The notes beneath the pieces are model-generated. The model saw only the letters and a list, made by a program, of their open reading frames with translations. It was not told where the DNA came from and searched no databases. 64,000 nt of DNA from Candidatus Jorgensenbacteria bacterium (GTDB taxonomy: Bacteria; Patescibacteriota; Minisyncoccia; UBA6257; GWB1-50-10): positions 39,838 through 103,837 of the forward strand of contig DRGK01000017.1 in assembly GCA_011050075.1 (NCBI GenBank), written 5' to 3'. Below, in pieces: positions 1 to 64,000 of this stretch. The position numbers and the translations under genes were made by a program. How positions within the stretch are numbered: position 1 is the stretch's first letter; the number at the start of each line of letters is the position of its first letter.

Positions 1-63
1 TGTACTGACGGATATTGCTCAGACGTACCAGTTAGTGCTCGAGCGGAGTCCGCAATACCTTAA
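1..63 (+). CDS. 3' end of an upstream CDS that runs off the window edge; product unknown
   Basis: Frame open from position 1 to TAA at 61-63 (…SARAESAIP*); no start codon inside the window. Confidence 0.25.
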   Translation, partial: CTDGYCSDVPVSARAESAIP

Positions 64-72
64 CGTGAACCA

Positions 73-1674
73 ATGGGTTTCAGATTCTTCATATTAAGTT
101 CTATATTTTTTCTCCTGTACGGCGTGCTGGGTGTGAATCTGTATCAACTTCAGGTTGAGCAGGGAGATTACTATATTAAAAAGGTACGTGCGCGCACTGC
201 GTATCAGGAGGAGCTCTCGCTTAGGCGAGGGCAGATTTTTTTCACAGATCGTTATAAAAATAGCATTCCCGTCGCGCTCAATAAGGACTATCCAATTATT
301 TACGCAGTTCCAAAGGGAATGAATGACCCGGATACAGTCGCTGCGGCAATTGCTCCAATTGTTGAGCATAATATAGAACGTCTGCGGGAATTATTCAGCG
401 ATGATTCGCGACTATTTGTACCGCTCGCAGAAAAAGCGCGCGAAGAGCAGATTGCCAGTATTACTGAATTAAAACTCAGCGGGATATATATTAATAATAA
501 ACAGCACCGATTTTACCCATTTAAAAAACTCGCCGCGCAGGTCATAGGTTTTGTAGGTATTAATGAGAGTTTTGATGAACCAACGGGCCTGTACGGGTTA
601 GAGAAGCTATATAACGAAGATTTAACTAAAGGGGAAGACATATATCTCACGCTTGATCGTACACTGCAGGCTGAATCTGAAAAAATGCTGCGTGAATTAG
701 TGGAACGTTTTGATGCGTCCGGTGGCTCTATTATTATTCAGAACCCTCAAACCGGTGCGATTCTGACGATGGCTAACCACCCTGTTTTTGACCCCAATGA
801 ATACGGAGCATATCCGTTGAATGCATTTATAAACCCCGTTGTGCAGTACGTATATGAAGCCGGTTCGGTTTTTAAACCACTCACGATGTCTATCGGTATC
901 GATACGGGTGTACTTACGCCTAATACAACATATGTGGATGCGGGCAGCGTGACGTTGAATGGTAAAACTATTACGAACTGGGATAGTAAAGCGTACGGTA
1001 AAGTTACCATGACACGCGTTATTGAACGGTCCATAAACACCGGTGCCGTATTTGCGGTCCAACAAATAAACCGCAAACCTTTTATTCGTTATCTAAAAAA
1101 GTTTGGATTTGGCAGTAGAACGGATATTGCGTTGCCGGATGAGGTATTGGGAAGCTTAGCCAATTTAGAGAGGAAGTACGCGCGCGATATCGATTTTGCA
1201 ACCGCAGCGTTCGGCCAGGGTACTGCGGTAACACCGTTGCAACTCATTACTGCGTACGGAGTGCTCGCAAATGGTGGTGTGTTGATGCGGCCATATCTCA
1301 ATGAAGCAGAAGGTTCATACGTAGTAAGGAGGGTGCTGGACAGAGAATCCGCAGAGCAGGTGACACAAATGATGGAGTCTGCAGTTGAAAAAGCGGTTGT
1401 CGCTGCAATACCAGGATATCGAATTGCAGGTAAGACCGGTACAGCGCAAGTGCCTGATTTTGAACGCGGTGGGTACTCAGATACATATATACACACCTTC
1501 GTTGGTTTTGCGCCGGTGAGCAATCCACAGTTCATTATTCTTATTAAATTGGATAAACCTGGTGCGTCATTAGCAGGGCAGACGGTAGTACCCGCATTTC
1601 GTAATCTTGCTCAATTTACTCTCAACTACTATGGTATCCATCCTGATAATCTTCCTGAGGTGTCAATTGAATAA
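73..1674 (+). CDS. ftsI: Penicillin-binding protein 2 / FtsI-type peptidoglycan transpeptidase
   Basis: N-terminal TM anchor; SXXK (AGSVFKP), SXN (RSINTG) and KTG (AGKTGTAQ) transpeptidase motifs; sits in a division/cell-wall context with murF. Confidence 0.85.
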   Translation: MGFRFFILSSIFFLLYGVLGVNLYQLQVEQGDYYIKKVRARTAYQEELSLRRGQIFFTDRYKNSIPVALNKDYPIIYAVPKGMNDPDTVAAAIAPIVEHNIERLRELFSDDSRLFVPLAEKAREEQIASITELKLSGIYINNKQHRFYPFKKLAAQVIGFVGINESFDEPTGLYGLEKLYNEDLTKGEDIYLTLDRTLQAESEKMLRELVERFDASGGSIIIQNPQTGAILTMANHPVFDPNEYGAYPLNAFINPVVQYVYEAGSVFKPLTMSIGIDTGVLTPNTTYVDAGSVTLNGKTITNWDSKAYGKVTMTRVIERSINTGAVFAVQQINRKPFIRYLKKFGFGSRTDIALPDEVLGSLANLERKYARDIDFATAAFGQGTAVTPLQLITAYGVLANGGVLMRPYLNEAEGSYVVRRVLDRESAEQVTQMMESAVEKAVVAAIPGYRIAGKTGTAQVPDFERGGYSDTYIHTFVGFAPVSNPQFIILIKLDKPGASLAGQTVVPAFRNLAQFTLNYYGIHPDNLPEVSIE

Positions 1675-1676
1675 TT

Positions 1677-2978
1677 ATGAAAACCTTATTATTCACTATA
1701 CTGCGTTCAGTACTGCGATCACTCGCACGAGCTACGCTGTGGCGGTATAAGCCGACCGTTATTGGTGTTACGGGCAATGTTGGTAAAACGTCAACGAAAC
1801 TGGTGATAGAGACCGTATTAATACATGAGAAGCGCGTGAGAGCCTCATCAAGGAGTTTTAACAATGAACTTGGCCTGCCACTCACTATTCTTGGTTCATG
1901 GAAAACGACCGGTGGTGCACTTTTCTGGCTGCGAGTCATATTCTTCTCGTTTTTTCGGTTAATGATGAAGCGGTCGTCATATCCGGAGGTACTTGTGCTT
2001 GAGTATGGCGTTGATAAACCGGGTGATATGCAGTATCTACTGAGCATCGTTCGACCGCATATTGGTGTGGTTACTGCGATTGGAGATGTGCCGGTACATG
2101 TGGAGTTTTTCGCAGGGAAGGAGGCAATAGTGAAGGAGAAAGCAAAGTTGATACAACAATTGCCGGCGACGGGATTTGCATTACTGAATACAGATGATGT
2201 AGTTGTACAGAGTATGCGTGAGCAGACGCGGGCGCATGTGGTGACATTTGGGTTTGCGGAACAGGCTGATATGCACATTACGAACTTTGCCACATCGTTT
2301 GAAAATAAAATAGCGGCAGTAACGTTTAAACTACATTATGGTGGTAGCTTTATTCCTGTTCGTATTGAAGGTGTACTTGGCCGTCCACAAGGATACGCGG
2401 CTGCAGTAGCTGCGGCGATTGGACTTATCTTCGGCATGAACTTGGTGGACATTGCTGAAGCACTTGACGATTATCACGCACCGCCGGGGCGTTTAAGAGT
2501 GCTCCGCGGTGTTAAGGAAACTACGGTCATTGATGATACATATAATGCCTCGCCACTCGCAATGGAAGGAGCACTCGCGGCGCTTAAGGGAGTGAGAGCT
2601 AAGCGTAAAATTGCGGTGCTCGGTGATATGCTGGAGATAGGGAAGTACGCAATGGATGCGCACGAATCGTTAGGAAGAGTGGCAGCTAAATCAGCTCACA
2701 TACTGATTACGGTCGGTCGTCTCGGTAAGTTTATCGCGGAAGGAGCAAAGAAAGCAGGAATGCCTAAAAAGAACGTTGTGGAATTTGACAATATTCGTGA
2801 AGCCGGTTTATTCTTGCAGGGGAGACTTGAAAAGGGAGATGTTGTGCTGATTAAGGGTTCACAGGCCGTTCGTATGGAAAAGGTTGTGAAAGAAGTCATG
2901 GCAGAACCAAATCGAGCGGAACAACTACTGGTGCGGCAAGATAAGCGCTGGCTTGAAAAGAAGGGAAGTTATGAATAA
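1677..2978 (+). CDS. murF: UDP-N-acetylmuramoyl-tripeptide--D-alanyl-D-alanine ligase (Mur ligase, MurF type)
   Basis: Mur ligase P-loop GVTGNVGKTSTK; C-terminal DDTYNASP matches the MurF signature DDSYNAN rather than the MurE DYAHTP. Confidence 0.8.
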   Translation: MKTLLFTILRSVLRSLARATLWRYKPTVIGVTGNVGKTSTKLVIETVLIHEKRVRASSRSFNNELGLPLTILGSWKTTGGALFWLRVIFFSFFRLMMKRSSYPEVLVLEYGVDKPGDMQYLLSIVRPHIGVVTAIGDVPVHVEFFAGKEAIVKEKAKLIQQLPATGFALLNTDDVVVQSMREQTRAHVVTFGFAEQADMHITNFATSFENKIAAVTFKLHYGGSFIPVRIEGVLGRPQGYAAAVAAAIGLIFGMNLVDIAEALDDYHAPPGRLRVLRGVKETTVIDDTYNASPLAMEGALAALKGVRAKRKIAVLGDMLEIGKYAMDAHESLGRVAAKSAHILITVGRLGKFIAEGAKKAGMPKKNVVEFDNIREAGLFLQGRLEKGDVVLIKGSQAVRMEKVVKEVMAEPNRAEQLLVRQDKRWLEKKGSYE

Positions 2979-2980
2979 GA

Positions 2981-3053
2981 GGCCCCATCGTCTAGTGGCT
3001 TAGGACGCTGCCCTCTCACGGCAGAAACCGGGGTTCGACTCCCCGTGGGGTCA
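2981..3053 (+). tRNA. tRNA-Glu (anticodon CTC)
   Basis: Cloverleaf: acceptor GGCCCCA/TGGGGTC, anticodon loop CTCTCAC, T-loop GGTTCGACTCC; no encoded CCA. Confidence 0.85.
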
Positions 3054-3060
3054 CAGTCAT

Positions 3061-3091
3061 AAAAACAGCTCAATCTACTGAGCTGTTTTTT
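3061..3091 (+). terminator. Rho-independent terminator
   Basis: aaaaaCAGCTCAatctacTGAGCTGtttttt hairpin with a U-tract directly after tRNA-Glu. Confidence 0.7.
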
Positions 3092-3107
3092 GATTTTTGA
3101 GCGCTGA

Positions 3108-3464
3108 TTGAGGATAATGATAACTATGAGAGCTATACTACAAGACAGGACACTTCTTATATTTATTGGGCTCACATTCGCGTTTTTGCTGGCGAGTGTG
3201 ATACTGGTCTACGTATATATTAATAACTTGTCATATCCTCTGGTCTTACACTTCAATCCATACTATGGCGTTGATCTCATGGGCGCGTCAATTGATGTGT
3301 GGGGAATAATTATTATGGGAGCAGTTGTCATTGGTGTTAATATGGCGGTGGGTGCTATGCTCTTTTATCGTGAGCGTATCATGACACATATATTGGGAGC
3401 GGTAAGTGTTATGGTCGCGCTCTTAACCTTGATTAGCGTGGGGAACATTATTGCACTCAACTAA
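3108..3464 (+). CDS. Small integral membrane protein (3 predicted TM helices), hypothetical
   Basis: 118-aa ORF, hydrophobic segments, overlaps the rmuC start (operon-like). Confidence 0.5.
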   Translation: MRIMITMRAILQDRTLLIFIGLTFAFLLASVILVYVYINNLSYPLVLHFNPYYGVDLMGASIDVWGIIIMGAVVIGVNMAVGAMLFYRERIMTHILGAVSVMVALLTLISVGNIIALN

Positions 3465-4494
3465 TACTATGAATGTAGAAACATTGCTCATCATCGTACT
3501 TTCAGCAGTCATACTGGGTTTTGGTGGATTGTTTTACGTGCTTCTATATCGGCGCAATGAAAAACCAAAGGAAAACGAACAGCCATTTTTACTGTTACAG
3601 AATGAGATGCAGGACATTAGGAAGACGATGCGTGAGACACTTGAGACACAGTTTGGGGAATCAAAGAAGCTTATTAAAGATGTTACGAAGCAGCTTACCG
3701 AGGTGCAGGAAACAAACAAACAGGTATTTAATATTACTGACCAGCTGCGCAATCTTGAGCAGGTATTCAAGAATCAGAAGCAGCGGGGGAGTATTGGTGA
3801 AGCGGGACTGGAGCTTGTACTGAGCAACACATTATCTCCGGACGCATATGAGATGCAGCACACTTTTTCTAATGGTACGGTGGTTGATGCGGTTATCATA
3901 ACAAAAGAGGGTATGATCCCGGTTGATGCAAAGTTTTCTCTGGACAACTATATCCGTATTATGGAAGAGGAAGACGAGGAGAAGCGGAAGGTTCTTGAAA
4001 AGGAGTTCAGGAATGACCTCAAGAGACGGATTGACGAAACGGCAAAGTATATACAACCAAAGGAAGGAACGCTTCCGTTTGCATTTATGTATATACCGGC
4101 AGAGCCGATATACTATGATCTACTGGTCAATAAAATTGGTGCGATCAAGTCAAACACGAGGAGCTTGATCGATTACGCGTATATTGATAAGCATGTGATG
4201 GTCGTTTCACCTACGACTTTCTCAGCATATCTGCAGTCGGTGCTGTATGGTTTCCGCGCTTTTAAGATTGAGGAGTCAGCAAAAGAGATTGGGAAAAGTG
4301 TTGAAAAACTTGGACGGCATATCGGTGCGTATGAAGAGTACTATCGAAAACTTGGTAATTCATTAGGGACGACGGTAAGCCACTATAACGCTGCATACAA
4401 AGAATTGAAGAAGATCGATAAAGACGTGCTGCGTATCTCAAGTACGTCTGCAGAAATAGAACCATTGGAGCTGGAAAAACCACAAGAAGAATAA
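3451..4494 (+). CDS. rmuC: DNA recombination protein RmuC
   Basis: N-terminal TM, long coiled-coil (EMQDIRKTMRETLETQ…), C-terminal RmuC-like domain (…YIDKHVMVVSPTTFSAYLQSV…). Confidence 0.65.
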   Translation: MHSTNTMNVETLLIIVLSAVILGFGGLFYVLLYRRNEKPKENEQPFLLLQNEMQDIRKTMRETLETQFGESKKLIKDVTKQLTEVQETNKQVFNITDQLRNLEQVFKNQKQRGSIGEAGLELVLSNTLSPDAYEMQHTFSNGTVVDAVIITKEGMIPVDAKFSLDNYIRIMEEEDEEKRKVLEKEFRNDLKRRIDETAKYIQPKEGTLPFAFMYIPAEPIYYDLLVNKIGAIKSNTRSLIDYAYIDKHVMVVSPTTFSAYLQSVLYGFRAFKIEESAKEIGKSVEKLGRHIGAYEEYYRKLGNSLGTTVSHYNAAYKELKKIDKDVLRISSTSAEIEPLELEKPQEE

Positions 4495-4511
4495 CGGCAG
4501 CGTTTTAAAGT

Positions 4512-5177
4512 ATGCGCAGTCGAGAAGATATACTACAAAAGAAGTGGCAGCGATTGTTACAGCACCGGAGATTTTTTCACCTCATTCCATTTATTGATTT
4601 TGTACTTGTTTCCGGTTCTATGGCACTCGGCACAGCTCGTGAAGAGTCGGACTTTGATGTCATTGTGGGTGCCCGCACAGGCAGAATATTTACGGTCCGG
4701 TTCTTTTGCGTGGTTGTGTTTGAGCTCGCCGGCGTGCGACGCGCTCGCGCTGATCATCGTGGGAACGTCAAGGATAAAGTATGCTTTAATCATTTCGTGG
4801 CACCCGGCGGTTACGTACTGGCATCACCGCGCAACGAGTACTCGGAAGTGATGTACCGGAACCTCGTGCCGCTGTACGGCGATAAGCAAAAGATCAGCAA
4901 GTTCGTAAAGGCGAACGTGTGGGTGCGACGCAGTAGGAAGGTCGACTACGCACGGCATCTGATCGGGAGACTAAATCTCGTCAGTCGTGTGCTGATGATA
5001 GCGCTCGGCGGCAGGGCGGGCGACGCCATTGAGCGAACACTTAAGCGGTATCAGATACACCGTATCGCGAAATATAAGAGGCGTCTTGGAGATTCACTGC
5101 ACATCATTTGCACCGATGACGTCATTCAGTTCCACCCGATGCACAAACACATTAGCACGGGCAGCGTTTCTGATTAG
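4512..5177 (+). CDS. Nucleotidyltransferase-domain protein (Pol-beta-like NTase fold), GC-rich, likely horizontally acquired
   Basis: GS…DxD motif (VSGSMALGTAREESDFDVIV); local GC ~52% versus ~40% in flanking genes. Confidence 0.55.
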   Translation: MRSREDILQKKWQRLLQHRRFFHLIPFIDFVLVSGSMALGTAREESDFDVIVGARTGRIFTVRFFCVVVFELAGVRRARADHRGNVKDKVCFNHFVAPGGYVLASPRNEYSEVMYRNLVPLYGDKQKISKFVKANVWVRRSRKVDYARHLIGRLNLVSRVLMIALGGRAGDAIERTLKRYQIHRIAKYKRRLGDSLHIICTDDVIQFHPMHKHISTGSVSD

Positions 5178-6229
5178 AGCCAGTCATTTTTCTTGAAAAG
5201 AGCGAGGAGAATAATGATGATTGTAACGGTCACCGTTACGATACCTGCGAATGCCCACGAGACATCTTGGTAAGGGAGGCGCACGTTCATTCCATACAAA
5301 CTCGCAATGATCGTTGGGACGGTCAGAATAATGGTGAGTGCAGTCAAGAGCTTGATAGTTCGGTTCAGATTATGCGTCATAATCGTGGAATATGAATTGC
5401 GAATATTCACAATATTTTTCATATTGTGTTTACAAAGTTCAATCAATTCACCCGTTCCGAGCATAAGGTCTTCTACTAAGTCTTTATCTTCTTCATAGAG
5501 CCTAAGGTAGGCACCAGCGAGCATTTTTTGCAAGGCAGCATTCGTGGGAATAAGTGCAGAAAGAAAATCATTCAGAATCTCTTCTTGGTTTACGAACTCA
5601 ACAATATCATGACTCTTGATCTTTGAGAGATGTGCTTTCGTTGTGCGGACCTGCCGGTTGATCTTGGTAAGTAGGCTGCTATACCGTTTGTTAATGGCAG
5701 AGAATATATGTATGAGAAATTTCGTTTTTTGTGTGGTATAGAACTCGACAGTACCATCTATAAACGGTTCTAAAAACGCGAGTTTCTTACGTGACAGGGT
5801 AAGGGTAAACTTGTCTCCAATAGCAATAAGAAGCGGCACGGTTATAATACCCCCATCTTCTTTATCGGGTACTCGCGTATAAATGTAGGTGATTCCATCT
5901 TCTCGTTCCATACGAGGCACCTCGTATGGGTCAAGAGCGTCGGTGAGAAGTCCTTTGTCTAACTTGAGATCTTTTGCAAGAATGTCTATCTCATCCGTGG
6001 TGGGGTTTTCAGCATATATCCAGGAACCCACCTTAAACTGTCGCTCATATATTTTGAGTTCCTTATCTTTTAGGTTGCGGTAAAGTATTTTAATCATTGA
6101 TTCTGTTACCAGTTTATCTGAGGTATTGTAACAACGCAATGTAGTATGTATCGCTTTGTTATCACAGGAAAATAGGATATCATGAAGTAGCAAAGGTCGC
6201 TTGCTTAATACCTTAAAATTTAGCACCAT
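5174..6229 (-). CDS. corA: Magnesium/cobalt transporter CorA
   Basis: C-terminal two TM helices with the YGMN signature (ASLYGMNVRLP). The annotated start at 6229 overlaps a divergent small ORF; Met45 (start ~6097) is the more plausible start. Confidence 0.85.
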   Translation of the reverse strand: MVLNFKVLSKRPLLLHDILFSCDNKAIHTTLRCYNTSDKLVTESMIKILYRNLKDKELKIYERQFKVGSWIYAENPTTDEIDILAKDLKLDKGLLTDALDPYEVPRMEREDGITYIYTRVPDKEDGGIITVPLLIAIGDKFTLTLSRKKLAFLEPFIDGTVEFYTTQKTKFLIHIFSAINKRYSSLLTKINRQVRTTKAHLSKIKSHDIVEFVNQEEILNDFLSALIPTNAALQKMLAGAYLRLYEEDKDLVEDLMLGTGELIELCKHNMKNIVNIRNSYSTIMTHNLNRTIKLLTALTIILTVPTIIASLYGMNVRLPYQDVSWAFAGIVTVTVTIIIILLALFKKNDWL

Positions 6230-6383
6230 GACTCATTACACATGTTCAGGAGAATGTAAGAGTGTTTCTGATGTTTCGGGTACATGCCAGTCAGACGGTT
6301 GTAAGATGAACGGACAACCGCTTGCTGAGTGCAGCTGCGATGATAGTAGTCACGCTAATGCATCGGAGAATTCTCAGGAATAG
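6228..6383 (+). CDS. Small cysteine/histidine-rich peptide (51 aa), possible metal-binding (metallothionein-like)
   Basis: MTHYTCSGECKSVSDVSGTCQSDGCKMNGQPLAECSCDDSSH…; 6 Cys in 51 aa; followed by hairpin AGGGGTG…CACCCCT at 6399-6426. Confidence 0.3.
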   Translation: MTHYTCSGECKSVSDVSGTCQSDGCKMNGQPLAECSCDDSSHANASENSQE

Positions 6384-6433
6384 TATAAAAATATAGATAG
6401 GGGTGTGTTACTGAATATGCACCCCTTTAGTGT

Positions 6434-7615
6434 ATGCGCTTACTGCACCATCAATACTACTTTCACTTATTTACGCTGCGTAATAAGGAGATAGACGCGC
6501 TCTATATTGCATTAGCGCTTATTAACTTCGCAGTCGGACTTATTAGCATCTTTGTACCCGTGTATTTTTGGGAACTTGGTATTCCGCTGTGGCAGATCAT
6601 CTTCTTCTATTTTCTGCGGGCAGTTTATTATGTCGCTCTGACATTTTTATTGCTCCCGATTATTAAACGGCTGAGCGATAAGATCATGATGTTTTTGGGA
6701 ATTCCGTTCTTAGTTTTGTACTTCATTGGTCTCGGTTTTATGGATGGTACCACATGGTTGTTTTATGTACTGCCGGCAGCGCTTGCGCTCTACGCGCTGT
6801 TTTTTAATGTTGGATACCACATGGACTTTTCTCTGTCGGCTGATGATGGGCGTATTGGAGAAGAGGTTGGCTTAGGTATGGCCATTATCGGTATTTTAAA
6901 GTTTGCCACCCCGTTTTTGGGTGGATTACTGATACTTTTTGTAGGCTTTTCAGGTACTTTTGTAGTCGCGAGTAGTATTCTGCTGCTTGCAGTGATCCCG
7001 TTCTTTTTCATAAAAGGGCGTAAGTTTTCGCCCGATATCAGTGTATCTTCTGTTATAGATACACTGCGTGATAAAACATTTAAATATTTTCATATCGCAA
7101 TGGTTGGGTATGTTATTAATGCCGTTGGTACGGGAGTACTATGGCCACTGTTTCTATTTTTCATCATCGGCAGTATAGAAGGTCTGGGAGGATTGATCTC
7201 ATTGGGCTTACTCCTTGGTGTAGCAACCACGTTCGTGGTTGGTAAACTGGCAGATAAGCATATGGGAAGGGGGATTATGTCAGCGGCTGCTATCGGTGAG
7301 GCTGTGGTATGGTTCGTGCGAGCGGTAACGCAGCAGTTTCCGGTGGTTGTCGGCAGCCACATTGCCAGCGCAATGTTTAAGGATGCACTGTTGCCGATAT
7401 GGACGCGAACATACTACACACTACTGCGCACAAAAAAGAAGTTGGGTATGTACGTACTCGGGCAGGAGGCATCATACAACATTATTCGAATGGTGGTACA
7501 TCCCATTCTGATGTTGATGGCGTATATATTGCCGTTGGACCAGTTCTTTACCGTTTCGTTTTTACTCATAGGTGCTGCATCATTTCTCTTTATGGCGATA
7601 AATCACAGCTCGTAG
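6434..7615 (+). CDS. Polytopic membrane protein, MFS-like transporter
   Basis: 393 aa with ~10-12 hydrophobic helices; no catalytic motifs. Confidence 0.5.
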   Translation: MRLLHHQYYFHLFTLRNKEIDALYIALALINFAVGLISIFVPVYFWELGIPLWQIIFFYFLRAVYYVALTFLLLPIIKRLSDKIMMFLGIPFLVLYFIGLGFMDGTTWLFYVLPAALALYALFFNVGYHMDFSLSADDGRIGEEVGLGMAIIGILKFATPFLGGLLILFVGFSGTFVVASSILLLAVIPFFFIKGRKFSPDISVSSVIDTLRDKTFKYFHIAMVGYVINAVGTGVLWPLFLFFIIGSIEGLGGLISLGLLLGVATTFVVGKLADKHMGRGIMSAAAIGEAVVWFVRAVTQQFPVVVGSHIASAMFKDALLPIWTRTYYTLLRTKKKLGMYVLGQEASYNIIRMVVHPILMLMAYILPLDQFFTVSFLLIGAASFLFMAINHSS

Positions 7616-7945
7616 CGTAGTATTGTATAGTAAAAACCTGTTCTCAGAGTGTCAAATATTAGAGCACTGAGATATTGGTAGCTTAGCGGTTACTATTTAT
7701 GATATAATACGGTTCTCACTTGGTTCTTTTACAAAAAAGTAGCATAGGGAGTTGTGTATGATACCATGGAGTGTGCGTTGTATACTCGCGGGCCTTGAGC
7801 CGCAATTACAAATGGTTTTACCCGCCCGCAGGTTTCAACTGGTAAACTGCGATATCGGCATAATAATGATTAGCGAGAGGATGAGAAATCATCACGACAG
7901 ACGTCCAAAGGCGATAGGTAAGAAGCGCCGCATCTAACAAAATTT

Positions 7946-7975
7946 TGCCCGAGAGTATAGCACTCTCGGGCTTTT
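7946..7975. terminator. Intrinsic terminator hairpin (bidirectional context)
   Basis: GCCCGAGAGTatagcACTCTCGGGCttttt, with an A/T run on the other side; lies at the 3' end of rarA. Confidence 0.6.
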
Positions 7976-7981
7976 TATATA

Positions 7982-9115
7982 TTATTCAGATTTTAGATAC
8001 TTTTTGTCTTTGAGCTTTTTTGGCAATAAACTTTCCTTCGTGTATTTTTCATATCCCTTTCCATACCCGATATCTTTCATAAGTTTGGTGGGTGCATTTC
8101 GCACTTCCATTGGAATAGGTAGGTTCTTATACTGTTTGACGTCTTTTGCTGCTAACTGGTATGCCTCGTACGCACCTCTGTTCTTTTTGCACTTGGAAAG
8201 ATAAACCGTGCCGTGTGCGAGATTGATAGCACACTCCGGAAGTCCAATGATCTCAACTGCGCGGAATACATCGTTTGCAATCACGAGCGCCGCTGGATTG
8301 GTCAAACTTACATCCTCGCTCGCGAAGATAACCATCCGGCGGGCGATAAACTTTGGGTCTTCTCCGGCATCAATCATGCGTGCCAGATAGTAGAGTGCCG
8401 CGTCGGGCTGGCTTGCTCGCATGCTCTTAATGTATGCACTAATCGTATTGTAGTGTTCATCTCCCTTCTTGTCGTAACGGATGTGTTCGGACTGCACTGC
8501 TTCGCGCAGGATTTCAATTGTTACCGTATCATGCAGTTGTGATGTGTGGTCGAGTACAGTAAGTGCCTGCCGAGCATCACCGTTCGCAACGCGGATAAGC
8601 CAGTCGCGTGCATCCGTGTTAAGTTTAATACCCGACCGGTCAATAATCTTACCCATTGCCTCTTCGGACAGTTCGTGTAGGACGAATACACGACATCGAG
8701 ACAAAAGCGGTGCGATGACTTCAAAGCTTGGATTTTCAGTGGTAGCTCCGATAAGGGTTAGTTCTCCGTTCTCAACATACGGCAGGAGAAAGTCCTGCTG
8801 TGCTTTATTAAACCGGTGAATTTCATCCAAAAAGAGTACTTTCGGACGGTCGCCGATATTCTCCTGTAAGATTTTCCGTATATCCGCCTTGCCGGCCGAG
8901 ACGGCAGAGTGTTCGTAGAACTTCGCATCAAGCGCGTTCGCATAGATACGGGCAAGCGTTGTTTTTCCCACACCCGGAGGACCCCATAAAATAAATGAGA
9001 ACAGATGTTTTTGTTCTGTAGCATTCCGGAGTGGCTTTCCTTTTCCTACCAGGTGTTCCTGACCAATGAGTTCATTTAGAGTTTTTGGTCTAATACGAGA
9101 CGCGAGTGGTTCCAT
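7982..9115 (-). CDS. rarA: Replication-associated recombination protein A (AAA+ ATPase RarA/MgsA)
   Basis: N-terminus MEPLASRIRPKTLNELIGQEHL; Walker A GPPGVGKTT; RarA/WRNIP-like C-terminal domain. Confidence 0.85.
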   Translation of the reverse strand: MEPLASRIRPKTLNELIGQEHLVGKGKPLRNATEQKHLFSFILWGPPGVGKTTLARIYANALDAKFYEHSAVSAGKADIRKILQENIGDRPKVLFLDEIHRFNKAQQDFLLPYVENGELTLIGATTENPSFEVIAPLLSRCRVFVLHELSEEAMGKIIDRSGIKLNTDARDWLIRVANGDARQALTVLDHTSQLHDTVTIEILREAVQSEHIRYDKKGDEHYNTISAYIKSMRASQPDAALYYLARMIDAGEDPKFIARRMVIFASEDVSLTNPAALVIANDVFRAVEIIGLPECAINLAHGTVYLSKCKKNRGAYEAYQLAAKDVKQYKNLPIPMEVRNAPTKLMKDIGYGKGYEKYTKESLLPKKLKDKKYLKSE

Positions 9116-9412
9116 GTTTATAGTATGTATCTAAAACAAAACCAGCTCAAATAAAATCTAACGGCTCAGCTCAGGTGAGCCGATAAAAGTCAAAGCAAGC
9201 CCCTAACTTGTGGTTAGGGGCTTAGTTTGGGAGGACTACTCCCACCGGCAAGCAAGCTGGTTATTGGCGATGTTCCGGGTGACGTGAACGATAGGTACGA
9301 GAACTTGGAGGTGATCTCATAAGACGTTCTCCTATCAGGTTATCAGGGTTTATCGGTTGTCAACGTACATAGTACAAGGAGGTACTGTGTATGTTCATTA
9401 TAGCATATATTT

Positions 9413-10027
9413 TTATTGCGGTAGCAAAATTTTGATACTCTTAATCACCACCTCATCAATTGGTCTGTCCGGACCTTCGGTAGGGGAGTTTTCAATTGCT
9501 GCAACAACGTCTGTTCCTGCTATTACCTTTCCGAATACGGTGTGTTTAGTATCAAGAAAGCTGTTATCAGCGGTGTTGATGAAGAATTGGCTGCCGTTCG
9601 TGTTCGGTCCGGAGTTTGCCATCGCAATGGTACCGGCAATGTTACGGTTGTTTGCGTGAATCTCATCGGCGAACTGGTAGCCGGGACCGCCCGTACCCCA
9701 TATACCTTTCTGTGAATCGTCCTTGCTTAACGGATCACCGCTCTGAATCATAAATCCCTTAATTACGCGGTGGAACTTTACGCCGTCATAGAAGCCCTCG
9801 TTAGCAAGTTTTACGAAGTTTTCCACTGTTTTTGGAGCGTCGGACGCAAAAAGTTCCAGTTCAATATCACCAAAGTTTGTTTTCATTATCGCAACCGCAC
9901 TCACACCCGCGCCGGATATATCTAATGAGACGCTTACGTCGGGCACTGCTACTTTGTCTTGTATGAGCATAAAGAAAGCTCCCAGTAGTGCAATTGCGAC
10001 GATTAATAGAATGTATGTTTTGTTCAT
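9413..10027 (-). CDS. ppiB: Peptidyl-prolyl cis-trans isomerase, cyclophilin type, with N-terminal signal/anchor
   Basis: Cyclophilin signatures FHRVIKGFMIQSGDP and GTGGPGYQFADE. Confidence 0.85.
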   Translation of the reverse strand: MNKTYILLIVAIALLGAFFMLIQDKVAVPDVSVSLDISGAGVSAVAIMKTNFGDIELELFASDAPKTVENFVKLANEGFYDGVKFHRVIKGFMIQSGDPLSKDDSQKGIWGTGGPGYQFADEIHANNRNIAGTIAMANSGPNTNGSQFFINTADNSFLDTKHTVFGKVIAGTDVVAAIENSPTEGPDRPIDEVVIKSIKILLPQ

Positions 10028-10050
10028 GGTATTTGTTTTAAACGTTACGC

Positions 10051-10689
10051 TTATTTAAATATGTCCTTGTTATTTTTTAACATATTTTCATACTCGTTGA
10101 CAATGTCGTTATCCAGTCCTTGTTTCAAGACAAGTAGAAGTTCTTCATAATACAGCAACTTCTTATCCTTCGGTTGGTGGAACTTTTTCCACATAGCGTC
10201 TCCTTCAATCTTGTGATAATCAATCAACGATTGGATGTTGTGTATCTTGTCTGCCGCTGCAACAAAAAACGAGCCTTCTTCAGCTCGCCTTAGATTTTCA
10301 ATATATTGTTTTAAGCTATCGGTTATTGTGACTCCTTCTACAATGTTCGTTACTCGCTGTCCAAACTCCTTTACCATTTTTTCTTTTGTGTACTCTGGGA
10401 CATCTTCCAGTATATCGTGTAAAAGACCTGCAATGATAATGTCTTCGTCATCCGTGTAGTTGGATAATATGACTGCGACAGAAAATGGATGCACAACATA
10501 TGGATAACCACCATTTCTTCTCTCCTGATTCTTATGTAAAACAGCGGATGTATTTATAGCTTTCTGTATTTCAGGCGTTAGTTTAAACATTCTGTAGTTT
10601 AGTATATCAAATTTGGTGCGCGATGCTACTTGTGAGTTATAATAAAAACAATGCAGAGCGAGATAAAACGGTGTCAGAACTGTAAACAA
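10051..10689 (-). CDS. HD-domain hydrolase of the RelA/SpoT (RSH) family, small alarmone hydrolase-like
   Basis: HPFSVAVIL…LLHDILEDV matches the SpoT HD motif (HPLEVA…LLHDxVED); no synthetase domain. The start is probably the internal Met (MFKLTPEIQKA…, ~10590), because the long ORF start overlaps the divergent gene at 10651. Confidence 0.7.
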   Translation of the reverse strand: MFTVLTPFYLALHCFYYNSQVASRTKFDILNYRMFKLTPEIQKAINTSAVLHKNQERRNGGYPYVVHPFSVAVILSNYTDDEDIIIAGLLHDILEDVPEYTKEKMVKEFGQRVTNIVEGVTITDSLKQYIENLRRAEEGSFFVAAADKIHNIQSLIDYHKIEGDAMWKKFHQPKDKKLLYYEELLLVLKQGLDNDIVNEYENMLKNNKDIFK

Positions 10690-12438
10690 GAGTTCACTAT
10701 TGAACCTGACGACTTTGTATTTTACGAGAAAATAGACGTTCCGCCTCCAACATGGTGTCCGGAGTGTAGGCTCATCAGGCGACTTTGTTTTAATAACCAG
10801 CGAAGCTTATACAAGCGGGAATGTAACCTCTGTAAGAACGCCACTATCTCTATGTACTCATCAGATGCACCGTTTCCCGTGTACTGTCCACGGTGCTGGT
10901 GGTCCGATGATTGGGACCCAATGGAGTACGGTAGAGAATACGATTTTTCAAAATCACTCCTTGAGCAGATACGAGAACTCCAACTGGTAACACCAGTTCC
11001 AGCACTCTCAACTCGTCACCAGACACTCACCAACAGTGAGTACGTCAACATGGCGCACAATTTGAAGAACTGCTATTTGCTATTCAACTCTGACTATGAC
11101 GAAGGGTGTGCATACGGTTCTGAGGTAGAGAACTCGGAGGATTCATTTGACATGATGATGGCAGAATCGTGTCACCTGTCTTATGAGAGTATAAACTGTA
11201 TTAAGTGTTACAGAACCTTCTTTTCTGTGGACTGCAAGGACAGCCAAGATATCTGGTTTTCAAGAAACTTAGTGAACTGCACGAACTGCTTTGGGTGTAC
11301 TAACCTACGTAACAAGAAGTACTACATATTCAATGAGCCACACACAGAAGAGGAGTATCTCGAGAAATTGAAGGAGTTTAATCTTGGCTCTAAGAAGAGC
11401 ATACAAACTGCAAAAGAAAAAGCTCTTGAACTCCACATGAAGTTCCCACGCAAGTTTATGCATGGGAGCCATAATGTTGACGTATCTGGTGACTACGTAC
11501 ATAACTCAAAGGACGTCCACAACACTTTTATTGGAACGGGGTCCGAGCACTGCAGGTATTGTATGTGGTTAATCATTAAAGGAAACAAGGACTGCTACGA
11601 CTTCACCCAGTTTGGAGAAAATACGCAGAATGTGTATGAAACGGTGGGTAGCGGTATTAACCTAAACAATGTTAAGTTCAGTGCCATCTGTGTGGGGGAC
11701 GTACACAACGTTGAGTACACACAGCACTGTTTCGGAGGAGCATATCTCCTCGCCTGCATCGGCTTACGCAACAAACAACACTGCATCCTCAATAAACAGT
11801 ACAGTAAGGAATCCTTCGACAAGCTCAGGGCAGGTGTAATCGAACATATGAACACTATACCGTACACAGATAATAGTGGAAGAACGTACAGGTACGGAGA
11901 GTTCTTTCCCTCAGAACTTTCACCCTTCGCGTACAACGAGACCATCGCTCAGGAATACTTCCCGCTAACAAAGAAAGAAGCAGAAGAACAAGGATACCTG
12001 TGGCGCGAACCAGACACTAAGGATCACAAAATCACAAAGAATGTAGATAGTCTTCCAGACCACATCAGCGACATAGACGACGGCATTCTCAAGGAAACTA
12101 TTGGTTGTGAACACGAAGGAAAGTGTAACGAGCAGTGCACGACTGCTTTCAAGGTAATTTCCTCAGAACTCCAGTTCTACAAGAAAATGAACCTCCCGCT
12201 CCCAAGACTATGTCCAAACTGCAGGCATTACCAACGTCTCAAGCAGCGGAATCCACTGCAGCTCTGTCACCGGAAGTGCACGTGCGATGGTGTGAAATCG
12301 GAGAACGGTGCGTACAAGAACACAGCTGAGCACTTCCACGGCACTGACCACTGTCCCAATGAGTTTGAAACTCCATACGCACCAGAGCGAAAGGAAATAG
12401 TTTACTGCGAGCAGTGTTATCAGACAGAAGTGGTTTAA
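10651..12438 (+). CDS. Large cysteine-rich protein (595 aa) with paired zinc-ribbon motifs at both termini; function unknown
   Basis: N-terminal CQNCKQ…CPECR and CNLCKN…CPRCW; C-terminal CPNCRHY…CHRKCTC and CPNEF…CEQCY; internal repeated NCxxC units; no signal peptide; TATAAT 8 nt upstream of the ATG. Confidence 0.6.
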   Translation: MQSEIKRCQNCKQEFTIEPDDFVFYEKIDVPPPTWCPECRLIRRLCFNNQRSLYKRECNLCKNATISMYSSDAPFPVYCPRCWWSDDWDPMEYGREYDFSKSLLEQIRELQLVTPVPALSTRHQTLTNSEYVNMAHNLKNCYLLFNSDYDEGCAYGSEVENSEDSFDMMMAESCHLSYESINCIKCYRTFFSVDCKDSQDIWFSRNLVNCTNCFGCTNLRNKKYYIFNEPHTEEEYLEKLKEFNLGSKKSIQTAKEKALELHMKFPRKFMHGSHNVDVSGDYVHNSKDVHNTFIGTGSEHCRYCMWLIIKGNKDCYDFTQFGENTQNVYETVGSGINLNNVKFSAICVGDVHNVEYTQHCFGGAYLLACIGLRNKQHCILNKQYSKESFDKLRAGVIEHMNTIPYTDNSGRTYRYGEFFPSELSPFAYNETIAQEYFPLTKKEAEEQGYLWREPDTKDHKITKNVDSLPDHISDIDDGILKETIGCEHEGKCNEQCTTAFKVISSELQFYKKMNLPLPRLCPNCRHYQRLKQRNPLQLCHRKCTCDGVKSENGAYKNTAEHFHGTDHCPNEFETPYAPERKEIVYCEQCYQTEVV

Positions 12439-13037
12439 GAAAGCTTCTTTATGTTCTCCAGTAGTTCAGGAAATTCTTCCTGATTGAAATGCTCTCTGTC
12501 TTTGAATACGTACAGCTTTGCCCTAGGCAGCTGTTCTTTATATTTTTTGGCATCAATAAATGTAACAACAGGGTCGTCCTCACTGTGGTAGATAAAAACG
12601 TTACCACCTTGTGTGCTAAGTTTTTTAAGGTTTTTGGGCAATACAAAATCATTCAGTGAGTACTCTGAGTTTTTATCATCATACGGAGGCGCGATAAGAT
12701 ATGTTGCCCGTATCTTTTTAGGAAAATCGTTTTCAGATAAGTACTTTACTAAGAAAATGCCTCCCAATGAGTGTCCTATGAGCACGATGTTATCTCGTAG
12801 GAAGGGGAGGAGCTTTTCAAACCATATCTTCCACTCGTTGTACTTGGCGTTATTGGGATTCGGCATCTTTGGGATAATAATATCAAACGTTTCTTCAAGT
12901 TCGGTTTTGAGCCAGCTCTTCCAACCCTTACGTCCCAGGCGTTCAAAATCAAGCTCAAGATTTTTGAGATCGCTAAGATACTCATCATACGTATCAAACG
13001 TGCTTCCTCCGTTAATGATTAGTATTTGTTGCTTCAT
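12435..13037 (-). CDS. Alpha/beta-fold serine hydrolase (YdeN/RBBP9-like esterase)
   Basis: Nucleophile elbow GHSLGG; ~200 aa. Start taken at the internal Met (MKQQILIINGG), which abuts the upstream gene. Confidence 0.6.
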   Translation of the reverse strand: MKQQILIINGGSTFDTYDEYLSDLKNLELDFERLGRKGWKSWLKTELEETFDIIIPKMPNPNNAKYNEWKIWFEKLLPFLRDNIVLIGHSLGGIFLVKYLSENDFPKKIRATYLIAPPYDDKNSEYSLNDFVLPKNLKKLSTQGGNVFIYHSEDDPVVTFIDAKKYKEQLPRAKLYVFKDREHFNQEEFPELLENIKKLS

Positions 13038-13038
13038 G

Positions 13039-13380
13039 TTACCGCAGCTTATCTCCGATATTGACCGAATTTTTCGCCGTTGTTGCGAGAATCCAACCAC
13101 TCCCTTCTGTGTTTTTAAATCCGAGCGTGAGTACTTCTGAAGTAAATTTACCGATACGCTTCGGTGGAAAGTTTACCACACAAAGCACAAGCATACCTAC
13201 CAATTCTTCTTTGGTGTGTGCTCCAACCAGTTGCACGCTTGACGTTTTCGTACCGATTTCTGGACCGAATTCAATCTTCAATTTGAAAGCGGGCTTGTGT
13301 GCCTCAGGAAAATCCTGTACATCAACAATTTTTCCGAGCCGGATATCTACTTTCTCAAAATCTTCATAAGTAATTTGCAT
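13039..13380 (-). CDS. csaA: tRNA-binding domain protein (CsaA/Trbp111/EMAP-like)
   Basis: GKIVDVQDFPEAHKPAFKLKIEFG…VLCVVNFPPKRIG, OB-fold tRNA-binding signature; start chosen at MQITYEDFEKVDIRLGKIV. Confidence 0.65.
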   Translation of the reverse strand: MQITYEDFEKVDIRLGKIVDVQDFPEAHKPAFKLKIEFGPEIGTKTSSVQLVGAHTKEELVGMLVLCVVNFPPKRIGKFTSEVLTLGFKNTEGSGWILATTAKNSVNIGDKLR

Positions 13381-13387
13381 GTTTTTA

Positions 13388-14152
13388 TTATAGATACTCA
13401 AGCAGGCGATCATAGTTAATAAAATCAAGCCACTGATAGCCATACTGAATGACAAGTCCGAAATTGTCGGTTGCAAGAAGGATTCCTAAGAAGATTAAGA
13501 ATATACCTCCTACAACAGAAACCGTTTTGAGATACTTTGAAATCTTTTCAATATACACTGTAGCTTTTGAAAAGAGGGCTGCGATAGCAAGAAACGGCAG
13601 TGCAAGTCCTGCAGAGAATACAGTGAGCATAAAACCTCCTTCAAGTGCCGTACCTGATGTTCCCGCGAGAAAAAGAACGGATCCTAAAATAGGACCTACG
13701 CATGGCGTCCAACCAAGAGCGAAGGTTCCACCGATAAAAAGGGAACTAAATGGCTTGCCGAGCGTAAGCCATTTAGGAATTGGTATGCGTTTGTCACCTT
13801 GAAAAAAGGGAAGCTTGAAAAAACCGAGCATAAAAAGACCGAAAAGGATGACAAAAATACCGCCTAATCGAGCAAACCAAATACGGTATGGCGCGAGCAC
13901 GGCTCCTGCAAATCCTGCCATTACGCCAAAGAAAATAAATACTGCAGAAAAACCACCTATAAACGCTAGACCGTTCAAAAATATTTTACGGCGGGCACCC
14001 CGAGCGGTCTTTGGATTTTTAAGCGCTTCACTATCAACACCACTAATAAAACCCAGATATGCCGGCAAAATGGGAAGTGTGCAGGGGGCAAGGAAGGTAA
14101 GAATTCCCGCAAAAAAAGCTGCTGCAATAAATCCAACACTTATCTCAATCAT
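13388..14152 (-). CDS. ccdA: Cytochrome c-type biogenesis protein CcdA (DsbD-family thiol-disulfide membrane transporter)
   Basis: 6 TM; conserved Cys pair motifs (FLAPCTLPILPAYLGF and WTPCVGPILGSVL). Confidence 0.8.
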   Translation of the reverse strand: MIEISVGFIAAAFFAGILTFLAPCTLPILPAYLGFISGVDSEALKNPKTARGARRKIFLNGLAFIGGFSAVFIFFGVMAGFAGAVLAPYRIWFARLGGIFVILFGLFMLGFFKLPFFQGDKRIPIPKWLTLGKPFSSLFIGGTFALGWTPCVGPILGSVLFLAGTSGTALEGGFMLTVFSAGLALPFLAIAALFSKATVYIEKISKYLKTVSVVGGIFLIFLGILLATDNFGLVIQYGYQWLDFINYDRLLEYL

Positions 14153-14685
14153 AATGAAGCCTCGTTAATGCTTATAATCTTTTCTGTATGTTCTCGCATT
14201 TCATTTAAGTCCATAGGCCCACGCTTGTGCACAACAATATCTCCATCTTCATTCACAAAAATAGTTTCTGGCATTGAGAATCCGCCTATCGATTTATAAA
14301 ACGAATCAGATGGATCGAGAAGAAATACCATATCGTTGGTAATATCTAACTCGTCCGTATACCCTTTTACTTTTTCTAAGGGTTCTTGTCGGTCAATTGC
14401 GATAACAGTGATGCGGTCTCCAAATTCTTTTTGGAGTCCTGAAAAATCAGAAAGTTCTTCTCGACAGAAGGGACACCACACCGCCCAACTGTTTATGACA
14501 ACCGGTCTTCCTTTAAACTCTGCAAGTGAAACAGTATTCCCTTCATAGGAGATTAAAGAAATATGAGTGAGTCGTTCAAAGTCACTTTGAATTGTGTCTG
14601 TCTCAATATTGCGATTTGGTAGTACGAAAAATAATACTCCTGCGATAATAATGACGCCTATGCCAATAATAATATTTCGCTGCAT
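14149..14685 (-). CDS. Thioredoxin-fold thiol-disulfide oxidoreductase (TlpA/ResA family), membrane-anchored
   Basis: N-terminal anchor; active site WCPFC inside a thioredoxin fold; translationally coupled to ccdA. Confidence 0.8.
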   Translation of the reverse strand: MQRNIIIGIGVIIIAGVLFFVLPNRNIETDTIQSDFERLTHISLISYEGNTVSLAEFKGRPVVINSWAVWCPFCREELSDFSGLQKEFGDRITVIAIDRQEPLEKVKGYTDELDITNDMVFLLDPSDSFYKSIGGFSMPETIFVNEDGDIVVHKRGPMDLNEMREHTEKIISINEASL

Positions 14686-14708
14686 ATCACACTAATTATT
14701 ACAAACAA

Positions 14709-15329
14709 CTAGAAACCTCCAGGGTCCGTTTGTACGCCACGAACTTTTTCCGGCCCACGATTATCATACCGACGAATAAAATCTTCGATGCGCTGTTCAT
14801 CAACTGCGCCGTTTTCAATATTGAACGTATCAACACGACCCCACGCAACAAGTGAAATATCTCCTTCGTTTTCTGAGCGCGGAGACACAATAACATATCG
14901 CCCCGAAAACTTTTTAAGTACAGACTTTGATGTATCACTTATTCGTGGATGATACGCAATCCATATATCTCCGTGTTCAAGATTATGAATAACTGTCTCA
15001 TCAGAAATGGATTCATTATAAAAACCTCCGTTGGCAGGTTGTGCGTAATGCCAACCCGAAGACGATGGGTTGGAGTTGTATGGGGAATGTGAAGAACCAC
15101 TGGCAATATGCACTGCTTCTTGAGGGGTATATGCAGTGCTAAAATCTTCTCCTTGTGGAGCAGTTGAACGCATAAAAAGTGATCCACCGTATCCAATAAG
15201 AACAAGAATCACAACCCATATACTGAAGCGTAGTAACGATTTTATTTTTTTTCTAACCAATGCACGTTTACGCTGCTCATTACGTATACGTTCGCGTTCC
15301 TGTTTTTTAATTTCGTAATCGTTTTTCAT
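14709..15329 (-). CDS. Membrane-anchored hypothetical protein (basic N-terminal tail, one TM, extracytoplasmic domain)
   Basis: MKNDYEIKKQERERIRNEQRKR…TM…; the start at 15329 avoids overlap with the upstream gene. Confidence 0.45.
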   Translation of the reverse strand: MKNDYEIKKQERERIRNEQRKRALVRKKIKSLLRFSIWVVILVLIGYGGSLFMRSTAPQGEDFSTAYTPQEAVHIASGSSHSPYNSNPSSSGWHYAQPANGGFYNESISDETVIHNLEHGDIWIAYHPRISDTSKSVLKKFSGRYVIVSPRSENEGDISLVAWGRVDTFNIENGAVDEQRIEDFIRRYDNRGPEKVRGVQTDPGGF

Positions 15330-15340
15330 ATGCCCGATTA

Positions 15341-16354
15341 TTATTGTAATAGTTCTGTTTCCGGGTGCACTGCGAGCCACGAAAACCAGAAACCAGGAAT
15401 GGAGGATAGTGGTTTCTGGTCAGCTTCAAAACGAATTTCACCCGAGTCTGTACGTGTAATAACAATATTTTTTCCGGCGAAGACATCCTCAATCTCTCCT
15501 GCTGTCGTTTTTAACACTTCAGCGGTATAAGCCTTATATTGCCCGTCTATTTCAATACCATGTACAAGCGCCTTGGGATGAAGCCGTGTGTCATCGAATG
15601 TTGCACCGAATGACACCGATTCACTCGTGTAATAATCACCGTATGGATCACGACCATAATTACGTGCTGCTCCCGTGTCTTGCGATAGTACTTTCGTGTC
15701 GGGATGCGCATTTTTCCAGTCACCCCAGCGCACAACATCTGAACGAATGATTGCGAGTTTGTTGCCGGTATACACACCAAGCACTGCCTCTCCTAAAACT
15801 TGCGACCAGAGCGACTCATTTTCTTCACTCTCTGCACGGTTATACATCAATAGATTTGATTGCCACAATCTACCGGATACACCAAACTCCTGCGGTACAC
15901 CATCAACGATAGGGTCAAACACAATTCCCGTAGCACAGAGTGGGCAGTAAGTTACCAGTATAGGTTGTCCTTGGATTGTATCGTTGACAATCTCGTGCCA
16001 GACAAGAATACGGTATGGGTAGAAGCGGCTTTCTTCTCCCACGGTAAGACCGAGTCCCGGGTTAGAGTCTTCAAGAAACGTTGCCTCTTTTACACTGATG
16101 AATTTTGGATTATCAATGGAAGGAATACCGTCCTTTCCGGGTCCTCCTGAGAGAATTTCGTTCAGCGGAATTGAGTGCTTGGTTCCGTCTGTTATAAGAA
16201 TTTCTCTTTGTGATGTCATGGCTTGTATTTCAAAACTCTCATGCTGTTCCTTCAGTCCTGTTGGCAGCGGGAACTGTTTGTTCTGAAAATACCACACTGT
16301 TCCCAGCACACTGATAATTATTAGAATAAAAATAATAATGGTTAGGGGCTTCAT
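15341..16354 (-). CDS. Secreted hypothetical protein with CPLC motif (DUF3179-like)
   Basis: Signal peptide MKPLTIIIFILIIISVLG; …ILVTYCPLCATGIVFD…; same strand as the ccdA/tlpA cluster. Confidence 0.45.
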   Translation of the reverse strand: MKPLTIIIFILIIISVLGTVWYFQNKQFPLPTGLKEQHESFEIQAMTSQREILITDGTKHSIPLNEILSGGPGKDGIPSIDNPKFISVKEATFLEDSNPGLGLTVGEESRFYPYRILVWHEIVNDTIQGQPILVTYCPLCATGIVFDPIVDGVPQEFGVSGRLWQSNLLMYNRAESEENESLWSQVLGEAVLGVYTGNKLAIIRSDVVRWGDWKNAHPDTKVLSQDTGAARNYGRDPYGDYYTSESVSFGATFDDTRLHPKALVHGIEIDGQYKAYTAEVLKTTAGEIEDVFAGKNIVITRTDSGEIRFEADQKPLSSIPGFWFSWLAVHPETELLQ

Positions 16355-16376
16355 GTTGGTTGCAGTATACCAGAAT

Positions 16377-16415
16377 CATACTCCTCAGTCTCATGCACGC
16401 AGACTGAGGAGTATG
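16377..16415. promoter_or_regulatory. Perfect 15-bp inverted repeat (CATACTCCTCAGTCT-N9-AGACTGAGGAGTATG), candidate operator or insulator next to the zur promoter
   Basis: Read directly from the sequence; sits immediately 5' of the -35 box. Confidence 0.45.
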
Positions 16416-16417
16416 TA

Positions 16418-16447
16418 TTGACAAATGCAACTCGGTTGCGTTAAAAT
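16418..16447 (+). promoter_or_regulatory. Sigma70-type promoter for zur-znuACB
   Basis: TTGACA-N17/18-TAAAAT, ending ~7 nt before the zur ATG at 16454. Confidence 0.55.
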
Positions 16448-16453
16448 AATAAT

Positions 16454-16894
16454 ATGAGTTACGCTATTGCCATCATTGATCAACTCCGTAATAAAAAGTT
16501 TCGAATCACTCGATTACGAAAAGCTTTAATTGAAGAACTTGGAATCTCAAAAAAACCACTCTCTGTTGAAGAAATAATTAAACATCTCAGAAAAAGAAAG
16601 GTTATTGTTCATAAAACTTCTGTTTATCGACAACTCATCTTTCTCATGGAGCAAGATGAAGTGAGAAAGGTGACTTTTGGAGAAAAGGGAGATAGATTTG
16701 AGCTTACCGTCATGCATCACCACCATGCTGTATGCCAGAAGTGTGGAGAGGTTGAAGACCTTTTATACTTAGAGAGTAATATAAAACAAATGGAGCAGAC
16801 GTTTTTGAAAAAACGATTTAAAGTCGAACGTCACCTTGTAGAATTTTTGGGACTTTGTAAAAAATGTCAAAAAGAAAAAACTAAAACAATATGA
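16454..16894 (+). CDS. zur: Fur-family transcriptional regulator (zinc uptake regulator Zur-like)
   Basis: wHTH N-terminus; HHHAVCQKCGEVED and CKKCQKE metal-site motifs; first gene of a znu operon. Confidence 0.75.
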   Translation: MSYAIAIIDQLRNKKFRITRLRKALIEELGISKKPLSVEEIIKHLRKRKVIVHKTSVYRQLIFLMEQDEVRKVTFGEKGDRFELTVMHHHHAVCQKCGEVEDLLYLESNIKQMEQTFLKKRFKVERHLVEFLGLCKKCQKEKTKTI

Positions 16895-17793
16895 AAAAGA
16901 TATTCATTGTCATTTTCTTGGTTATCATTTCTGTTGGCTCTGCTGTTACGTATAAAATAGTTATAACGGAACCTACAGAAACAGAAAAACTTAAAATCAC
17001 AACGAGCTTTTATCCACTCGCTGAGTTTGCTCGGCAGGTTGGAGGAAAAAATGTGGAAGTCATAAACATAACACCACCCGGTTCTGAACCGCATGATTAT
17101 GAGCCAACGCCACAAGATATTGTACATGTGAACTCATCTGAAATTTTCATTTTCAATGGAAGCAGTTTTGATCCATGGGCAGAGAAAATTGCGCCGAAGC
17201 TTGAGGAGGAGGGGATTAAAGTATTACGCATGACCGAGTATTTTGATTTGATTGGAACTGATGATGGTTCAGACCCACATATTTGGTTGAATCCGATATT
17301 AGCTAAGCAAGAAGTTGAGATTATTCGTGATACCCTTCAAAAAATTGACCCGACGAACAGTAGTATGTATAACGATAATGCTCAACAGTATCTTGGAAAA
17401 CTATCAGAGCTTGACCAAAAATTTCGAACAGGGCTGGCTTCTTGTGAACTTAGGGAAGCAATCGTTTCCCATGCAGCATTTGGCTACCTCGCAGAGCGGT
17501 ATGATATAGATATAATTTCAATTGCTGGAATATCTCCGGAGGAAGAACCATCACTGCGCCGACTGGGAGAAATAGCCAAACTTGCTCAAGAAAAAAACAT
17601 CAACTACATTTTCTTTGAAACACTGATAAGCCCAAAGTTGGCAGAAACCATAGCTCAAGAAATAGGAGCAGAGACACTCGTACTTAATCCTGTTGAGGGC
17701 CTTACTGACGAAGAAATTGAATCTGGTAAAAGTTATATATCGGAAATGGAAAAAAATCTCAGTAATTTACAACGCGCACTGGTATGCACATAA
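16891..17793 (+). CDS. znuA: Metal ABC transporter substrate-binding protein (ZnuA/TroA family)
   Basis: Signal peptide; cluster 9 solute-binding protein fold with conserved His/Asp (EPHDYEPT, DPHIWLNP); start overlaps the zur stop. Confidence 0.8.
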   Translation: MKKIFIVIFLVIISVGSAVTYKIVITEPTETEKLKITTSFYPLAEFARQVGGKNVEVINITPPGSEPHDYEPTPQDIVHVNSSEIFIFNGSSFDPWAEKIAPKLEEEGIKVLRMTEYFDLIGTDDGSDPHIWLNPILAKQEVEIIRDTLQKIDPTNSSMYNDNAQQYLGKLSELDQKFRTGLASCELREAIVSHAAFGYLAERYDIDIISIAGISPEEEPSLRRLGEIAKLAQEKNINYIFFETLISPKLAETIAQEIGAETLVLNPVEGLTDEEIESGKSYISEMEKNLSNLQRALVCT

Positions 17794-18548
17794 CAGACAA
17801 GAATACATGTATAGAGGTTGAAAATGTAAGCTTTCGATATGACGGCGATTCCGTTTTAGAGAATGTTACTTTTTCAGTTAATGCGGGTGAATACATGGGC
17901 ATTATTGGACCCAACGGTGGCGGGAAAACCACGCTGCTCAAAATAATTCTTGGATTGCTTGAGCCAACGACTGGTACGGTAAAGATTTTTGGGAATGAGG
18001 TGGGAAAATCCAAGAAAGCACTTCTTCAAATTGGTTATGTTCCCCAGAGGATATCTCGGGGAGATTTTCATTTTCCTGCGACTGTTGAAGAAATTGTTGC
18101 TAGCGGAAGAACTGCACGTAGGGGACTGCTCAAATGGTTTAATAAAGAAGATAAGACGGCAATAGAAGAAGCAATGGAAACTACCGAGATAACAGGATAC
18201 AGAAATCGGTCTATGAACAAACTATCCGGAGGAGAACAGCAGAAGGTTTTTATTGCGAGAGCCCTTGCAGGAGAACCTAAAATCTTGATTCTTGATGAAC
18301 CGGTGGTCGGTGTAGATATTACTTCTCAAGAAAAATTTTATGCATTCTTACAAAAAATAAATCAGCAATTCGGACTTACCATTATCTTCGTGTCGCACGA
18401 TATTGATGTTATTGCTCATCAAGTAAAATCTGTCTTATGTATCAATCGTGAACTCGTGTGCCACGGATCGCCAAAAGAATTTATTAAAGAAGAATTTATG
18501 GAAAAACTGTATGGTAAAAAGGTTAAATTTATCTTGCACGGACACTAA
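17784..18548 (+). CDS. znuC: Metal ABC transporter ATP-binding protein
   Basis: Walker A GPNGGGKTT, ABC signature LSGGEQQ, Walker B ILILDEP. Confidence 0.85.
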   Translation: MHITDKNTCIEVENVSFRYDGDSVLENVTFSVNAGEYMGIIGPNGGGKTTLLKIILGLLEPTTGTVKIFGNEVGKSKKALLQIGYVPQRISRGDFHFPATVEEIVASGRTARRGLLKWFNKEDKTAIEEAMETTEITGYRNRSMNKLSGGEQQKVFIARALAGEPKILILDEPVVGVDITSQEKFYAFLQKINQQFGLTIIFVSHDIDVIAHQVKSVLCINRELVCHGSPKEFIKEEFMEKLYGKKVKFILHGH

Positions 18549-18552
18549 ATAT

Positions 18553-19353
18553 ATGTTGGAAATTTTTCAGTTTGATTTTATGATACGGGCGTTCACGGCA
18601 GGGATAACTATCGCCGTCATTGCTCCACTCATAGGGTCGTTCTTGATTGTTCGGCGTTATTCTTTGATGGCAGACACCCTTGCACATGTATCGCTGCTTG
18701 GTATATCTGTTGGGCTTATTACAAAAGTTAATCCTATTGGAACTGCAATTATCGCTTCGGTATTGGGTGCGATTGGAATAGAAAAATTAAGAGGTGGAAA
18801 AAAGATATCCGGTGAATCTGCGTTGGCACTTTTTCTTTCAGGAAGCCTTGCTATTGCCACCGTAGTAATAGGACTGGCAAAAGGTTTCAGCGTTAATCTT
18901 TTCAGTTTTCTTTTTGGAAGTATTTCTACGGTTTCTCTCATTGATTTATATCTTATTATTGGGCTCGGCATTATTGTTTTAGCAACCATAATTTTATTCT
19001 ATAAAGAACTGTTTCTTGTTTCGTTTGATGAAGATTTGGCTCAAGCGAACGGTGTTCCCGCGAAGGCCCTTAATTTTATACTTGTTATTTTAGCGGCAAT
19101 CACTGTATCGCTCTCTATACGGACAATCGGGGTTTTGCTCATCGGTGCACTGACGGTAATTCCTGTCCTCGCCGCATTCCAGTATGGACGCAGTTTTCGG
19201 CAAACAATACTCTTATCGGTGATATTTTCACTGATATCTGTTATATCAGGGCTTTTTCTCTCGTTCTATTTTGCACTGCCAAGCGGTGGTATTATCGTAG
19301 TTGTTGCTCTTGTGATTTTCTTACTTAGTCTCGCAATCAAAAAAACGGGGTAA
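18553..19353 (+). CDS. znuB: Metal ABC transporter permease
   Basis: 8 TM, ZnuB/TroC-like; start taken at MLEIFQFDF, immediately after the znuC stop. Confidence 0.8.
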   Translation: MLEIFQFDFMIRAFTAGITIAVIAPLIGSFLIVRRYSLMADTLAHVSLLGISVGLITKVNPIGTAIIASVLGAIGIEKLRGGKKISGESALALFLSGSLAIATVVIGLAKGFSVNLFSFLFGSISTVSLIDLYLIIGLGIIVLATIILFYKELFLVSFDEDLAQANGVPAKALNFILVILAAITVSLSIRTIGVLLIGALTVIPVLAAFQYGRSFRQTILLSVIFSLISVISGLFLSFYFALPSGGIIVVVALVIFLLSLAIKKTG

Positions 19354-19363
19354 TTCGGTCGGG

Positions 19364-19813
19364 TTATATTTCTTCAAATTTAAAAGGGATACTGATCCCT
19401 TTTTTATCTTTGATCTTGAAAACATTGAAGTGTAAATGTGGTAAATCCATCACACCAGAATACCCTGTATAACCCAGTAAATCACCTGTTTCTACTTTAT
19501 CACCTTTCTGTACCTCCACCTTACCTTTTCCAAGATGCAAATACTCAGCGTATGTTCCATCTTTATGATTAATGACAACAAAATTGGTATTATCCACAAG
19601 ATTTTTATCCAGTCCCCATTCATCCGAATCCGATTTAATTCCAACGACCACCCCCATTTTTGCTGCTATAACCTTGGTACCAATTTCAACCAAAAAATCT
19701 ACAGCATACTTTGATTCAGGAAAATTCTCGTGCGCATACTCTCCAGTGGGATAAGCTATATTTATTTTTATATTCTTTGGAAATGGAAACCTGTATTTCA
19801 TATCACGATACAT
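19364..19813 (-). CDS. M23-family metallopeptidase (LytM-like), small
   Basis: M23 motifs …GIKSD… and GYTGYSGVMDLPHLHF (HxH). Confidence 0.65.
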   Translation of the reverse strand: MYRDMKYRFPFPKNIKINIAYPTGEYAHENFPESKYAVDFLVEIGTKVIAAKMGVVVGIKSDSDEWGLDKNLVDNTNFVVINHKDGTYAEYLHLGKGKVEVQKGDKVETGDLLGYTGYSGVMDLPHLHFNVFKIKDKKGISIPFKFEEI

Positions 19814-19826
19814 CTATCTAATTGAC

Positions 19827-19964
19827 TTATATCCTCCTTTTACCTCGACTCAGAACACAGCTGTAGAGTTTTTCATTGTGTACCTGAATATCCCACGGGC
19901 GCCCGCCATTTATCTCAATACCGGCTTGAGATAAGATTTTTTCCACTATGTGTTTAGATGACAT
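19827..19964 (-). pseudogene. cfa: Remnant of a cyclopropane-fatty-acyl-phospholipid synthase gene (N-terminal 45 codons only)
   Basis: MSSKHIVEKILSQAGIEINGGRPWDIQVHNEKLYSCVLSRG… aligns with the E. coli Cfa N-terminus (…LSRAGIAINGSAPADIRVKNPDFFKRVLQEGS…) and then terminates; no methyltransferase domain follows. Confidence 0.5.
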
Positions 19965-19990
19965 GTTTCTATAAATACTGACCTCTCAGT

Positions 19991-20467
19991 TTATTTATGA
20001 TAACGTTTGGTGATTTTAGAAATGAGACGGCTGGTAGAATTGATATTACCTCGCGGAATAATCTTCAATTTAACATTAAGAGATTCAACATTTTTACGAA
20101 AAGGCACCCACTTTTTATCAATCGTAATAAAGATATCAGGCTTAAGAATCGCAAGGATCCTCATGGTAGGAACAGGCTTATTCTTTGCAGGGTTCGGGGC
20201 TAGTAGAGCATAGTCAACATATTTAATTGAATCTACTATAACAAGTCTATCTTTCTCTGATAGAATTGGCCGATTCAACCCCTTTCTTTCCTGAACTCTT
20301 TTGTCAGAAGAGACACCAATAACAACTACGTCTCCAAATCTTCTAAGATTTTTGAAAGACTCAATGTGACCCCTGTGGAACAAATCAAACGTGCCGCCTG
20401 CAAATACAACTTTTTTATTACGTAGGGATTTACGAAGTTGAGGTAATTGTGAAAATTTTATTATCAT
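19991..20467 (-). CDS. Cytidylyltransferase-like nucleotidyltransferase (TagD/RfaE domain II-like)
   Basis: HxGH motif (GGTFDLFHRGH); ~158 aa. Confidence 0.6.
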   Translation of the reverse strand: MIIKFSQLPQLRKSLRNKKVVFAGGTFDLFHRGHIESFKNLRRFGDVVVIGVSSDKRVQERKGLNRPILSEKDRLVIVDSIKYVDYALLAPNPAKNKPVPTMRILAILKPDIFITIDKKWVPFRKNVESLNVKLKIIPRGNINSTSRLISKITKRYHK

Positions 20468-20476
20468 ACTATTTTG

Positions 20477-21694
20477 TTAGCGCTCAACTTTTATACGATT
20501 CAATGCAAATAAACTTAAGATAAGTATACCTGTCATTGCAAGGAATGCGGTTTGGTATCCTCGTGCTCCTTCACCCATTACAATGAGAGCGATACTCCAA
20601 ATTGCGGGGCCAATAAATGTTGCAAATCGTTCCGCGACAACATAATAACTATATGATGATGCAACAGACCCTTTTGGAGCAAGCTGTCCAACCAGTGATC
20701 GGCTTATTGCCCAAATGGGGCCAAATAGAATACCGGCAAGAAGAAACACGGGAACAAGCAAATTAAAGCTCGGAATAAATGCCACGGTAGGGAAAATGAT
20801 GCAGCAACCAATAAGGATACCTTTGAGTGTCTTAAGTTCTCCTTTTTTGCTTGCGATTTTTCCAAATATGACTGCCCCTATTGCAGCAAGACCAAGAATG
20901 CTCATGGTGAGTACTGACTTCACGGTATCAGACACTCCATGTATCGTTTCTAAATATAATGGGAAGTTGTTTGCGAATGTAAGCATTGCGTCACTGAATA
21001 AAAAGTATGCGAGCAAAAGAAAGGCCAATGGCTTGTATGAAAAGACTTTTTTAAACAAAGCAAAAAGGGAAGTAGAAGTGTTTTCTAACGAAGCAGTGTC
21101 CGTAGAAAGTTTTTCTTTGTAGAGAAAGAACATTGGCAAGGAGAAAAGCCCAAAAAGAAGTGTTGCGGGAAGCAATGCCTGCGCTCGTCCCGGGTCTCCA
21201 AAGAGAGTTATTACACCAATTGCAAATGGCAGGGTGACTATAAGGCCTATTACTTGCCCAAATGAATTAGCACCTTGTCCTATCCCAGATATATAAGAAC
21301 GATTTTCTCTAGTGGAAAGATCATTCAGCATAGGCGTAAAGTAGAGAAAGCATACAAGATACGCATACATTGCAAGTGTATAGAGTATTGTTGCAAACAT
21401 ATCCAAACTGTCTGAGAGTGTTGCAATGAGCGATACCAGAATAAATGCAATAAAAGAAAGGACAGTCCACATACGAAGTCCTGCAATTTTTCTTCCGGTC
21501 ATATCAATTCTCTTGCTTAGTATCGGAGCGGTAAGGATGAATAGGGCTGAAGATACAATCAACGCGCTGTTGTACCACCATACCGGATGTCCCTGATCAA
21601 TGACCAACCATTGAGAAAAATAAAAAAGAAAGGCCATTAAGACCAGAGAGTTTGCGAAGTCGTATAATGCCCAATAGGTTATGTTCTTTTTCAT
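20477..21694 (-). CDS. MFS transporter
   Basis: 405 aa, 12 predicted TM helices arranged as two 6-TM halves. Confidence 0.6.
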   Translation of the reverse strand: MKKNITYWALYDFANSLVLMAFLFYFSQWLVIDQGHPVWWYNSALIVSSALFILTAPILSKRIDMTGRKIAGLRMWTVLSFIAFILVSLIATLSDSLDMFATILYTLAMYAYLVCFLYFTPMLNDLSTRENRSYISGIGQGANSFGQVIGLIVTLPFAIGVITLFGDPGRAQALLPATLLFGLFSLPMFFLYKEKLSTDTASLENTSTSLFALFKKVFSYKPLAFLLLAYFLFSDAMLTFANNFPLYLETIHGVSDTVKSVLTMSILGLAAIGAVIFGKIASKKGELKTLKGILIGCCIIFPTVAFIPSFNLLVPVFLLAGILFGPIWAISRSLVGQLAPKGSVASSYSYYVVAERFATFIGPAIWSIALIVMGEGARGYQTAFLAMTGILILSLFALNRIKVER

Positions 21695-21697
21695 ACC

Positions 21698-22285
21698 TTA
21701 GAGTTTATTGTACTTGAAACATCCCTCTCTATGATCGTTTACTATTCCTATCGTTTGCATGATTGCATAGATGATTGTAGAGCCCACAAAGTTCATGCCA
21801 CGGCGCTTGAGGTCTTTACTGATAGTGTCTGATAATTCTGTGTGTGCGGGAAGATCGGACATGCGTTTCCATTTATTTTGTATGGGCTTGCCGCTAACGA
21901 ACTTCCATATATATACGTCAAATGATCCAAATTCTTTTTGTATGTCCATAAACACCTTTGCGTTTCTCACGGCCGAAGCAATCTTCAGTTTATTCCGCAC
22001 AATGCCCTTGTCGTGCAGCAAGGCTTGTGTTTTCTTTACACCATACGCGGCGACTTTTTTCACGTCAAAATCATCAAACGCCTTGCGATAATTCTCGCGT
22101 TTGTTCAGGATAGTCCTCCATGAAAGCCCCGCTTGTGCGCCATCTAATATAAGCACCTCAAATAAACGACGGTCATCGTGTAGGGGAATACCCCATTCAT
22201 TGTCATGATACTCAGTCATGAGCGTATCACTTTCTTCCAACCACCAGCATCGCTTCAATCGGTCTAAAGATTTTTCTGGCTGCAT
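21698..22285 (-). CDS. tag: DNA-3-methyladenine glycosylase I
   Basis: CWWLEESDTLMTEYHDNEWGIP…FEVLILDGAQAGLSW, Tag signature. Confidence 0.85.
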   Translation of the reverse strand: MQPEKSLDRLKRCWWLEESDTLMTEYHDNEWGIPLHDDRRLFEVLILDGAQAGLSWRTILNKRENYRKAFDDFDVKKVAAYGVKKTQALLHDKGIVRNKLKIASAVRNAKVFMDIQKEFGSFDVYIWKFVSGKPIQNKWKRMSDLPAHTELSDTISKDLKRRGMNFVGSTIIYAIMQTIGIVNDHREGCFKYNKL

Positions 22286-22287
22286 AA

Positions 22288-23277
22288 TTAAGTTTTAACC
22301 TTCTTTTTTAATGAATTAAGGATTTTTCCTACCTTTTTTAGATCCTTATCATCATAAATGGTAAGTGGCATGATGGATGTTATTGTTGAGTTTTTTTGAC
22401 TTGCAATTTTTTCCAGACTTGCAATTTTTTCCTTTATTTCTGCTTTTGTAATCATATCGCTCTTACTTAAGAACACATACTCTGGCTTTTTCAGTATTTC
22501 TTTATTATGTGCACCAAGCTCCTTACGAATAGCTCTATAATCCTTTACAGGGTCTTGAGACTCGGCACTCACAAGATGAAAAAGCACTTTTGTACGTTCA
22601 ATGTGCCGAAGAAATTTAATTCCCAGTCCTTTTCCTTGAGAAGCACCTTCGATAAGTCCGGGAATATCCGTAAGAATGAGTTCGTAGTAAACGCCAAGGT
22701 GGGGTTCAAGAGTCGTAAAAGGGTAGTTTGCCACCTTGCTGTCTGCGTTCGTAAGCTCATTGAGCAGGCTTGATTTTCCAACATTCGGATATCCAATGAG
22801 CCCAACATCAGCAATAAATTTCAACTCAAGCCGTAGATGCGCTGTTTTTCCCGGAAGACCTGGCTGGAACCGTTTTGGTGTTGTATTGCGAGATGAACGG
22901 AACAGGAAATTTCCCTTACCTCCATTTCCTCCTTGCGCCACAACAACGCGCTCATCCACATTGATGATTTCTTGTGTTTCACCGGTATCCAAATTATGAA
23001 TGACTGTGCCAAGAGGTACATTGAGAACTAAGTCATTGCCGATGCGCCCGTCACGAAACTGTGATCGTCCATCTCTGCCATTTTCGGCAAGCAGTTCTTT
23101 TCTGTTCCGAAACTGATTTAACGCGGTTAAATCAGAAATACCATTTACGATAATGTTGCCACCATTGCCTCCGCTGCCTCCGGTAGGCCCGAGTGACTGC
23201 TTTATTCTCTGGAATGCTACTGTTCCCTTGCCCCCATGACCTGCGACAACGGTTATGTTGATATCATCAATAATCAT
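22288..23277 (-). CDS. obg: GTPase Obg/CgtA
   Basis: N-terminal Obg fold with Gly-rich repeats (GGKGTVAF…GGNGG); G-domain GYPNVGKSSLL, DIPGLIEGAS. Confidence 0.9.
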   Translation of the reverse strand: MIIDDINITVVAGHGGKGTVAFQRIKQSLGPTGGSGGNGGNIIVNGISDLTALNQFRNRKELLAENGRDGRSQFRDGRIGNDLVLNVPLGTVIHNLDTGETQEIINVDERVVVAQGGNGGKGNFLFRSSRNTTPKRFQPGLPGKTAHLRLELKFIADVGLIGYPNVGKSSLLNELTNADSKVANYPFTTLEPHLGVYYELILTDIPGLIEGASQGKGLGIKFLRHIERTKVLFHLVSAESQDPVKDYRAIRKELGAHNKEILKKPEYVFLSKSDMITKAEIKEKIASLEKIASQKNSTITSIMPLTIYDDKDLKKVGKILNSLKKKVKT

Positions 23278-23320
23278 TATTGCTACTATACCGTTTTACC
23301 GGTCACAATAATATCTGTAA

Positions 23321-23467
23321 CTACTCCTTCACAGCGTGTTCAATAATCTCAAGATTACAACTATGAGTTCTCTCGCACCATTCCTGACATTTATCACGCC
23401 ATTCACGCTCTTCGTATTTTAGGCCACACGCTTCGCATGTGTAATATGTTTTTTCTTCGTTTTGCAT
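23321..23467 (-). CDS. Small zinc-ribbon protein (48 aa), hypothetical
   Basis: MQNEEKTYYTCEACGLKYEEREWRDKCQEWCERTHSCN…; two Cys pairs; below the ORF-track size cutoff. Confidence 0.3.
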   Translation of the reverse strand: MQNEEKTYYTCEACGLKYEEREWRDKCQEWCERTHSCNLEIIEHAVKE

Positions 23468-23482
23468 ACTATCCCTTAGCTT

Positions 23483-23620
23483 TTATTTCCGCCCTCCTTT
23501 TTGGCCGTGCTTTTGCTGCTGAGAACTAAGACGGGCAGGCCTTCGCAGATGAGTTAACTGTTTAGCCAATCGTTTGGCATTTATCTTTTTATTGGATGAT
23601 TTTTTCCTTTGGCGAAGCAT
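23483..23620 (-). CDS. Small highly basic protein (45 aa), hypothetical (ribosomal-protein-like composition)
   Basis: MLRQRKKSSNKKINAKRLAKQLTHLRRPARLSSQQQKHGQKGGRK; upstream of obg on the same strand. Confidence 0.25.
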   Translation of the reverse strand: MLRQRKKSSNKKINAKRLAKQLTHLRRPARLSSQQQKHGQKGGRK

Positions 23621-23709
23621 ATTAAAATTAGACCACGATTGACGTTACCTTTTCAAGATGGGAGTGGGGGAGCGACTGACCGGTTTTGGTTGTGGGCTCA
23701 ATATACACT

Positions 23710-24036
23710 TCAGAACGTGTCAATTAATTGGTACTGCCAGTTCGTAAACGCCTTCGTAACCCATATCATAAGTGCTATTGCAAGGATTGTTAATATGATA
23801 ACGGTAATACCTATCCTCCGCGCCTTAGGGTTCGATTGTTTGAGATATTTGAACGCGTAGATAAGACCGAGTGGTGCAAAGATGAAACTGATAAGGTAAA
23901 TAAATATTTGCCTTGCCGTAGAGGTCGAGAGTGGCGGTTCTTTGAGTTTTGTTCCGCACTGCGAGCAAAAGTTCTCTGTTACGGATGTGGATGCATGGCA
24001 TGTCGGGCATGCCGTTTCAGATGAAATATTTTCCAT
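23710..24036 (-). CDS. Zinc-ribbon plus 2-TM small membrane protein, hypothetical
   Basis: CPTCH…CSQCG followed by two hydrophobic helices. Confidence 0.5.
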   Translation of the reverse strand: MENISSETACPTCHASTSVTENFCSQCGTKLKEPPLSTSTARQIFIYLISFIFAPLGLIYAFKYLKQSNPKARRIGITVIILTILAIALMIWVTKAFTNWQYQLIDTF

Positions 24037-24067
24037 ACTTTTATAATATCACGATAATATGAAAATA

Positions 24068-24092
24068 AACGGCTCAGGGGAGTTGAGCCGTT
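24068..24092. terminator. Repeated intrinsic-terminator hairpin (AACGGCTCA-ggggagt-TGAGCCGTT), copy 1
   Basis: Identical 25-mer also at 24839-24863; a T-tract on the minus strand follows the hairpin. Confidence 0.6.
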
Positions 24093-24125
24093 AAAGAGAG
24101 CGCACTGAAAGGTTTTTTAACACTT

Positions 24126-24524
24126 CTAAAAACCTGCGAGCACATAGAAACCAGGACCGGTTATGAACAACATAAGTGCAATTGCAAGCAAGAGCAGATC
24201 ATATGACCAATCGGTAAATGGTTTTTCTGTTTTTGTTATCTTCCAGATGGTTCCCATTATCATTTCAAAACCAAATAGTGCCACCGCAAGCCACATATAC
24301 ATGCCGATGATTACGGCGATACCGCCAAAGAACTCGACAAACGCAACGATTGTGCCCCAGAATATACCCGGTTTAAAACCCATCTTCACAAAATCTTCAG
24401 CGTTTGACTTGAGGTTTATAATCTTGGGATACCCATAATAAATCATGATAACACCCATGATTATTCTTACGATGAGAATTACTATGTCACTAAAAGGAGC
24501 TAATGGAGTAAGTATGCTTAACAT
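24126..24524 (-). CDS. DoxX-family membrane protein
   Basis: 132 aa, 4 TM, DoxX-like arrangement. Confidence 0.5.
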   Translation of the reverse strand: MLSILTPLAPFSDIVILIVRIIMGVIMIYYGYPKIINLKSNAEDFVKMGFKPGIFWGTIVAFVEFFGGIAVIIGMYMWLAVALFGFEMIMGTIWKITKTEKPFTDWSYDLLLLAIALMLFITGPGFYVLAGF

Positions 24525-24526
24525 AA

Positions 24527-24808
24527 TTATTTGATTACTTGTACATTTTTCCAGAAAGCAAAGTAACCTTTGATTTGTTTCGCTGCGTCAGAAGGTTCTG
24601 GATAAACCCAAGCAGCATCTTCTGATACTTCGCCATCAACCGTGACATTGTAATAGTGAGCAAGACCTTTCCATGCACACGTGTAGTCATTGCCGCTTTT
24701 TTGTAGATATTCCATCTTGACCGAATCGGCAGGAAAATAATGATTGTTTTCAACCACTACGGTTTTATCACTTTCGGCAATAATTTTATCTTTGTATATA
24801 GCTTTCAT
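24527..24808 (-). CDS. DUF427-family protein
   Basis: MKAIYKDKIIAESDKTVVVENNHYFP…WKGLAHYYNV; the longer ORF-track start appears to use TTG, so the ATG at MKAIYK is preferred. Confidence 0.55.
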   Translation of the reverse strand: MKAIYKDKIIAESDKTVVVENNHYFPADSVKMEYLQKSGNDYTCAWKGLAHYYNVTVDGEVSEDAAWVYPEPSDAAKQIKGYFAFWKNVQVIK

Positions 24809-24838
24809 ATTCTTATGATACCACAATAATATAAAAAC

Positions 24839-24863
24839 AAACGGCTCAGGGGAGTTGAGCCGT
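24839..24863. terminator. Repeated intrinsic-terminator hairpin (AACGGCTCA-ggggagt-TGAGCCGTT), copy 2
   Basis: Identical to 24068-24092, with ~50 nt of similar flanking sequence that includes a TATTAT -10-like box. Confidence 0.6.
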
Positions 24864-24887
24864 TACGTTTATGGTGGTTTTCTTGCT

Positions 24888-25418
24888 TTATATCTCTTTA
24901 TTTTGAGACATATTGGTTACGTCTTTGATTAATCCATTGGATATATAGTACGTTTTCCCTTCGTCATTCTTTAATACGGTTGAGCGCATGGTAATTCTTA
25001 CGACTCGTCCTTCAAAACTACCTATCTTTACTTTGTCGCCAATTCCATATTGATTCTCAACTAAAATAAAAAGGCCTGAAACAAAATCTTTTACCAGCGA
25101 CTGAGCTCCAAAGCCAATTGCCAAACCTATCACACCTGCACCCGCCAAAATTGGTCTTATATCGATACCGAATAAACTCAGAATCATAAGTAATATTACG
25201 ACATAAATAACAATATTTCCTGTTGTTACAATTATGTGTCCTAGAGTCTCCGCTCGTTTTTCTTTTTGAGAAACGTGTGTATCGTCCCCGTCATCCACTA
25301 TCCGAGCAAGGCGTCTAACCACTGCTTTCAATAGCATTCTGCCCAAAAAGAATAGAGCAAGAATCCCAACAACATCTACTGCGTTTTGCTTAATAATATT
25401 AATTATAAATTCCTGCAT
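24888..25418 (-). CDS. Small-conductance mechanosensitive channel family protein (truncated MscS-like)
   Basis: TM helices plus MscS signature AIGFGAQSLVKDFVSGLFILVENQYGIGDKV. Confidence 0.6.
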   Translation of the reverse strand: MQEFIINIIKQNAVDVVGILALFFLGRMLLKAVVRRLARIVDDGDDTHVSQKEKRAETLGHIIVTTGNIVIYVVILLMILSLFGIDIRPILAGAGVIGLAIGFGAQSLVKDFVSGLFILVENQYGIGDKVKIGSFEGRVVRITMRSTVLKNDEGKTYYISNGLIKDVTNMSQNKEI

Positions 25419-25431
25419 AGTGTTTAACGTA

Positions 25432-25695
25432 TTACTGATTGATCAATTTTAATTTTTCCTCTCGATTCCAACTTTTTATCTCTGCCTCCCGCTTCCTTGC
25501 ATCTTTTAATGTATCAAAGGTTTCTGAATGTACCAGTATAACCGGTCTGCGAATCTTCGTATAGTGCGCGCCCCACTTTGAATCGTTATGCTGTTTTAGT
25601 CGTTTATCAAGATTGTTTGTACATCCGATATACAGAGATGTGTCTGCGCATTCCAGAATATAAACTTTATGTTTCACAGATTGATAATTAGGCAA
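25432..25695 (-). CDS. GIY-YIG nuclease-domain protein
   Basis: VYILECADTSLYIGCTNNLDKRLKQHN. Confidence 0.75.
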   Translation of the reverse strand: MPNYQSVKHKVYILECADTSLYIGCTNNLDKRLKQHNDSKWGAHYTKIRRPVILVHSETFDTLKDARKREAEIKSWNREEKLKLINQ

Positions 25696-25839
25696 TGCGT
25701 TTTGTTCCCATAACGTACTCAGTAATCATAATTACTGAACGATGCGTTTGCAGCAAAATTGCACTGTAGCCCCTCGCTTTGCTCGGGATGATTGAAATTC
25801 TATGCTTTGCCCTTGGGCTCAGCATGAATTTCTAATCAG

Positions 25840-25910
25840 CTGCCGGGGAAGGAATCGAACCCTCATTACCGCCTCCAAAGGGCGATGTCCTACCATTAGA
25901 CGACCCGGCA
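25840..25910 (-). tRNA. tRNA-Gln (anticodon TTG)
   Basis: Reverse complement reads TGCCGGGTCGTCTAATGGTAGGACATCGCCCTTTGGAGGCGGTAATGAGGGTTCGATTCCTTCCCCGGCAG; anticodon loop CTTTGGA. Confidence 0.8.
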
Positions 25911-25991
25911 ATACAATTTAATCGATACCATTAGACCCGTCTCGACTCATTCAAGACAGAGTCGAGGACGAGGCGGGCGACCCGGCATTTT

Positions 25992-27272
25992 ATGCGGGCG
26001 TACAACCCGACATTTGGTGTTCGTTCCTATGTTATAATACACTCAATGCGAAACATCAAATCGCTGAAACTGGCTGTTGAACGACAAATCGCCAACCCGC
26101 CCGGTGAAGTTTCTATTATTGAACTCGTTGATTTATTTGTGGAGTACGCATACAGCTCGCGTGCATCGGATATTCATATTGAACCGGGTGACGATAACGT
26201 AATAGTACGCCTGCGTATTGACGGTATCCTGCAGGATATTTTCACTTTACCCAAGGAACTGCAGTCAGAAGTGATCAGCCGCATCAAAGTACTTTCGGGA
26301 CTAAAAACGGATATTCATCACGTACCGCAGGATGGTAGGTTCAAAGCGAAGATAGGGGATGTGGAGGAGATTGATGTTCGTGTTTCCATTGCACCTACAT
26401 ACTCCGGTGAAAATGCAGTGATGCGTATCTTGGCGGAGACATCGCAGAAGTTCAAATTGGAAGACATTGGGTTTGATAAAAAGCAGTATCGTATGATAAT
26501 ACGCGCGATACACAAGCCGTATGGTATGATCCTCGCGAATGGTCCGACCGGCTCTGGAAAAACCACAACGCTTTACACGATTATCAAGGAGCTCAGTACC
26601 CGTGCGGTATCAATTATCACCATTGAGGACCCTATTGAATATTCTATTGAAGGCATTACTCAGATTCCCGTCAATGTACAGGCGGGGTTGAATTTTGCGA
26701 ACGGACTGCGTTCTATCTTACGGCAGGACCCGAACATTATCATGGTAGGGGAGATTCGCGACACCGAGACGGCGAGTATCGCGGTTAATGCGGCACTGAC
26801 CGGCCATCTCATGCTCTCAACGCTGCACACCAATGATGCGGCAACCACATTTCCGCGTCTTCTGGATATGGGTGTTCCTCCGTTTCTCGTCGCCTCAACA
26901 GTTAATATTGTTATTGCACAGCGTCTGATGCGAAAGGTATGCCAGAGTTGCCGGCAGCAGAAGTTCCTTTCTATTGCTGATATTGAACATCTTGGTCCGC
27001 TCGCCGAGGTATATATAGAAAAGAAAGTGTATACCGTAGGTGCCGGATGTGATGATTGTGACGGACTGGGTTATCGGGGCAGAGTTGGCATCTTTGAAGT
27101 ACTGTCGGTTAATGAGGAAATTCGTTCACTGATTGCTAACCGCTCAAGCGCTTCACAGATCAAGCAGGCGGCCGTAAAAAATGGTATGCATACCATGACT
27201 CAGGGAGCATTTGAAAAAGCAATACAGGGTGAAACGACCATTGAAGAAGTACTCCGTATGATATATGAGTAA
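25992..27272 (+). CDS. pilB: Type IV pilus assembly ATPase (PilB/GspE family)
   Basis: Walker A GPTGSGKTT; Asp/His boxes; tetracysteine CQSC…CDDC; GYRGRVGIFEVL; short form lacking the long N-domain. Confidence 0.85.
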   Translation: MRAYNPTFGVRSYVIIHSMRNIKSLKLAVERQIANPPGEVSIIELVDLFVEYAYSSRASDIHIEPGDDNVIVRLRIDGILQDIFTLPKELQSEVISRIKVLSGLKTDIHHVPQDGRFKAKIGDVEEIDVRVSIAPTYSGENAVMRILAETSQKFKLEDIGFDKKQYRMIIRAIHKPYGMILANGPTGSGKTTTLYTIIKELSTRAVSIITIEDPIEYSIEGITQIPVNVQAGLNFANGLRSILRQDPNIIMVGEIRDTETASIAVNAALTGHLMLSTLHTNDAATTFPRLLDMGVPPFLVASTVNIVIAQRLMRKVCQSCRQQKFLSIADIEHLGPLAEVYIEKKVYTVGAGCDDCDGLGYRGRVGIFEVLSVNEEIRSLIANRSSASQIKQAAVKNGMHTMTQGAFEKAIQGETTIEEVLRMIYE

Positions 27273-28368
27273 AAAACCGCGTAAGAATATACAAGTATCA
27301 CTCTTGCATTTTTTCAATGTTACGTTGATACCGTTACAGGAAAAGGTTAACTTTGCGCGCCATCTCTCAATAGGCATCAAAAGCGGCTTGTCTTTGCTCG
27401 ATACGTTGGATTTGATCAAACAGCAGACGTCGTCCAAGCGTTTTTCTGCGATGGTATCTCGTATCATGGAGGATATTAATAACGGCCAGTCATTAGCAGA
27501 TAGTCTGGAACGGTTTAATTATGTGTTCGGCCACCTGTTTATTAGCATGGTTCGCGTCGGAGAAGTTGGCGGGAACTTATCGGGAACGCTCGCGTATCTT
27601 TCTAACGAACTAAAAAAACAGAGAGAGCTTCATAATCGTGTGAAGTCGGCAATGATATACCCCGCGATTATTTTGATAGTGACGATAGGCATCACCGTGT
27701 TTCTCACTCTCTTTATTTTTCCTAAAATTCTCCCTATATTTCAAAGCTTGGGCGTACAGCTGCCGGCCAGCACACGGCTGATCATACAGACACTTTCATT
27801 TCTTGATAATTTTGGATTCTTGTTATTAGTCAGTATGGCGGTTTTTGCTATTGCGGTACGGGCGCTTCTATTTATACAGAAAGTTCGATACGGTATGCAC
27901 GCAGTGTCTTTGCGAATTCCATTTGTCTCGACGTTAATCATTAATGTAACCATTACGAGCTTTAGTCGTGTGCTCGCGGCGCTCCTCAAGAGTGGTATGA
28001 CACTACTGGACGCGCTCGTAGTTGTAAAAACAACTATCTCAAATTTGGTGTATCAGAAGCACGTCGAACAAATGATAGATGTTGTTCGACGTGGTGAAGA
28101 GATGACCAAGTACCTCAAGAAATATCCAAAACTATTCCCGCCGATGCTTGTCGGAATGATCAAGGTAGGTGAGGGAACCGGTAATTTAGAAGACAACCTG
28201 CTCTATCTTGCCGAGTACTACGAAAGCGAAGTTGATGAGACCGTCAATAACCTAACCACCATTCTTGAGCCGCTTCTCCTGCTCTTTATGGGTGTCATCG
28301 TTGGATTCATAGCGCTTTCCATTATCACACCGATTTATAAAGTAACGCAGGGACTAAACATTCGCTAA
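27265..28368 (+). CDS. pilC: Type IV pilus / type II secretion platform protein (PilC/GspF family)
   Basis: Two GspF repeats, 3 TM, ~367 aa; overlaps the pilB stop. Confidence 0.85.
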   Translation: MSKKPRKNIQVSLLHFFNVTLIPLQEKVNFARHLSIGIKSGLSLLDTLDLIKQQTSSKRFSAMVSRIMEDINNGQSLADSLERFNYVFGHLFISMVRVGEVGGNLSGTLAYLSNELKKQRELHNRVKSAMIYPAIILIVTIGITVFLTLFIFPKILPIFQSLGVQLPASTRLIIQTLSFLDNFGFLLLVSMAVFAIAVRALLFIQKVRYGMHAVSLRIPFVSTLIINVTITSFSRVLAALLKSGMTLLDALVVVKTTISNLVYQKHVEQMIDVVRRGEEMTKYLKKYPKLFPPMLVGMIKVGEGTGNLEDNLLYLAEYYESEVDETVNNLTTILEPLLLLFMGVIVGFIALSIITPIYKVTQGLNIR

Positions 28369-28853
28369 TGCTGTCCCTCAAACGTAAAACCTATAAACCC
28401 CTACCTACCGGCAGGCAGGTAAAATCTCAAAAAGGGTTCACTCTCCTTGAGATAATGATCGTTATTGGCCTCTTTGCTTTGCTCGTAGGCATTAGTATAC
28501 CGTTTGGACTTGATGTATACCGCAGCTACGTACTAATTTCCGAAACACGAAATATGGTTAGTTTCCTGCGACGCGCGGAGACGTTGTCTTTCACCAATAC
28601 CAGGAATGATTCGTATGGAGTTATGGTCATGAACGATCGATTCGTTGTGTTTCGTGGTGCGTCGTTTGCAACGCGTGATACTGCATTTGATGAAGAGTAT
28701 CTACGCTCGCCATTAGTAATCGTGTCGGGTATCGCGCATATTGTGTTTGCTGCGGTGACGGGAAGACCAGACATAATGGGTACCACAACATTCAGCAACG
28801 GCGTAAATGAACAAACAGTATTTATTAATGAACATGGCACACTTTTCTGGTGA
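28368..28853 (+). CDS. Prepilin-type (class III signal) pseudopilin with long basic leader
   Basis: …KPLPTGRQVKSQKG|FTLLEIMIVIGLFALLVG: Gly(-1), Phe(+1), Glu(+5) then a hydrophobic helix. Confidence 0.75.
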   Translation: MLSLKRKTYKPLPTGRQVKSQKGFTLLEIMIVIGLFALLVGISIPFGLDVYRSYVLISETRNMVSFLRRAETLSFTNTRNDSYGVMVMNDRFVVFRGASFATRDTAFDEEYLRSPLVIVSGIAHIVFAAVTGRPDIMGTTTFSNGVNEQTVFINEHGTLFW

Positions 28854-30249
28854 AAAGGGACAATCTCTCATAGAAATTCTTATTGCGTTCACACTCATCG
28901 TGCTTGGTATCGGGTCGGCGACGATACTGGTGTTTGGTGGACAAGGGCTGCTTATTGACAGGGGAAATACGGTACAAGCTCGTTCTCGTGCACAGGAAGG
29001 GTTACTTGCGGTAGAGCAGATGATACAGAACGATTGGGATTCGGTGTCAAATGGTACGTATGGCATTGTGTTCACCAACGGTACCTGGCAGCTATCCGGC
29101 GAAAGTACTATTGATGACCGATATACACGGTATGTCTCGGTAACCAGTATTGATGATAATCGGAAGGAGATTACAAGCAGTGTTGTATGGGAAACGGGTG
29201 GAGAAGGTTCCCGGATTGTTGAGTTTGTAACACTGGTTACCAACTGGCAAAATGTTGCACCGCCGTCACCGGATCCGGGAGATACGGGAGGTGGCGGAGT
29301 GAGCGGTAACTGGCAAAACCCGAGAACACTGGGTTCTGTTGATCTGGGTCCGGGAAATGAAGCATCAGACATTGATGTGATCAATAAGATCGTTTATATG
29401 TCTGCCACCGCGTCTTCTAAGAACAAGCCTGACTTCTTTATTATTGATGCAACCGATGGGGAAAATCCGGTAATGATATCTGAGCTTAATACCGGTCCGT
29501 CACTCAATTCCATTGATGCCAGCGGCAACTATGCATATGTGGCAAACGATGATGCGCAGGCACAGTTGCAGGTTATTGATGTGAGTGACATTAATAATCC
29601 TTCTATTACTGCGTCCCTTGAAGTTGCTGCTGACGCTGGAGGTACTGCTATATTCTTTACTAACGCAAAAATATATCTGGGCACCTACCAAAACGGTGCG
29701 GCTGAGTTTTATATCATTGATGTTTCGGACCCCTTAAACCCCAGCGTACTAGGCTCGTATGAAATGAACGGAACGGTGCGTGATATATATGTACGTAATA
29801 GTCGTGCATATATCACCGTTGAACGGGAAGTGGATACGGTAGCTATACTAAACGTTTCAACTCCTTCATCAATCGTATCGGAAGGAGGCGAATATATTGA
29901 TGAAGCATACGGTATCATGAGCATACGACCAGCACTCACCTTTATCGGCATTGATACTGATTTGGTTATTGCGGATACTGCGAATGCAGCCGCAGTGGCT
30001 ACAATTGGCTCTATCGGAATTGGCGGGAACGTCAATGATATTGCGGTGAGGGATTATCTCGTCTTTATTGCAACATCAAATAACAACAAAGAGTTCCAGA
30101 CAATTAACGTATCTGATCCAAGTAACCCATCAGTTCATTCTTCTTTTAATTTTTCGCAGGTTGGAACCGGTATTGATTACGAGGATAATATTGTCTACAT
30201 CTCAGTGAGAAGCAATGACGCTTTACGTATCATCACATCATCTCCATGA
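28807..30249 (+). CDS. Pilin-like protein fused to an LVIVD-repeat beta-propeller domain (candidate pilus tip/adhesin)
   Basis: N-terminus …GEKGQSLIEILIAFTLIVLG (prepilin-like); at least 4 LVIVD-type repeats (AYVANDDAQAQLQVIDVSDINNPS; IYLGTYQNGAAEFYIIDVSDPLNPS; AYITVEREVDTVAILNVSTPSS; VFIATSNNNKEFQTINVSDPSNPS). Confidence 0.65.
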   Translation: MNKQYLLMNMAHFSGEKGQSLIEILIAFTLIVLGIGSATILVFGGQGLLIDRGNTVQARSRAQEGLLAVEQMIQNDWDSVSNGTYGIVFTNGTWQLSGESTIDDRYTRYVSVTSIDDNRKEITSSVVWETGGEGSRIVEFVTLVTNWQNVAPPSPDPGDTGGGGVSGNWQNPRTLGSVDLGPGNEASDIDVINKIVYMSATASSKNKPDFFIIDATDGENPVMISELNTGPSLNSIDASGNYAYVANDDAQAQLQVIDVSDINNPSITASLEVAADAGGTAIFFTNAKIYLGTYQNGAAEFYIIDVSDPLNPSVLGSYEMNGTVRDIYVRNSRAYITVEREVDTVAILNVSTPSSIVSEGGEYIDEAYGIMSIRPALTFIGIDTDLVIADTANAAAVATIGSIGIGGNVNDIAVRDYLVFIATSNNNKEFQTINVSDPSNPSVHSSFNFSQVGTGIDYEDNIVYISVRSNDALRIITSSP

Positions 30250-30764
30250 AGACTCATAAACCCCTACCTACCGGCAAGCAAGTAAAATCTCAAAAAGGAT
30301 TCACGCTTATTGAAGCGCTTATCTATGCCACGCTATTAGGTATCTTTTTAGGCAGTGTCATTATTGTAGTTGGGAACATTCTTGCCTCTACCGATAGCAC
30401 ACTGGTGCGTAATGAGGTACTTGCCAATCAAGAGTTCGTTGAACAGAAACTTTCATGGCTTGCAGAACAGGCGACCGCGGTTACAGAACCACTCTCAGGA
30501 AGTTCCTCAACGCGAGTAGTTTTCACTGAACCGATATCCGGCACTAATCCGGCAATTTTTGAACTGCAGGACGGGAAAATTATGCTAACCCTCGGTTCCG
30601 GTGAAAGCGCTGCGCTGACCAATAATCGCGTGCGCGCGTCCGATTTCACCATTACCCACTACACATTAAACGGTGCATCACTGATACGAGTCTTATTTGG
30701 ACTTGAGCACATTGTCTACAGTCAAGTAACGAGCACGACCACACTCACCTTTATTATTCCGTAG
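30246..30764 (+). CDS. Prepilin-type pseudopilin with long basic leader (paralog of 28368..28853 at the N-terminus)
   Basis: MKTHKPLPTGKQVKSQKG|FTLIEALIYATLLGIF. Confidence 0.75.
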   Translation: MKTHKPLPTGKQVKSQKGFTLIEALIYATLLGIFLGSVIIVVGNILASTDSTLVRNEVLANQEFVEQKLSWLAEQATAVTEPLSGSSSTRVVFTEPISGTNPAIFELQDGKIMLTLGSGESAALTNNRVRASDFTITHYTLNGASLIRVLFGLEHIVYSQVTSTTTLTFIIP

Positions 30765-30767
30765 CAT

Positions 30768-31163
30768 ATGCAACACGATACATATCAACAGGGGTACGTA
30801 GCGGTTATGAGCGCTATTATCATTACCGCTATTCTGCTTGTCGTCGCATTGACCTTTAGTTCCAGTAGTTTTATGGGTAGGTTTGATACACAAGCAGTGG
30901 AATTCAAGATACTGACACGGAACTTAGCGCAGGGATGTATCGCGCATGCACAGTTAATGCTCGCGCTGGGAAGCTATACTGGCAATGAGGATGTGGTAGT
31001 GGGTGCATATACCTGCCGCGTCGTCTCCGTTACGCAGGGGAGCGGTATCATAACAGTGCAGGTAACTGCAATCATAGAGGACCACACTACAAATCTTGAA
31101 GCAGTCTTGGATAGCGCTACACTCGCTATTAATTCAGTTATAGAGATAAGTACGTTTGAGTAA
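30768..31163 (+). CDS. Membrane-anchored hypothetical protein in the pilus operon (PilX/minor-pilin-like?)
   Basis: N-terminal hydrophobic helix (VAVMSAIIITAILLVVAL) without a canonical G-F-x-x-x-E; operon position. Confidence 0.4.
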   Translation: MQHDTYQQGYVAVMSAIIITAILLVVALTFSSSSFMGRFDTQAVEFKILTRNLAQGCIAHAQLMLALGSYTGNEDVVVGAYTCRVVSVTQGSGIITVQVTAIIEDHTTNLEAVLDSATLAINSVIEISTFE

Positions 31164-31230
31164 ATATGGTATACTATCAATAGATAAGCTTTTTTAAGAA
31201 AAGGTCGTGTTTTTTTCAACATTATAGTAA

Positions 31231-31701
31231 ATGTCTAAAAATAGAGTGCAAAAAGTTAAAACAGAAGGTGGTTTTACATTAATTGAACTTTTGGTTGTTA
31301 TCGGCATCATCGCCATCCTTGCGGGTGTGGTGATTGTTGCCCTAAACCCGGCGCGACAGTTCGCGCAGGCACGCAACAGCCAACGTTGGTCAAATGTAAA
31401 TGCGATTTTGAATGCTGTAGGTCAGAACTTAGCTGATAACCGTGGGATATTCACCTGTGCTGCAGGAGTTATTCCAACGTCTGCGACAAATATGTCATCC
31501 TCTACATATGATATAGCGACATGTATTGTACCAACATACATGCCGACTATGCCATTTGACCCAAGTGATGCGAGCGCATACTACACCGATACGGCTGATT
31601 ACAACACGGTGTACAGTATTGTACGCAGTGCGACGACCAGCCGAATTACTGTCTCTTCACCATCAGCAGAATTAGAAGAAGCAATTGCAGTAACGAGATA
31701 G
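31231..31701 (+). CDS. pilA: Type IV major pilin (PilA-like) with prepilin leader
   Basis: MSKNRVQKVKTEG|GFTLIELLVVIGIIAILAGVVIV; own promoter and strong terminator; C-terminal Cys pair (FTCAAG…IATC). Confidence 0.8.
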   Translation: MSKNRVQKVKTEGGFTLIELLVVIGIIAILAGVVIVALNPARQFAQARNSQRWSNVNAILNAVGQNLADNRGIFTCAAGVIPTSATNMSSSTYDIATCIVPTYMPTMPFDPSDASAYYTDTADYNTVYSIVRSATTSRITVSSPSAELEEAIAVTR

Positions 31702-31721
31702 TCATTATACGTGTACTAACT

Positions 31722-31749
31722 AAAACCCCGGGATATGTCCCGGGGTTTT
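31722..31749 (+). terminator. Strong rho-independent terminator after the major pilin gene
   Basis: AAAACCCCGGGAtatgTCCCGGGGTTTT. Confidence 0.75.
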
Positions 31750-31815
31750 GACTGATTGAAAGTTTACTACATAACAAGCCATTTTTAGAGAAAATAGTGT
31801 GTTATAATTAGGATA

Positions 31816-32088
31816 ATGAAATTGCCGGAGTTTTTTAAACCAATTTTGTGGTCTTATGACTTTCCTGCCATAGATTCTGAGAAGAACAAGAAAGTTATTA
31901 TTGTGAATACGATAAATTACGGTGATTTAAAGCATTGGCATTGGTTGATACAACATTATGGGAAAGAGGCAGTTAAAGATGTTTTAGAACAGATCCCTTC
32001 AAGTGAAATAAGACCGCGGGCGCTTCGTCTCGCGACAACTATTTTCTCTATTAAAAACTTCAATTATGCACCTCGAGGTATTAACTGA
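31816..32088 (+). CDS. Small protein partner of the downstream nucleotidyltransferase (possible antitoxin-like component)
   Basis: 90 aa; overlaps the next ORF by 23 nt (coupled); AT-rich segment. Confidence 0.35.
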   Translation: MKLPEFFKPILWSYDFPAIDSEKNKKVIIVNTINYGDLKHWHWLIQHYGKEAVKDVLEQIPSSEIRPRALRLATTIFSIKNFNYAPRGIN

Positions 32089-32683
32089 GAAGGGCAAAGA
32101 AATTTTTTCCAGGCTTGATCGTTTTAATAAATTTTACCTCGCTGGTGGGACAGCATTAGCTTTGCAAATCGGACATAGGGCTTCAATTGACTTTGACTTA
32201 TTTTCCAAAAAAGAAATCCAGAAGGACTTTCTGTCTGAGATTGAGGAAGCTTTTCCTGGAGAGAACATATCAGTAGTTGTAAATAATCCCGATGAGGTAA
32301 CTGTTTTCGTAAGTGAAACGAAAGTTACTTTTTTGAAATATCCTTTCCCGTTGATATATGACCTTGTTAATTATGAAAGCGTAAACTTAGCAACCATTAA
32401 AGAAATAGCCGGAATCAAGGCCTATACAATTGGCAGAAGAGGATCTTTTAAAGATTACGTAGATTTATACTTTATTCTTTCTGAGAAGTATTTTTCTCTG
32501 AATGAGATTATTGACGTAGCTGAAAAGAAATACGGAAGTGATTTTAACTCACGACTTTTTCTTGAACAGCTTCTTTATTTGGAAGATATTACCGATACTG
32601 AAATTGTATTTTTAAAAGACAGCGTAGATAAAAAAGAACTAAGAAAATTTTTTGAGGAAGAAATAAAAAAGATTAAGATATAA
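32066..32683 (+). CDS. AbiEii/DUF1814-like nucleotidyltransferase (toxin-like NTase of a two-gene module)
   Basis: FYLAGGTALALQIGHRASIDFDLF matches the AbiEii N-terminal GGTAL…S/EDxDF core. Confidence 0.5.
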   Translation: MHLEVLTEKGKEIFSRLDRFNKFYLAGGTALALQIGHRASIDFDLFSKKEIQKDFLSEIEEAFPGENISVVVNNPDEVTVFVSETKVTFLKYPFPLIYDLVNYESVNLATIKEIAGIKAYTIGRRGSFKDYVDLYFILSEKYFSLNEIIDVAEKKYGSDFNSRLFLEQLLYLEDITDTEIVFLKDSVDKKELRKFFEEEIKKIKI

Positions 32684-32689
32684 AAATAA

Positions 32690-33610
32690 ATGACATTTGA
32701 ATCACCAAAATTTGAAGGAAAGGAACTTTCTCCTCTTAATAGGTGGGCCGAAAGAGGGGTCAAAGAAGCCTTGTCGGTCGTGAAAGAAAGATTTGAAAAT
32801 AAGGACAACAAAATTGAGAACCTTGATTTTCACAATACTCAGCACACGCAGAACGTGATACAAAGAACCGAGAAAATTCTCCTAGCAATGAGGGAGGGAA
32901 GTGCTCCAATTACCGAAAAGGACATTGCCCTTGGAAAGCTGTCATCGGCCCACCATGATGTTGTGCAGAGATGGGAGGAAAATAGAGTTAAGGACGGAAA
33001 TTTTGAGAAAGTAATGCGAAGACGCTTTATTGGTGATAACGAGAAAGCAAGCGCTCGCGCCGCGTTAGAGTTTATGGAAAAAGCAAATCAAGAAGCAGGA
33101 GAAGAGATTTTTAAAGATGAAGATATGGAAACGGTAAAAGAGGCGATTGTGGTTACTATCCCAGAATTTGATACGGAAAGGAAAACGGTTATCCAGCCGC
33201 ACCTCAATAAAGAATCGTCTTTTGTCGCAAGGGCTTTAGCTCTTGCAGATATTGGAGTCGCAGGCATGGAAGGATATAACGAGTTCGGTCAGGAAGGAGA
33301 CGCTCTTTTTAGAGAAGAGAATCTTGATATTCTCAGTGCTTTGGAAAACCCGGAAGAGCTTACATTAGAGCAGAAGGAGTATTTTAGAAACCGGATGCTT
33401 ATATGGAGCAAGTTCCAATCAGAGTTTGCCTCCGGCCGTAAGGCATTACTTGAAGAAGAACTAAGCGGTTTAACGTCTTCAGTTCAAGATGAAGTCAAAG
33501 ATTTATTTGATAAGTTTGATGAATCCATCGTGGGTGCGAAGGAAACCGCAGCTAAGCGAGAAGAGATGACCTTTGAAGAGTTAGCAAAGGACATGGGTTA
33601 TCGTCTTTAG
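32690..33610 (+). CDS. Hypothetical protein with putative HD-type metal-dependent phosphohydrolase motifs
   Basis: H…H (DFHNTQHTQN) and HD (SSAHHDVVQ) spaced as in HD domains; acidic C-terminus; AT-rich. Confidence 0.35.
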   Translation: MTFESPKFEGKELSPLNRWAERGVKEALSVVKERFENKDNKIENLDFHNTQHTQNVIQRTEKILLAMREGSAPITEKDIALGKLSSAHHDVVQRWEENRVKDGNFEKVMRRRFIGDNEKASARAALEFMEKANQEAGEEIFKDEDMETVKEAIVVTIPEFDTERKTVIQPHLNKESSFVARALALADIGVAGMEGYNEFGQEGDALFREENLDILSALENPEELTLEQKEYFRNRMLIWSKFQSEFASGRKALLEEELSGLTSSVQDEVKDLFDKFDESIVGAKETAAKREEMTFEELAKDMGYRL

Positions 33611-33623
33611 AAATCTCTAATTT

Positions 33624-35117
33624 ATGACTAAGTTTAAAACATACTATCTTTACTTCACCGTCTTTGTAACGGGTGCAGTAGTATTGATAATTGAAATCCT
33701 GGGAACAAGAATTCTCGCACCATTTTATGGTACAACAATTTTTGTGTGGTCTTCACTTCTCAGTGTCGCGCTCGGTTTTCTCGCGCTCGGCTATTGGGTG
33801 GGTGGTATTTGGGTTGATAGGAAGCCAAGCTTCTCCAATTTTTATGGGATCGTTTTTCTTGCTGCCACCACACTAGTACTGGCTATTAAACTGAACCGAG
33901 TTGTTCTCGTTTTCTCAGACCAATTCGGTTTGAAGTTTGGTCCACTCATTGCTTCGGTTTTACTTTTTGCGATACCACTTTTCTTATTGGGCATGATAAC
34001 GCCTTTTGCTATACGTTTGCGTACTAAATTAATAGAAAATGTGGGAACACGATCTGGGGGTATTTTTGCTATAGCGACCATTGGATCATTGATAGGAGCT
34101 CTACTCTCGGGTTTCTTCCTCATACCCATTTTATCTATAACGAATATTTTTTATATCACCACCTTACTTCTTGTAGTAATATCTGTTCTTGGTCTTTTAA
34201 TTTCGGGAAAAGAACAAATTAGTGGGAACCGTTATAGATGTCTCTTACTTTTCTTGATTTTTCTTGCTGTACTCTCAATTCCTTTGTTTAATATTGAAGC
34301 ACATAAGAATTCAAGAATTCTTTTTCAAAAACAAGGTTTCTACGGTGACATAAAAGTAGTTGAAATCGGAGAATCACGTTGTCTTGTAGTTAATGGGATG
34401 ACACAGACCTGTGTAAAAATAGAAACATATGACGGAGGTCTGTCATACATAGAAGAAATAGGGAGGATTTTAGCACTACGGCCGCAAGACAAAGACATCT
34501 TGCTTTTAGGACTTGGTGGAGGAAGTATAATGTCTTTTTTTTCAGAAATTCAGGAAATAGACATAATTGAAATAGCCCCCAAAATTATACATATCGCAGA
34601 AAGATTTTTTAACTTTCATCCAGACTTAAATCAGCGCATTATAATAGATGATGCCCGCAGTTTTTTGAGGAGGACAGACAAAAAATACGACCTTATTATT
34701 GCCGACGTGTTTTCGGCTACTACAATCCCTCTCCATCTTTCCACAAAAGAGTATTTTGAACTTTTAAAGAGTCACTTACATTCGGAGGGTCTTGTTCTTT
34801 TTAATTTTATTGGTCGTACTGGGCCAGAGGATCGGTATACAACCTCCTTTGTACGGACGCTACGTTCCGTTTTTCCCTCGGTGATAATTACAAGTCCAGT
34901 ACCAGGACTACAAAGTATGGTTCTCCATGCCTCGGTTGATGAGTCATACGCTCCTCGTATAGGTGAGGAGTTTTACGAAGTACCGGTAGCTGACGATATG
35001 GGAATACTATTGACTGATAATAAAAACCCCCTGGAATTGCTCGCCTTACCTAACCTTGAAGTGTTGCGAAGGAATTTAAAGTCATCCGGTGGTTTTGATT
35101 TGTTTTTCACCAACTGA
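33624..35117 (+). CDS. Membrane-anchored spermidine synthase-like (polyamine aminopropyltransferase fold) protein
   Basis: ~7 TM N-terminal domain fused to LLLGLGGGSIM…IDIIEIAPKII…IIADVF (SpeE/AdoMet-MTase-like). Confidence 0.6.
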   Translation: MTKFKTYYLYFTVFVTGAVVLIIEILGTRILAPFYGTTIFVWSSLLSVALGFLALGYWVGGIWVDRKPSFSNFYGIVFLAATTLVLAIKLNRVVLVFSDQFGLKFGPLIASVLLFAIPLFLLGMITPFAIRLRTKLIENVGTRSGGIFAIATIGSLIGALLSGFFLIPILSITNIFYITTLLLVVISVLGLLISGKEQISGNRYRCLLLFLIFLAVLSIPLFNIEAHKNSRILFQKQGFYGDIKVVEIGESRCLVVNGMTQTCVKIETYDGGLSYIEEIGRILALRPQDKDILLLGLGGGSIMSFFSEIQEIDIIEIAPKIIHIAERFFNFHPDLNQRIIIDDARSFLRRTDKKYDLIIADVFSATTIPLHLSTKEYFELLKSHLHSEGLVLFNFIGRTGPEDRYTTSFVRTLRSVFPSVIITSPVPGLQSMVLHASVDESYAPRIGEEFYEVPVADDMGILLTDNKNPLELLALPNLEVLRRNLKSSGGFDLFFTN

Positions 35118-35131
35118 AACACTCATTATCT

Positions 35132-36547
35132 ATGCCCCGCTTTTTAAATAGAAATTCCTTAGTTTTCATAGCACTTGCTACACTTGCAACTTTGCTTGTC
35201 TTTACCGTTTTGCCCTCTATCACAAATGCAGGCGGTACGTTTACCACCAACCAAGACAGTTTTAGGTTTAAAGGCGATACAGGCGGAGAAACGGCAACAG
35301 ACTGGATTGATGCCGAAGACACGAATATTACTCAAGCAAAAAACAGCAACTTTCGCATACGTATTCACTTTCATGAATCAGGTAATGCAGCCGGCGATGT
35401 GACACCTCTTTTAGAGTACAAAACTGCCTCTGGTAATGCATGTGCTAATACGACAGGGTGGACAACTATTACAACTGCAACGACAAATGCATTTGCTCTT
35501 GTCGATTCGTCACAGTTTGTTGAAGCAGTTGCAACTACTGAACAGTTATCAAGCTTTGGCGGAATAGGTTTTGTTGCTGGAGAACTCTTGGACCAAACTA
35601 ATCCCGGTACAATCATTACCATCGGTGCAAAAAACGAAAGTGAGTATGTATGGAACATGAAAGCAACGGACAATGCGGTCGATGGCACGGCGTACATATT
35701 TCGGGTGAGTAATAACGGCACCAACTTAACAAACTATAATGCCTGCCCGCAGGTAACAGTTCCTGCGGGCAATGCACCGCCCGTTGTTTCAAACGTTGCG
35801 TTGGATGGAGGAACAGCAATCACGCTCACAGAAAACACAACTAAAGCTGTTAGCGCTACGGCAGATGTATCAGATCCGAACGGCGCTGACGATATTATTT
35901 CAGCGACCTCAACCATCTACCGTTCCGGTGTCGGTGCGGGATGTACCGCTGATGATGAGAATTGCTACAAAATAGCGAGCTGCACGTTTTCTGGTGCGAC
36001 GAGTACCGTGACCTGCACGGCGAATATACAGTTCTTTGCCGACCCGACCGATGCAAGCTCTACTGCTTATTCTGCTCAGGATTGGCAGGCAGAAATTACG
36101 GTAACCGACTCTGCCAGTGCAACCGGTGCATCGAGCACTCTATCCGGCGTAGAGCTCAATACACTCTGGGCTATCGATATAACCGCAACTATTAACTACG
36201 GGGCTGTTAGTCCAACCGCAGATACAGGGAGTACAAATCAAAGCGTTACGGTTACCAACACAGGTAATGCGGCGATCGATATAGAGGCATCGGGGACTGA
36301 TATAACGCTTGGCGGTAGTACGATAGGAGTTGCCAATCAAAAGTATGCGACCTCCACCTTTACGTACTCGAGCTGTACAATCTGTACGGCACTTTCCTCA
36401 ACCCCCGCTGCATATGAGGTTGATTTACTCAAGCCGACCTCGGCCACGCCGGTTACAGATTTAATCTACTGGGGACTTGCGGTGCCAAACGGCACTGCGC
36501 AAGGGGTGCACAGCGGAACCAATACCTTTACCGCAATAGGCGATTAG
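35132..36547 (+). CDS. Secreted Thr/Ala-rich surface protein, paralog A
   Basis: Signal peptide; conserved Cys-containing module (RSGVGAGCTADDENCY); C-terminal VTVTNTGN… CARDB/DUF11-like module; ends …GTNTFTAIGD. Confidence 0.55.
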   Translation: MPRFLNRNSLVFIALATLATLLVFTVLPSITNAGGTFTTNQDSFRFKGDTGGETATDWIDAEDTNITQAKNSNFRIRIHFHESGNAAGDVTPLLEYKTASGNACANTTGWTTITTATTNAFALVDSSQFVEAVATTEQLSSFGGIGFVAGELLDQTNPGTIITIGAKNESEYVWNMKATDNAVDGTAYIFRVSNNGTNLTNYNACPQVTVPAGNAPPVVSNVALDGGTAITLTENTTKAVSATADVSDPNGADDIISATSTIYRSGVGAGCTADDENCYKIASCTFSGATSTVTCTANIQFFADPTDASSTAYSAQDWQAEITVTDSASATGASSTLSGVELNTLWAIDITATINYGAVSPTADTGSTNQSVTVTNTGNAAIDIEASGTDITLGGSTIGVANQKYATSTFTYSSCTICTALSSTPAAYEVDLLKPTSATPVTDLIYWGLAVPNGTAQGVHSGTNTFTAIGD

Positions 36548-36593
36548 TACAGGGTTGAATATGATATAATATACATAAAGAGGATGTAATAAT

Positions 36594-37541
36594 ATGAGAA
36601 GTACACTTTCTCTTCTTTTAAAAGTTTATATTTTCGCGATTCCCCTCGCGCTGCTACTGGTCGGGGGACTTTTAATGCTCACAAACACTATTTTAGCAGG
36701 CACTTCAAGCACATCAGTAACCGTTCAAGGCGCTGTCCCCACAGTTACCGTTGTTAACATTTCTCCCGATCCAATTATCCCGACCGAAAATGCAACGACG
36801 AGCATTACCATTACTGCAACAATTTCCGATTCAAACGGATGCGATGATGTATTCACAAGCGGTACTATCGCGGTCGCACTCTATCGGTCAGGTGTTGGTG
36901 CCAGTTGCTCGGTCGATGACAACAACTGTTATCAGAACATCACTTGGGCGGAGGTTGGCAATACCTGCGGGGGCGGTGCAGATACAAGCGGGGATATGGT
37001 TGCCACGGCAACGATATGGTACTTTACCGAAGCAACCGATGCGAGTTCAACATACTCAGGGGAAACATGGCAGGCTCAGGTCAAGGCAGTTGATGAGTCT
37101 AATGCAAGCTCTACCGCTACCGACGCGTCGCCCCCTGAGCTCAATTCGGTATATGCTCTCACTGTTGACAGTGCCATTGCGTACGGTTCTATGTCAGCAG
37201 ATGCTACGAGTACCTTGTCTGAGATTGGACAGTCAACGACGACGGTAACCAACACGGGAAATTACAAGATTGATACCGAGGTATCGGGTACCGATATGAC
37301 GGGTTCAGGTACCATTATTGCAAGCAAACAAAAATATGCTACCTCATTGTTAGGATATGAATCACTTACATACACACTCTCAACGTCTGCTACTGCAAGA
37401 GATTTAAATATTGTGAAAGCGACCTCTTCTTCTACGCCGTCAACGCAAGATACCTACTGGGGTATTTCTATCCCTAGCGCTCAGGCGGAAGGAGGTTATA
37501 GCGGAACCAACACATTTACCGCTATCTATTCAGCCGATTAG
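36594..37541 (+). CDS. Secreted Thr/Ser-rich surface protein, paralog B of 35132..36547
   Basis: Signal peptide; same modules (RSGVGASCSVDDNNCY; TTVTNTGNYKID…; ends …GTNTFTAIYSAD). Confidence 0.55.
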   Translation: MRSTLSLLLKVYIFAIPLALLLVGGLLMLTNTILAGTSSTSVTVQGAVPTVTVVNISPDPIIPTENATTSITITATISDSNGCDDVFTSGTIAVALYRSGVGASCSVDDNNCYQNITWAEVGNTCGGGADTSGDMVATATIWYFTEATDASSTYSGETWQAQVKAVDESNASSTATDASPPELNSVYALTVDSAIAYGSMSADATSTLSEIGQSTTTVTNTGNYKIDTEVSGTDMTGSGTIIASKQKYATSLLGYESLTYTLSTSATARDLNIVKATSSSTPSTQDTYWGISIPSAQAEGGYSGTNTFTAIYSAD

Positions 37542-37576
37542 TGCAGAGTCTACCAATATAGTAGCTAACGCGGCAA

Positions 37577-38608
37577 TTGTCCGCGCTTTGTTTTCTTAGT
37601 ATGATTACAGATATGCATATACGTTCTCTAACGTTGATTGTCATTACGTTGTCCTTACTTGCACCATCGGTAGTGGGTGCGTTCGGGGTTTCACCTCCAT
37701 TTATCACAGTACATAAACTTGTGGCTGGCTCGCGTTATGAAACAACAATTACCCTCGTTCAGGGACAGCCGGATGTTGATTTGGAAGTTAAGGCAGTGTT
37801 TGATGTACCTGAAAAGATTAGAGAATGGTTCAGTGTTGATAAGGGATATCAGTTTATAATCCCCGCTGGCGTTCAGCAGTTCCCGATACAAGTTGTTATT
37901 CAGGTTCCGAAAGATACCGGTCTTGGTATTTATAACGGGCACTTACGGATTAACACTGTTCCACAACGGAAAGAAGGTGAACAGATCGCAATCTCCGTTG
38001 GCGCACGCATCGATATCAACATTACGGTAGGGGATGATATTGTCGTTGATTTTTCAGTTAAGAAAATTGACATCTCTGACATTAGAGAAAACGAGTCACC
38101 TCAGATCGTTGTCACTATAGAGAATACGGGGAATGTTCCCATTACACCGGACAGAGCAACATTTGACCTGCTTGATAAGTACGGGGAAGTACGGCTCGGC
38201 TTTGCACAAACGGAGGACTTGCCAGAGACGCCAGCCTTTGAAACTAAAACTTTTGTCGTAGCATTTCCCATAGACATTAAGCTCGGCGTGGGAGAGTACT
38301 GGGGTGAAGCACGATTATATAGAGGTGGGACAATAATTGGGGATGTAAAAACTATCTTCAATGTAACTCCAAGACCAAATTATATACTCTTTATTGGTAT
38401 TGGCTTACTTATTATTGGAGCCGGTGTTTCTATATTTATATTTAAAAAGAAAGCAAGTCGTAAGCCAACGAGTCGTAAGAGAACAGTAACAAAAAAGAAA
38501 GCTGTAAGGAAAACTGCCCGTAAACCAAAAAAACAAGTTAGTAGTAAGAAAAAATTGAATAAGAAAAAGACAGTAAAAACAAAGCAAAAGAAGAGCATTG
38601 GCTCATGA
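37577..38608 (+). CDS. Secreted CARDB-like surface protein with C-terminal TM anchor and poly-lysine cytoplasmic tail
   Basis: Signal peptide; …VVTIENTGNVPITPD…; TM (ILFIGIGLLIIGAGVSIFIF), then KKKASRKPTSRKRTVTKKKAVRK…. Confidence 0.5.
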   Translation: MSALCFLSMITDMHIRSLTLIVITLSLLAPSVVGAFGVSPPFITVHKLVAGSRYETTITLVQGQPDVDLEVKAVFDVPEKIREWFSVDKGYQFIIPAGVQQFPIQVVIQVPKDTGLGIYNGHLRINTVPQRKEGEQIAISVGARIDINITVGDDIVVDFSVKKIDISDIRENESPQIVVTIENTGNVPITPDRATFDLLDKYGEVRLGFAQTEDLPETPAFETKTFVVAFPIDIKLGVGEYWGEARLYRGGTIIGDVKTIFNVTPRPNYILFIGIGLLIIGAGVSIFIFKKKASRKPTSRKRTVTKKKAVRKTARKPKKQVSSKKKLNKKKTVKTKQKKSIGS

Positions 38609-40149
38609 AATGGTACGCGTTTACGGCAGTTTGTTTCGCAGTAATCGGACTCATGATAACGGTGGGCATTACAAATGCTGGAACAGCTTCCGTAACGGTA
38701 ACGGTAACGCTTGCCGAGTGCTCTGACAGTATTGACAACGACGGTGATTTTTTAACCGACTATCCCAATGACACGGAGTGCGATTCGGGTACCGATAACA
38801 GTGAAAACATTGCCGGCACCGAGACGCATGCAACATCTACTATTGAAACAAGCGGGGGCAGTTTTTCTTTTGATAATGCTGATAGTTTAGCCGTTGATTT
38901 TACGTTTCAGAACGGGTTTCATGGTAGTTCAGTACGGTTATTCGTGAACTCGTATGCAACTAGCTCTTTTGAATCGAGCAAGCCAGCACCTTCTGGGAAG
39001 AGCTTCGTTGGTAAAACATACGACATCATTCTGTACGAGAACGCATCACCGAATAATTCTATTGCAACAACTTCCAAAGCTATTACCATCGTGATGCAAT
39101 ATTTGGATAGTGATGTAAGCAGTATCGATGAAAGCAACGTTCTGCCGTATCGTTGGAGTACAAGCACATCGGCGTGGGCGATAATATCTGGCAGCTCACT
39201 TGATACATCAAACAATAAAGTAACTTTTTCTACCACCGATTTCAGTTCATTTAGCTTGCTCGGCACAAACCTTTCTGAATTCCAATGCAGTGACGGTATT
39301 GACAATGATGGGGATGGTAAGATTGACTATCCATCCGACCCTGGGTGTTCATCAACAACCGATGATAATGAAACAGACCCGCAGCAGGCACCAGGTGGCG
39401 GTGGAGGCGGCGGTGCTACGATAACAGCACCGCCTCAGGTTACATTCAGCGGGTTAGCATATCCCGGCAGTAAAGTAACAATACTGAAAGATGCTCAAGT
39501 AGCTGCGGTAACTATAGCCGGTCCCGATGCGAAATTTAAAGCGGGCCTGTCCAAACTCTCAACCGGAAACTACAATTTCGGCATTTGGGCTGCTGATACA
39601 TCCGGTCGAAGATCGGTTACACATACATTTGCACTGAGCGTTAAGCCCGGCTCTTCTGTTACGGTAAGCGGCATTTTCCTGCCTCCTACCATATCAATAG
39701 ACAAAAGTGAGGTAAGGAAAGGTGATGTATTGGGTATTGCGGGGCAGAGCGCTCCTGAGGCTAACGTTTCTCTTATTGTTCATTCACATTCTATTGTGAA
39801 GAAGGTGACCGTTGATAAGAGCGGGGCGTGGTTTTATAAACTGGACACCACCGAGCTTGAGTATGGTAAGCACTCCACACAGGCGAAGTCAGAAACGGAA
39901 AACGATATCAGTTCACTCTCGCAACTACTGCTTTTCAAAGTTGGTACAAAAAGCAAGAAAGCCATTCCCTTAGCAGTAGTAGAACTTAAGGGTGACGTGA
40001 ACAGCGATGAGAAAGTTAATTTGGTTGATTTCAGTATCGCAGCGTATTGGTATAAAAGACCGTCCCCCCCATCCGCCGTTGATTTAAACAACGATGGGAA
40101 AGTTGATTTAGTGGACTTCAGTATTATGGCATACTGGTGGACGGGATAG
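38605..40149 (+). CDS. Secreted protein with Ca-binding Asp-rich Cys-flanked motifs and a C-terminal dockerin domain
   Basis: Signal peptide; CSDSIDNDGDFLTDYPNDTEC and CSDGIDNDGDGKIDYPSDPGC; C-terminal GDVNSDEKVNLVDFSIAAYWY…DLNNDGKVDLVDFSIMAYWW, a dockerin type-I-like duplicated Ca-loop/helix. Confidence 0.65.
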   Translation: MKWYAFTAVCFAVIGLMITVGITNAGTASVTVTVTLAECSDSIDNDGDFLTDYPNDTECDSGTDNSENIAGTETHATSTIETSGGSFSFDNADSLAVDFTFQNGFHGSSVRLFVNSYATSSFESSKPAPSGKSFVGKTYDIILYENASPNNSIATTSKAITIVMQYLDSDVSSIDESNVLPYRWSTSTSAWAIISGSSLDTSNNKVTFSTTDFSSFSLLGTNLSEFQCSDGIDNDGDGKIDYPSDPGCSSTTDDNETDPQQAPGGGGGGGATITAPPQVTFSGLAYPGSKVTILKDAQVAAVTIAGPDAKFKAGLSKLSTGNYNFGIWAADTSGRRSVTHTFALSVKPGSSVTVSGIFLPPTISIDKSEVRKGDVLGIAGQSAPEANVSLIVHSHSIVKKVTVDKSGAWFYKLDTTELEYGKHSTQAKSETENDISSLSQLLLFKVGTKSKKAIPLAVVELKGDVNSDEKVNLVDFSIAAYWYKRPSPPSAVDLNNDGKVDLVDFSIMAYWWTG

Positions 40150-40168
40150 TGAAAACTAAACTGCAATT

Positions 40169-41068
40169 ATGAAACAATTCTTGATCAGTATTTGTCTCTT
40201 ATTCTTCGCATTCGGCATAAGTATGGTGAGTGCCGTTGAGCTATCTTTTGATTCTCCCGTATATAAAATAGGACTGGGGAAATTTATTGCTATTGATGTC
40301 TTAGTAGATTTCCAAGGTGAGGCAATCAATACATTAGAAGGAAGAATACACGTTCCCGAATCTTTTGATATTGTAAACACAAACACTGCGGGATCGGTGA
40401 TAAATCTCTGGATTCAGGAACCGAAAATAGAAGTTAATAGTGTCTATTTCTCCGGCATCATACCGGGTGGATTTGGTAGTCAGCTTAGTGACGGTACGGG
40501 CATCGGTAACGAGTTGGAGATATTAACTATTACATTAGAAGCCAAGAGAGAAGATGCAAACAGCATTACGGCAGGGGACACCAAAGCACTTTTGAACGAT
40601 GGATTTGGAACGGAAACCGATATAGCTACAAAGCCATGGTTTTATGAAATTTCTGAAAGCTATACCGGGGGAGGCGTTGAAGCAGTAATAGATAGCGAGC
40701 CGCCCGGGAATTTTAAGCCGGAAGTTACCAGAAGTGAAACCGTGTTTTCAGGGCAATACTTTGTAGTTTTCAGTACACAAGATAAAGAATCGGGAATGAA
40801 ACGCTATGAGGTTGCAGAACAGCGCGGAAGAAAAACTGAGAACTACTCAGTTTTGGACTGGAAAATTACAAAAAGCCCCTATATTTTGGAAGACCAGACA
40901 TTAAGGAGCTACATCTACGTAAAAGCAATTGACAATACGGGGAATGAGATAATTGCAGTAGTTCCGCCGCATAACCTATTAGTACGGTATTGGTATGTAC
41001 TCATTTTGTTTATAATAATAGTAGGAATTAGTTTCGCTTATACTAAAACAAAGCGAAAGAATTCATGA
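40169..41068 (+). CDS. Membrane-anchored cohesin-like domain protein 1
   Basis: Signal peptide; beta-rich domain alignable to type-I cohesin (…GRIHVPESFDIVNTNTAGSVINLWIQEP…); C-terminal TM (YVLILFIIIVGISFAY) plus KTKRKNS. Confidence 0.5.
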   Translation: MKQFLISICLLFFAFGISMVSAVELSFDSPVYKIGLGKFIAIDVLVDFQGEAINTLEGRIHVPESFDIVNTNTAGSVINLWIQEPKIEVNSVYFSGIIPGGFGSQLSDGTGIGNELEILTITLEAKREDANSITAGDTKALLNDGFGTETDIATKPWFYEISESYTGGGVEAVIDSEPPGNFKPEVTRSETVFSGQYFVVFSTQDKESGMKRYEVAEQRGRKTENYSVLDWKITKSPYILEDQTLRSYIYVKAIDNTGNEIIAVVPPHNLLVRYWYVLILFIIIVGISFAYTKTKRKNS

Positions 41069-42147
41069 AGAAAAAGACATTACTCTTAAGTACGATACTG
41101 ATTTTATTTGGCGTGGTTACAACTGCCCACGGGGCTAACTTGTATTTCTCTCCATCGGGAGGAAGTTTCTATAAAGGCGAGAATTTTACCATTGGTGTTT
41201 TCGTAAATACAGACAGGGCCACTAATGCCATCTCCGGCGTCTTAACGTTTCCCACTAGATACGTTGAGGCGGTGAGCGTGCGCAAGAGTAATTCCATAGT
41301 CAATCTTTGGGTTCAGGAACCCTCATTTTCCAATATAGGTGATTTCGGCAATATCAGGTTTGAAGGTGTTATTCTCAACCCAGGCTTTACTGGCACCAGA
41401 GGAAAAATACTTGATGTTGTTTTTCGAGTAAAGAACAATGGTTTTATGAATTTGGAATTCGTTGAGGTCGCTATTCTAGCTAACGATGGGTTAGGAACAA
41501 ATATAGCAGTTCCGGACGGTGAAGCTAGCTTTGTACTAAAATCAAAACCGGTATACTCACCGGAGTCTGTAGAAATAACTGGAGGAAAACAAGAATTATC
41601 TGCAACCTCAACGCCACCGATTATAATAGTCAGGGAAGTAAGACCAGAACCACCATCAGGTATACTTGGATTATGGGAAGTTTTACCGACCTGGATAAAA
41701 ACCATCACTTTGGCTCTTGTTGGTCTGGCAACAATTCTACTCGGACTTGTTATTATCAGTCTCGGTATAATTGTTTTGATTTGGCTTTGGAGTTATATAT
41801 GGCGTAGGAGGAATATAATTGAGGGTTGGCTTGTATCATTTCCGAGAGCTGTAAATCATTTTACACGCAGAGTCCTTGTGTTTATACGCGGAGCAGAAAA
41901 GGAAATAAAAGGAGATTTGAAATATAGCATTCCACGAGTGAAAGACATAGTTAAGGAAGCAGGGCGCGAGCCACCGTTAAAGCAGTTAGTGAAAGATTAC
42001 TTTAGCTCAATACGTAAAATCATAAAACGCTTTTTCACGAAAAATGAATCGTGGCAAGAGAGTGTACTAGATGACATATCAAATTCTAAAACACCTGATC
42101 CTAAAAGGTCTGAAGATATAATACAGGAAGAGGAAGAACAGCTATGA
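41065..42147 (+). CDS. Membrane-anchored cohesin-like domain protein 2 with conserved cytoplasmic tail
   Basis: …GENFTIGVFVNTDRATNAISGVLTFPTRYVEAVSV… / …GKILDVVFRVKNNGFMNLEFVEVAIL… resemble CipA cohesin strands; TM; ~100-aa basic tail. Confidence 0.5.
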   Translation: MKKKTLLLSTILILFGVVTTAHGANLYFSPSGGSFYKGENFTIGVFVNTDRATNAISGVLTFPTRYVEAVSVRKSNSIVNLWVQEPSFSNIGDFGNIRFEGVILNPGFTGTRGKILDVVFRVKNNGFMNLEFVEVAILANDGLGTNIAVPDGEASFVLKSKPVYSPESVEITGGKQELSATSTPPIIIVREVRPEPPSGILGLWEVLPTWIKTITLALVGLATILLGLVIISLGIIVLIWLWSYIWRRRNIIEGWLVSFPRAVNHFTRRVLVFIRGAEKEIKGDLKYSIPRVKDIVKEAGREPPLKQLVKDYFSSIRKIIKRFFTKNESWQESVLDDISNSKTPDPKRSEDIIQEEEEQL

Positions 42148-42461
42148 TAAAGGCGATATTTTTCTTTATTGTGGGAGTGGCAGCAGTAATTGTGTTACTG
42201 CTCGGTGTTGGTTTAGTGGTAGTTGTCTTGGTCTGGTTTTGGAACTACGGACGATACGAAGGTGGAAAACTTCTTAGGAAAGTCCTTGTCTCCGCAAGGG
42301 CAACGGAGGAAGAAATCGAGAGTGATGTGCAGTATAGCGTCCGGAGAGTAAAGAAAACCCTTGAAAAAACCAAGAAGAATCTATCATTGAAAGAAATGGT
42401 GAATGCTTACTGGAAATCGGTTGAAAAAATTGTAGAGCGCTTTCTTACGAAAAACAAGTAA
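42144..42461 (+). CDS. Small membrane protein, paralog of the TM plus cytoplasmic tail of 41065..42147
   Basis: WFWNYGRYEGGKLLRKVLVSARATEEEIESDVQYSVRRVKKTLEK… parallels WLWSYIWRRRNIIEGWLVSFPRAVNHFTRRVLVFIRGAEKEIKGDLKYSIPRVKDIVKE…. Confidence 0.5.
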   Translation: MIKAIFFFIVGVAAVIVLLLGVGLVVVVLVWFWNYGRYEGGKLLRKVLVSARATEEEIESDVQYSVRRVKKTLEKTKKNLSLKEMVNAYWKSVEKIVERFLTKNK

Positions 42462-42472
42462 CGGGGTGTCTA

Positions 42473-42506
42473 AAAAGATTAATGACATACGTGTCGTTAA
42501 TCTTTT
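42473..42506. terminator. Bidirectional terminator hairpin between convergent genes
   Basis: AAAAGATTAAtgacatacgtgtcgTTAATCTTTT. Confidence 0.55.
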
Positions 42507-43603
42507 AGGCTTTCAATAATAGCAACTTCTAGGGGGATAATAGGGAACTGGCTATAGCGCATCTGACTATACGCAGTAATGAGCGCTCTTAAGAGTTCAA
42601 GGTGTTTTTCTGTAAAAAGCTTTGCGTGATCACTAAGCTTTTTTAAGTGTTCGTTTATAAGTTCTTTTTCAAATTCTTTCTTCATGCTCGGACTAAAAGA
42701 AAGCACTGCGGTACGTCGGAGGTATTGAATAACATCCTTAGTAAACTGAACAAGGTTGTATCCCTTGTCATTAACTTCAGCTATATGCTTGAGTGCTTTA
42801 TCAATATCGCTAGTTAATAAATATCCGGAAAACTCAGAAAGAGCACTGAATCCAATTTTACCAACCATTTCTTCTACTTCATCAATAGTAATATCTTTAT
42901 CGCCCCCCGCGGTGAGCTGGTCTAAGAGCGACTCTGCATCACGAAAACTTCCCTCTGCTGCTGCTGCAATGAGCTCCAACGCTTCACTTGAGATTTTCAT
43001 TTTCTCCTTCTTGACGATTGATCTGAGTTTGATAATCAACTGCTGCAGCGATACACGTTTAAACTGAAACTGTTGGGTACGAGAGAGGATCGTGACAGGT
43101 ATCTTTTCGATTTCTGTGGTGGCGAGAATGAGAATAATATACTTCGGCGGCTCCTCCAGTGTTTTTAAAAGCGCATTGAAGGCATCCTTGGTCATCATGT
43201 GTACTTCATCAATAATGAATACCTTATAGCGCGTGTTAGACGGTGAAACACGGATGTTTTCCTTCAAACTGCGTATTTCATCAATACCACGATTCGATGC
43301 AGCATCAATTTCAATAACATTCAGATTACGCCCATCACTAATTTCCTGACATACCGAGCATTTGTTACACGGCTCTCCTTTCTTACTGAACACAGCATCT
43401 TTCTGTCGGGTAAGACAGTTTGCCACCTTTGCAATGAGCCGTGCGGTTGTTGTCTTTCCAGTTCCGCGCGGACCGGAGAAAAGATATGCATGTGCAATCT
43501 TGTCTTGTCGTACCGCTTCTTGAAGAATGCGGACAATGAGGTCTTGTCCGAGTATGTCGCTAAATGTTGACGGACGATATTTACGATATAGTGCAAGTGC
43601 CAT
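42497..43603 (-). CDS. dnaX: DNA polymerase III subunit gamma/tau (short form)
   Basis: MALALYRKYRPSTFSDILGQ…GPRGTGKTT…; Zn module CNKCSVCQ. Confidence 0.85.
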   Translation of the reverse strand: MALALYRKYRPSTFSDILGQDLIVRILQEAVRQDKIAHAYLFSGPRGTGKTTTARLIAKVANCLTRQKDAVFSKKGEPCNKCSVCQEISDGRNLNVIEIDAASNRGIDEIRSLKENIRVSPSNTRYKVFIIDEVHMMTKDAFNALLKTLEEPPKYIILILATTEIEKIPVTILSRTQQFQFKRVSLQQLIIKLRSIVKKEKMKISSEALELIAAAAEGSFRDAESLLDQLTAGGDKDITIDEVEEMVGKIGFSALSEFSGYLLTSDIDKALKHIAEVNDKGYNLVQFTKDVIQYLRRTAVLSFSPSMKKEFEKELINEHLKKLSDHAKLFTEKHLELLRALITAYSQMRYSQFPIIPLEVAIIESLKD

Positions 43604-43653
43604 ATAAGATATAGTTATGCTTCTTCTTTATTATTACTCTAAAACTTCGTATT

Positions 43654-44154
43654 ATGAAAGTGTATGAAAATATTCTGGATAACACAGAAACATCTATGGG
43701 TCAATTAGAACTCAAAACAGCAGTATTTAAGGAGGGGGAGTATATCCCAGAAAGATTTACCTGCGACGGAGATGATATAAACCCGCTCATTGAGATTCGC
43801 GGTGCGCCGGAAGGAACAAAGAGTTTAGCGCTCGTTGTAGATGATCCCGATGCGTCATCGGGCGGTGTTTGGGATCACTGGGTACTATGGAACATTGATC
43901 AGAAAACTCAATACATTCATGAAGATGCTATACCTGCGGGTGCTGTAGTAGGTACAACAAGCTGGGATAAGAATGTGTATGGCGGTCCATGTCCACCGAA
44001 AGGGGACAAAGCTCACCGATACCGGTTTAAACTTTATGCACTTGATACTCTGCTTAACCTACCCGAAACAGCACATAAGTCGGAATTGGAACAAGCAATG
44101 GAAGGACATATTATAGAACAAACCGTGCTGACTGGATTATATGGAAGAAAGTAG
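43654..44154 (+). CDS. YbhB/YbcL-family phosphatidylethanolamine-binding protein (PEBP)
   Basis: LALVVDDPDASSGGVWDHWVLWNI…HRYRFKLYALD. Confidence 0.8.
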   Translation: MKVYENILDNTETSMGQLELKTAVFKEGEYIPERFTCDGDDINPLIEIRGAPEGTKSLALVVDDPDASSGGVWDHWVLWNIDQKTQYIHEDAIPAGAVVGTTSWDKNVYGGPCPPKGDKAHRYRFKLYALDTLLNLPETAHKSELEQAMEGHIIEQTVLTGLYGRK

Positions 44155-44170
44155 TTCTTTACGTTAGCAT

Positions 44171-44503
44171 ATGATAAATCTTCCGCAGAATGATAAGCGG
44201 TATTCTTGGACATTTCACGCAAAGGAAAAGATGGAGTACTATGGTATTTCTCCAAGTCGAGTTCGGCGTATCGTACGCAAACCGACACGCGTTGAGGAGG
44301 GTATTGCATTGAATACCGTTGCAGCTATGCAGCCGGCCGGCACGAAGCGACACCAAGAGATCTGGGTAATGTACCGTACCGGAAGAGATAAAGATAATGC
44401 GAAGAAGATTCGCATTATTACCGCCTGGCGATATCCGGGTGAAAGTCCTGAACGTAACCCAGTACCGCTTGATATATTAGAAGATATAAAGAGCTTACTT
44501 TAA
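44171..44503 (+). CDS. Hypothetical protein (possible BrnT/DUF4258-like fold)
   Basis: 110 aa; C-terminal …IRIITAWRY resembles the BrnT/DUF4258 end motif (RIISAR); weak. Confidence 0.3.
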   Translation: MINLPQNDKRYSWTFHAKEKMEYYGISPSRVRRIVRKPTRVEEGIALNTVAAMQPAGTKRHQEIWVMYRTGRDKDNAKKIRIITAWRYPGESPERNPVPLDILEDIKSLL

Positions 44504-44507
44504 CTTA

Positions 44508-45524
44508 ATGAAAAAACTTTCTATTGGTATCGTTGGATTACCCAACGTGGGGAAATCCACGTTATTTAATATTCTCACCGGACAGTCGGTAACATCCGCG
44601 AACTACCCATTTGCCACGATTGACCCAAATGTTGGTATGGTACGCGTACCCGATGAACGCCTGGATAAGCTCGCAGAACTTTCAGATTCAAAGGAAAAGA
44701 TTCCCGCCGTTGTGGAATTTTATGACATTGCCGGACTCGTTAAAGGTGCACATAAGGGGGAGGGTCTGGGAAATAAATTTTTGAGCCATATCAAAAACAC
44801 ACACGCTATATTACACCTCGTCCGTGTTTTTGAGGGCAGGAACATTGTACACGTGGAGGGAGCAGCAGATCCCATGCGCGATATTCAGACTATTGAAGAT
44901 GAGTTGATTCTCACCGACCTGTTCACCATAGAGAACCATATTGAACGAGTGCGCGGAAAAACAAGAACGGGAGATAGAGAAGCAAAAAAAGAACTGGAGA
45001 CGTTAGAGAAGGTGAAGCAGGTACTGGAAAGTGGTACACCTCTTGCCGCAAGCGATATGTATACAGAGAATGATGTGCAACGTGCTGTACGGCATATACA
45101 TCTGCTCACCGCAAAACATCAGCTGTTCCTACTAAACGGTGAGGCGTCAGAGATATCCGACGAACTTAAACAGAAAATAACCAGTATGGGATTTGATTAC
45201 GTTGTCGCTGATCTTGCAGAACAGAACACGATACCAAACCTCATAACGAAAGCGTACGAAGTGCTAAACCTCATAAGCTTTTTTACAACAGGCGAAAAAG
45301 AAACGCGTGCATGGACAACAATGCGTGGCGTAAAAGCACCGGAAGCTGCCGGTGTTATTCACTCTGATTTTGAAGAGAAATTTATTCGACTGGAAACCAT
45401 TAATTGGGAAAAATTAATAGAGGCCGGTGGCTGGAATAAGGCACGTGACAAAGGCCTTATTCGTGTGGAAGGAAAAGAATATATTGTCAAAGACGGCGAT
45501 GTAGTTGTCGTACGGCACGGTTAA
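44508..45524 (+). CDS. ychF: Ribosome-binding ATPase YchF (Obg-family)
   Basis: MKKLSIGIVGLPNVGKSTLFN…NYPFATIDPNVG; C-terminal TGS-like domain; 338 aa (slightly short). Confidence 0.85.
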   Translation: MKKLSIGIVGLPNVGKSTLFNILTGQSVTSANYPFATIDPNVGMVRVPDERLDKLAELSDSKEKIPAVVEFYDIAGLVKGAHKGEGLGNKFLSHIKNTHAILHLVRVFEGRNIVHVEGAADPMRDIQTIEDELILTDLFTIENHIERVRGKTRTGDREAKKELETLEKVKQVLESGTPLAASDMYTENDVQRAVRHIHLLTAKHQLFLLNGEASEISDELKQKITSMGFDYVVADLAEQNTIPNLITKAYEVLNLISFFTTGEKETRAWTTMRGVKAPEAAGVIHSDFEEKFIRLETINWEKLIEAGGWNKARDKGLIRVEGKEYIVKDGDVVVVRHG

Positions 45525-45564
45525 TTCATTGATAAAGCTGTATGAAGCTTTATACTGAGCGTAT

Positions 45565-46128
45565 ATGAACACAACCACAATAGTAATAATAGTTGCGGCA
45601 GTTATCTTGGCTTGGATTATCCTTGCGTATAATGGTTTCATACGGCGTAAAAACAGGACCGATGAGGCATGGTCAGATATTGATGTACAGTTGAAAAGAC
45701 GATATAACCTTATTCCTAATATAATTGAAGCCGTAAAAGGATACGCTAAACACGAAAAGAGTGTATTGGAGGAGGTAACAAAAGCAAGAACAGAAGCAAT
45801 GAATGCAGAAGGCACCGGAAATGTTGGTGAAGTTGGGAAAACAGAAAACATGCTCTCCGGAGCCCTCAAAACATTATTTGCGGTAGCAGAAAACTATCCT
45901 GACCTGAAAGCGAACGCGAACTTCTTGGACCTACAGAGAGAACTTGCTGATACAGAAAATAAAATACAGGCAGCGAGACGTTTCTACAACACAAATGTGA
46001 GAGATCTTAATACGCTCATTGAGTCATTCCCGTACAACATTATCGCAAACCTGTTTCATTTCAGTAAAAGAGATTTCTTTGAACTCGAAAACGAAAAACA
46101 GAGAGAAGTAGTAAAGGTTAGTTTTTAA
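45565..46128 (+). CDS. lemA: LemA-family protein
   Basis: N-terminal TM plus AWSDIDVQLKRRYNLIPNIIEAVKGYAKHE…. Confidence 0.8.
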   Translation: MNTTTIVIIVAAVILAWIILAYNGFIRRKNRTDEAWSDIDVQLKRRYNLIPNIIEAVKGYAKHEKSVLEEVTKARTEAMNAEGTGNVGEVGKTENMLSGALKTLFAVAENYPDLKANANFLDLQRELADTENKIQAARRFYNTNVRDLNTLIESFPYNIIANLFHFSKRDFFELENEKQREVVKVSF

Positions 46129-46136
46129 CTAACAAC

Positions 46137-47033
46137 GTGGCTACGCTCTATACACATAAGGATTCAAATATCCGCAAGACTTGGTTTCTGTTCACTGTTT
46201 TTCTTATAGTTGTGGTTGGTATTGGTTTTGGATTCTCTTATTTTTATAGCAGTCCGGTCATACTATATATTGCCATCGCGTTCAGTCTTGTAATGAATAT
46301 TGCGGCGTACTGGCATTCCGATAAATTAGTCCTCAAGATGACAAAAGCAGTTCCGGTAGAAAAAAAGAATTATCGGGAACTTTATAATATTGTTGAAAAC
46401 TTATCTATAATCGCTGGTCTGCCAATTCCAAAGATTTACATCATAAAAGAATCACAGTTAAATGCCTTTGCAACCGGTCGTAATCCCGAACATGCAGTAG
46501 TTGCAGTAACCGAAGGGTTACTTGAACGGCTTGACCGCTCTGAGCTTGAGGGTGTGCTTGCACACGAACTATCACATATAGGCAACCGCGATATGCTTAT
46601 TTCAACGGCTGCAGTGGTGCTGGTTGGATTCATATCAATACTTGCGGATATATTAATGCGTTCATTTTTTTGGAGAACATTTGCCGGAGGAGGTAACAGG
46701 CGTGGGGGTTCAGGAGGTATGATGATCGCCGGAATCGTACTTGCCATACTCGCACCGCTCGGCGCAGTCATGATACAGCTTGCGATTTCAAGAAAGCGGG
46801 AGTATCTTGCTGATGCAAGCGGAGCACTCCTTACTCGCTATCCCGACGGACTTGCAAGCGCATTGAAAAAGATTTCTGCCGATAAGACACCAATGCGGGT
46901 TGCGAATAATACAACCGCACACCTCTGGATTTCTAGTCCATTTAAAGGTACAAAGATAAAAGCACTTTTTCAGACACACCCGCCCGTACAGGAACGTATT
47001 AGGCGACTCAACTCATTAGGAGAAACAGTATGA
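46137..47033 (+). CDS. htpX: M48-family zinc metalloprotease HtpX homolog
   Basis: 4 TM; HEXXH (LAHELSHIGNRD); usual lemA-htpX pairing. Confidence 0.85.
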   Translation: MATLYTHKDSNIRKTWFLFTVFLIVVVGIGFGFSYFYSSPVILYIAIAFSLVMNIAAYWHSDKLVLKMTKAVPVEKKNYRELYNIVENLSIIAGLPIPKIYIIKESQLNAFATGRNPEHAVVAVTEGLLERLDRSELEGVLAHELSHIGNRDMLISTAAVVLVGFISILADILMRSFFWRTFAGGGNRRGGSGGMMIAGIVLAILAPLGAVMIQLAISRKREYLADASGALLTRYPDGLASALKKISADKTPMRVANNTTAHLWISSPFKGTKIKALFQTHPPVQERIRRLNSLGETV

Positions 47034-47350
47034 GTATAGAACAACCAATACAGGAACCGTCACCAATGGATGCTTTCCGTCAAGAACTTGAAGAATTTCG
47101 TTCAGCAGAGCAAAAAGAAGGAACCGCAAAACATCTTTCAATGTCGAAAGACAGGGAGCCCGTTGATTTCAATCTGCTCACTGAGGAAGATATGGGCATC
47201 TGGGAAAGATGTAAAGCAGGTGAACTGACGCGCAATGATATCGAAATGTATAAAGATAGTATTCCGGAGGAAGAGGTTGATCGAAAAGAATTTGCGGCTT
47301 TTGTGGTCCACAAATGGATGGAGCAGATGTATAAGGAGGGTAAACTATAG
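47030..47350 (+). CDS. Acidic hypothetical protein
   Basis: 106 aa, overlaps the htpX stop; no recognisable motifs. Confidence 0.4.
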   Translation: MSIEQPIQEPSPMDAFRQELEEFRSAEQKEGTAKHLSMSKDREPVDFNLLTEEDMGIWERCKAGELTRNDIEMYKDSIPEEEVDRKEFAAFVVHKWMEQMYKEGKL

Positions 47351-47434
47351 GAAGGGTGCCAGAGTGGTCCAATGGAACAGCTTGGAAAGCTGTGGCTCGA
47401 AAGGGTCTCGTGGGTTCGAATCCCACCCCTTCCG
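47350..47434 (+). tRNA. tRNA-Ser (anticodon GGA), long variable arm
   Basis: GGAAGGGTGCCAGAGTGG…anticodon loop TTGGAAA…long variable arm…GTGGGTTCGAATCCCACCCCTTCCG. Confidence 0.8.
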
Positions 47435-47570
47435 CAGACTGCTTTCCGCCACATTATTTTATAGTGTGTTGGAAAGTGATCTATGGGGTGGAGTTCGAAC
47501 CAGTGAGAATCTTCCCTATTTGTCTAAGAGCGAAGCGATTAGTTACAAACAGCAATGCCGCTCGTAGCGG

Positions 47571-47630
47571 TCCCACCCCTTCCGCAAATCGCTTTCCGTC
47601 GCACCATTTTATGGTGTACTGGAAAAAGTT
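47571..47630 (+). repeat. Direct repeat of the tRNA-Ser 3' end plus ~40 nt of downstream sequence (att-site-like partial tRNA duplication)
   Basis: tcccaccccttccgca at 47421-47436 and 47571-47586, with ~80% identity continuing ~40 nt past each copy. Confidence 0.55.
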
Positions 47631-47713
47631 TCTGTTTTCATTTGACCTTTATTAGTGCTTGTGTTAATTTACTCACAGAAACCTGACAACTAAATATAGA
47701 AAGGTGGTTTCGT

Positions 47714-48343
47714 ATGAGAGGTACATTGTTCTTTGAGATTCCTGATGATCAGGAGATTATAGTGAAGCTCGTTGAAGCCGTGCCCCCGAACTGGTCATGG
47801 GTGGACGGCAGTCTCCATGCTCCCGAGATGCTCATTGCCTCTGGGCAAGTCGAAGAGCATACTGGATTCGCAGTAAGGCGTTCCCACGGAAATAACCCAA
47901 CCATCGTCGGAAGCTACAACCAAGACGAGCGTAAGCAAAGAAACCCCGATCTCTTCGCAATCATGGTGGATCAGAAGTTACCCGGTTTTATCTTCTTTGA
48001 TGAGGCAGGGTACAGGACTCCTATCATCAGCACTGAACTCGCCAAGCGCATCACTGTCGGTTTCCTTCAAAAAGGCTACCGTGGTGGCCTCCGATTTTTC
48101 AAGGACTGCTACGGCAACTGTAAATTCGACAATCCTGCACGGTGCGACATAGCCTCCAAACCGTGGCATGGAGGCCCGGCGTCTTATGAAGAAGGAGGAC
48201 CACAACCCGCCCGGATAAAGATAGAATGGGAAGGTAAATATGGCGGTGAGGAAGAGGACATCGCGCCCATCGTCACTGTGTGTCGCTCCCTTAATCTGCG
48301 CGAGTATACACTTGCGGAACCAGTAGAAGCTGCAGCTTCCTAA
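47714..48343 (+). CDS. Hypothetical protein, GC-rich (~50%), probably horizontally acquired
   Basis: 209 aa, no recognisable motifs; GC clearly above the local background; next to the tRNA-Ser repeat. Confidence 0.45.
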   Translation: MRGTLFFEIPDDQEIIVKLVEAVPPNWSWVDGSLHAPEMLIASGQVEEHTGFAVRRSHGNNPTIVGSYNQDERKQRNPDLFAIMVDQKLPGFIFFDEAGYRTPIISTELAKRITVGFLQKGYRGGLRFFKDCYGNCKFDNPARCDIASKPWHGGPASYEEGGPQPARIKIEWEGKYGGEEEDIAPIVTVCRSLNLREYTLAEPVEAAAS

Positions 48344-48363
48344 AATCGTATGAGATGTTTAAT

Positions 48364-48397
48364 GGCGCCAACATAATAGTTGGCGCCCTTTCTTTTT
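48364..48397 (+). terminator. Rho-independent terminator
   Basis: GGCGCCAACataataGTTGGCGCCctttcttttt. Confidence 0.65.
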
Positions 48398-48468
48398 AAG
48401 AATTTGCTGCCATAGAGTAAGATAGGTTATCATTATTAATACAAAGGTAAAATATAATATAAAAATAT

Positions 48469-49128
48469 ATGATAAAAATTAATCAAGAAGGTTTCGCGAA
48501 CATAGCTCTCATTGTTCTCGTTGTTGTGCTTGTCAGCGTAGTAAGTTATTTTGCGTTCGTCAAAAAATTACCTGATGTCATTGAACAGGCAACTACTCCT
48601 ACGTCTTCAGTAAGCAGTGAAACTATGCCATGGATTTCTTACACCTATTCATCCATAGAATCGGGGATTTTACCAAATATAACTTTCAAATATCCCTCTT
48701 TGTTCGGTGATAATCCCACCTTCATTTCATCTCGCAACACGAACCGGCCTGGAAATATCTCTGATGACTGGGGAGGTCTCATGGAATTTAATCCGACAGG
48801 AGCGTTTGAGGATCGCGGTCTCCGGATAGAATTCTTTAAAAGAGCAAACGCCAAGGATAATTTTGAAAGTTACGTGACTGAATCTGCTGCAGCTGGCGAT
48901 TGGACCTCTCCAAAATACTTTCAAACTGATAACTATCGGGTTGCTCGATTGAGACTTGCTTCAGATTCTCACTATGACGCAGATGTGAGCTGGTATTTTA
49001 TAGAACTTCCCAATAAAAGCATCTTGGCAATTTCAACAAGTGGAGATAAAAAATATCTCTTTGATGATGACCAAGATGGAAATTCCACAAGAGATAAGAT
49101 TATCTCGACGCTTACAATCGTTCAATAA
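48469..49128 (+). CDS. Membrane-anchored/secreted hypothetical protein
   Basis: N-terminal signal anchor (IALIVLVVVLVSVVSYFAF); 219 aa. Confidence 0.45.
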   Translation: MIKINQEGFANIALIVLVVVLVSVVSYFAFVKKLPDVIEQATTPTSSVSSETMPWISYTYSSIESGILPNITFKYPSLFGDNPTFISSRNTNRPGNISDDWGGLMEFNPTGAFEDRGLRIEFFKRANAKDNFESYVTESAAAGDWTSPKYFQTDNYRVARLRLASDSHYDADVSWYFIELPNKSILAISTSGDKKYLFDDDQDGNSTRDKIISTLTIVQ

Positions 49129-49177
49129 GGCAACTTGCCGCCAAAGAAAAAACCTGAAATCCGTTTAAATCAGACAT

Positions 49178-49212
49178 AAAAAACCCGCCATCAGTGATAA
49201 ATGGCGGGTTTT
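49178..49212. terminator. Bidirectional terminator between convergent genes
   Basis: AAAAACCCGCCATcagtgataaATGGCGGGTTTT. Confidence 0.7.
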
Positions 49213-49254
49213 AACGCAGTGTCAGGAGCGTAAGTTCTGGAGGATTCAGAATTT

Positions 49255-51999
49255 CTATCTCTCAAATATCTCGCCTAACCTTCTAATTTCTTCGCCATAC
49301 AAAGCCCAGTCGCCGCGGCGCTGGGCAGACATAGCCCGGTCAAAATGATCTTTTGCTTGTTTAATTAAATCTTGACCGATCGCCGGTCTGCTTGGAACTA
49401 TCGTAGTCGTTCCTTTATCCACTACAATCCGACCACTGAATATTCTTTCTAAAGCCAAATCCAGAGTTTCTTCCATAGCAATACGGTTTTCATAGGCCAC
49501 GATAACCCTCTTAAGTTCTGGAATCTTGCCACCTTCAGCCCGCAGATAAATAGGCTGAACATAAATAAGAGACTCTTCAATTGGAATTACCAAAAGACTT
49601 CCCCTAATCACTTCAGAACCTCTTTGATCCCATAGAGATATCTGTCGGGAAATGTCCGTATCTTGGTTGATGCGGTTGGTAATCTGCTTAGGTCCGAAGA
49701 CCAGTTTTTGCTTAGGGAAACGGTACACTACCAATTGACCGTAGAATTCCCCGTCATTGCGTGCCACCATCCAAGCTGAAAGATTATCTTTTCCGCGAGG
49801 CGTAAACGGGATCATTAAAATAAATTCTTCCTTTTCTTCACCCGGCAGCTTCATAATCATATGCCGCATCATTGGATCGGCCTGTCCTCCACCGGCAATG
49901 ATTGGAATTTGCCACTGATCTTCTTTGTTGTAGAAGATCTGCGCCTCATCCATATGATACACCGTGTAAAGTGCTGTCTGATAAATGAACAAGTCTTCAG
50001 GATATCTAATATGAGTCCTCAAATCCTCGTCCATTTGCTCAAGCGGCAAAAATGAATCCTTAAAAATCTTGGCATACGTTTTAATGATCGGGTCATCTTC
50101 ATCTGCGATATAAAATGTCATTCTGCCGTCATACGCGTCAATCACCACCTTCACTGAATTTCTTATATAGTTGAGGCGCTTGCCCGGTAGAGAACTAAAG
50201 GCGTCTCTCATCTGCTCAGCGTACGGATAACGATCTGAAGTTGTGTAGGCATCATACACCCATTTCAACTCACCATCCTTGGTAACAACCATATATGGAT
50301 CATTATCCAGACTCAAAAAAGGCAGTGCTCGCTTAACTCTCTCCTCAATATTGCGATAATACATTATCCTTGATTCACTTGTTATGTCGTCGGACAAAAG
50401 AATTTTTAATGACTTAAATCTTAATGCAAACAGTGCTTTTCTGAATATTGATTCAATCTGTACACCTCCCTGTCCTTCATAATCTGCAAAGACATTCTTC
50501 TCACCAGACGGATAATTGAATTCTTGTGCTTTGGTATTAACCACGACCCAATCACTCGCCAACTCTCCGTAGTATATTTCAGGCCTACTCACCGAAAGCG
50601 ATTCTATACTGGAGGAAGGCGGCAAGTCTTTCAAAAACAGAACCGGTAAACCTTCTGGCGTTACTTCATTAACTGGACTTAGGGTGAGCCCAAAGCCGTG
50701 CGTAAAGGTCAAGCGCTCGTTAATAAAAGTACGCTGGGGAAGGCTCGCGGTATTAAGCTCTCGGGGAGAAAGTAGAACCTGACGGTAGTCACCGTTTAGG
50801 GTATACCTGTCGTTATCAATGGAAACAAAATCATAGTACGTGCGGATTTCTTGAAGCTGGCCAAATGTGTCAAGTAGGGGTTCGCGGTCCCAGAGCCGTA
50901 CATTTTTAATAGTGGAGCGGTTGCGATTAATATCAGACATGGTGAGCGTACCCTCGCCGGTTATATCACGCTCTATTACCGTATCCAGAGCAAAAGCTTT
51001 TTGCGTGGCTGCAATATTGTGCTCTATATACGGAGTTTCCTTAACCAGTTCATTTGGCGAAACCACGAATTTTTGCAGGAAAAAAGGATACGCCTGGCCA
51101 CCCAAAATAGAAGTTATGACATAAATACCGATACCTAAAACAATAAATCGATTATTCGTTTTAAACATATTCATCACAGTCAGTACAGCTGCGATGATGG
51201 CAACAAAAATAAGTGTCTTCAAGAACGGCAACACAGCATTAATATCGGTAAAATTGGCGCCGGTAAACGGTCCTGTAGAACCATAGAGCAAAGAGGGAAT
51301 TTCTATAGCGTAAATCTTGAAACTTGTTAAAACAAATAGAAAAGCGATGAGTATTGATAGATGGATTTTGGCCGGCTTTTCCATGAATAAAGATTTCATA
51401 ACCGTGCCCGGCACCGGCTGTCTCAAGGTAATAGCGCCCCGCAAAACATAGCTCGCGGCAGTTCCTATAAGAGAAGCAATAATAAGCCAGAACCAAAGCC
51501 CGACCAAAAACTGTATAAACGGTAAATCAAAAAAATAAAAGCCAATATCGCGACCAAAAATTGGATCGAGTATATTAAAAGGTGTCGCGTTAAAATACTT
51601 TAGTACTGTCTCCCAACTGCTCACTCCGAATAGTCCGGTCAAAAATCCTAGCACAAGAGAGATGGGTAAGGTGCCTTTATTAATATATTTTTCCGCGTCT
51701 AATTCTTTAATCTTAATAGTCTCTCCACGTTCGCCTCCACGCACATTGATAGTAAACGGGACTGACGCAACAAGTCGCTTAGCCAACCAAAGATTACCGT
51801 AGATAATAAAAAAAGTCAGAGCACCCACACCTAATCCCAAGAAAATCTTAGAGTACAGTATAGTGGTAAAAATAGTACTAAAACCAACTTCTACAAACCA
51901 GTACCAGTCAGTTAATAGTTGAAAAAAACGTGGTGCAGCAAAAACAAACAGTGCTGCCAAACCGTATATAATATATGAGGTAACACGCTTTTGTATCAT
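49255..51999 (-). CDS. UPF0182-family large membrane protein
   Basis: 914 aa; N-terminal multi-TM region (…LLTDWYWFVEVGFSTIF…) followed by a large extracytoplasmic domain, as in UPF0182. Confidence 0.6.
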   Translation of the reverse strand: MIQKRVTSYIIYGLAALFVFAAPRFFQLLTDWYWFVEVGFSTIFTTILYSKIFLGLGVGALTFFIIYGNLWLAKRLVASVPFTINVRGGERGETIKIKELDAEKYINKGTLPISLVLGFLTGLFGVSSWETVLKYFNATPFNILDPIFGRDIGFYFFDLPFIQFLVGLWFWLIIASLIGTAASYVLRGAITLRQPVPGTVMKSLFMEKPAKIHLSILIAFLFVLTSFKIYAIEIPSLLYGSTGPFTGANFTDINAVLPFLKTLIFVAIIAAVLTVMNMFKTNNRFIVLGIGIYVITSILGGQAYPFFLQKFVVSPNELVKETPYIEHNIAATQKAFALDTVIERDITGEGTLTMSDINRNRSTIKNVRLWDREPLLDTFGQLQEIRTYYDFVSIDNDRYTLNGDYRQVLLSPRELNTASLPQRTFINERLTFTHGFGLTLSPVNEVTPEGLPVLFLKDLPPSSSIESLSVSRPEIYYGELASDWVVVNTKAQEFNYPSGEKNVFADYEGQGGVQIESIFRKALFALRFKSLKILLSDDITSESRIMYYRNIEERVKRALPFLSLDNDPYMVVTKDGELKWVYDAYTTSDRYPYAEQMRDAFSSLPGKRLNYIRNSVKVVIDAYDGRMTFYIADEDDPIIKTYAKIFKDSFLPLEQMDEDLRTHIRYPEDLFIYQTALYTVYHMDEAQIFYNKEDQWQIPIIAGGGQADPMMRHMIMKLPGEEKEEFILMIPFTPRGKDNLSAWMVARNDGEFYGQLVVYRFPKQKLVFGPKQITNRINQDTDISRQISLWDQRGSEVIRGSLLVIPIEESLIYVQPIYLRAEGGKIPELKRVIVAYENRIAMEETLDLALERIFSGRIVVDKGTTTIVPSRPAIGQDLIKQAKDHFDRAMSAQRRGDWALYGEEIRRLGEIFER

Positions 52000-52032
52000 A
52001 TATAGTACTATACCATGTACGTGGCGTATTGC

Positions 52033-52488
52033 TTAATTTGAGCGCACGAGTGAAACGGGCGGCTCAATCAACACCTCTATATCTGTTTGATGAATACCAA
52101 ACTCTTTTGCCAACTGCTTAGAAGGCATCCAGATATCAACGAAGTTCGTCTTCCGCCGATGCATACGATCTTTGACGACAAACACTTTATCACCAAATAA
52201 CTCGGGGATGCGCACCTCGGTGCCAAAGGGCAAAAAGTTCGCGGCGACAATACCATCACGCACCCGTTCACCCGATGCAGTAATGAATGGCGTATCGTCA
52301 GTTTCTTCAGGCGTACTTGAGTATGCCGTTATCCAAATATTGGTAAGCGTACGAGATATATCACTGGAAACCTCTTCTTCTTGTGATTGTTCGTTAGATA
52401 TGGGAGCGTTAGGAGTAGAAAACCCAAACATAAACACCATACTCGCTACCAATACCATATATGCGGTTTTTATATACATTAGTTCCAA
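52033..52488 (-). CDS. 3D-domain protein (MltA-like C-terminal domain) with signal anchor
   Basis: TAYSSTPEETDDTPFITASGERVRDGIVAAN…GTEVRIPEL…VVKDRMHRR…VDIWMP. Confidence 0.65.
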   Translation of the reverse strand: MELMYIKTAYMVLVASMVFMFGFSTPNAPISNEQSQEEEVSSDISRTLTNIWITAYSSTPEETDDTPFITASGERVRDGIVAANFLPFGTEVRIPELFGDKVFVVKDRMHRRKTNFVDIWMPSKQLAKEFGIHQTDIEVLIEPPVSLVRSN

Positions 52489-52564
52489 ACAAAAACCCCC
52501 TGACGGGGTATACTTAAGACGCGTTCGTAAAGTATCATATATCTACTCATAAGTCAAGACACAT

Positions 52565-53287
52565 ATGCATATACAAATCATATACGAAAATAAAAACTTT
52601 GCTGTGCTAAATAAACCAGCAGGAATACTTGTACATCAGATACAAATATCCAGTGTAAAACACGTGCCCAACAAAGAAGAGACGGTAGCAGACTGGCTCG
52701 TTGCACGATATCCCGAAGCGAGCAGCGTGGGCGACAAGCCAAGCATACGACCCGGTATTGTACACCGGTTAGACAAAGAAACATCGGGTGTTATGGTTAT
52801 CGCGCGCACGCAGGAATTCTTTGACTACTTTAAAAATTTACTCAAAGAACGGAAGGCGCAGAAAACATACATTGCACTCGTGTGGGGAAAGCTTCCAAAG
52901 CGGGGGCTCATTGATACTCCTATTGGATTGAAGCCGGGTACGATACGTCGAACTACTCGCGGCAAAAAAATGAAAATGGTGAAAGATGCAGTAACTGAGT
53001 ACCATTCGCTTGAATACTTTGAACAAGGTGGTGAAATATTTACACTTGCAGAACTCTTTCCAAAGACAGGCAGAACACATCAACTTCGCGTACACATGGC
53101 GAGTATTCACCATTCGGTGGTAGGGGACGTTATGTACGGTCGAAAAGAGAATCCTTTTAATATAGGACGCCATTTCTTACATGCTAAAACAATCGAGTTT
53201 GGTTTATTAAATAATAAGCTTATGAAATTTGAAGCTCCCATACCGGAAGATTTAAAAAAAATATTGCACTATCTGCAAAATATATAA
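52565..53287 (+). CDS. RluA-family pseudouridine synthase
   Basis: Catalytic motif HRLDKETSGVMVIA; ~240 aa. Confidence 0.8.
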   Translation: MHIQIIYENKNFAVLNKPAGILVHQIQISSVKHVPNKEETVADWLVARYPEASSVGDKPSIRPGIVHRLDKETSGVMVIARTQEFFDYFKNLLKERKAQKTYIALVWGKLPKRGLIDTPIGLKPGTIRRTTRGKKMKMVKDAVTEYHSLEYFEQGGEIFTLAELFPKTGRTHQLRVHMASIHHSVVGDVMYGRKENPFNIGRHFLHAKTIEFGLLNNKLMKFEAPIPEDLKKILHYLQNI

Positions 53288-53443
53288 AGAAAAGCCCCAT
53301 ACATTGTTGATAGAATATTCGAAGCTCACTGGAGAACTCCGCGCTTGCGTGGAGTTTTTCACGTCCTAAGGTTTATTTTCTCTAACCATAGAAAATTTAC
53401 AAAAGCACAAAATATATTTAGAATGAACGAAGGTATTCCTATT

Positions 53444-53527
53444 GCCCAGGTGTCGGAACTGGTAGACGAGCTGGCTTGAGGGGCCAGTGAGCGCAAGCTC
53501 GTGCGGGTTCGACTCCCGCCCTGGGCA
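53444..53527 (+). tRNA. tRNA-Leu (anticodon GAG)
   Basis: GCCCAGGTG…anticodon loop TTGAGGG…long variable arm…GCGGGTTCGACTCCCGCCCTGGGCA. Confidence 0.8.
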
Positions 53528-53533
53528 CAACTT

Positions 53534-53559
53534 AAAACACCCCGCAGCGGGGTGTTTTT
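53534..53559. terminator. Terminator hairpin shared by tRNA-Leu (+) and rplS (-)
   Basis: AAAACACCCCGCagcGGGGTGTTTTT. Confidence 0.65.
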
Positions 53560-53563
53560 AAAT

Positions 53564-53890
53564 TTACTTATAAAGCTTGCGAAGCTTTTCTCGAATCCTG
53601 CGTACCGGTAGATCTCTCAAATAATACAGCTTTGAGCGCTTTATACGTTTCGGTACTTCCAAAAACTCTATGCGTTTCAGCATTGGTGAGTGTATGGGAT
53701 ATACTTTTTCAACACCAATATTCTGTATACTGGCACGTACCGTAAAACTCGCACCCGGTTCAGTTCCGTGCTTCCGCGCGATAACGATACCCTCAAACGG
53801 GGTTTCACGTTCCTTTTCTCCGTCCTGTATGCGCTCCCAAACACGTACACGCGCACCCGGTTTTAATTTTCCAATTTCTTCTTTGTTCAT
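53564..53890 (-). CDS. rplS: 50S ribosomal protein L19
   Basis: …FEGIVIARKHGTEPGASFTVRASIQNIGVEKVYPIHSPMLKRIEFLEV… bL19 signature. Confidence 0.9.
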   Translation of the reverse strand: MNKEEIGKLKPGARVRVWERIQDGEKERETPFEGIVIARKHGTEPGASFTVRASIQNIGVEKVYPIHSPMLKRIEFLEVPKRIKRSKLYYLRDLPVRRIREKLRKLYK

Positions 53891-54006
53891 ATCTGTAGGG
53901 TAGGGATAGTATAGAAAAAAACAACAGATTAATCAATATCACTTGTATGCTGTGTCACATTTTCATACAATGATGAAGATCCATAACTTACTTGTTCTTC
54001 TCACTT

Positions 54007-54079
54007 GCCGGTGTAGCTCAGTTGGCAGAGCAGCTGTTTTGTAAACAGCAGGTCGTGGGTTCGAATCCCTCCGCCGGCT
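54007..54079 (+). tRNA. tRNA-Thr (anticodon TGT)
   Basis: GCCGGTGTAGCTCAGTTGGCAGAGC…anticodon loop TTTGTAA…GGTTCGAATCC…CGCCGGCT. Confidence 0.8.
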
Positions 54080-54150
54080 CATATACTTCTTTCAAAATTG
54101 ACGGTACACTACAACAACTGTCCATATATACCCACGTATCTCTCTCATTT

Positions 54151-54223
54151 GCCCACGTAGCTCAGTTGGCAGAGCATTTGCATGGTAAGCAAAAGGTCGT
54201 CGGTTCGATTCCGACCGTGGGCT
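54151..54223 (+). tRNA. tRNA-Thr (anticodon GGT)
   Basis: GCCCACGTAGCTCAGTTGGCAGAGC…anticodon loop ATGGTAA…GTCGGTTCGATTCCGACCGTGGGCT. Confidence 0.8.
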
Positions 54224-54265
54224 CACTAATTTTGTATTTCCATGAAAAGTTTGTAAGATAAGGAT

Positions 54266-54436
54266 ATGGCAAAAGGGATATTCACAAAAAACTTAGTAAA
54301 GATGAAATGTGACGGATGCAGCCGCATCAACTACCGTGCGCATAAGAATAAGAAGACGGTAGAGCGCAAGCTGGAACTCAAGAAGTTCTGCAGGTGGTGT
54401 AAAAAGCATACCGTTCACAAAGAAGTCAAAAAGTAG
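54266..54436 (+). CDS. rpmG: 50S ribosomal protein L33 (zinc-ribbon type)
   Basis: MAKGIFTKNLVKMKCDGCSRINYRAHKNKKTVERKLELKKFCRWCKKHTVHKEVKK; RBS AAGGA 5 nt upstream; below the ORF-track cutoff; classic rpmG-tRNA-Trp arrangement. Confidence 0.8.
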   Translation: MAKGIFTKNLVKMKCDGCSRINYRAHKNKKTVERKLELKKFCRWCKKHTVHKEVKK

Positions 54437-54446
54437 GCGATATGGT

Positions 54447-54518
54447 GGGGATATGGTGTAACCGGTAGCACGAGAGTCTCCAAAACTCTTAGTCTAGGTT
54501 CGAGTCCTAGTATCCCCG
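54447..54518 (+). tRNA. tRNA-Trp (anticodon CCA)
   Basis: GGGGATATGGTGTAACCGGTAGCAC…anticodon loop CTCCAAA…AGGTTCGAGTCCTAGTATCCCCG. Confidence 0.8.
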
Positions 54519-54526
54519 CATCAACT

Positions 54527-55210
54527 ATGCATAAAAATACTGTTGTGTTATCTGTTGGAGGATCACTGATTGCACCCGATGGTGTGAACGTTGATTTTTT
54601 AGAGGAACTTCGTGATTTTATTTTAGAACGTACACGGAATGGTGAACAATTCGTTATTGTGTGCGGTGGTGGGGGAATGGCACGCGCATATCAAAAAGCA
54701 GCACGCGCACTGAAAATATCAGACCAGTCGGAGCTTGACTGGATTGGTATCCATGCAACACGCCTAAACGCATATCTCATAAAAGCTCTCTTTAGTAATG
54801 ACGCATACCCAAACGTCATTACTGACCCGACACAGAAAATTGATTTCAAAGAATCAGTACTCATCGGCGCTGGCTGGAAACCAGGATGGAGCACGGACTA
54901 TATCGCCATACTGTTAGCAGAACAGCTGCACGCAAAACGAGTAATAAATCTTACAAACGTTGACTATGTGTATGATAAGAACCCGAACGAACATACCGAT
55001 GCACAGCCGCTTAAAGAACTCTCATGGAAACAGTTTCAAGAGCTATTCGGAACCGAGTGGCAACCGGGACTGCATGCTCCCTTTGATCCTATCGCCGGAA
55101 CAAAGGCACAAGCGCTCAATATGGAAGTTGCGATCATAAACGGAGCACACCTTGACCGTATAGCAACTTATCTGGACACAAAGACATGTGTCGGCACTCT
55201 AATTCAGTAA
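54527..55210 (+). CDS. pyrH: UMP kinase, archaeal-type (amino-acid-kinase family)
   Basis: VVLSVGGSLIAPDG…FVIVCGGGGMARAYQKAARAL…DWIGIHATRLNAYLIKAL aligns with the archaeal UMPK pattern (…VVVGGGKLAR…IGIxxTRxNA…). Confidence 0.65.
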   Translation: MHKNTVVLSVGGSLIAPDGVNVDFLEELRDFILERTRNGEQFVIVCGGGGMARAYQKAARALKISDQSELDWIGIHATRLNAYLIKALFSNDAYPNVITDPTQKIDFKESVLIGAGWKPGWSTDYIAILLAEQLHAKRVINLTNVDYVYDKNPNEHTDAQPLKELSWKQFQELFGTEWQPGLHAPFDPIAGTKAQALNMEVAIINGAHLDRIATYLDTKTCVGTLIQ

Positions 55211-55234
55211 TCATAGTATGCTATACTAACCTAT

Positions 55235-55600
55235 ATGAAACTGGGGTCACAAAAATCAAAAGAGGGTCGTTTCTGGGCATCGTTGTTTGATTTTTCATTC
55301 AAGCACTTTGTTACCATTCGTATCTTTGTCATTATCTACTGGGCAAATATTATACTCGCTGGCGCACTTGGTGTATTGACGATTATTGGGGGTTTTCGAG
55401 ATTCTACCGGCTTAGGAATCCTCGCAGTCATCGTTGCACCACTTCTCTTCCTGGCATACATTCTATTCCTGCGCATCATACTTGAAGCGATTGCGATGCT
55501 CTTTCATATAGGCGATCATGTAAAAGCTATTGCTGAGCACTTAGAGCCAGGAACGAAACGGATAGAAGAGTACGAAGTATCAGACGTTGAAGACAAATAA
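55235..55600 (+). CDS. Small membrane protein, hypothetical
   Basis: 121 aa, 2-3 TM, acidic C-terminus. Confidence 0.45.
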   Translation: MKLGSQKSKEGRFWASLFDFSFKHFVTIRIFVIIYWANIILAGALGVLTIIGGFRDSTGLGILAVIVAPLLFLAYILFLRIILEAIAMLFHIGDHVKAIAEHLEPGTKRIEEYEVSDVEDK

Positions 55601-55623
55601 ATAAAAAGGATAAGGACAAATCT

Positions 55624-55649
55624 GAAAACCGCCTTTGAAGGCGGTTTTC
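55624..55649. terminator. Bidirectional terminator between convergent genes
   Basis: GAAAACCGCCTTtgAAGGCGGTTTTC. Confidence 0.7.
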
Positions 55650-55674
55650 AGAATCTAAACAGAAGAAATTTATC

Positions 55675-56463
55675 TTACCTTCTACCGCGACTACGCTCAC
55701 TATTATCATCACATTCACCCAGAGTATCCCCGTGATTGAGGTGAGTGTTCACTGAAGAAGCATTGACTGTTATTGTCTGAGAAGCGGACTGATTTCCGGA
55801 CGGGATATGACAAATAGTAACCGTCTTTCCTCCGTGCGCCACGGTAAGGATTATGTAATCAACCGCGGTGTCGTCCTGCACGTAGACATCAAGAGCATTG
55901 TCTGCGTTCATGAAGGAGATAATATTCGTATCGCCTTGCCCATCAGGAGACAGATTCGCGAGATTCAAATTAAAGGTCTGGTCGCTTCCTCCGATCCACG
56001 GCTGTCCGAATAAGGCGGTAAGCCCTAAACCCCAGGAACTGAAAGCGTCATTGATCCCCGTAAGCTCAAGATGAATGGCGTCGTTTGATACTAAACTACT
56101 GCCACCCGCGAACATACGAATCTCGAGTGTTGCTGCTTGAATGTCTTCGGGCAGGCCGGTAAATGTATGACCAAAGACCCTGTTGACGGCCTTATCGTCA
56201 AACTGTCTGTGAGGGAACAAGGCCCTGTTACCGCCGCCATATGGATCCATCTTAAGCAGAAGGTCGGCACTTGGCGAGGTTGGCTCGAATGGCGGGACAA
56301 AGTTGTCATCTATCCCGGCCGTAAAGACAGTAACGGTTCCAGTGTGCTGTCCTGCCTGCACTGTACTGAAAGCCGCCGCCGACAATACTACTATAAGCAT
56401 TAATCCAACTATGGTAGCTACTCGGTAAGTAGTAGAGAAATCTCTTGTTTTTTGTATATGCAT
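55675..56463 (-). CDS. Secreted hypothetical protein, GC-rich (~52%), probably horizontally acquired
   Basis: Signal anchor (VATIVGLMLIVVLSAAAFS); no known motifs; GC clearly above background; next to a foreign tRNA-Leu fragment. Confidence 0.45.
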   Translation of the reverse strand: MHIQKTRDFSTTYRVATIVGLMLIVVLSAAAFSTVQAGQHTGTVTVFTAGIDDNFVPPFEPTSPSADLLLKMDPYGGGNRALFPHRQFDDKAVNRVFGHTFTGLPEDIQAATLEIRMFAGGSSLVSNDAIHLELTGINDAFSSWGLGLTALFGQPWIGGSDQTFNLNLANLSPDGQGDTNIISFMNADNALDVYVQDDTAVDYIILTVAHGGKTVTICHIPSGNQSASQTITVNASSVNTHLNHGDTLGECDDNSERSRGRR

Positions 56464-56607
56464 GTTCTTTTAAGTAAAAATGATTATTTATTACTTATCG
56501 ACCTTTGACATAGACCTTATCGCAAATATGATTTGGATGTCAATGGATTAAAAAAATAGCCAAAAAATATAATTCTTGAATTTCTGCTTGCTTGACTTTT
56601 CCTAACT

Positions 56608-56666
56608 GGTGCCCGGGGTGGGACTCAAACCCATATGAACTTACGTCCACAGCATTTTGAGTGCCG
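56608..56666 (-). other. 3' fragment of a foreign tRNA-Leu(CAA)-like gene (anticodon stem to CCA), putative integration-site remnant
   Basis: Reverse complement CGGCA-CTCAAAA-TGCTG…ATGGGTTTGAGTCCCA CCCGGGC A CCA: anticodon arm, long variable arm, T-arm, 3' acceptor and an encoded CCA, but no matching 5' acceptor or D-arm; every intact tRNA in the window lacks an encoded CCA. Confidence 0.4.
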
Positions 56667-56751
56667 CGCATCCGCGCTCTTTTTTGTTGACAAAAACGCA
56701 TCTGCCACTATGCTACCAACAGTACTTTCACAACACATAAAGGAAGATTGT

Positions 56752-57384
56752 ATGGGACGCGTGAAACTTATTCTCTTTGACTGGAATGGTACATTGCTTA
56801 ATGACACGATGGCGGTGACGTGGCCGTCAGTCAAGGCACTCTTCGCTGATTTCAGTATTCCGCCTCCGGATATGTTAACCTTCATGAAAGAGGTTCAGGA
56901 AGCGGACGGTAACTATGTGGTACCCTTACGCTCCCGGGGAGCTGAAGTGTCCACGGAAGAGTTTCGGGAACGGTATGCCGATTATTATACAGAGCGCATG
57001 GAACATGCCCGATTGTTCAATGATGTTATACCAACATTCAATGAACTGGTATCAAAGGATGTACAACTCGGACTGGTAACGGCGCAGAGGTCACATCTCA
57101 TTAATCCGTTCCTGAAAAAATATGGTTTGATGCGGTATTTCTCTTGTCTTGAAACCGAGCAGGTGGACAAAACAGGGGCCATAAACTGGATTGTGGGTAT
57201 GAGTCATTTCCGGGCAGAAGAATGTTGGTATGTGGGAGATCAACCATCCGATGTACGATATGCACAGAAAGCGCAGGTGGTTTCAATCGCTTTATTAACC
57301 GATGGTATAGACGAGCATCTATTTGATGCGACTGAACCCGACTTTATCATACGTAAACTCGGAGAACTAATAGAGCTCATATAA
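56752..57384 (+). CDS. HAD-superfamily hydrolase
   Basis: Motif I LILFDWNGTLL; HAD core; start taken at MGRVKLILFDW (the longer ORF-track start overlaps the tRNA fragment). Confidence 0.65.
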   Translation: MGRVKLILFDWNGTLLNDTMAVTWPSVKALFADFSIPPPDMLTFMKEVQEADGNYVVPLRSRGAEVSTEEFRERYADYYTERMEHARLFNDVIPTFNELVSKDVQLGLVTAQRSHLINPFLKKYGLMRYFSCLETEQVDKTGAINWIVGMSHFRAEECWYVGDQPSDVRYAQKAQVVSIALLTDGIDEHLFDATEPDFIIRKLGELIELI

Positions 57385-57416
57385 AAAGAGAGGGTTTAAA
57401 ACCCTCTCTTTTCTTT
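57383..57416 (+). terminator. Rho-independent terminator
   Basis: AAAAAGAGAGGGTTTaaaACCCTCTCTTTTCTTT. Confidence 0.7.
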
Positions 57417-57445
57417 ATAGTATGCATATGGCATCATCAAAAAGA

Positions 57446-57529
57446 GCCGAGGTGGCGGAACTGGCAGACGCGCTGGACTCAAAATCCAGTGATGGCAACA
57501 TCGTGAGGGTTCGAGTCCCTCCCTCGGCA
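57446..57529 (+). tRNA. tRNA-Leu (anticodon CAA)
   Basis: GCCGAGGTGGCGGAACTGGCAGACGCG CTGGA-CTCAAAA-TCCAG long variable arm GAGGGTTCGAGTCCCTCCCTCGGCA. Confidence 0.8.
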
Positions 57530-57538
57530 CACACCATT

Positions 57539-58342
57539 ATGGCACGCGTTATTACTATATTTAATCAAAAGGGTGGGGTAGGGAAGACCACAACAGCAAT
57601 GAACCTCGCTGCATACTTAGCATTCCTTGGCAAGAAGACGCTCCTGATCGATTTCGACCCACAGTTCAATGCAAGTGTCGGTTTTGGCATTACGTACGAC
57701 CCGCGTCATGAAACCGTGTATCAGGCGCTGTTTAACAAACAACCGGTGGAACAGGTTGTGAAGCAAACATACCTCTCTAATCTGGACATCATTCCATCAT
57801 CCGCAGACCTCTCGGGGGCGCTTGTTGAATTAGTAAATGTTCCGAACCGAGAACGATTCCTGCGCGGACTTGTTGATAAGATACGCTCGTACTATGACTT
57901 CATTTTAATAGACATGGGACCGAGTCTAAATTTGCTCACCATTAACGGACTCATCGCTGCCGATGAAGTACTCATACCAGTACAGTGTGAGTACTATAGC
58001 TTGGAAGGACTCAACCAACTGCTTAAGACCATTGACCTTATTAAGAACAATATGGGACATCCACTAAAAATTGCCGGTGCATTACTGACAATGTATGACG
58101 AGCGTGAAGAGCTCTCACGCAACGTCGCACAGAAAATTCACGAGCGGTTCCCGCACTACATATACCGCACACGCATACCGCGTTCTACCAGCCTAGCCGA
58201 AGCACCAAGCTTAAAGCGTCCCATTATTCTCTATGACCCACAGGGATTAGGCGCGCAGGCATATGAAGCGCTGGCACGGGAGCTCATTAGTCAGGAACAA
58301 GCTGTACCGTTGTCCACAGATATGGATGACGAACCTGTTTGA
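57539..58342 (+). CDS. parA: Chromosome partitioning ATPase ParA/Soj
   Basis: MARVITIFNQKGGVGKTTT (deviant Walker A); start trimmed to exclude the upstream tRNA. Confidence 0.85.
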   Translation: MARVITIFNQKGGVGKTTTAMNLAAYLAFLGKKTLLIDFDPQFNASVGFGITYDPRHETVYQALFNKQPVEQVVKQTYLSNLDIIPSSADLSGALVELVNVPNRERFLRGLVDKIRSYYDFILIDMGPSLNLLTINGLIAADEVLIPVQCEYYSLEGLNQLLKTIDLIKNNMGHPLKIAGALLTMYDEREELSRNVAQKIHERFPHYIYRTRIPRSTSLAEAPSLKRPIILYDPQGLGAQAYEALARELISQEQAVPLSTDMDDEPV

Positions 58343-58669
58343 CATATACAGACGACACCATACTATGGTGTATAGTTCACGTTTAGTTACTCTCTTTGTT
58401 ATGTGTGTGGTTTAGCGGCCGCTGGAGCGCGCGTGTGATGAAAGGGTAGTTTGAATGGCGAACTCGTACGTACGTAATAACTAAGACAGGGAATCGTTGT
58501 GAGTGTTAAGGGTATCACTCTGTTCGATGATTCGGGGAGTTCTTTGCAAGGTATTTTTTTACCATGGTGACCCGAATTATACGAACATAGTGCACACTTA
58601 AAATATTCACAAAGGACCCTGTTTTAGTTTGCTCTCATTTTTAACAGTAATATCTGATACTATGTAGGA

Positions 58670-59560
58670 ATGGCATTAGGAGACGGTTTAGCTTCATTGA
58701 TTCCCTCGCAAAAACCGGAACAAAAACCGGAAAAGAATTTGTCTGAGGTAAGGAGAGATGATAATCAAGATGCGTTGGTTATTTTCCAGATTGAGATAGA
58801 AAAAATAACGCCAAATCCCTATCAACCACGTCACGTGTATCAAGACGAAGGGTTAGAGGGACTCGCACAGTCAATCCGAGAATTCGGCATCTCACAGCCG
58901 CTCATTGCCTCAAAAATTGAGGAAGAAATATCGGAAGGGACTCGCGTTACGTACCAGTTAATCTCAGGAGAACGCCGGCTCCGTGCCGCAAAACGTGCCG
59001 GTTTGGAGCGAGTACCGGTCATTATCAGAAATGTTGCCGCTGACAGAGATAAGCTTTCCATCGCACTCATTGAGAACATACAGCGTGAAGATCTCAATCC
59101 AATTGAAGCAGCGCGCGCATATGCACGTTTACAAGATGAGTTTCAACTGACACAGCGAGAAATAGCATCACGAATAGGAAAGAGCAGAGAAACAGTTGCA
59201 AATACGCTCCGCCTACTTAATTTGCCAACCCACATACAAGAGGCAGTTACCTCCCGAACCATCACCGAATCACAGGCGCGGACACTGCTCGCTATAGAGA
59301 ATCTTGCCGAACAGGAGCAGAAATTCCAACACATGCTCCATGGACGGAAAAAACCGCGCACCGCACGTTCAGTTCAAAAACAAAAAGCTGCCAGAACCAG
59401 AGAAGATGTGTTCTGGGAACAACAACTCGAGGAACGGCTCGAAACACCTGTACGGATACAACGTAAGGGAGAAAAAGGAAAAATAACCATATCATTTGAT
59501 TCACACGAACGATGGCAATCCCTACTTAATAAACTTCTCGACGAAGAAAGTATTGGTTAG
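58670..59560 (+). CDS. parB: Chromosome partitioning protein ParB/Spo0J
   Basis: ParB box …LISGERRLRAAKRAG…; HTH; ~296 aa. Confidence 0.85.
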   Translation: MALGDGLASLIPSQKPEQKPEKNLSEVRRDDNQDALVIFQIEIEKITPNPYQPRHVYQDEGLEGLAQSIREFGISQPLIASKIEEEISEGTRVTYQLISGERRLRAAKRAGLERVPVIIRNVAADRDKLSIALIENIQREDLNPIEAARAYARLQDEFQLTQREIASRIGKSRETVANTLRLLNLPTHIQEAVTSRTITESQARTLLAIENLAEQEQKFQHMLHGRKKPRTARSVQKQKAARTREDVFWEQQLEERLETPVRIQRKGEKGKITISFDSHERWQSLLNKLLDEESIG

Positions 59561-61017
59561 CGAGGGGCTCTACCTCTTTCCTTGAGTAAATTAATTTTAG
59601 CGCGCTGTGCTGCTTTAATGCGGTCACGCGCCATAGAAGTCTTTACAAAACCCAACCATGCCTCTGATGGCTGTTTTCCGTTTTGGGTAAGTATCTTTAC
59701 CACATCACCGGACTTTAAAATATGGTCAAGTGAAACATTTTGTTGATTCACTTTTGCACCAACACAAGAATCACCGACTTCACTGTGAATTCGGTACGCA
59801 AAATCAACCGGTGTTGCATCAATGGGAAGGTCAACAACATCGTTTTTTGGAGTAATAACAAAAATTTGGTCAGTAAAGAAATTCCTTTTAACTGATTCTA
59901 AGAAGTCTTCATAAGACTTAAACTGTTCTTGCCAGTTACTCAACTGACGCACCCACAGTAACTCACGTTCGTCCGGACGCACCGACTTACGCAAGAAATA
60001 ATCTTTCGTGCCCTTTGACTGTTGATATATCCAGTGCGCTGCGGCACCAAGCTCAGCCTCTTCGTGCATCTCATTTGTACGAATCTGAATTTCGGTTATC
60101 CTATCGTCAATACACCGAACGGTGGTATGTAAACTGCGATACCCGTTCAATTTTGGTCTTGCAATGTAGTCCTTAATACGCCCGGGCAACGGTTCCCAAT
60201 GTTCATGTATCGTACCAAGAACACTGTAACAATCCTCTACGGTATCCACGATAATGCGAAGCGCTACGAGATCGTATATTTTATCCAGGTCCATATCATA
60301 CCGCTGCAACTTTTTGTACAAGCTGGCATACCGCTTTGCTCGTGCATCAATATGAGACGGCACGATACTTTCGCGTTTCAAAATATCCAGTATGTGCGGT
60401 GTTAAGCTTTCTACATACCGCTGACGTTCTGCAAATTGCTCACTGACGGTTTTTCTCAACCACGCATTTTCTTTTGGGTATAAGTAGGGAAACGCAAGGT
60501 CCTTAAAATCACCGCCCAGCTTTTGCATACCAAGACGGTAGGCAAGTGGCGCATAGAGATCAAACGCTTTCTGTGCAATACGCTGCTGTTCGCTATCAGA
60601 TAGTGAACTGAGCGTATACATATCCTGCAATTTGTCGGCGAGCTTAATAAAGATAACGCGCAGGTCCTGACTGAGTGCTATCAATAATTTCCTAAAGTAC
60701 TCAGCTTGCTCACGCCTACCGCTATACGTGAGAGCTTTTAGACGGTGGAGACGGTCAACGAGAAATGCAATCTCTTCATTAAAATGCTCCTCAATATATT
60801 CCTGAGAAAAGTCTTCATTCTCAATATTATGCAGCAGTGACACGGCGATTGTTGGCTCATCCAGCTTCCAGTCATGCAGCAGCTCGGCAACTTTCAGGCA
60901 GTGAGAAAAATAGTCCTCACCACTTACGCGTATCTTGCCGTCATATGCCGTACGTGCAAACGCATATGCTCTATGTACCACGCTCTCTGGCGGATAGTGT
61001 GTTAGTAGCTTATTCAT
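59557..61017 (-). CDS. rel: Bifunctional (p)ppGpp synthetase/hydrolase of the RelA/SpoT family, short form (HD + synthetase + TGS, no ACT)
   Basis: HD domain (HCLKVAELLHD); synthetase motif RIKDYIARPKLNGYRSLHTTV; TGS-like C-terminus; 486 aa. Confidence 0.8.
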   Translation of the reverse strand: MNKLLTHYPPESVVHRAYAFARTAYDGKIRVSGEDYFSHCLKVAELLHDWKLDEPTIAVSLLHNIENEDFSQEYIEEHFNEEIAFLVDRLHRLKALTYSGRREQAEYFRKLLIALSQDLRVIFIKLADKLQDMYTLSSLSDSEQQRIAQKAFDLYAPLAYRLGMQKLGGDFKDLAFPYLYPKENAWLRKTVSEQFAERQRYVESLTPHILDILKRESIVPSHIDARAKRYASLYKKLQRYDMDLDKIYDLVALRIIVDTVEDCYSVLGTIHEHWEPLPGRIKDYIARPKLNGYRSLHTTVRCIDDRITEIQIRTNEMHEEAELGAAAHWIYQQSKGTKDYFLRKSVRPDERELLWVRQLSNWQEQFKSYEDFLESVKRNFFTDQIFVITPKNDVVDLPIDATPVDFAYRIHSEVGDSCVGAKVNQQNVSLDHILKSGDVVKILTQNGKQPSEAWLGFVKTSMARDRIKAAQRAKINLLKERGRAPR

Positions 61018-61152
61018 AAAACGGCTCTATTGTACCTAAATTTCCCCAATATTGCAAAGCGTATGAGCTATAACGGGGTTGACAGCAACCACTTCATCCA
61101 TATACTTAAGTGGCAGTAGCAACAAAAGGTCGTAAGTGCTACAAATACAAAT

Positions 61153-63110
<1,958 letters not shown>

Positions 63111-63126
63111 GAATACGTAATCTGCA

Positions 63127-63165
63127 AACACAAGAACGGCTCACCTCAGGTGAGCCGTTCTTGTG
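63127..63165 (+). terminator. Terminator hairpin after groEL (variant of the recurring AACGGCTCA…TGAGCCGTT element)
   Basis: ACACAAGAACGGCTCAcctcaggTGAGCCGTTCTTGTGT, 16-bp perfect stem. Confidence 0.65.
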
Positions 63166-63230
63166 TTGACGGTATATTTGTCCATTGATGATATTGGTGG
63201 TAGATTTATTAACAATAGATAAAAGAAATT

Positions 63231-64000
63231 ATGAAAGAATACTTAGCGGTCTTACAAGACATTCTGGATAACGGTATTGATAGAGATAACCGAACCGGTA
63301 TTCCATCTCGTGCGTTGTTTGGTAAACATGTAACTGTCGATTTACAAGATGGTTTTCCGGCAGTAACCACCAAAAAACTTGCGTTCAAGGCGATGAGAGC
63401 AGAGCTGATCTGGTTCTTGAGTGGAAGCAGGGATGAACGATATCTGGAACGACTCGGCGCCAAGATATGGAGAGCTAATGCGGAAGCGCCGTACTGGAAA
63501 CCAAAAGCGGAGTTTGAAGGCGATGTCGGTCGTATATATGGCGTTCAGTGGCGTTCGTGGAGAACACCGAATGGTGAAGAAATAGACCAAGTCGCGCGGC
63601 TCATAGATGGACTGAAAAATGATCCTTTTGACCGCCGTCATATCATCACCGCCTGGAATCCTGGCGAACTTGACCAAATGGCACTGCCCCCATGTCACTT
63701 GCTGTACCAGTTTCACGTTGACGATGAAAACGGACTGCATTTGACCATGTATCAGCGGAGCTGTGATATGTTTCTCGGCGTGCCGTTCAACATTGCATCG
63801 TGTGGCTTGTTCACATATATCATTGCCCAGATAGTGGGAATGACACCGAGAACGGTACAGATAACACTTGCCGATGCTCATATCTATCACAACCACTTTG
63901 ATGCAGTCCGAGAACAGTTGAGTCGGGAACCATTTACCCGTCCGCGTCTCTCAATAAGCTCTGACATCACCGATACGTTCGTACGAGAACTGAAGGATCG
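63231..64000 (+). CDS. thyA: Thymidylate synthase (ThyA), 3'-truncated by the window edge
   Basis: MKEYLAVLQDILDNGIDRDNRTGIPSRALFG…HIITAWNPGELDQMALPPCHLLYQFHV…; frame open to the window end. Confidence 0.9.
   Translation, partial: MKEYLAVLQDILDNGIDRDNRTGIPSRALFGKHVTVDLQDGFPAVTTKKLAFKAMRAELIWFLSGSRDERYLERLGAKIWRANAEAPYWKPKAEFEGDVGRIYGVQWRSWRTPNGEEIDQVARLIDGLKNDPFDRRHIITAWNPGELDQMALPPCHLLYQFHVDDENGLHLTMYQRSCDMFLGVPFNIASCGLFTYIIAQIVGMTPRTVQITLADAHIYHNHFDAVREQLSREPFTRPRLSISSDITDTFVRELKD

Follow-up and report, generated by a model that had tools for sequence, protein, structure and literature searches.

How did the 3' part of a tRNA-Leu(CAA) gene, complete with an encoded CCA, come to lie next to a gene for a secreted protein, separated from an intact tRNA-Leu(CAA)? 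The window, by which we mean the whole 64,000-nucleotide stretch of DNA that was analyzed, poses this question at the junction of tRNA-Leu(CAA) and parA in the Jorgensenbacteria-like genome of a tiny sediment bacterium. A preliminary description had interpreted the fragment as the attP or attR copy of a foreign mobile element. Our data support this in part. The fragment is real and appears tied to DNA insertion and replacement at the tRNA gene, but the evidence makes an attachment site unlikely, gives little support to a foreign origin and speaks against an insertion on the side of the secreted protein gene.

Structure and decay of the truncated tRNA gene

On the minus strand, positions 56607 to 56669 (56608, one base off, in the preliminary description) correspond to the 3' two-thirds of a tRNA-Leu(CAA), from the 3' strand of the D-stem and G26 to A73 and an encoded CCA. 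Read from the sequence, this relic begins with G26 and continues with an anticodon stem CGGCA/TGCTG and loop CTCAAAA (anticodon CAA at 56659-56657), a variable arm TGGAC-GTAA-GTTCA, a T arm (A)TGGG-TTTGAGT-CCCA(C) and the acceptor 3' strand CCCGGGC, followed by A73 and by CCA at 56609-56607. No matching 5' acceptor strand or D-arm was found for it. In blastn, 56609-56669 is identical at 56 of 61 positions (91.8%, E 1e-15) to the intact tRNA-Leu(CAA) of L049, a related Jorgensenbacteria-like genome, which excludes a chance match. The layout is the same in three independent assemblies (L001, L002 and L056), and an assembly artefact can therefore be excluded as well.

ARAGORN called no tRNA at the relic, whether with default or relaxed settings, and searching 401 nt with the Rfam model RF00005 gave 19.7 bits (E 0.13), below the gathering score of 29. 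The Rfam match could be read as a whole tRNA whose 5' half is unusual, because it borrows GGTAGCATAGTGG (56705-56717) across a 33-nt gap. The borrowed stretch is the antisense of the -10 region of a neighboring promoter and identical in the sister haplotype L060, and only two of the seven acceptor pairs that it would form are Watson-Crick. As the acceptor does not pair, we reject the reading as a complete tRNA. The minimum free energy fold of the relic RNA is not a cloverleaf either, and the relic folds no better than shuffled sequences (z -1.4). The complete fold with a non-canonical 5' half, which the preliminary description had named as a refutation, was thus not found by any of these approaches. 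In addition, the T-loop has a T at position 56 (56627), where relatives have the C that is near-invariant in tRNAs, and an A49-C65 mismatch (56634), where relatives have a G, disrupts the T-stem. The relic therefore lacks a cloverleaf, a score above the Rfam threshold, and an intact T-loop with a paired T-stem, any of which would speak for a functional tRNA. It does have the significant homology and the unconstrained evolution of a tRNA pseudogene. We conclude that it is a non-functional, decaying tRNA-Leu(CAA) pseudogene. With its homology, its loss of essential parts and its unconstrained substitutions, it differs in nothing material from ordinary tRNA pseudogenes, and the fragment itself is a routine case with no functional role.

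The decay can be followed in two haplotypes. The five differences from the L049 gene (56665, 56643, 56638, 56634 and 56627) are all transitions: one is C56>T in the T-loop, and the others affect the 49-65 pair, the variable arm and the anticodon stem. The 22-mer of anticodon and variable arm recurs, with a single C>T difference, in seven intact genes. Relic and L060 copy are only 69.8% identical, which makes this the least conserved and fastest-changing segment of the locus, compared with 86.4% for the promoter region of the secreted protein gene, 89.3% for the coding sequence of the HAD gene described below, and 98.6% for the promoter and 5' UTR of the latter. The L060 copy shares the 5' junction, the CCA and the downstream flank, but has lost the anticodon loop; it retains the ancestral base at three of the five positions changed in the window and has about seven changes of its own. 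The relic has decayed independently in the two haplotypes, and, as part of the overall explanation given below, has probably drifted neutrally since its formation.

The 5' junction of the relic (GAGCGCGGAT, 56670..56680, minus strand) is identical in L060, so that the truncation must predate the split between the two haplotypes. MAFFT can match this junction to tRNA positions 1-2 and 10-14 if 16 nt are deleted internally, and by eye AAAAAAGA|GC beside the relic resembles the flank of the sister strain L047 and that of the resident tRNA gene. Similarity between the 5' flank of the relic and native tRNA 5' flanks is not significant (shuffle p about 0.03-0.4), and the relic may either retain its native 5' flank or begin at a recombination junction. 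The 5' edge of the relic also overlaps a terminator-like element on the plus strand (56666..56685), a GC hairpin (GCGC-ATCC-GCGC) followed by T6, which is perfectly conserved in L060, where the stem has 7 bp.

The variable segment between the DUF4282 gene and parA

Beyond the relic follows a gene for a HAD-superfamily hydrolase of 210 aa (56752..57384, plus strand; Pfam HAD_2, 2.7e-17), which lies between the relic and the intact tRNA. It has a predicted sigma-70-like promoter (TTGACA-16-TATGCT, 56687..56714, plus strand) and a predicted intrinsic terminator (57384..57412, plus strand); promoter and 5' UTR (56681-56751) are identical to L060 at 70 of 71 positions. The HAD protein has only two close homologues among 5.8 billion proteins, and a scan of genome contigs with the protein retrieved no close relative, but only proteins with 22-31% identity from unrelated bacteria. 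A HAD protein is encoded at the same place in L049, yet the two are merely 33% identical, whereas flanking orthologues reach 58-81%. Syntenic relatives were found via a UMP-kinase-like neighbor gene.

The intact tRNA-Leu(CAA) (57446..57530, plus strand; ARAGORN, Rfam 59.6 bits, cloverleaf fold) is presumably functional. It represents a different allele, identical to the relic at 44 of 61 positions over the same part, which bears out the difference between fragment and resident gene noted earlier; the two form a 67-nt, 72% inverted repeat around the HAD gene. The 5' flank of the intact gene (57417..57445, plus strand) is homologous to the tRNA 5' flank of relatives and is inverted relative to parA: its local alignment score was reached by none of 1000 shuffles for L049 and by 18 of 1000 for L047, and the blastn matches are on the opposite strand only. 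The start of parA (57539..58342, plus strand; Pfam) lies 8 nt after the tRNA.

Colinearity with L047 in blastn stops at 55582 and restarts at 57538, from where the parA side has 98.7% DNA identity. The variable segment thus extends from the 3' tip of the DUF4282 gene to the start codon of parA, its right-hand anchor (55583..57537), and differs throughout from the sister strain. While five other tRNAs of the window are 98-100% identical to those of L046 and L047, tRNA-Leu(CAA) matches at only 65 of 87 positions (75%). The orientation differs as well: in L047, L049/L055 and L059, tRNA-Leu(CAA) is on the strand of the relic and divergent from parA, opposite to the resident gene of the window. The gene orders of L047, L049 and L060 show that the contents of the segment differ and that insertion and replacement recur here, in relatives on the stretch downstream of the tRNA towards the DUF4282 gene, which makes it a rearrangement hot spot. 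Following up the relic thus led to a small hypervariable locus: co-occurring strains that are otherwise 95-99% identical have different gene contents here, and not even an essential tRNA gene keeps the same sequence and orientation.

L060 is 88.8% identical to the window over 56520-57416, but here an intact tRNA-Leu(CAA) precedes the relic by about 1.1 kb and in direct orientation, with a 97-aa ORF, a 3' remnant of about 40 nt of an endonuclease gene, and the HAD gene in between. The direct-repeat pair is seen in L060 only, since the intact tRNA of the window is inverted relative to the relic. The contig ends inside the intact tRNA of L060, which is 100% identical to that of L047 over the 65 nt that it holds; this allele matches the relic at 45 of 63 positions. 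The geometry in L060 places the inserted DNA on the HAD side of the relic and the gene for the secreted protein outside. L047 keeps the last ~30 nt of the HAD gene and the terminator, the rest of the gene being absent, which suggests that it is a deletion derivative of an L060-like arrangement.

On the other side of the relic, and directly downstream of it, lies the gene for a secreted or membrane-anchored protein of 262 aa (55675..56463, minus strand). The preliminary description had called this protein secreted, in agreement with an N-terminus that, judging from sequence and family alignment, resembles a signal peptide or membrane anchor. It had also called the gene an orphan, which does not hold: the protein has 59 homologues, with 70-81% identity in related bacteria, and the family alignment shows conserved motifs, although there is no match in Pfam, PHROG or NCBIfam. 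The GC content is 48.8% overall rather than the ~52% given earlier, against 43.0% for the window (z 1.8, top 2% of windows). As this rise is only modest and GC3 is ordinary, resembling that of parA, we do not take GC content as a sign of foreignness. A predicted promoter and leader (56464..56575, minus strand) are conserved in upstream alignments of family members from different contexts. The family neighbors rplS and clusters of tRNA genes in three lineages; more specifically, rplS, RluA and tRNA-Leu(GAG) lie near it in the window, L007 and L063. The gene should be annotated as encoding a conserved secreted protein with unassigned function, and not as an orphan or island cargo. The relic is absent upstream of other genes of the family: alignments to L003 and L004 are not significant, and the Rfam model finds nothing. 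L005 has a 27-nt stretch resembling the 5' part of the relic upstream of its family member (1 in 500 shuffles), which we take as unexplained or due to chance, because no neutral relic could have lasted through such divergence.

Origin of the relic

The relic is most likely the scar of a DNA insertion at a tRNA gene. It is probably what remains of a former tRNA-Leu(CAA), of an allele that related Jorgensenbacteria-like genomes still use. We infer the order of events, the insertion as the cause of the truncation, and the enzyme responsible. In an ancestor, DNA with the HAD hydrolase gene would have inserted at the tRNA-Leu(CAA) gene; judging from the sister haplotypes, this DNA may also have carried a LAGLIDADG endonuclease gene and another copy of tRNA-Leu(CAA). 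The new copy would have taken over the function, and the old gene would have been stripped of its D-arm and 5' acceptor strand, so that only the 3' part remained, a scar that separates the inserted DNA from the 262-aa gene that formerly followed the tRNA. The scar would then have drifted neutrally. The strain of the window would later have lost the endonuclease gene, and its working tRNA-Leu(CAA) is now a third allele, inverted and abutting parA. The relic would then be a marker that dates and locates a replacement at the tRNA-Leu(CAA)/parA junction.

The source of the relic allele itself is a separate matter. Between the genomes of the window and L049, the relic and the tRNA-Leu(CAA) are 92% identical, compared with 65-76% for other tRNAs. 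Simple vertical descent does not predict this excess similarity, which makes lateral movement of the allele between CPR lineages possible, and the relic allele may once have arrived in this way. Nevertheless, the relic is at least as likely to have occupied the locus from earlier on as to have been imported, because its closest relative is a functional gene at the equivalent place and on the same strand. This closest relative is neither a phage tRNA nor a distant one. The encoded CCA, which had been taken as a sign of foreignness, is weak evidence. It is indeed lacking in all intact tRNAs of the window, which number eight according to ARAGORN and seven at the Rfam gathering score, rather than ten as first counted. 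As all these tRNAs already have C at position 74, a chance CCA needs only 'CA' (1/16), and among intact CPR-type tRNA-Leu(CAA) genes with the same anticodon and variable arm, about half encode CCA.

These points bear on the suggestion that the fragment is a foreign attachment-site copy from a mobile element that brought the 262-aa gene, with the CCA coming from the donor. The fragment shares the orientation of this gene and precedes it by about 145 nt; members of the 262-aa family occur in several different contexts, and are found directly downstream of an intact tRNA-Leu(GAG) in L007 and of tRNA-Leu(TAA) in L063. The classical integrase model assigns the tRNA end adjacent to the island to the element, and an element could account for the anomalous similarity to the L049 tRNA and for a CCA that eight resident tRNAs lack. 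Some phage contigs contain tRNA-Leu 3' fragments that lack the 5' part but share the T-arm and acceptor 23-mer of the relic, in one case with CCA. However, this generic 23-mer is all that was found in viral contigs; these have neither the exact anticodon and variable arm of the relic nor the endonuclease, the 262-aa protein family or either of the two other tRNA-Leu(CAA) alleles. The shared neighborhood in the window, L007 and L063 points to a gene that has long resided in rearranging surroundings and not to fresh cargo, the tRNA-Leu genes beside the family in L007 and L063 have no CCA, and the DNA bracketed in L060 contains HAD instead of the 262-aa gene. Moreover, the tRNA end is not repeated beyond the 262-aa gene, and the degraded integrase that had been expected farther along was not found, nor was any other integrase or recombinase, intact or degraded, within 10 kb on either side of the relic. 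We therefore regard this origin as unlikely.

Still less probable is a local inverted duplication of tRNA-Leu(CAA) by an error of replication or recombination, with subsequent decay of one copy and no mobile element. The inverted repeat around HAD and the lack of an integrase or endonuclease in the window would suit such an event. Yet the copies are only 72% identical and have compensatory differences in their stems, while the relic is 92% identical to the gene of another lineage, which makes relic and resident gene different alleles and not a recent duplicate pair; the relic is not derived from the present resident gene. In addition, the relic in L060 accompanies a different and directly oriented intact allele, and a sister strain has yet other content at the same place. 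The idea that the relic acts as a D-arm-less tRNA-like RNA, or as a leader element of the 262-aa gene, we find hardly credible. Both haplotypes keep a 5' GCGCGG and a 3' CCGGGC that could form a terminal stem, in addition to the CCA end and the conserved junction, but rapid change, the missing anticodon loop in L060, the T at position 56, the A49-C65 mismatch, the unremarkable folding and the absence of the sequence upstream of other family members all argue against a function. What weighs against the scar of an insertion on the HAD side is that the intact tRNA of the window is inverted relative to the relic, that there is no integrase within 10 kb of the relic and no endonuclease gene or remnant in the window, and that the relic is more similar to the L049 tRNA than simple vertical descent predicts.

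The Islander database (PMC4383910) covers displaced tRNA gene fragments at the ends of genomic islands that have integrated in tRNA genes. Like these fragments, the relic has no 5' half, starts near the anticodon stem and lies apart from the intact gene for the same tRNA, and in L060 the two copies point the same way and flank non-core DNA. Unlike Islander islands, the locus has no tyrosine integrase, and the bracketed DNA amounts to only about 1.1-1.6 kb, with HAD and the 97-aa ORF or the endonuclease remnant, but no tyrosine or serine integrase. The two tRNA copies are also about 70% identical instead of near-identical, and the intact copy of the window is inverted.

LAGLIDADG endonuclease genes beside tRNA-Leu(CAA)

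Inspection of the homologous locus in relatives, as recommended earlier, revealed not only the hot spot but also a mobile gene in the sister genomes. In L047, a 242-aa gene that starts 3 nt after the tRNA encodes a LAGLIDADG endonuclease (Pfam 25.3 bits, cut-off 22.5; phrog_4645 at 6e-31). A homologue with 46.5% identity lies 37 nt after the tRNA-Leu(CAA) of L057, so that the endonuclease adjoins the tRNA in two lineages. The gene is carried by L046, L047, L048 and L057, and L060 has the 3' remnant mentioned above; tblastn with the L047 endonuclease detected no gene or remnant in the window, the best match (E 2.4) lying outside the locus. In a phage, a homologue of the endonuclease interrupts a DNA polymerase gene, as homing endonucleases typically do.

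The phage T4 SegB gene is a free-standing homing endonuclease gene in a tRNA gene cluster (PMC2330249). Similarly, the sister haplotypes have an endonuclease gene directly beside a tRNA gene, and the adjoining tRNA allele differs from that of near-identical genomes, as expected with co-converted flanking markers. The differences are that the enzyme is of the LAGLIDADG and not the GIY-YIG type, that the host is a CPR bacterium and not a phage, that cleavage and homing are putative, and that the window has no endonuclease gene. LAGLIDADG endonucleases have been described in insertion sequences of CPR 16S and 23S rRNA genes, in a paper whose main text does not mention tRNA (PMC11270868). Enzyme superfamily and host group are the same as here, and LAGLIDADG_3 proteins occur in CPR, but our genes are free-standing, 3-37 nt downstream of tRNA-Leu(CAA).

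It is conceivable, if rather doubtful at present, that a free-standing LAGLIDADG family of CPR bacteria homes to tRNA-Leu(CAA), brings its own cleavage-resistant tRNA copy and sometimes cargo such as HAD, and leaves the displaced old 3' end behind. For site-specific cleavage of alleles that lack the endonuclease, and for gene conversion, the mosaic of alleles gives the only support, and this is indirect. If true, this would be an integrase-free route to tRNA-linked islets, and would explain the presence of three tRNA-Leu(CAA) alleles in near-identical strains and of a dead one in the window. If the endonuclease drives the variability, the targets of LAGLIDADG enzymes in CPR would extend from rRNA genes to a tRNA gene. 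Displaced 3' ends may not be confined to the relic: about 20 nt past the endonuclease stop codon in L057 there is a tRNA end that reaches from the T-loop to the CCA, an assignment that rests on the exact T-loop-to-CCA spacing, as the piece is too short to match the Rfam model. Further 3'-end copies follow the tRNA-Leu(CAA) of L054.

The tRNA-Leu(CAA) fragment

The fragment at 56607-56669 on the minus strand is an ordinary tRNA pseudogene and lies in a small hypervariable locus. It comprises G26, an anticodon stem (CGGCA/TGCTG) with the loop CTCAAAA (anticodon CAA), a long variable arm (TGGAC-GTAA-GTTCA), a T arm and the 3' strand of the acceptor (CCCGGGC), followed by A73 and CCA, and it lacks the 5' acceptor strand and the D-arm. 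ARAGORN does not report a tRNA here, even with relaxed settings, the Rfam tRNA model assigns 19.7 bits against a gathering score of 29, and the fragment's RNA does not fold into a cloverleaf, although the intact genes do. Sequence reading, ARAGORN, Rfam and folding all bear out the preliminary description of a 3' piece of tRNA-Leu(CAA) without a 5' half. A complete tRNA that Rfam assembles with a distant GGTAGCATAGTGG over a 33-nt gap was rejected, with only 2 of 7 acceptor pairs being Watson-Crick. As had been stated, the resident tRNA-Leu(CAA) at 57446-57530 (+) differs from the fragment (44/61 identical over the part in common).

Eight intact tRNA genes, not the ten counted earlier, are present in the window (2981-3054, 25839-25910, 47350-47435, 53444-53528, 54007-54080, 54151-54224, 54447-54519 and 57446-57530), and none encodes CCA, in agreement with the original reading. 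The CCA of the fragment, formerly taken as a sign of foreign origin, turns out to be a weak one, because all eight window tRNAs have C74, so that "CA" is enough (1/16); among the related intact tRNA-Leu(CAA) genes, about half encode CCA. The C directly after the discriminator base is followed by A in 7 of the 8 window genes, and the tRNA-Leu(CAA) genes of a sister strain (L047) and of a more distant relative (L049) likewise read discriminator-C-A, which may be a 3'-processing signal.

Syntenic loci were located via the adjoining UMP-kinase-like gene. This gene (54527-55210) is of archaeal type; its homologues are found in two CPR relatives (93% and 58%), and the best others, at about 50%, carry names of UMP kinases from DPANN or other archaea. 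The sister strain (L046/L047) has proteins 93-100% identical to those of the window, with 98.7% identity for parA DNA and 94.8% from pyrH to DUF4282, and L049 has proteins 58-81% identical. L047, L049 and the contigs L055 and L059 have an intact tRNA-Leu(CAA) on the fragment's strand, divergent from parA. The fragment matches the L049 gene at 56/61 positions (E 1e-15), and the other five differ by transitions only (56665 A>G, 56643 C>T, 56638 C>T, 56634 G>A and 56627 C>T). Their effect is to convert two stem pairs to G-U, to disrupt the 49-65 pair and to substitute C56 of the T-loop, a base that is near-invariant among tRNAs. A metagenome scan with a 22-mer from the anticodon and variable arm retrieved seven intact tRNA-Leu(CAA) genes, all of which have C at the position of the window's T, and re-found the window's own haplotype (L056). 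The 92% identity between fragment and L049 is far above the 65-76% of the two genomes' other tRNAs, which suggests that the allele is either unusually conserved or has moved between CPR lineages. The fragment may therefore be foreign, in which case its source would be a related CPR bacterium rather than a phage.

The window's host is a small-genome CPR bacterium; a database entry 99% identical to the 262-aa protein is named Candidatus Jorgensenbacteria. Contigs identical to the window come from the marine-sediment run SRR1555744, and the arrangement at the fragment recurs in three independent assemblies (L001, L002 and L056), another sample among them.

Rearrangement between DUF4282 and parA

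Colinearity between the window and L047 stops at 55582, 18 nt ahead of the DUF4282 stop, and restarts at 57538, 1 nt before the ATG of parA (57539-58342, +). From DUF4282 to parA, the window carries the 262-aa gene (55675-56463, -), the fragment (-), a HAD hydrolase gene (56752-57384, +) and tRNA-Leu(CAA) (+); L047 carries a 242-aa gene (-) and tRNA-Leu(CAA) (-); and L049 carries a 33%-identical HAD (+), purH (-) and tRNA-Leu(CAA) (-). A third haplotype, the 1.3-kb contig L060, has the 262-aa gene's promoter (-), the fragment (-), HAD (+; 84% identical, the only other close homologue), a 97-aa ORF (-) and tRNA-Leu(CAA) (-), the last identical to that of L047 across the 65 nt in the contig. L047 retains the HAD terminator and the final ~30 nt of the gene, and so derives by deletion from an arrangement like that in L060.

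Across 56520-57416, L060 and the window are 88.8% identical. The L060 copy of the fragment has the same 5' junction (GAGCGCGGATGCGC), CCA and downstream flank, and the truncation is therefore older than the split of the haplotypes. At three of the five positions changed in the window this copy still has the ancestral base; it has also acquired about seven private substitutions, and its anticodon loop is gone. Identity is 69.8% for the fragment (56608-56669), compared with 86.4% for the promoter region of the 262-aa gene, 89.3% for the HAD coding sequence, 96.9% for the HAD terminator and 98.6% for the HAD promoter and 5' UTR. The fragment has thus drifted freely since the split, which rules out that it is a working tRNA-like element.

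The intact gene has a history of its own. Five other tRNAs are 98-100% identical between the window and L046, and tRNA-Leu(CAA) matches at only 65/87 positions (57446-57530 against L046 11864-11946), which means that one allele, if not both, was replaced. The window's gene is inverted but has retained the native 5' flank seen in relatives (the score was reached by 0/1000 and 18/1000 shuffles). It ends 8 nt before parA, whose own upstream region was thereby lost, and transcription of parA presumably now starts at the promoter of HAD or of the tRNA. At 57531-57541, the ~56-nt region upstream of parA in L047 is missing. HAD is flanked by the fragment and the intact gene, which are inverted repeats of each other over 67 nt (72%). 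The tRNA-Leu(CAA) alleles look mosaic, L047 having the D-arm of L059 and the 5' acceptor strand of L049, and the window and sister-strain haplotypes occur together in one metagenome assembly (SDBV01: L056 and L047).

We suggest that the fragment is the leftover of a tRNA-Leu(CAA) that occupied the locus before HAD-bearing DNA was inserted. Judging by the sister haplotypes, the inserted DNA would also have carried an endonuclease gene and another copy of tRNA-Leu(CAA); the endonuclease region would afterwards have been lost from the window strain, whose present allele is a third one, in inverted orientation. Both the sequence of events and the enzyme responsible are inferred. In L060, intact gene and fragment are direct repeats bracketing the HAD-side DNA, with the 262-aa gene outside. 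This resembles islands in tRNA genes, where intact gene and fragment are direct repeats around inserted DNA (PMC4383910); unlike such islands, the L060 locus has no integrase and its tRNA copies are only ~70% identical. A search for the degraded integrase suspected farther along did not find an integrase domain within 10 kb either side. The proposal of a mobile-element origin was right in kind, but not in its polarity, its cargo, the orphan status of the neighbouring gene or the weight placed on CCA.

A putative homing endonuclease and tRNA 3' ends

The 242-aa gene of L047 (1870-2598; also in L046 and L048) begins 3 nt past the tRNA, and its product is a LAGLIDADG endonuclease (Pfam LAGLIDADG_3, 25.3 bits with a cut-off of 22.5; phrog_4645 "endonuclease", 6e-31). 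The unrelated contig L057 has a homologue of 46.5% identity (2071-2715), 37 nt past tRNA-Leu(CAA), and a distant phage homologue interrupts a DNA polymerase gene. A free-standing putative homing endonuclease is thus found 3-37 nt downstream of tRNA-Leu(CAA) on two divergent CPR contigs; a CPR survey reported such LAGLIDADG genes in rRNA insertions only (PMC11270868). By its sequence, this gene would be the visible selfish gene at the locus, and its association with tRNA-Leu(CAA) is the sole part of possible specialist interest.

About 20 nt beyond the endonuclease stop, L057 carries TCGATTCCTACTCTCGGCACCA (2007-2028, 22 nt), a tRNA end from T-loop to CCA with exact spacing and a different acceptor; it is too short for detection by the Rfam model. 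Two extra tRNA 3'-end copies follow the tRNA-Leu(CAA) of L054, and on phage contigs there are 3' pieces of tRNA-Leu, lacking the 5' part, that contain the 23-mer of the fragment's T-arm and acceptor. Together, these copies make tRNA-Leu 3' ends recurrent recombination sites. The L054 copies (470-609; L058 alike) are 25 nt long with CCA, spaced by 59 nt with a GC hairpin between, and the last has a different acceptor strand; they may be serial-integration scars or a tandem repeat. The viral pieces (IMG/VR L041, ~3430-3493, L042 and L043) are 3' parts of tRNA-Leu(TAA) without a 5' half, one with terminal CCA, and are probable attP sites.

The HAD and 262-aa genes

The HAD of the window is only 33% identical to its counterpart at the same position in L049. 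Among 5.8 billion proteins only two match at E<1e-20, and the best match in 185,579 species genomes is ~30% identical. Upstream, at 56666-56751 (+), a GCGC-ATCC-GCGC hairpin with T6 precedes the HAD promoter and 5' UTR, and hairpin, promoter and 5' UTR are 98.6% identical to L060, against 89.3% for the HAD coding sequence; the hairpin, with a 7-bp stem in L060, resembles an intrinsic terminator placed ahead of the promoter.

The 262-aa protein, described before as a secreted orphan, does have a signal-peptide-like N-terminus, but it has 59 homologues with conserved motifs; it could not be assigned to a family. Its GC content, given as ~52%, is 48.8% (window 43.0%, z 1.8), with GC3 resembling that of parA. 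Members of this family directly follow tRNA-Leu(GAG) in contig L007 and tRNA-Leu(TAA) in L063, and are near rplS and RluA in both and in the window. Long residence in a tRNA-rich, rearranging neighbourhood fits at least as well as mobile cargo. The proteins of this family (55678-56463, -, in the window) end in the conserved motif C-H-I-P-x-G-N-P-x(4)-T-I-T-V-x(5)-V-x(2)-H-L-x-H-G-D-T-L-G-x-C, which is also seen at the ends of larger proteins that are unrelated elsewhere (P0057-P0059). Upstream of family members, L003 (5827-5855) has a 29-nt piece like a tRNA 5' half on the opposite strand (GCACCCCTAGCTCAGTGGTAGAGCGTCCC), and L005 (253-279) has 27 nt like the fragment's 5' junction and anticodon loop (1/500 shuffles); several of the family's contigs stop short 200-400 nt ahead of the gene. 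In the 262-aa gene's leader, a near-consensus, promoter-like TTGACA-16-TATGAT (11/12; 56505-56532, +) is directed antisense through the fragment at the hairpin (56666-56685), with a similar site in L004, and may give a small antisense transcript or be part of a bidirectional promoter.
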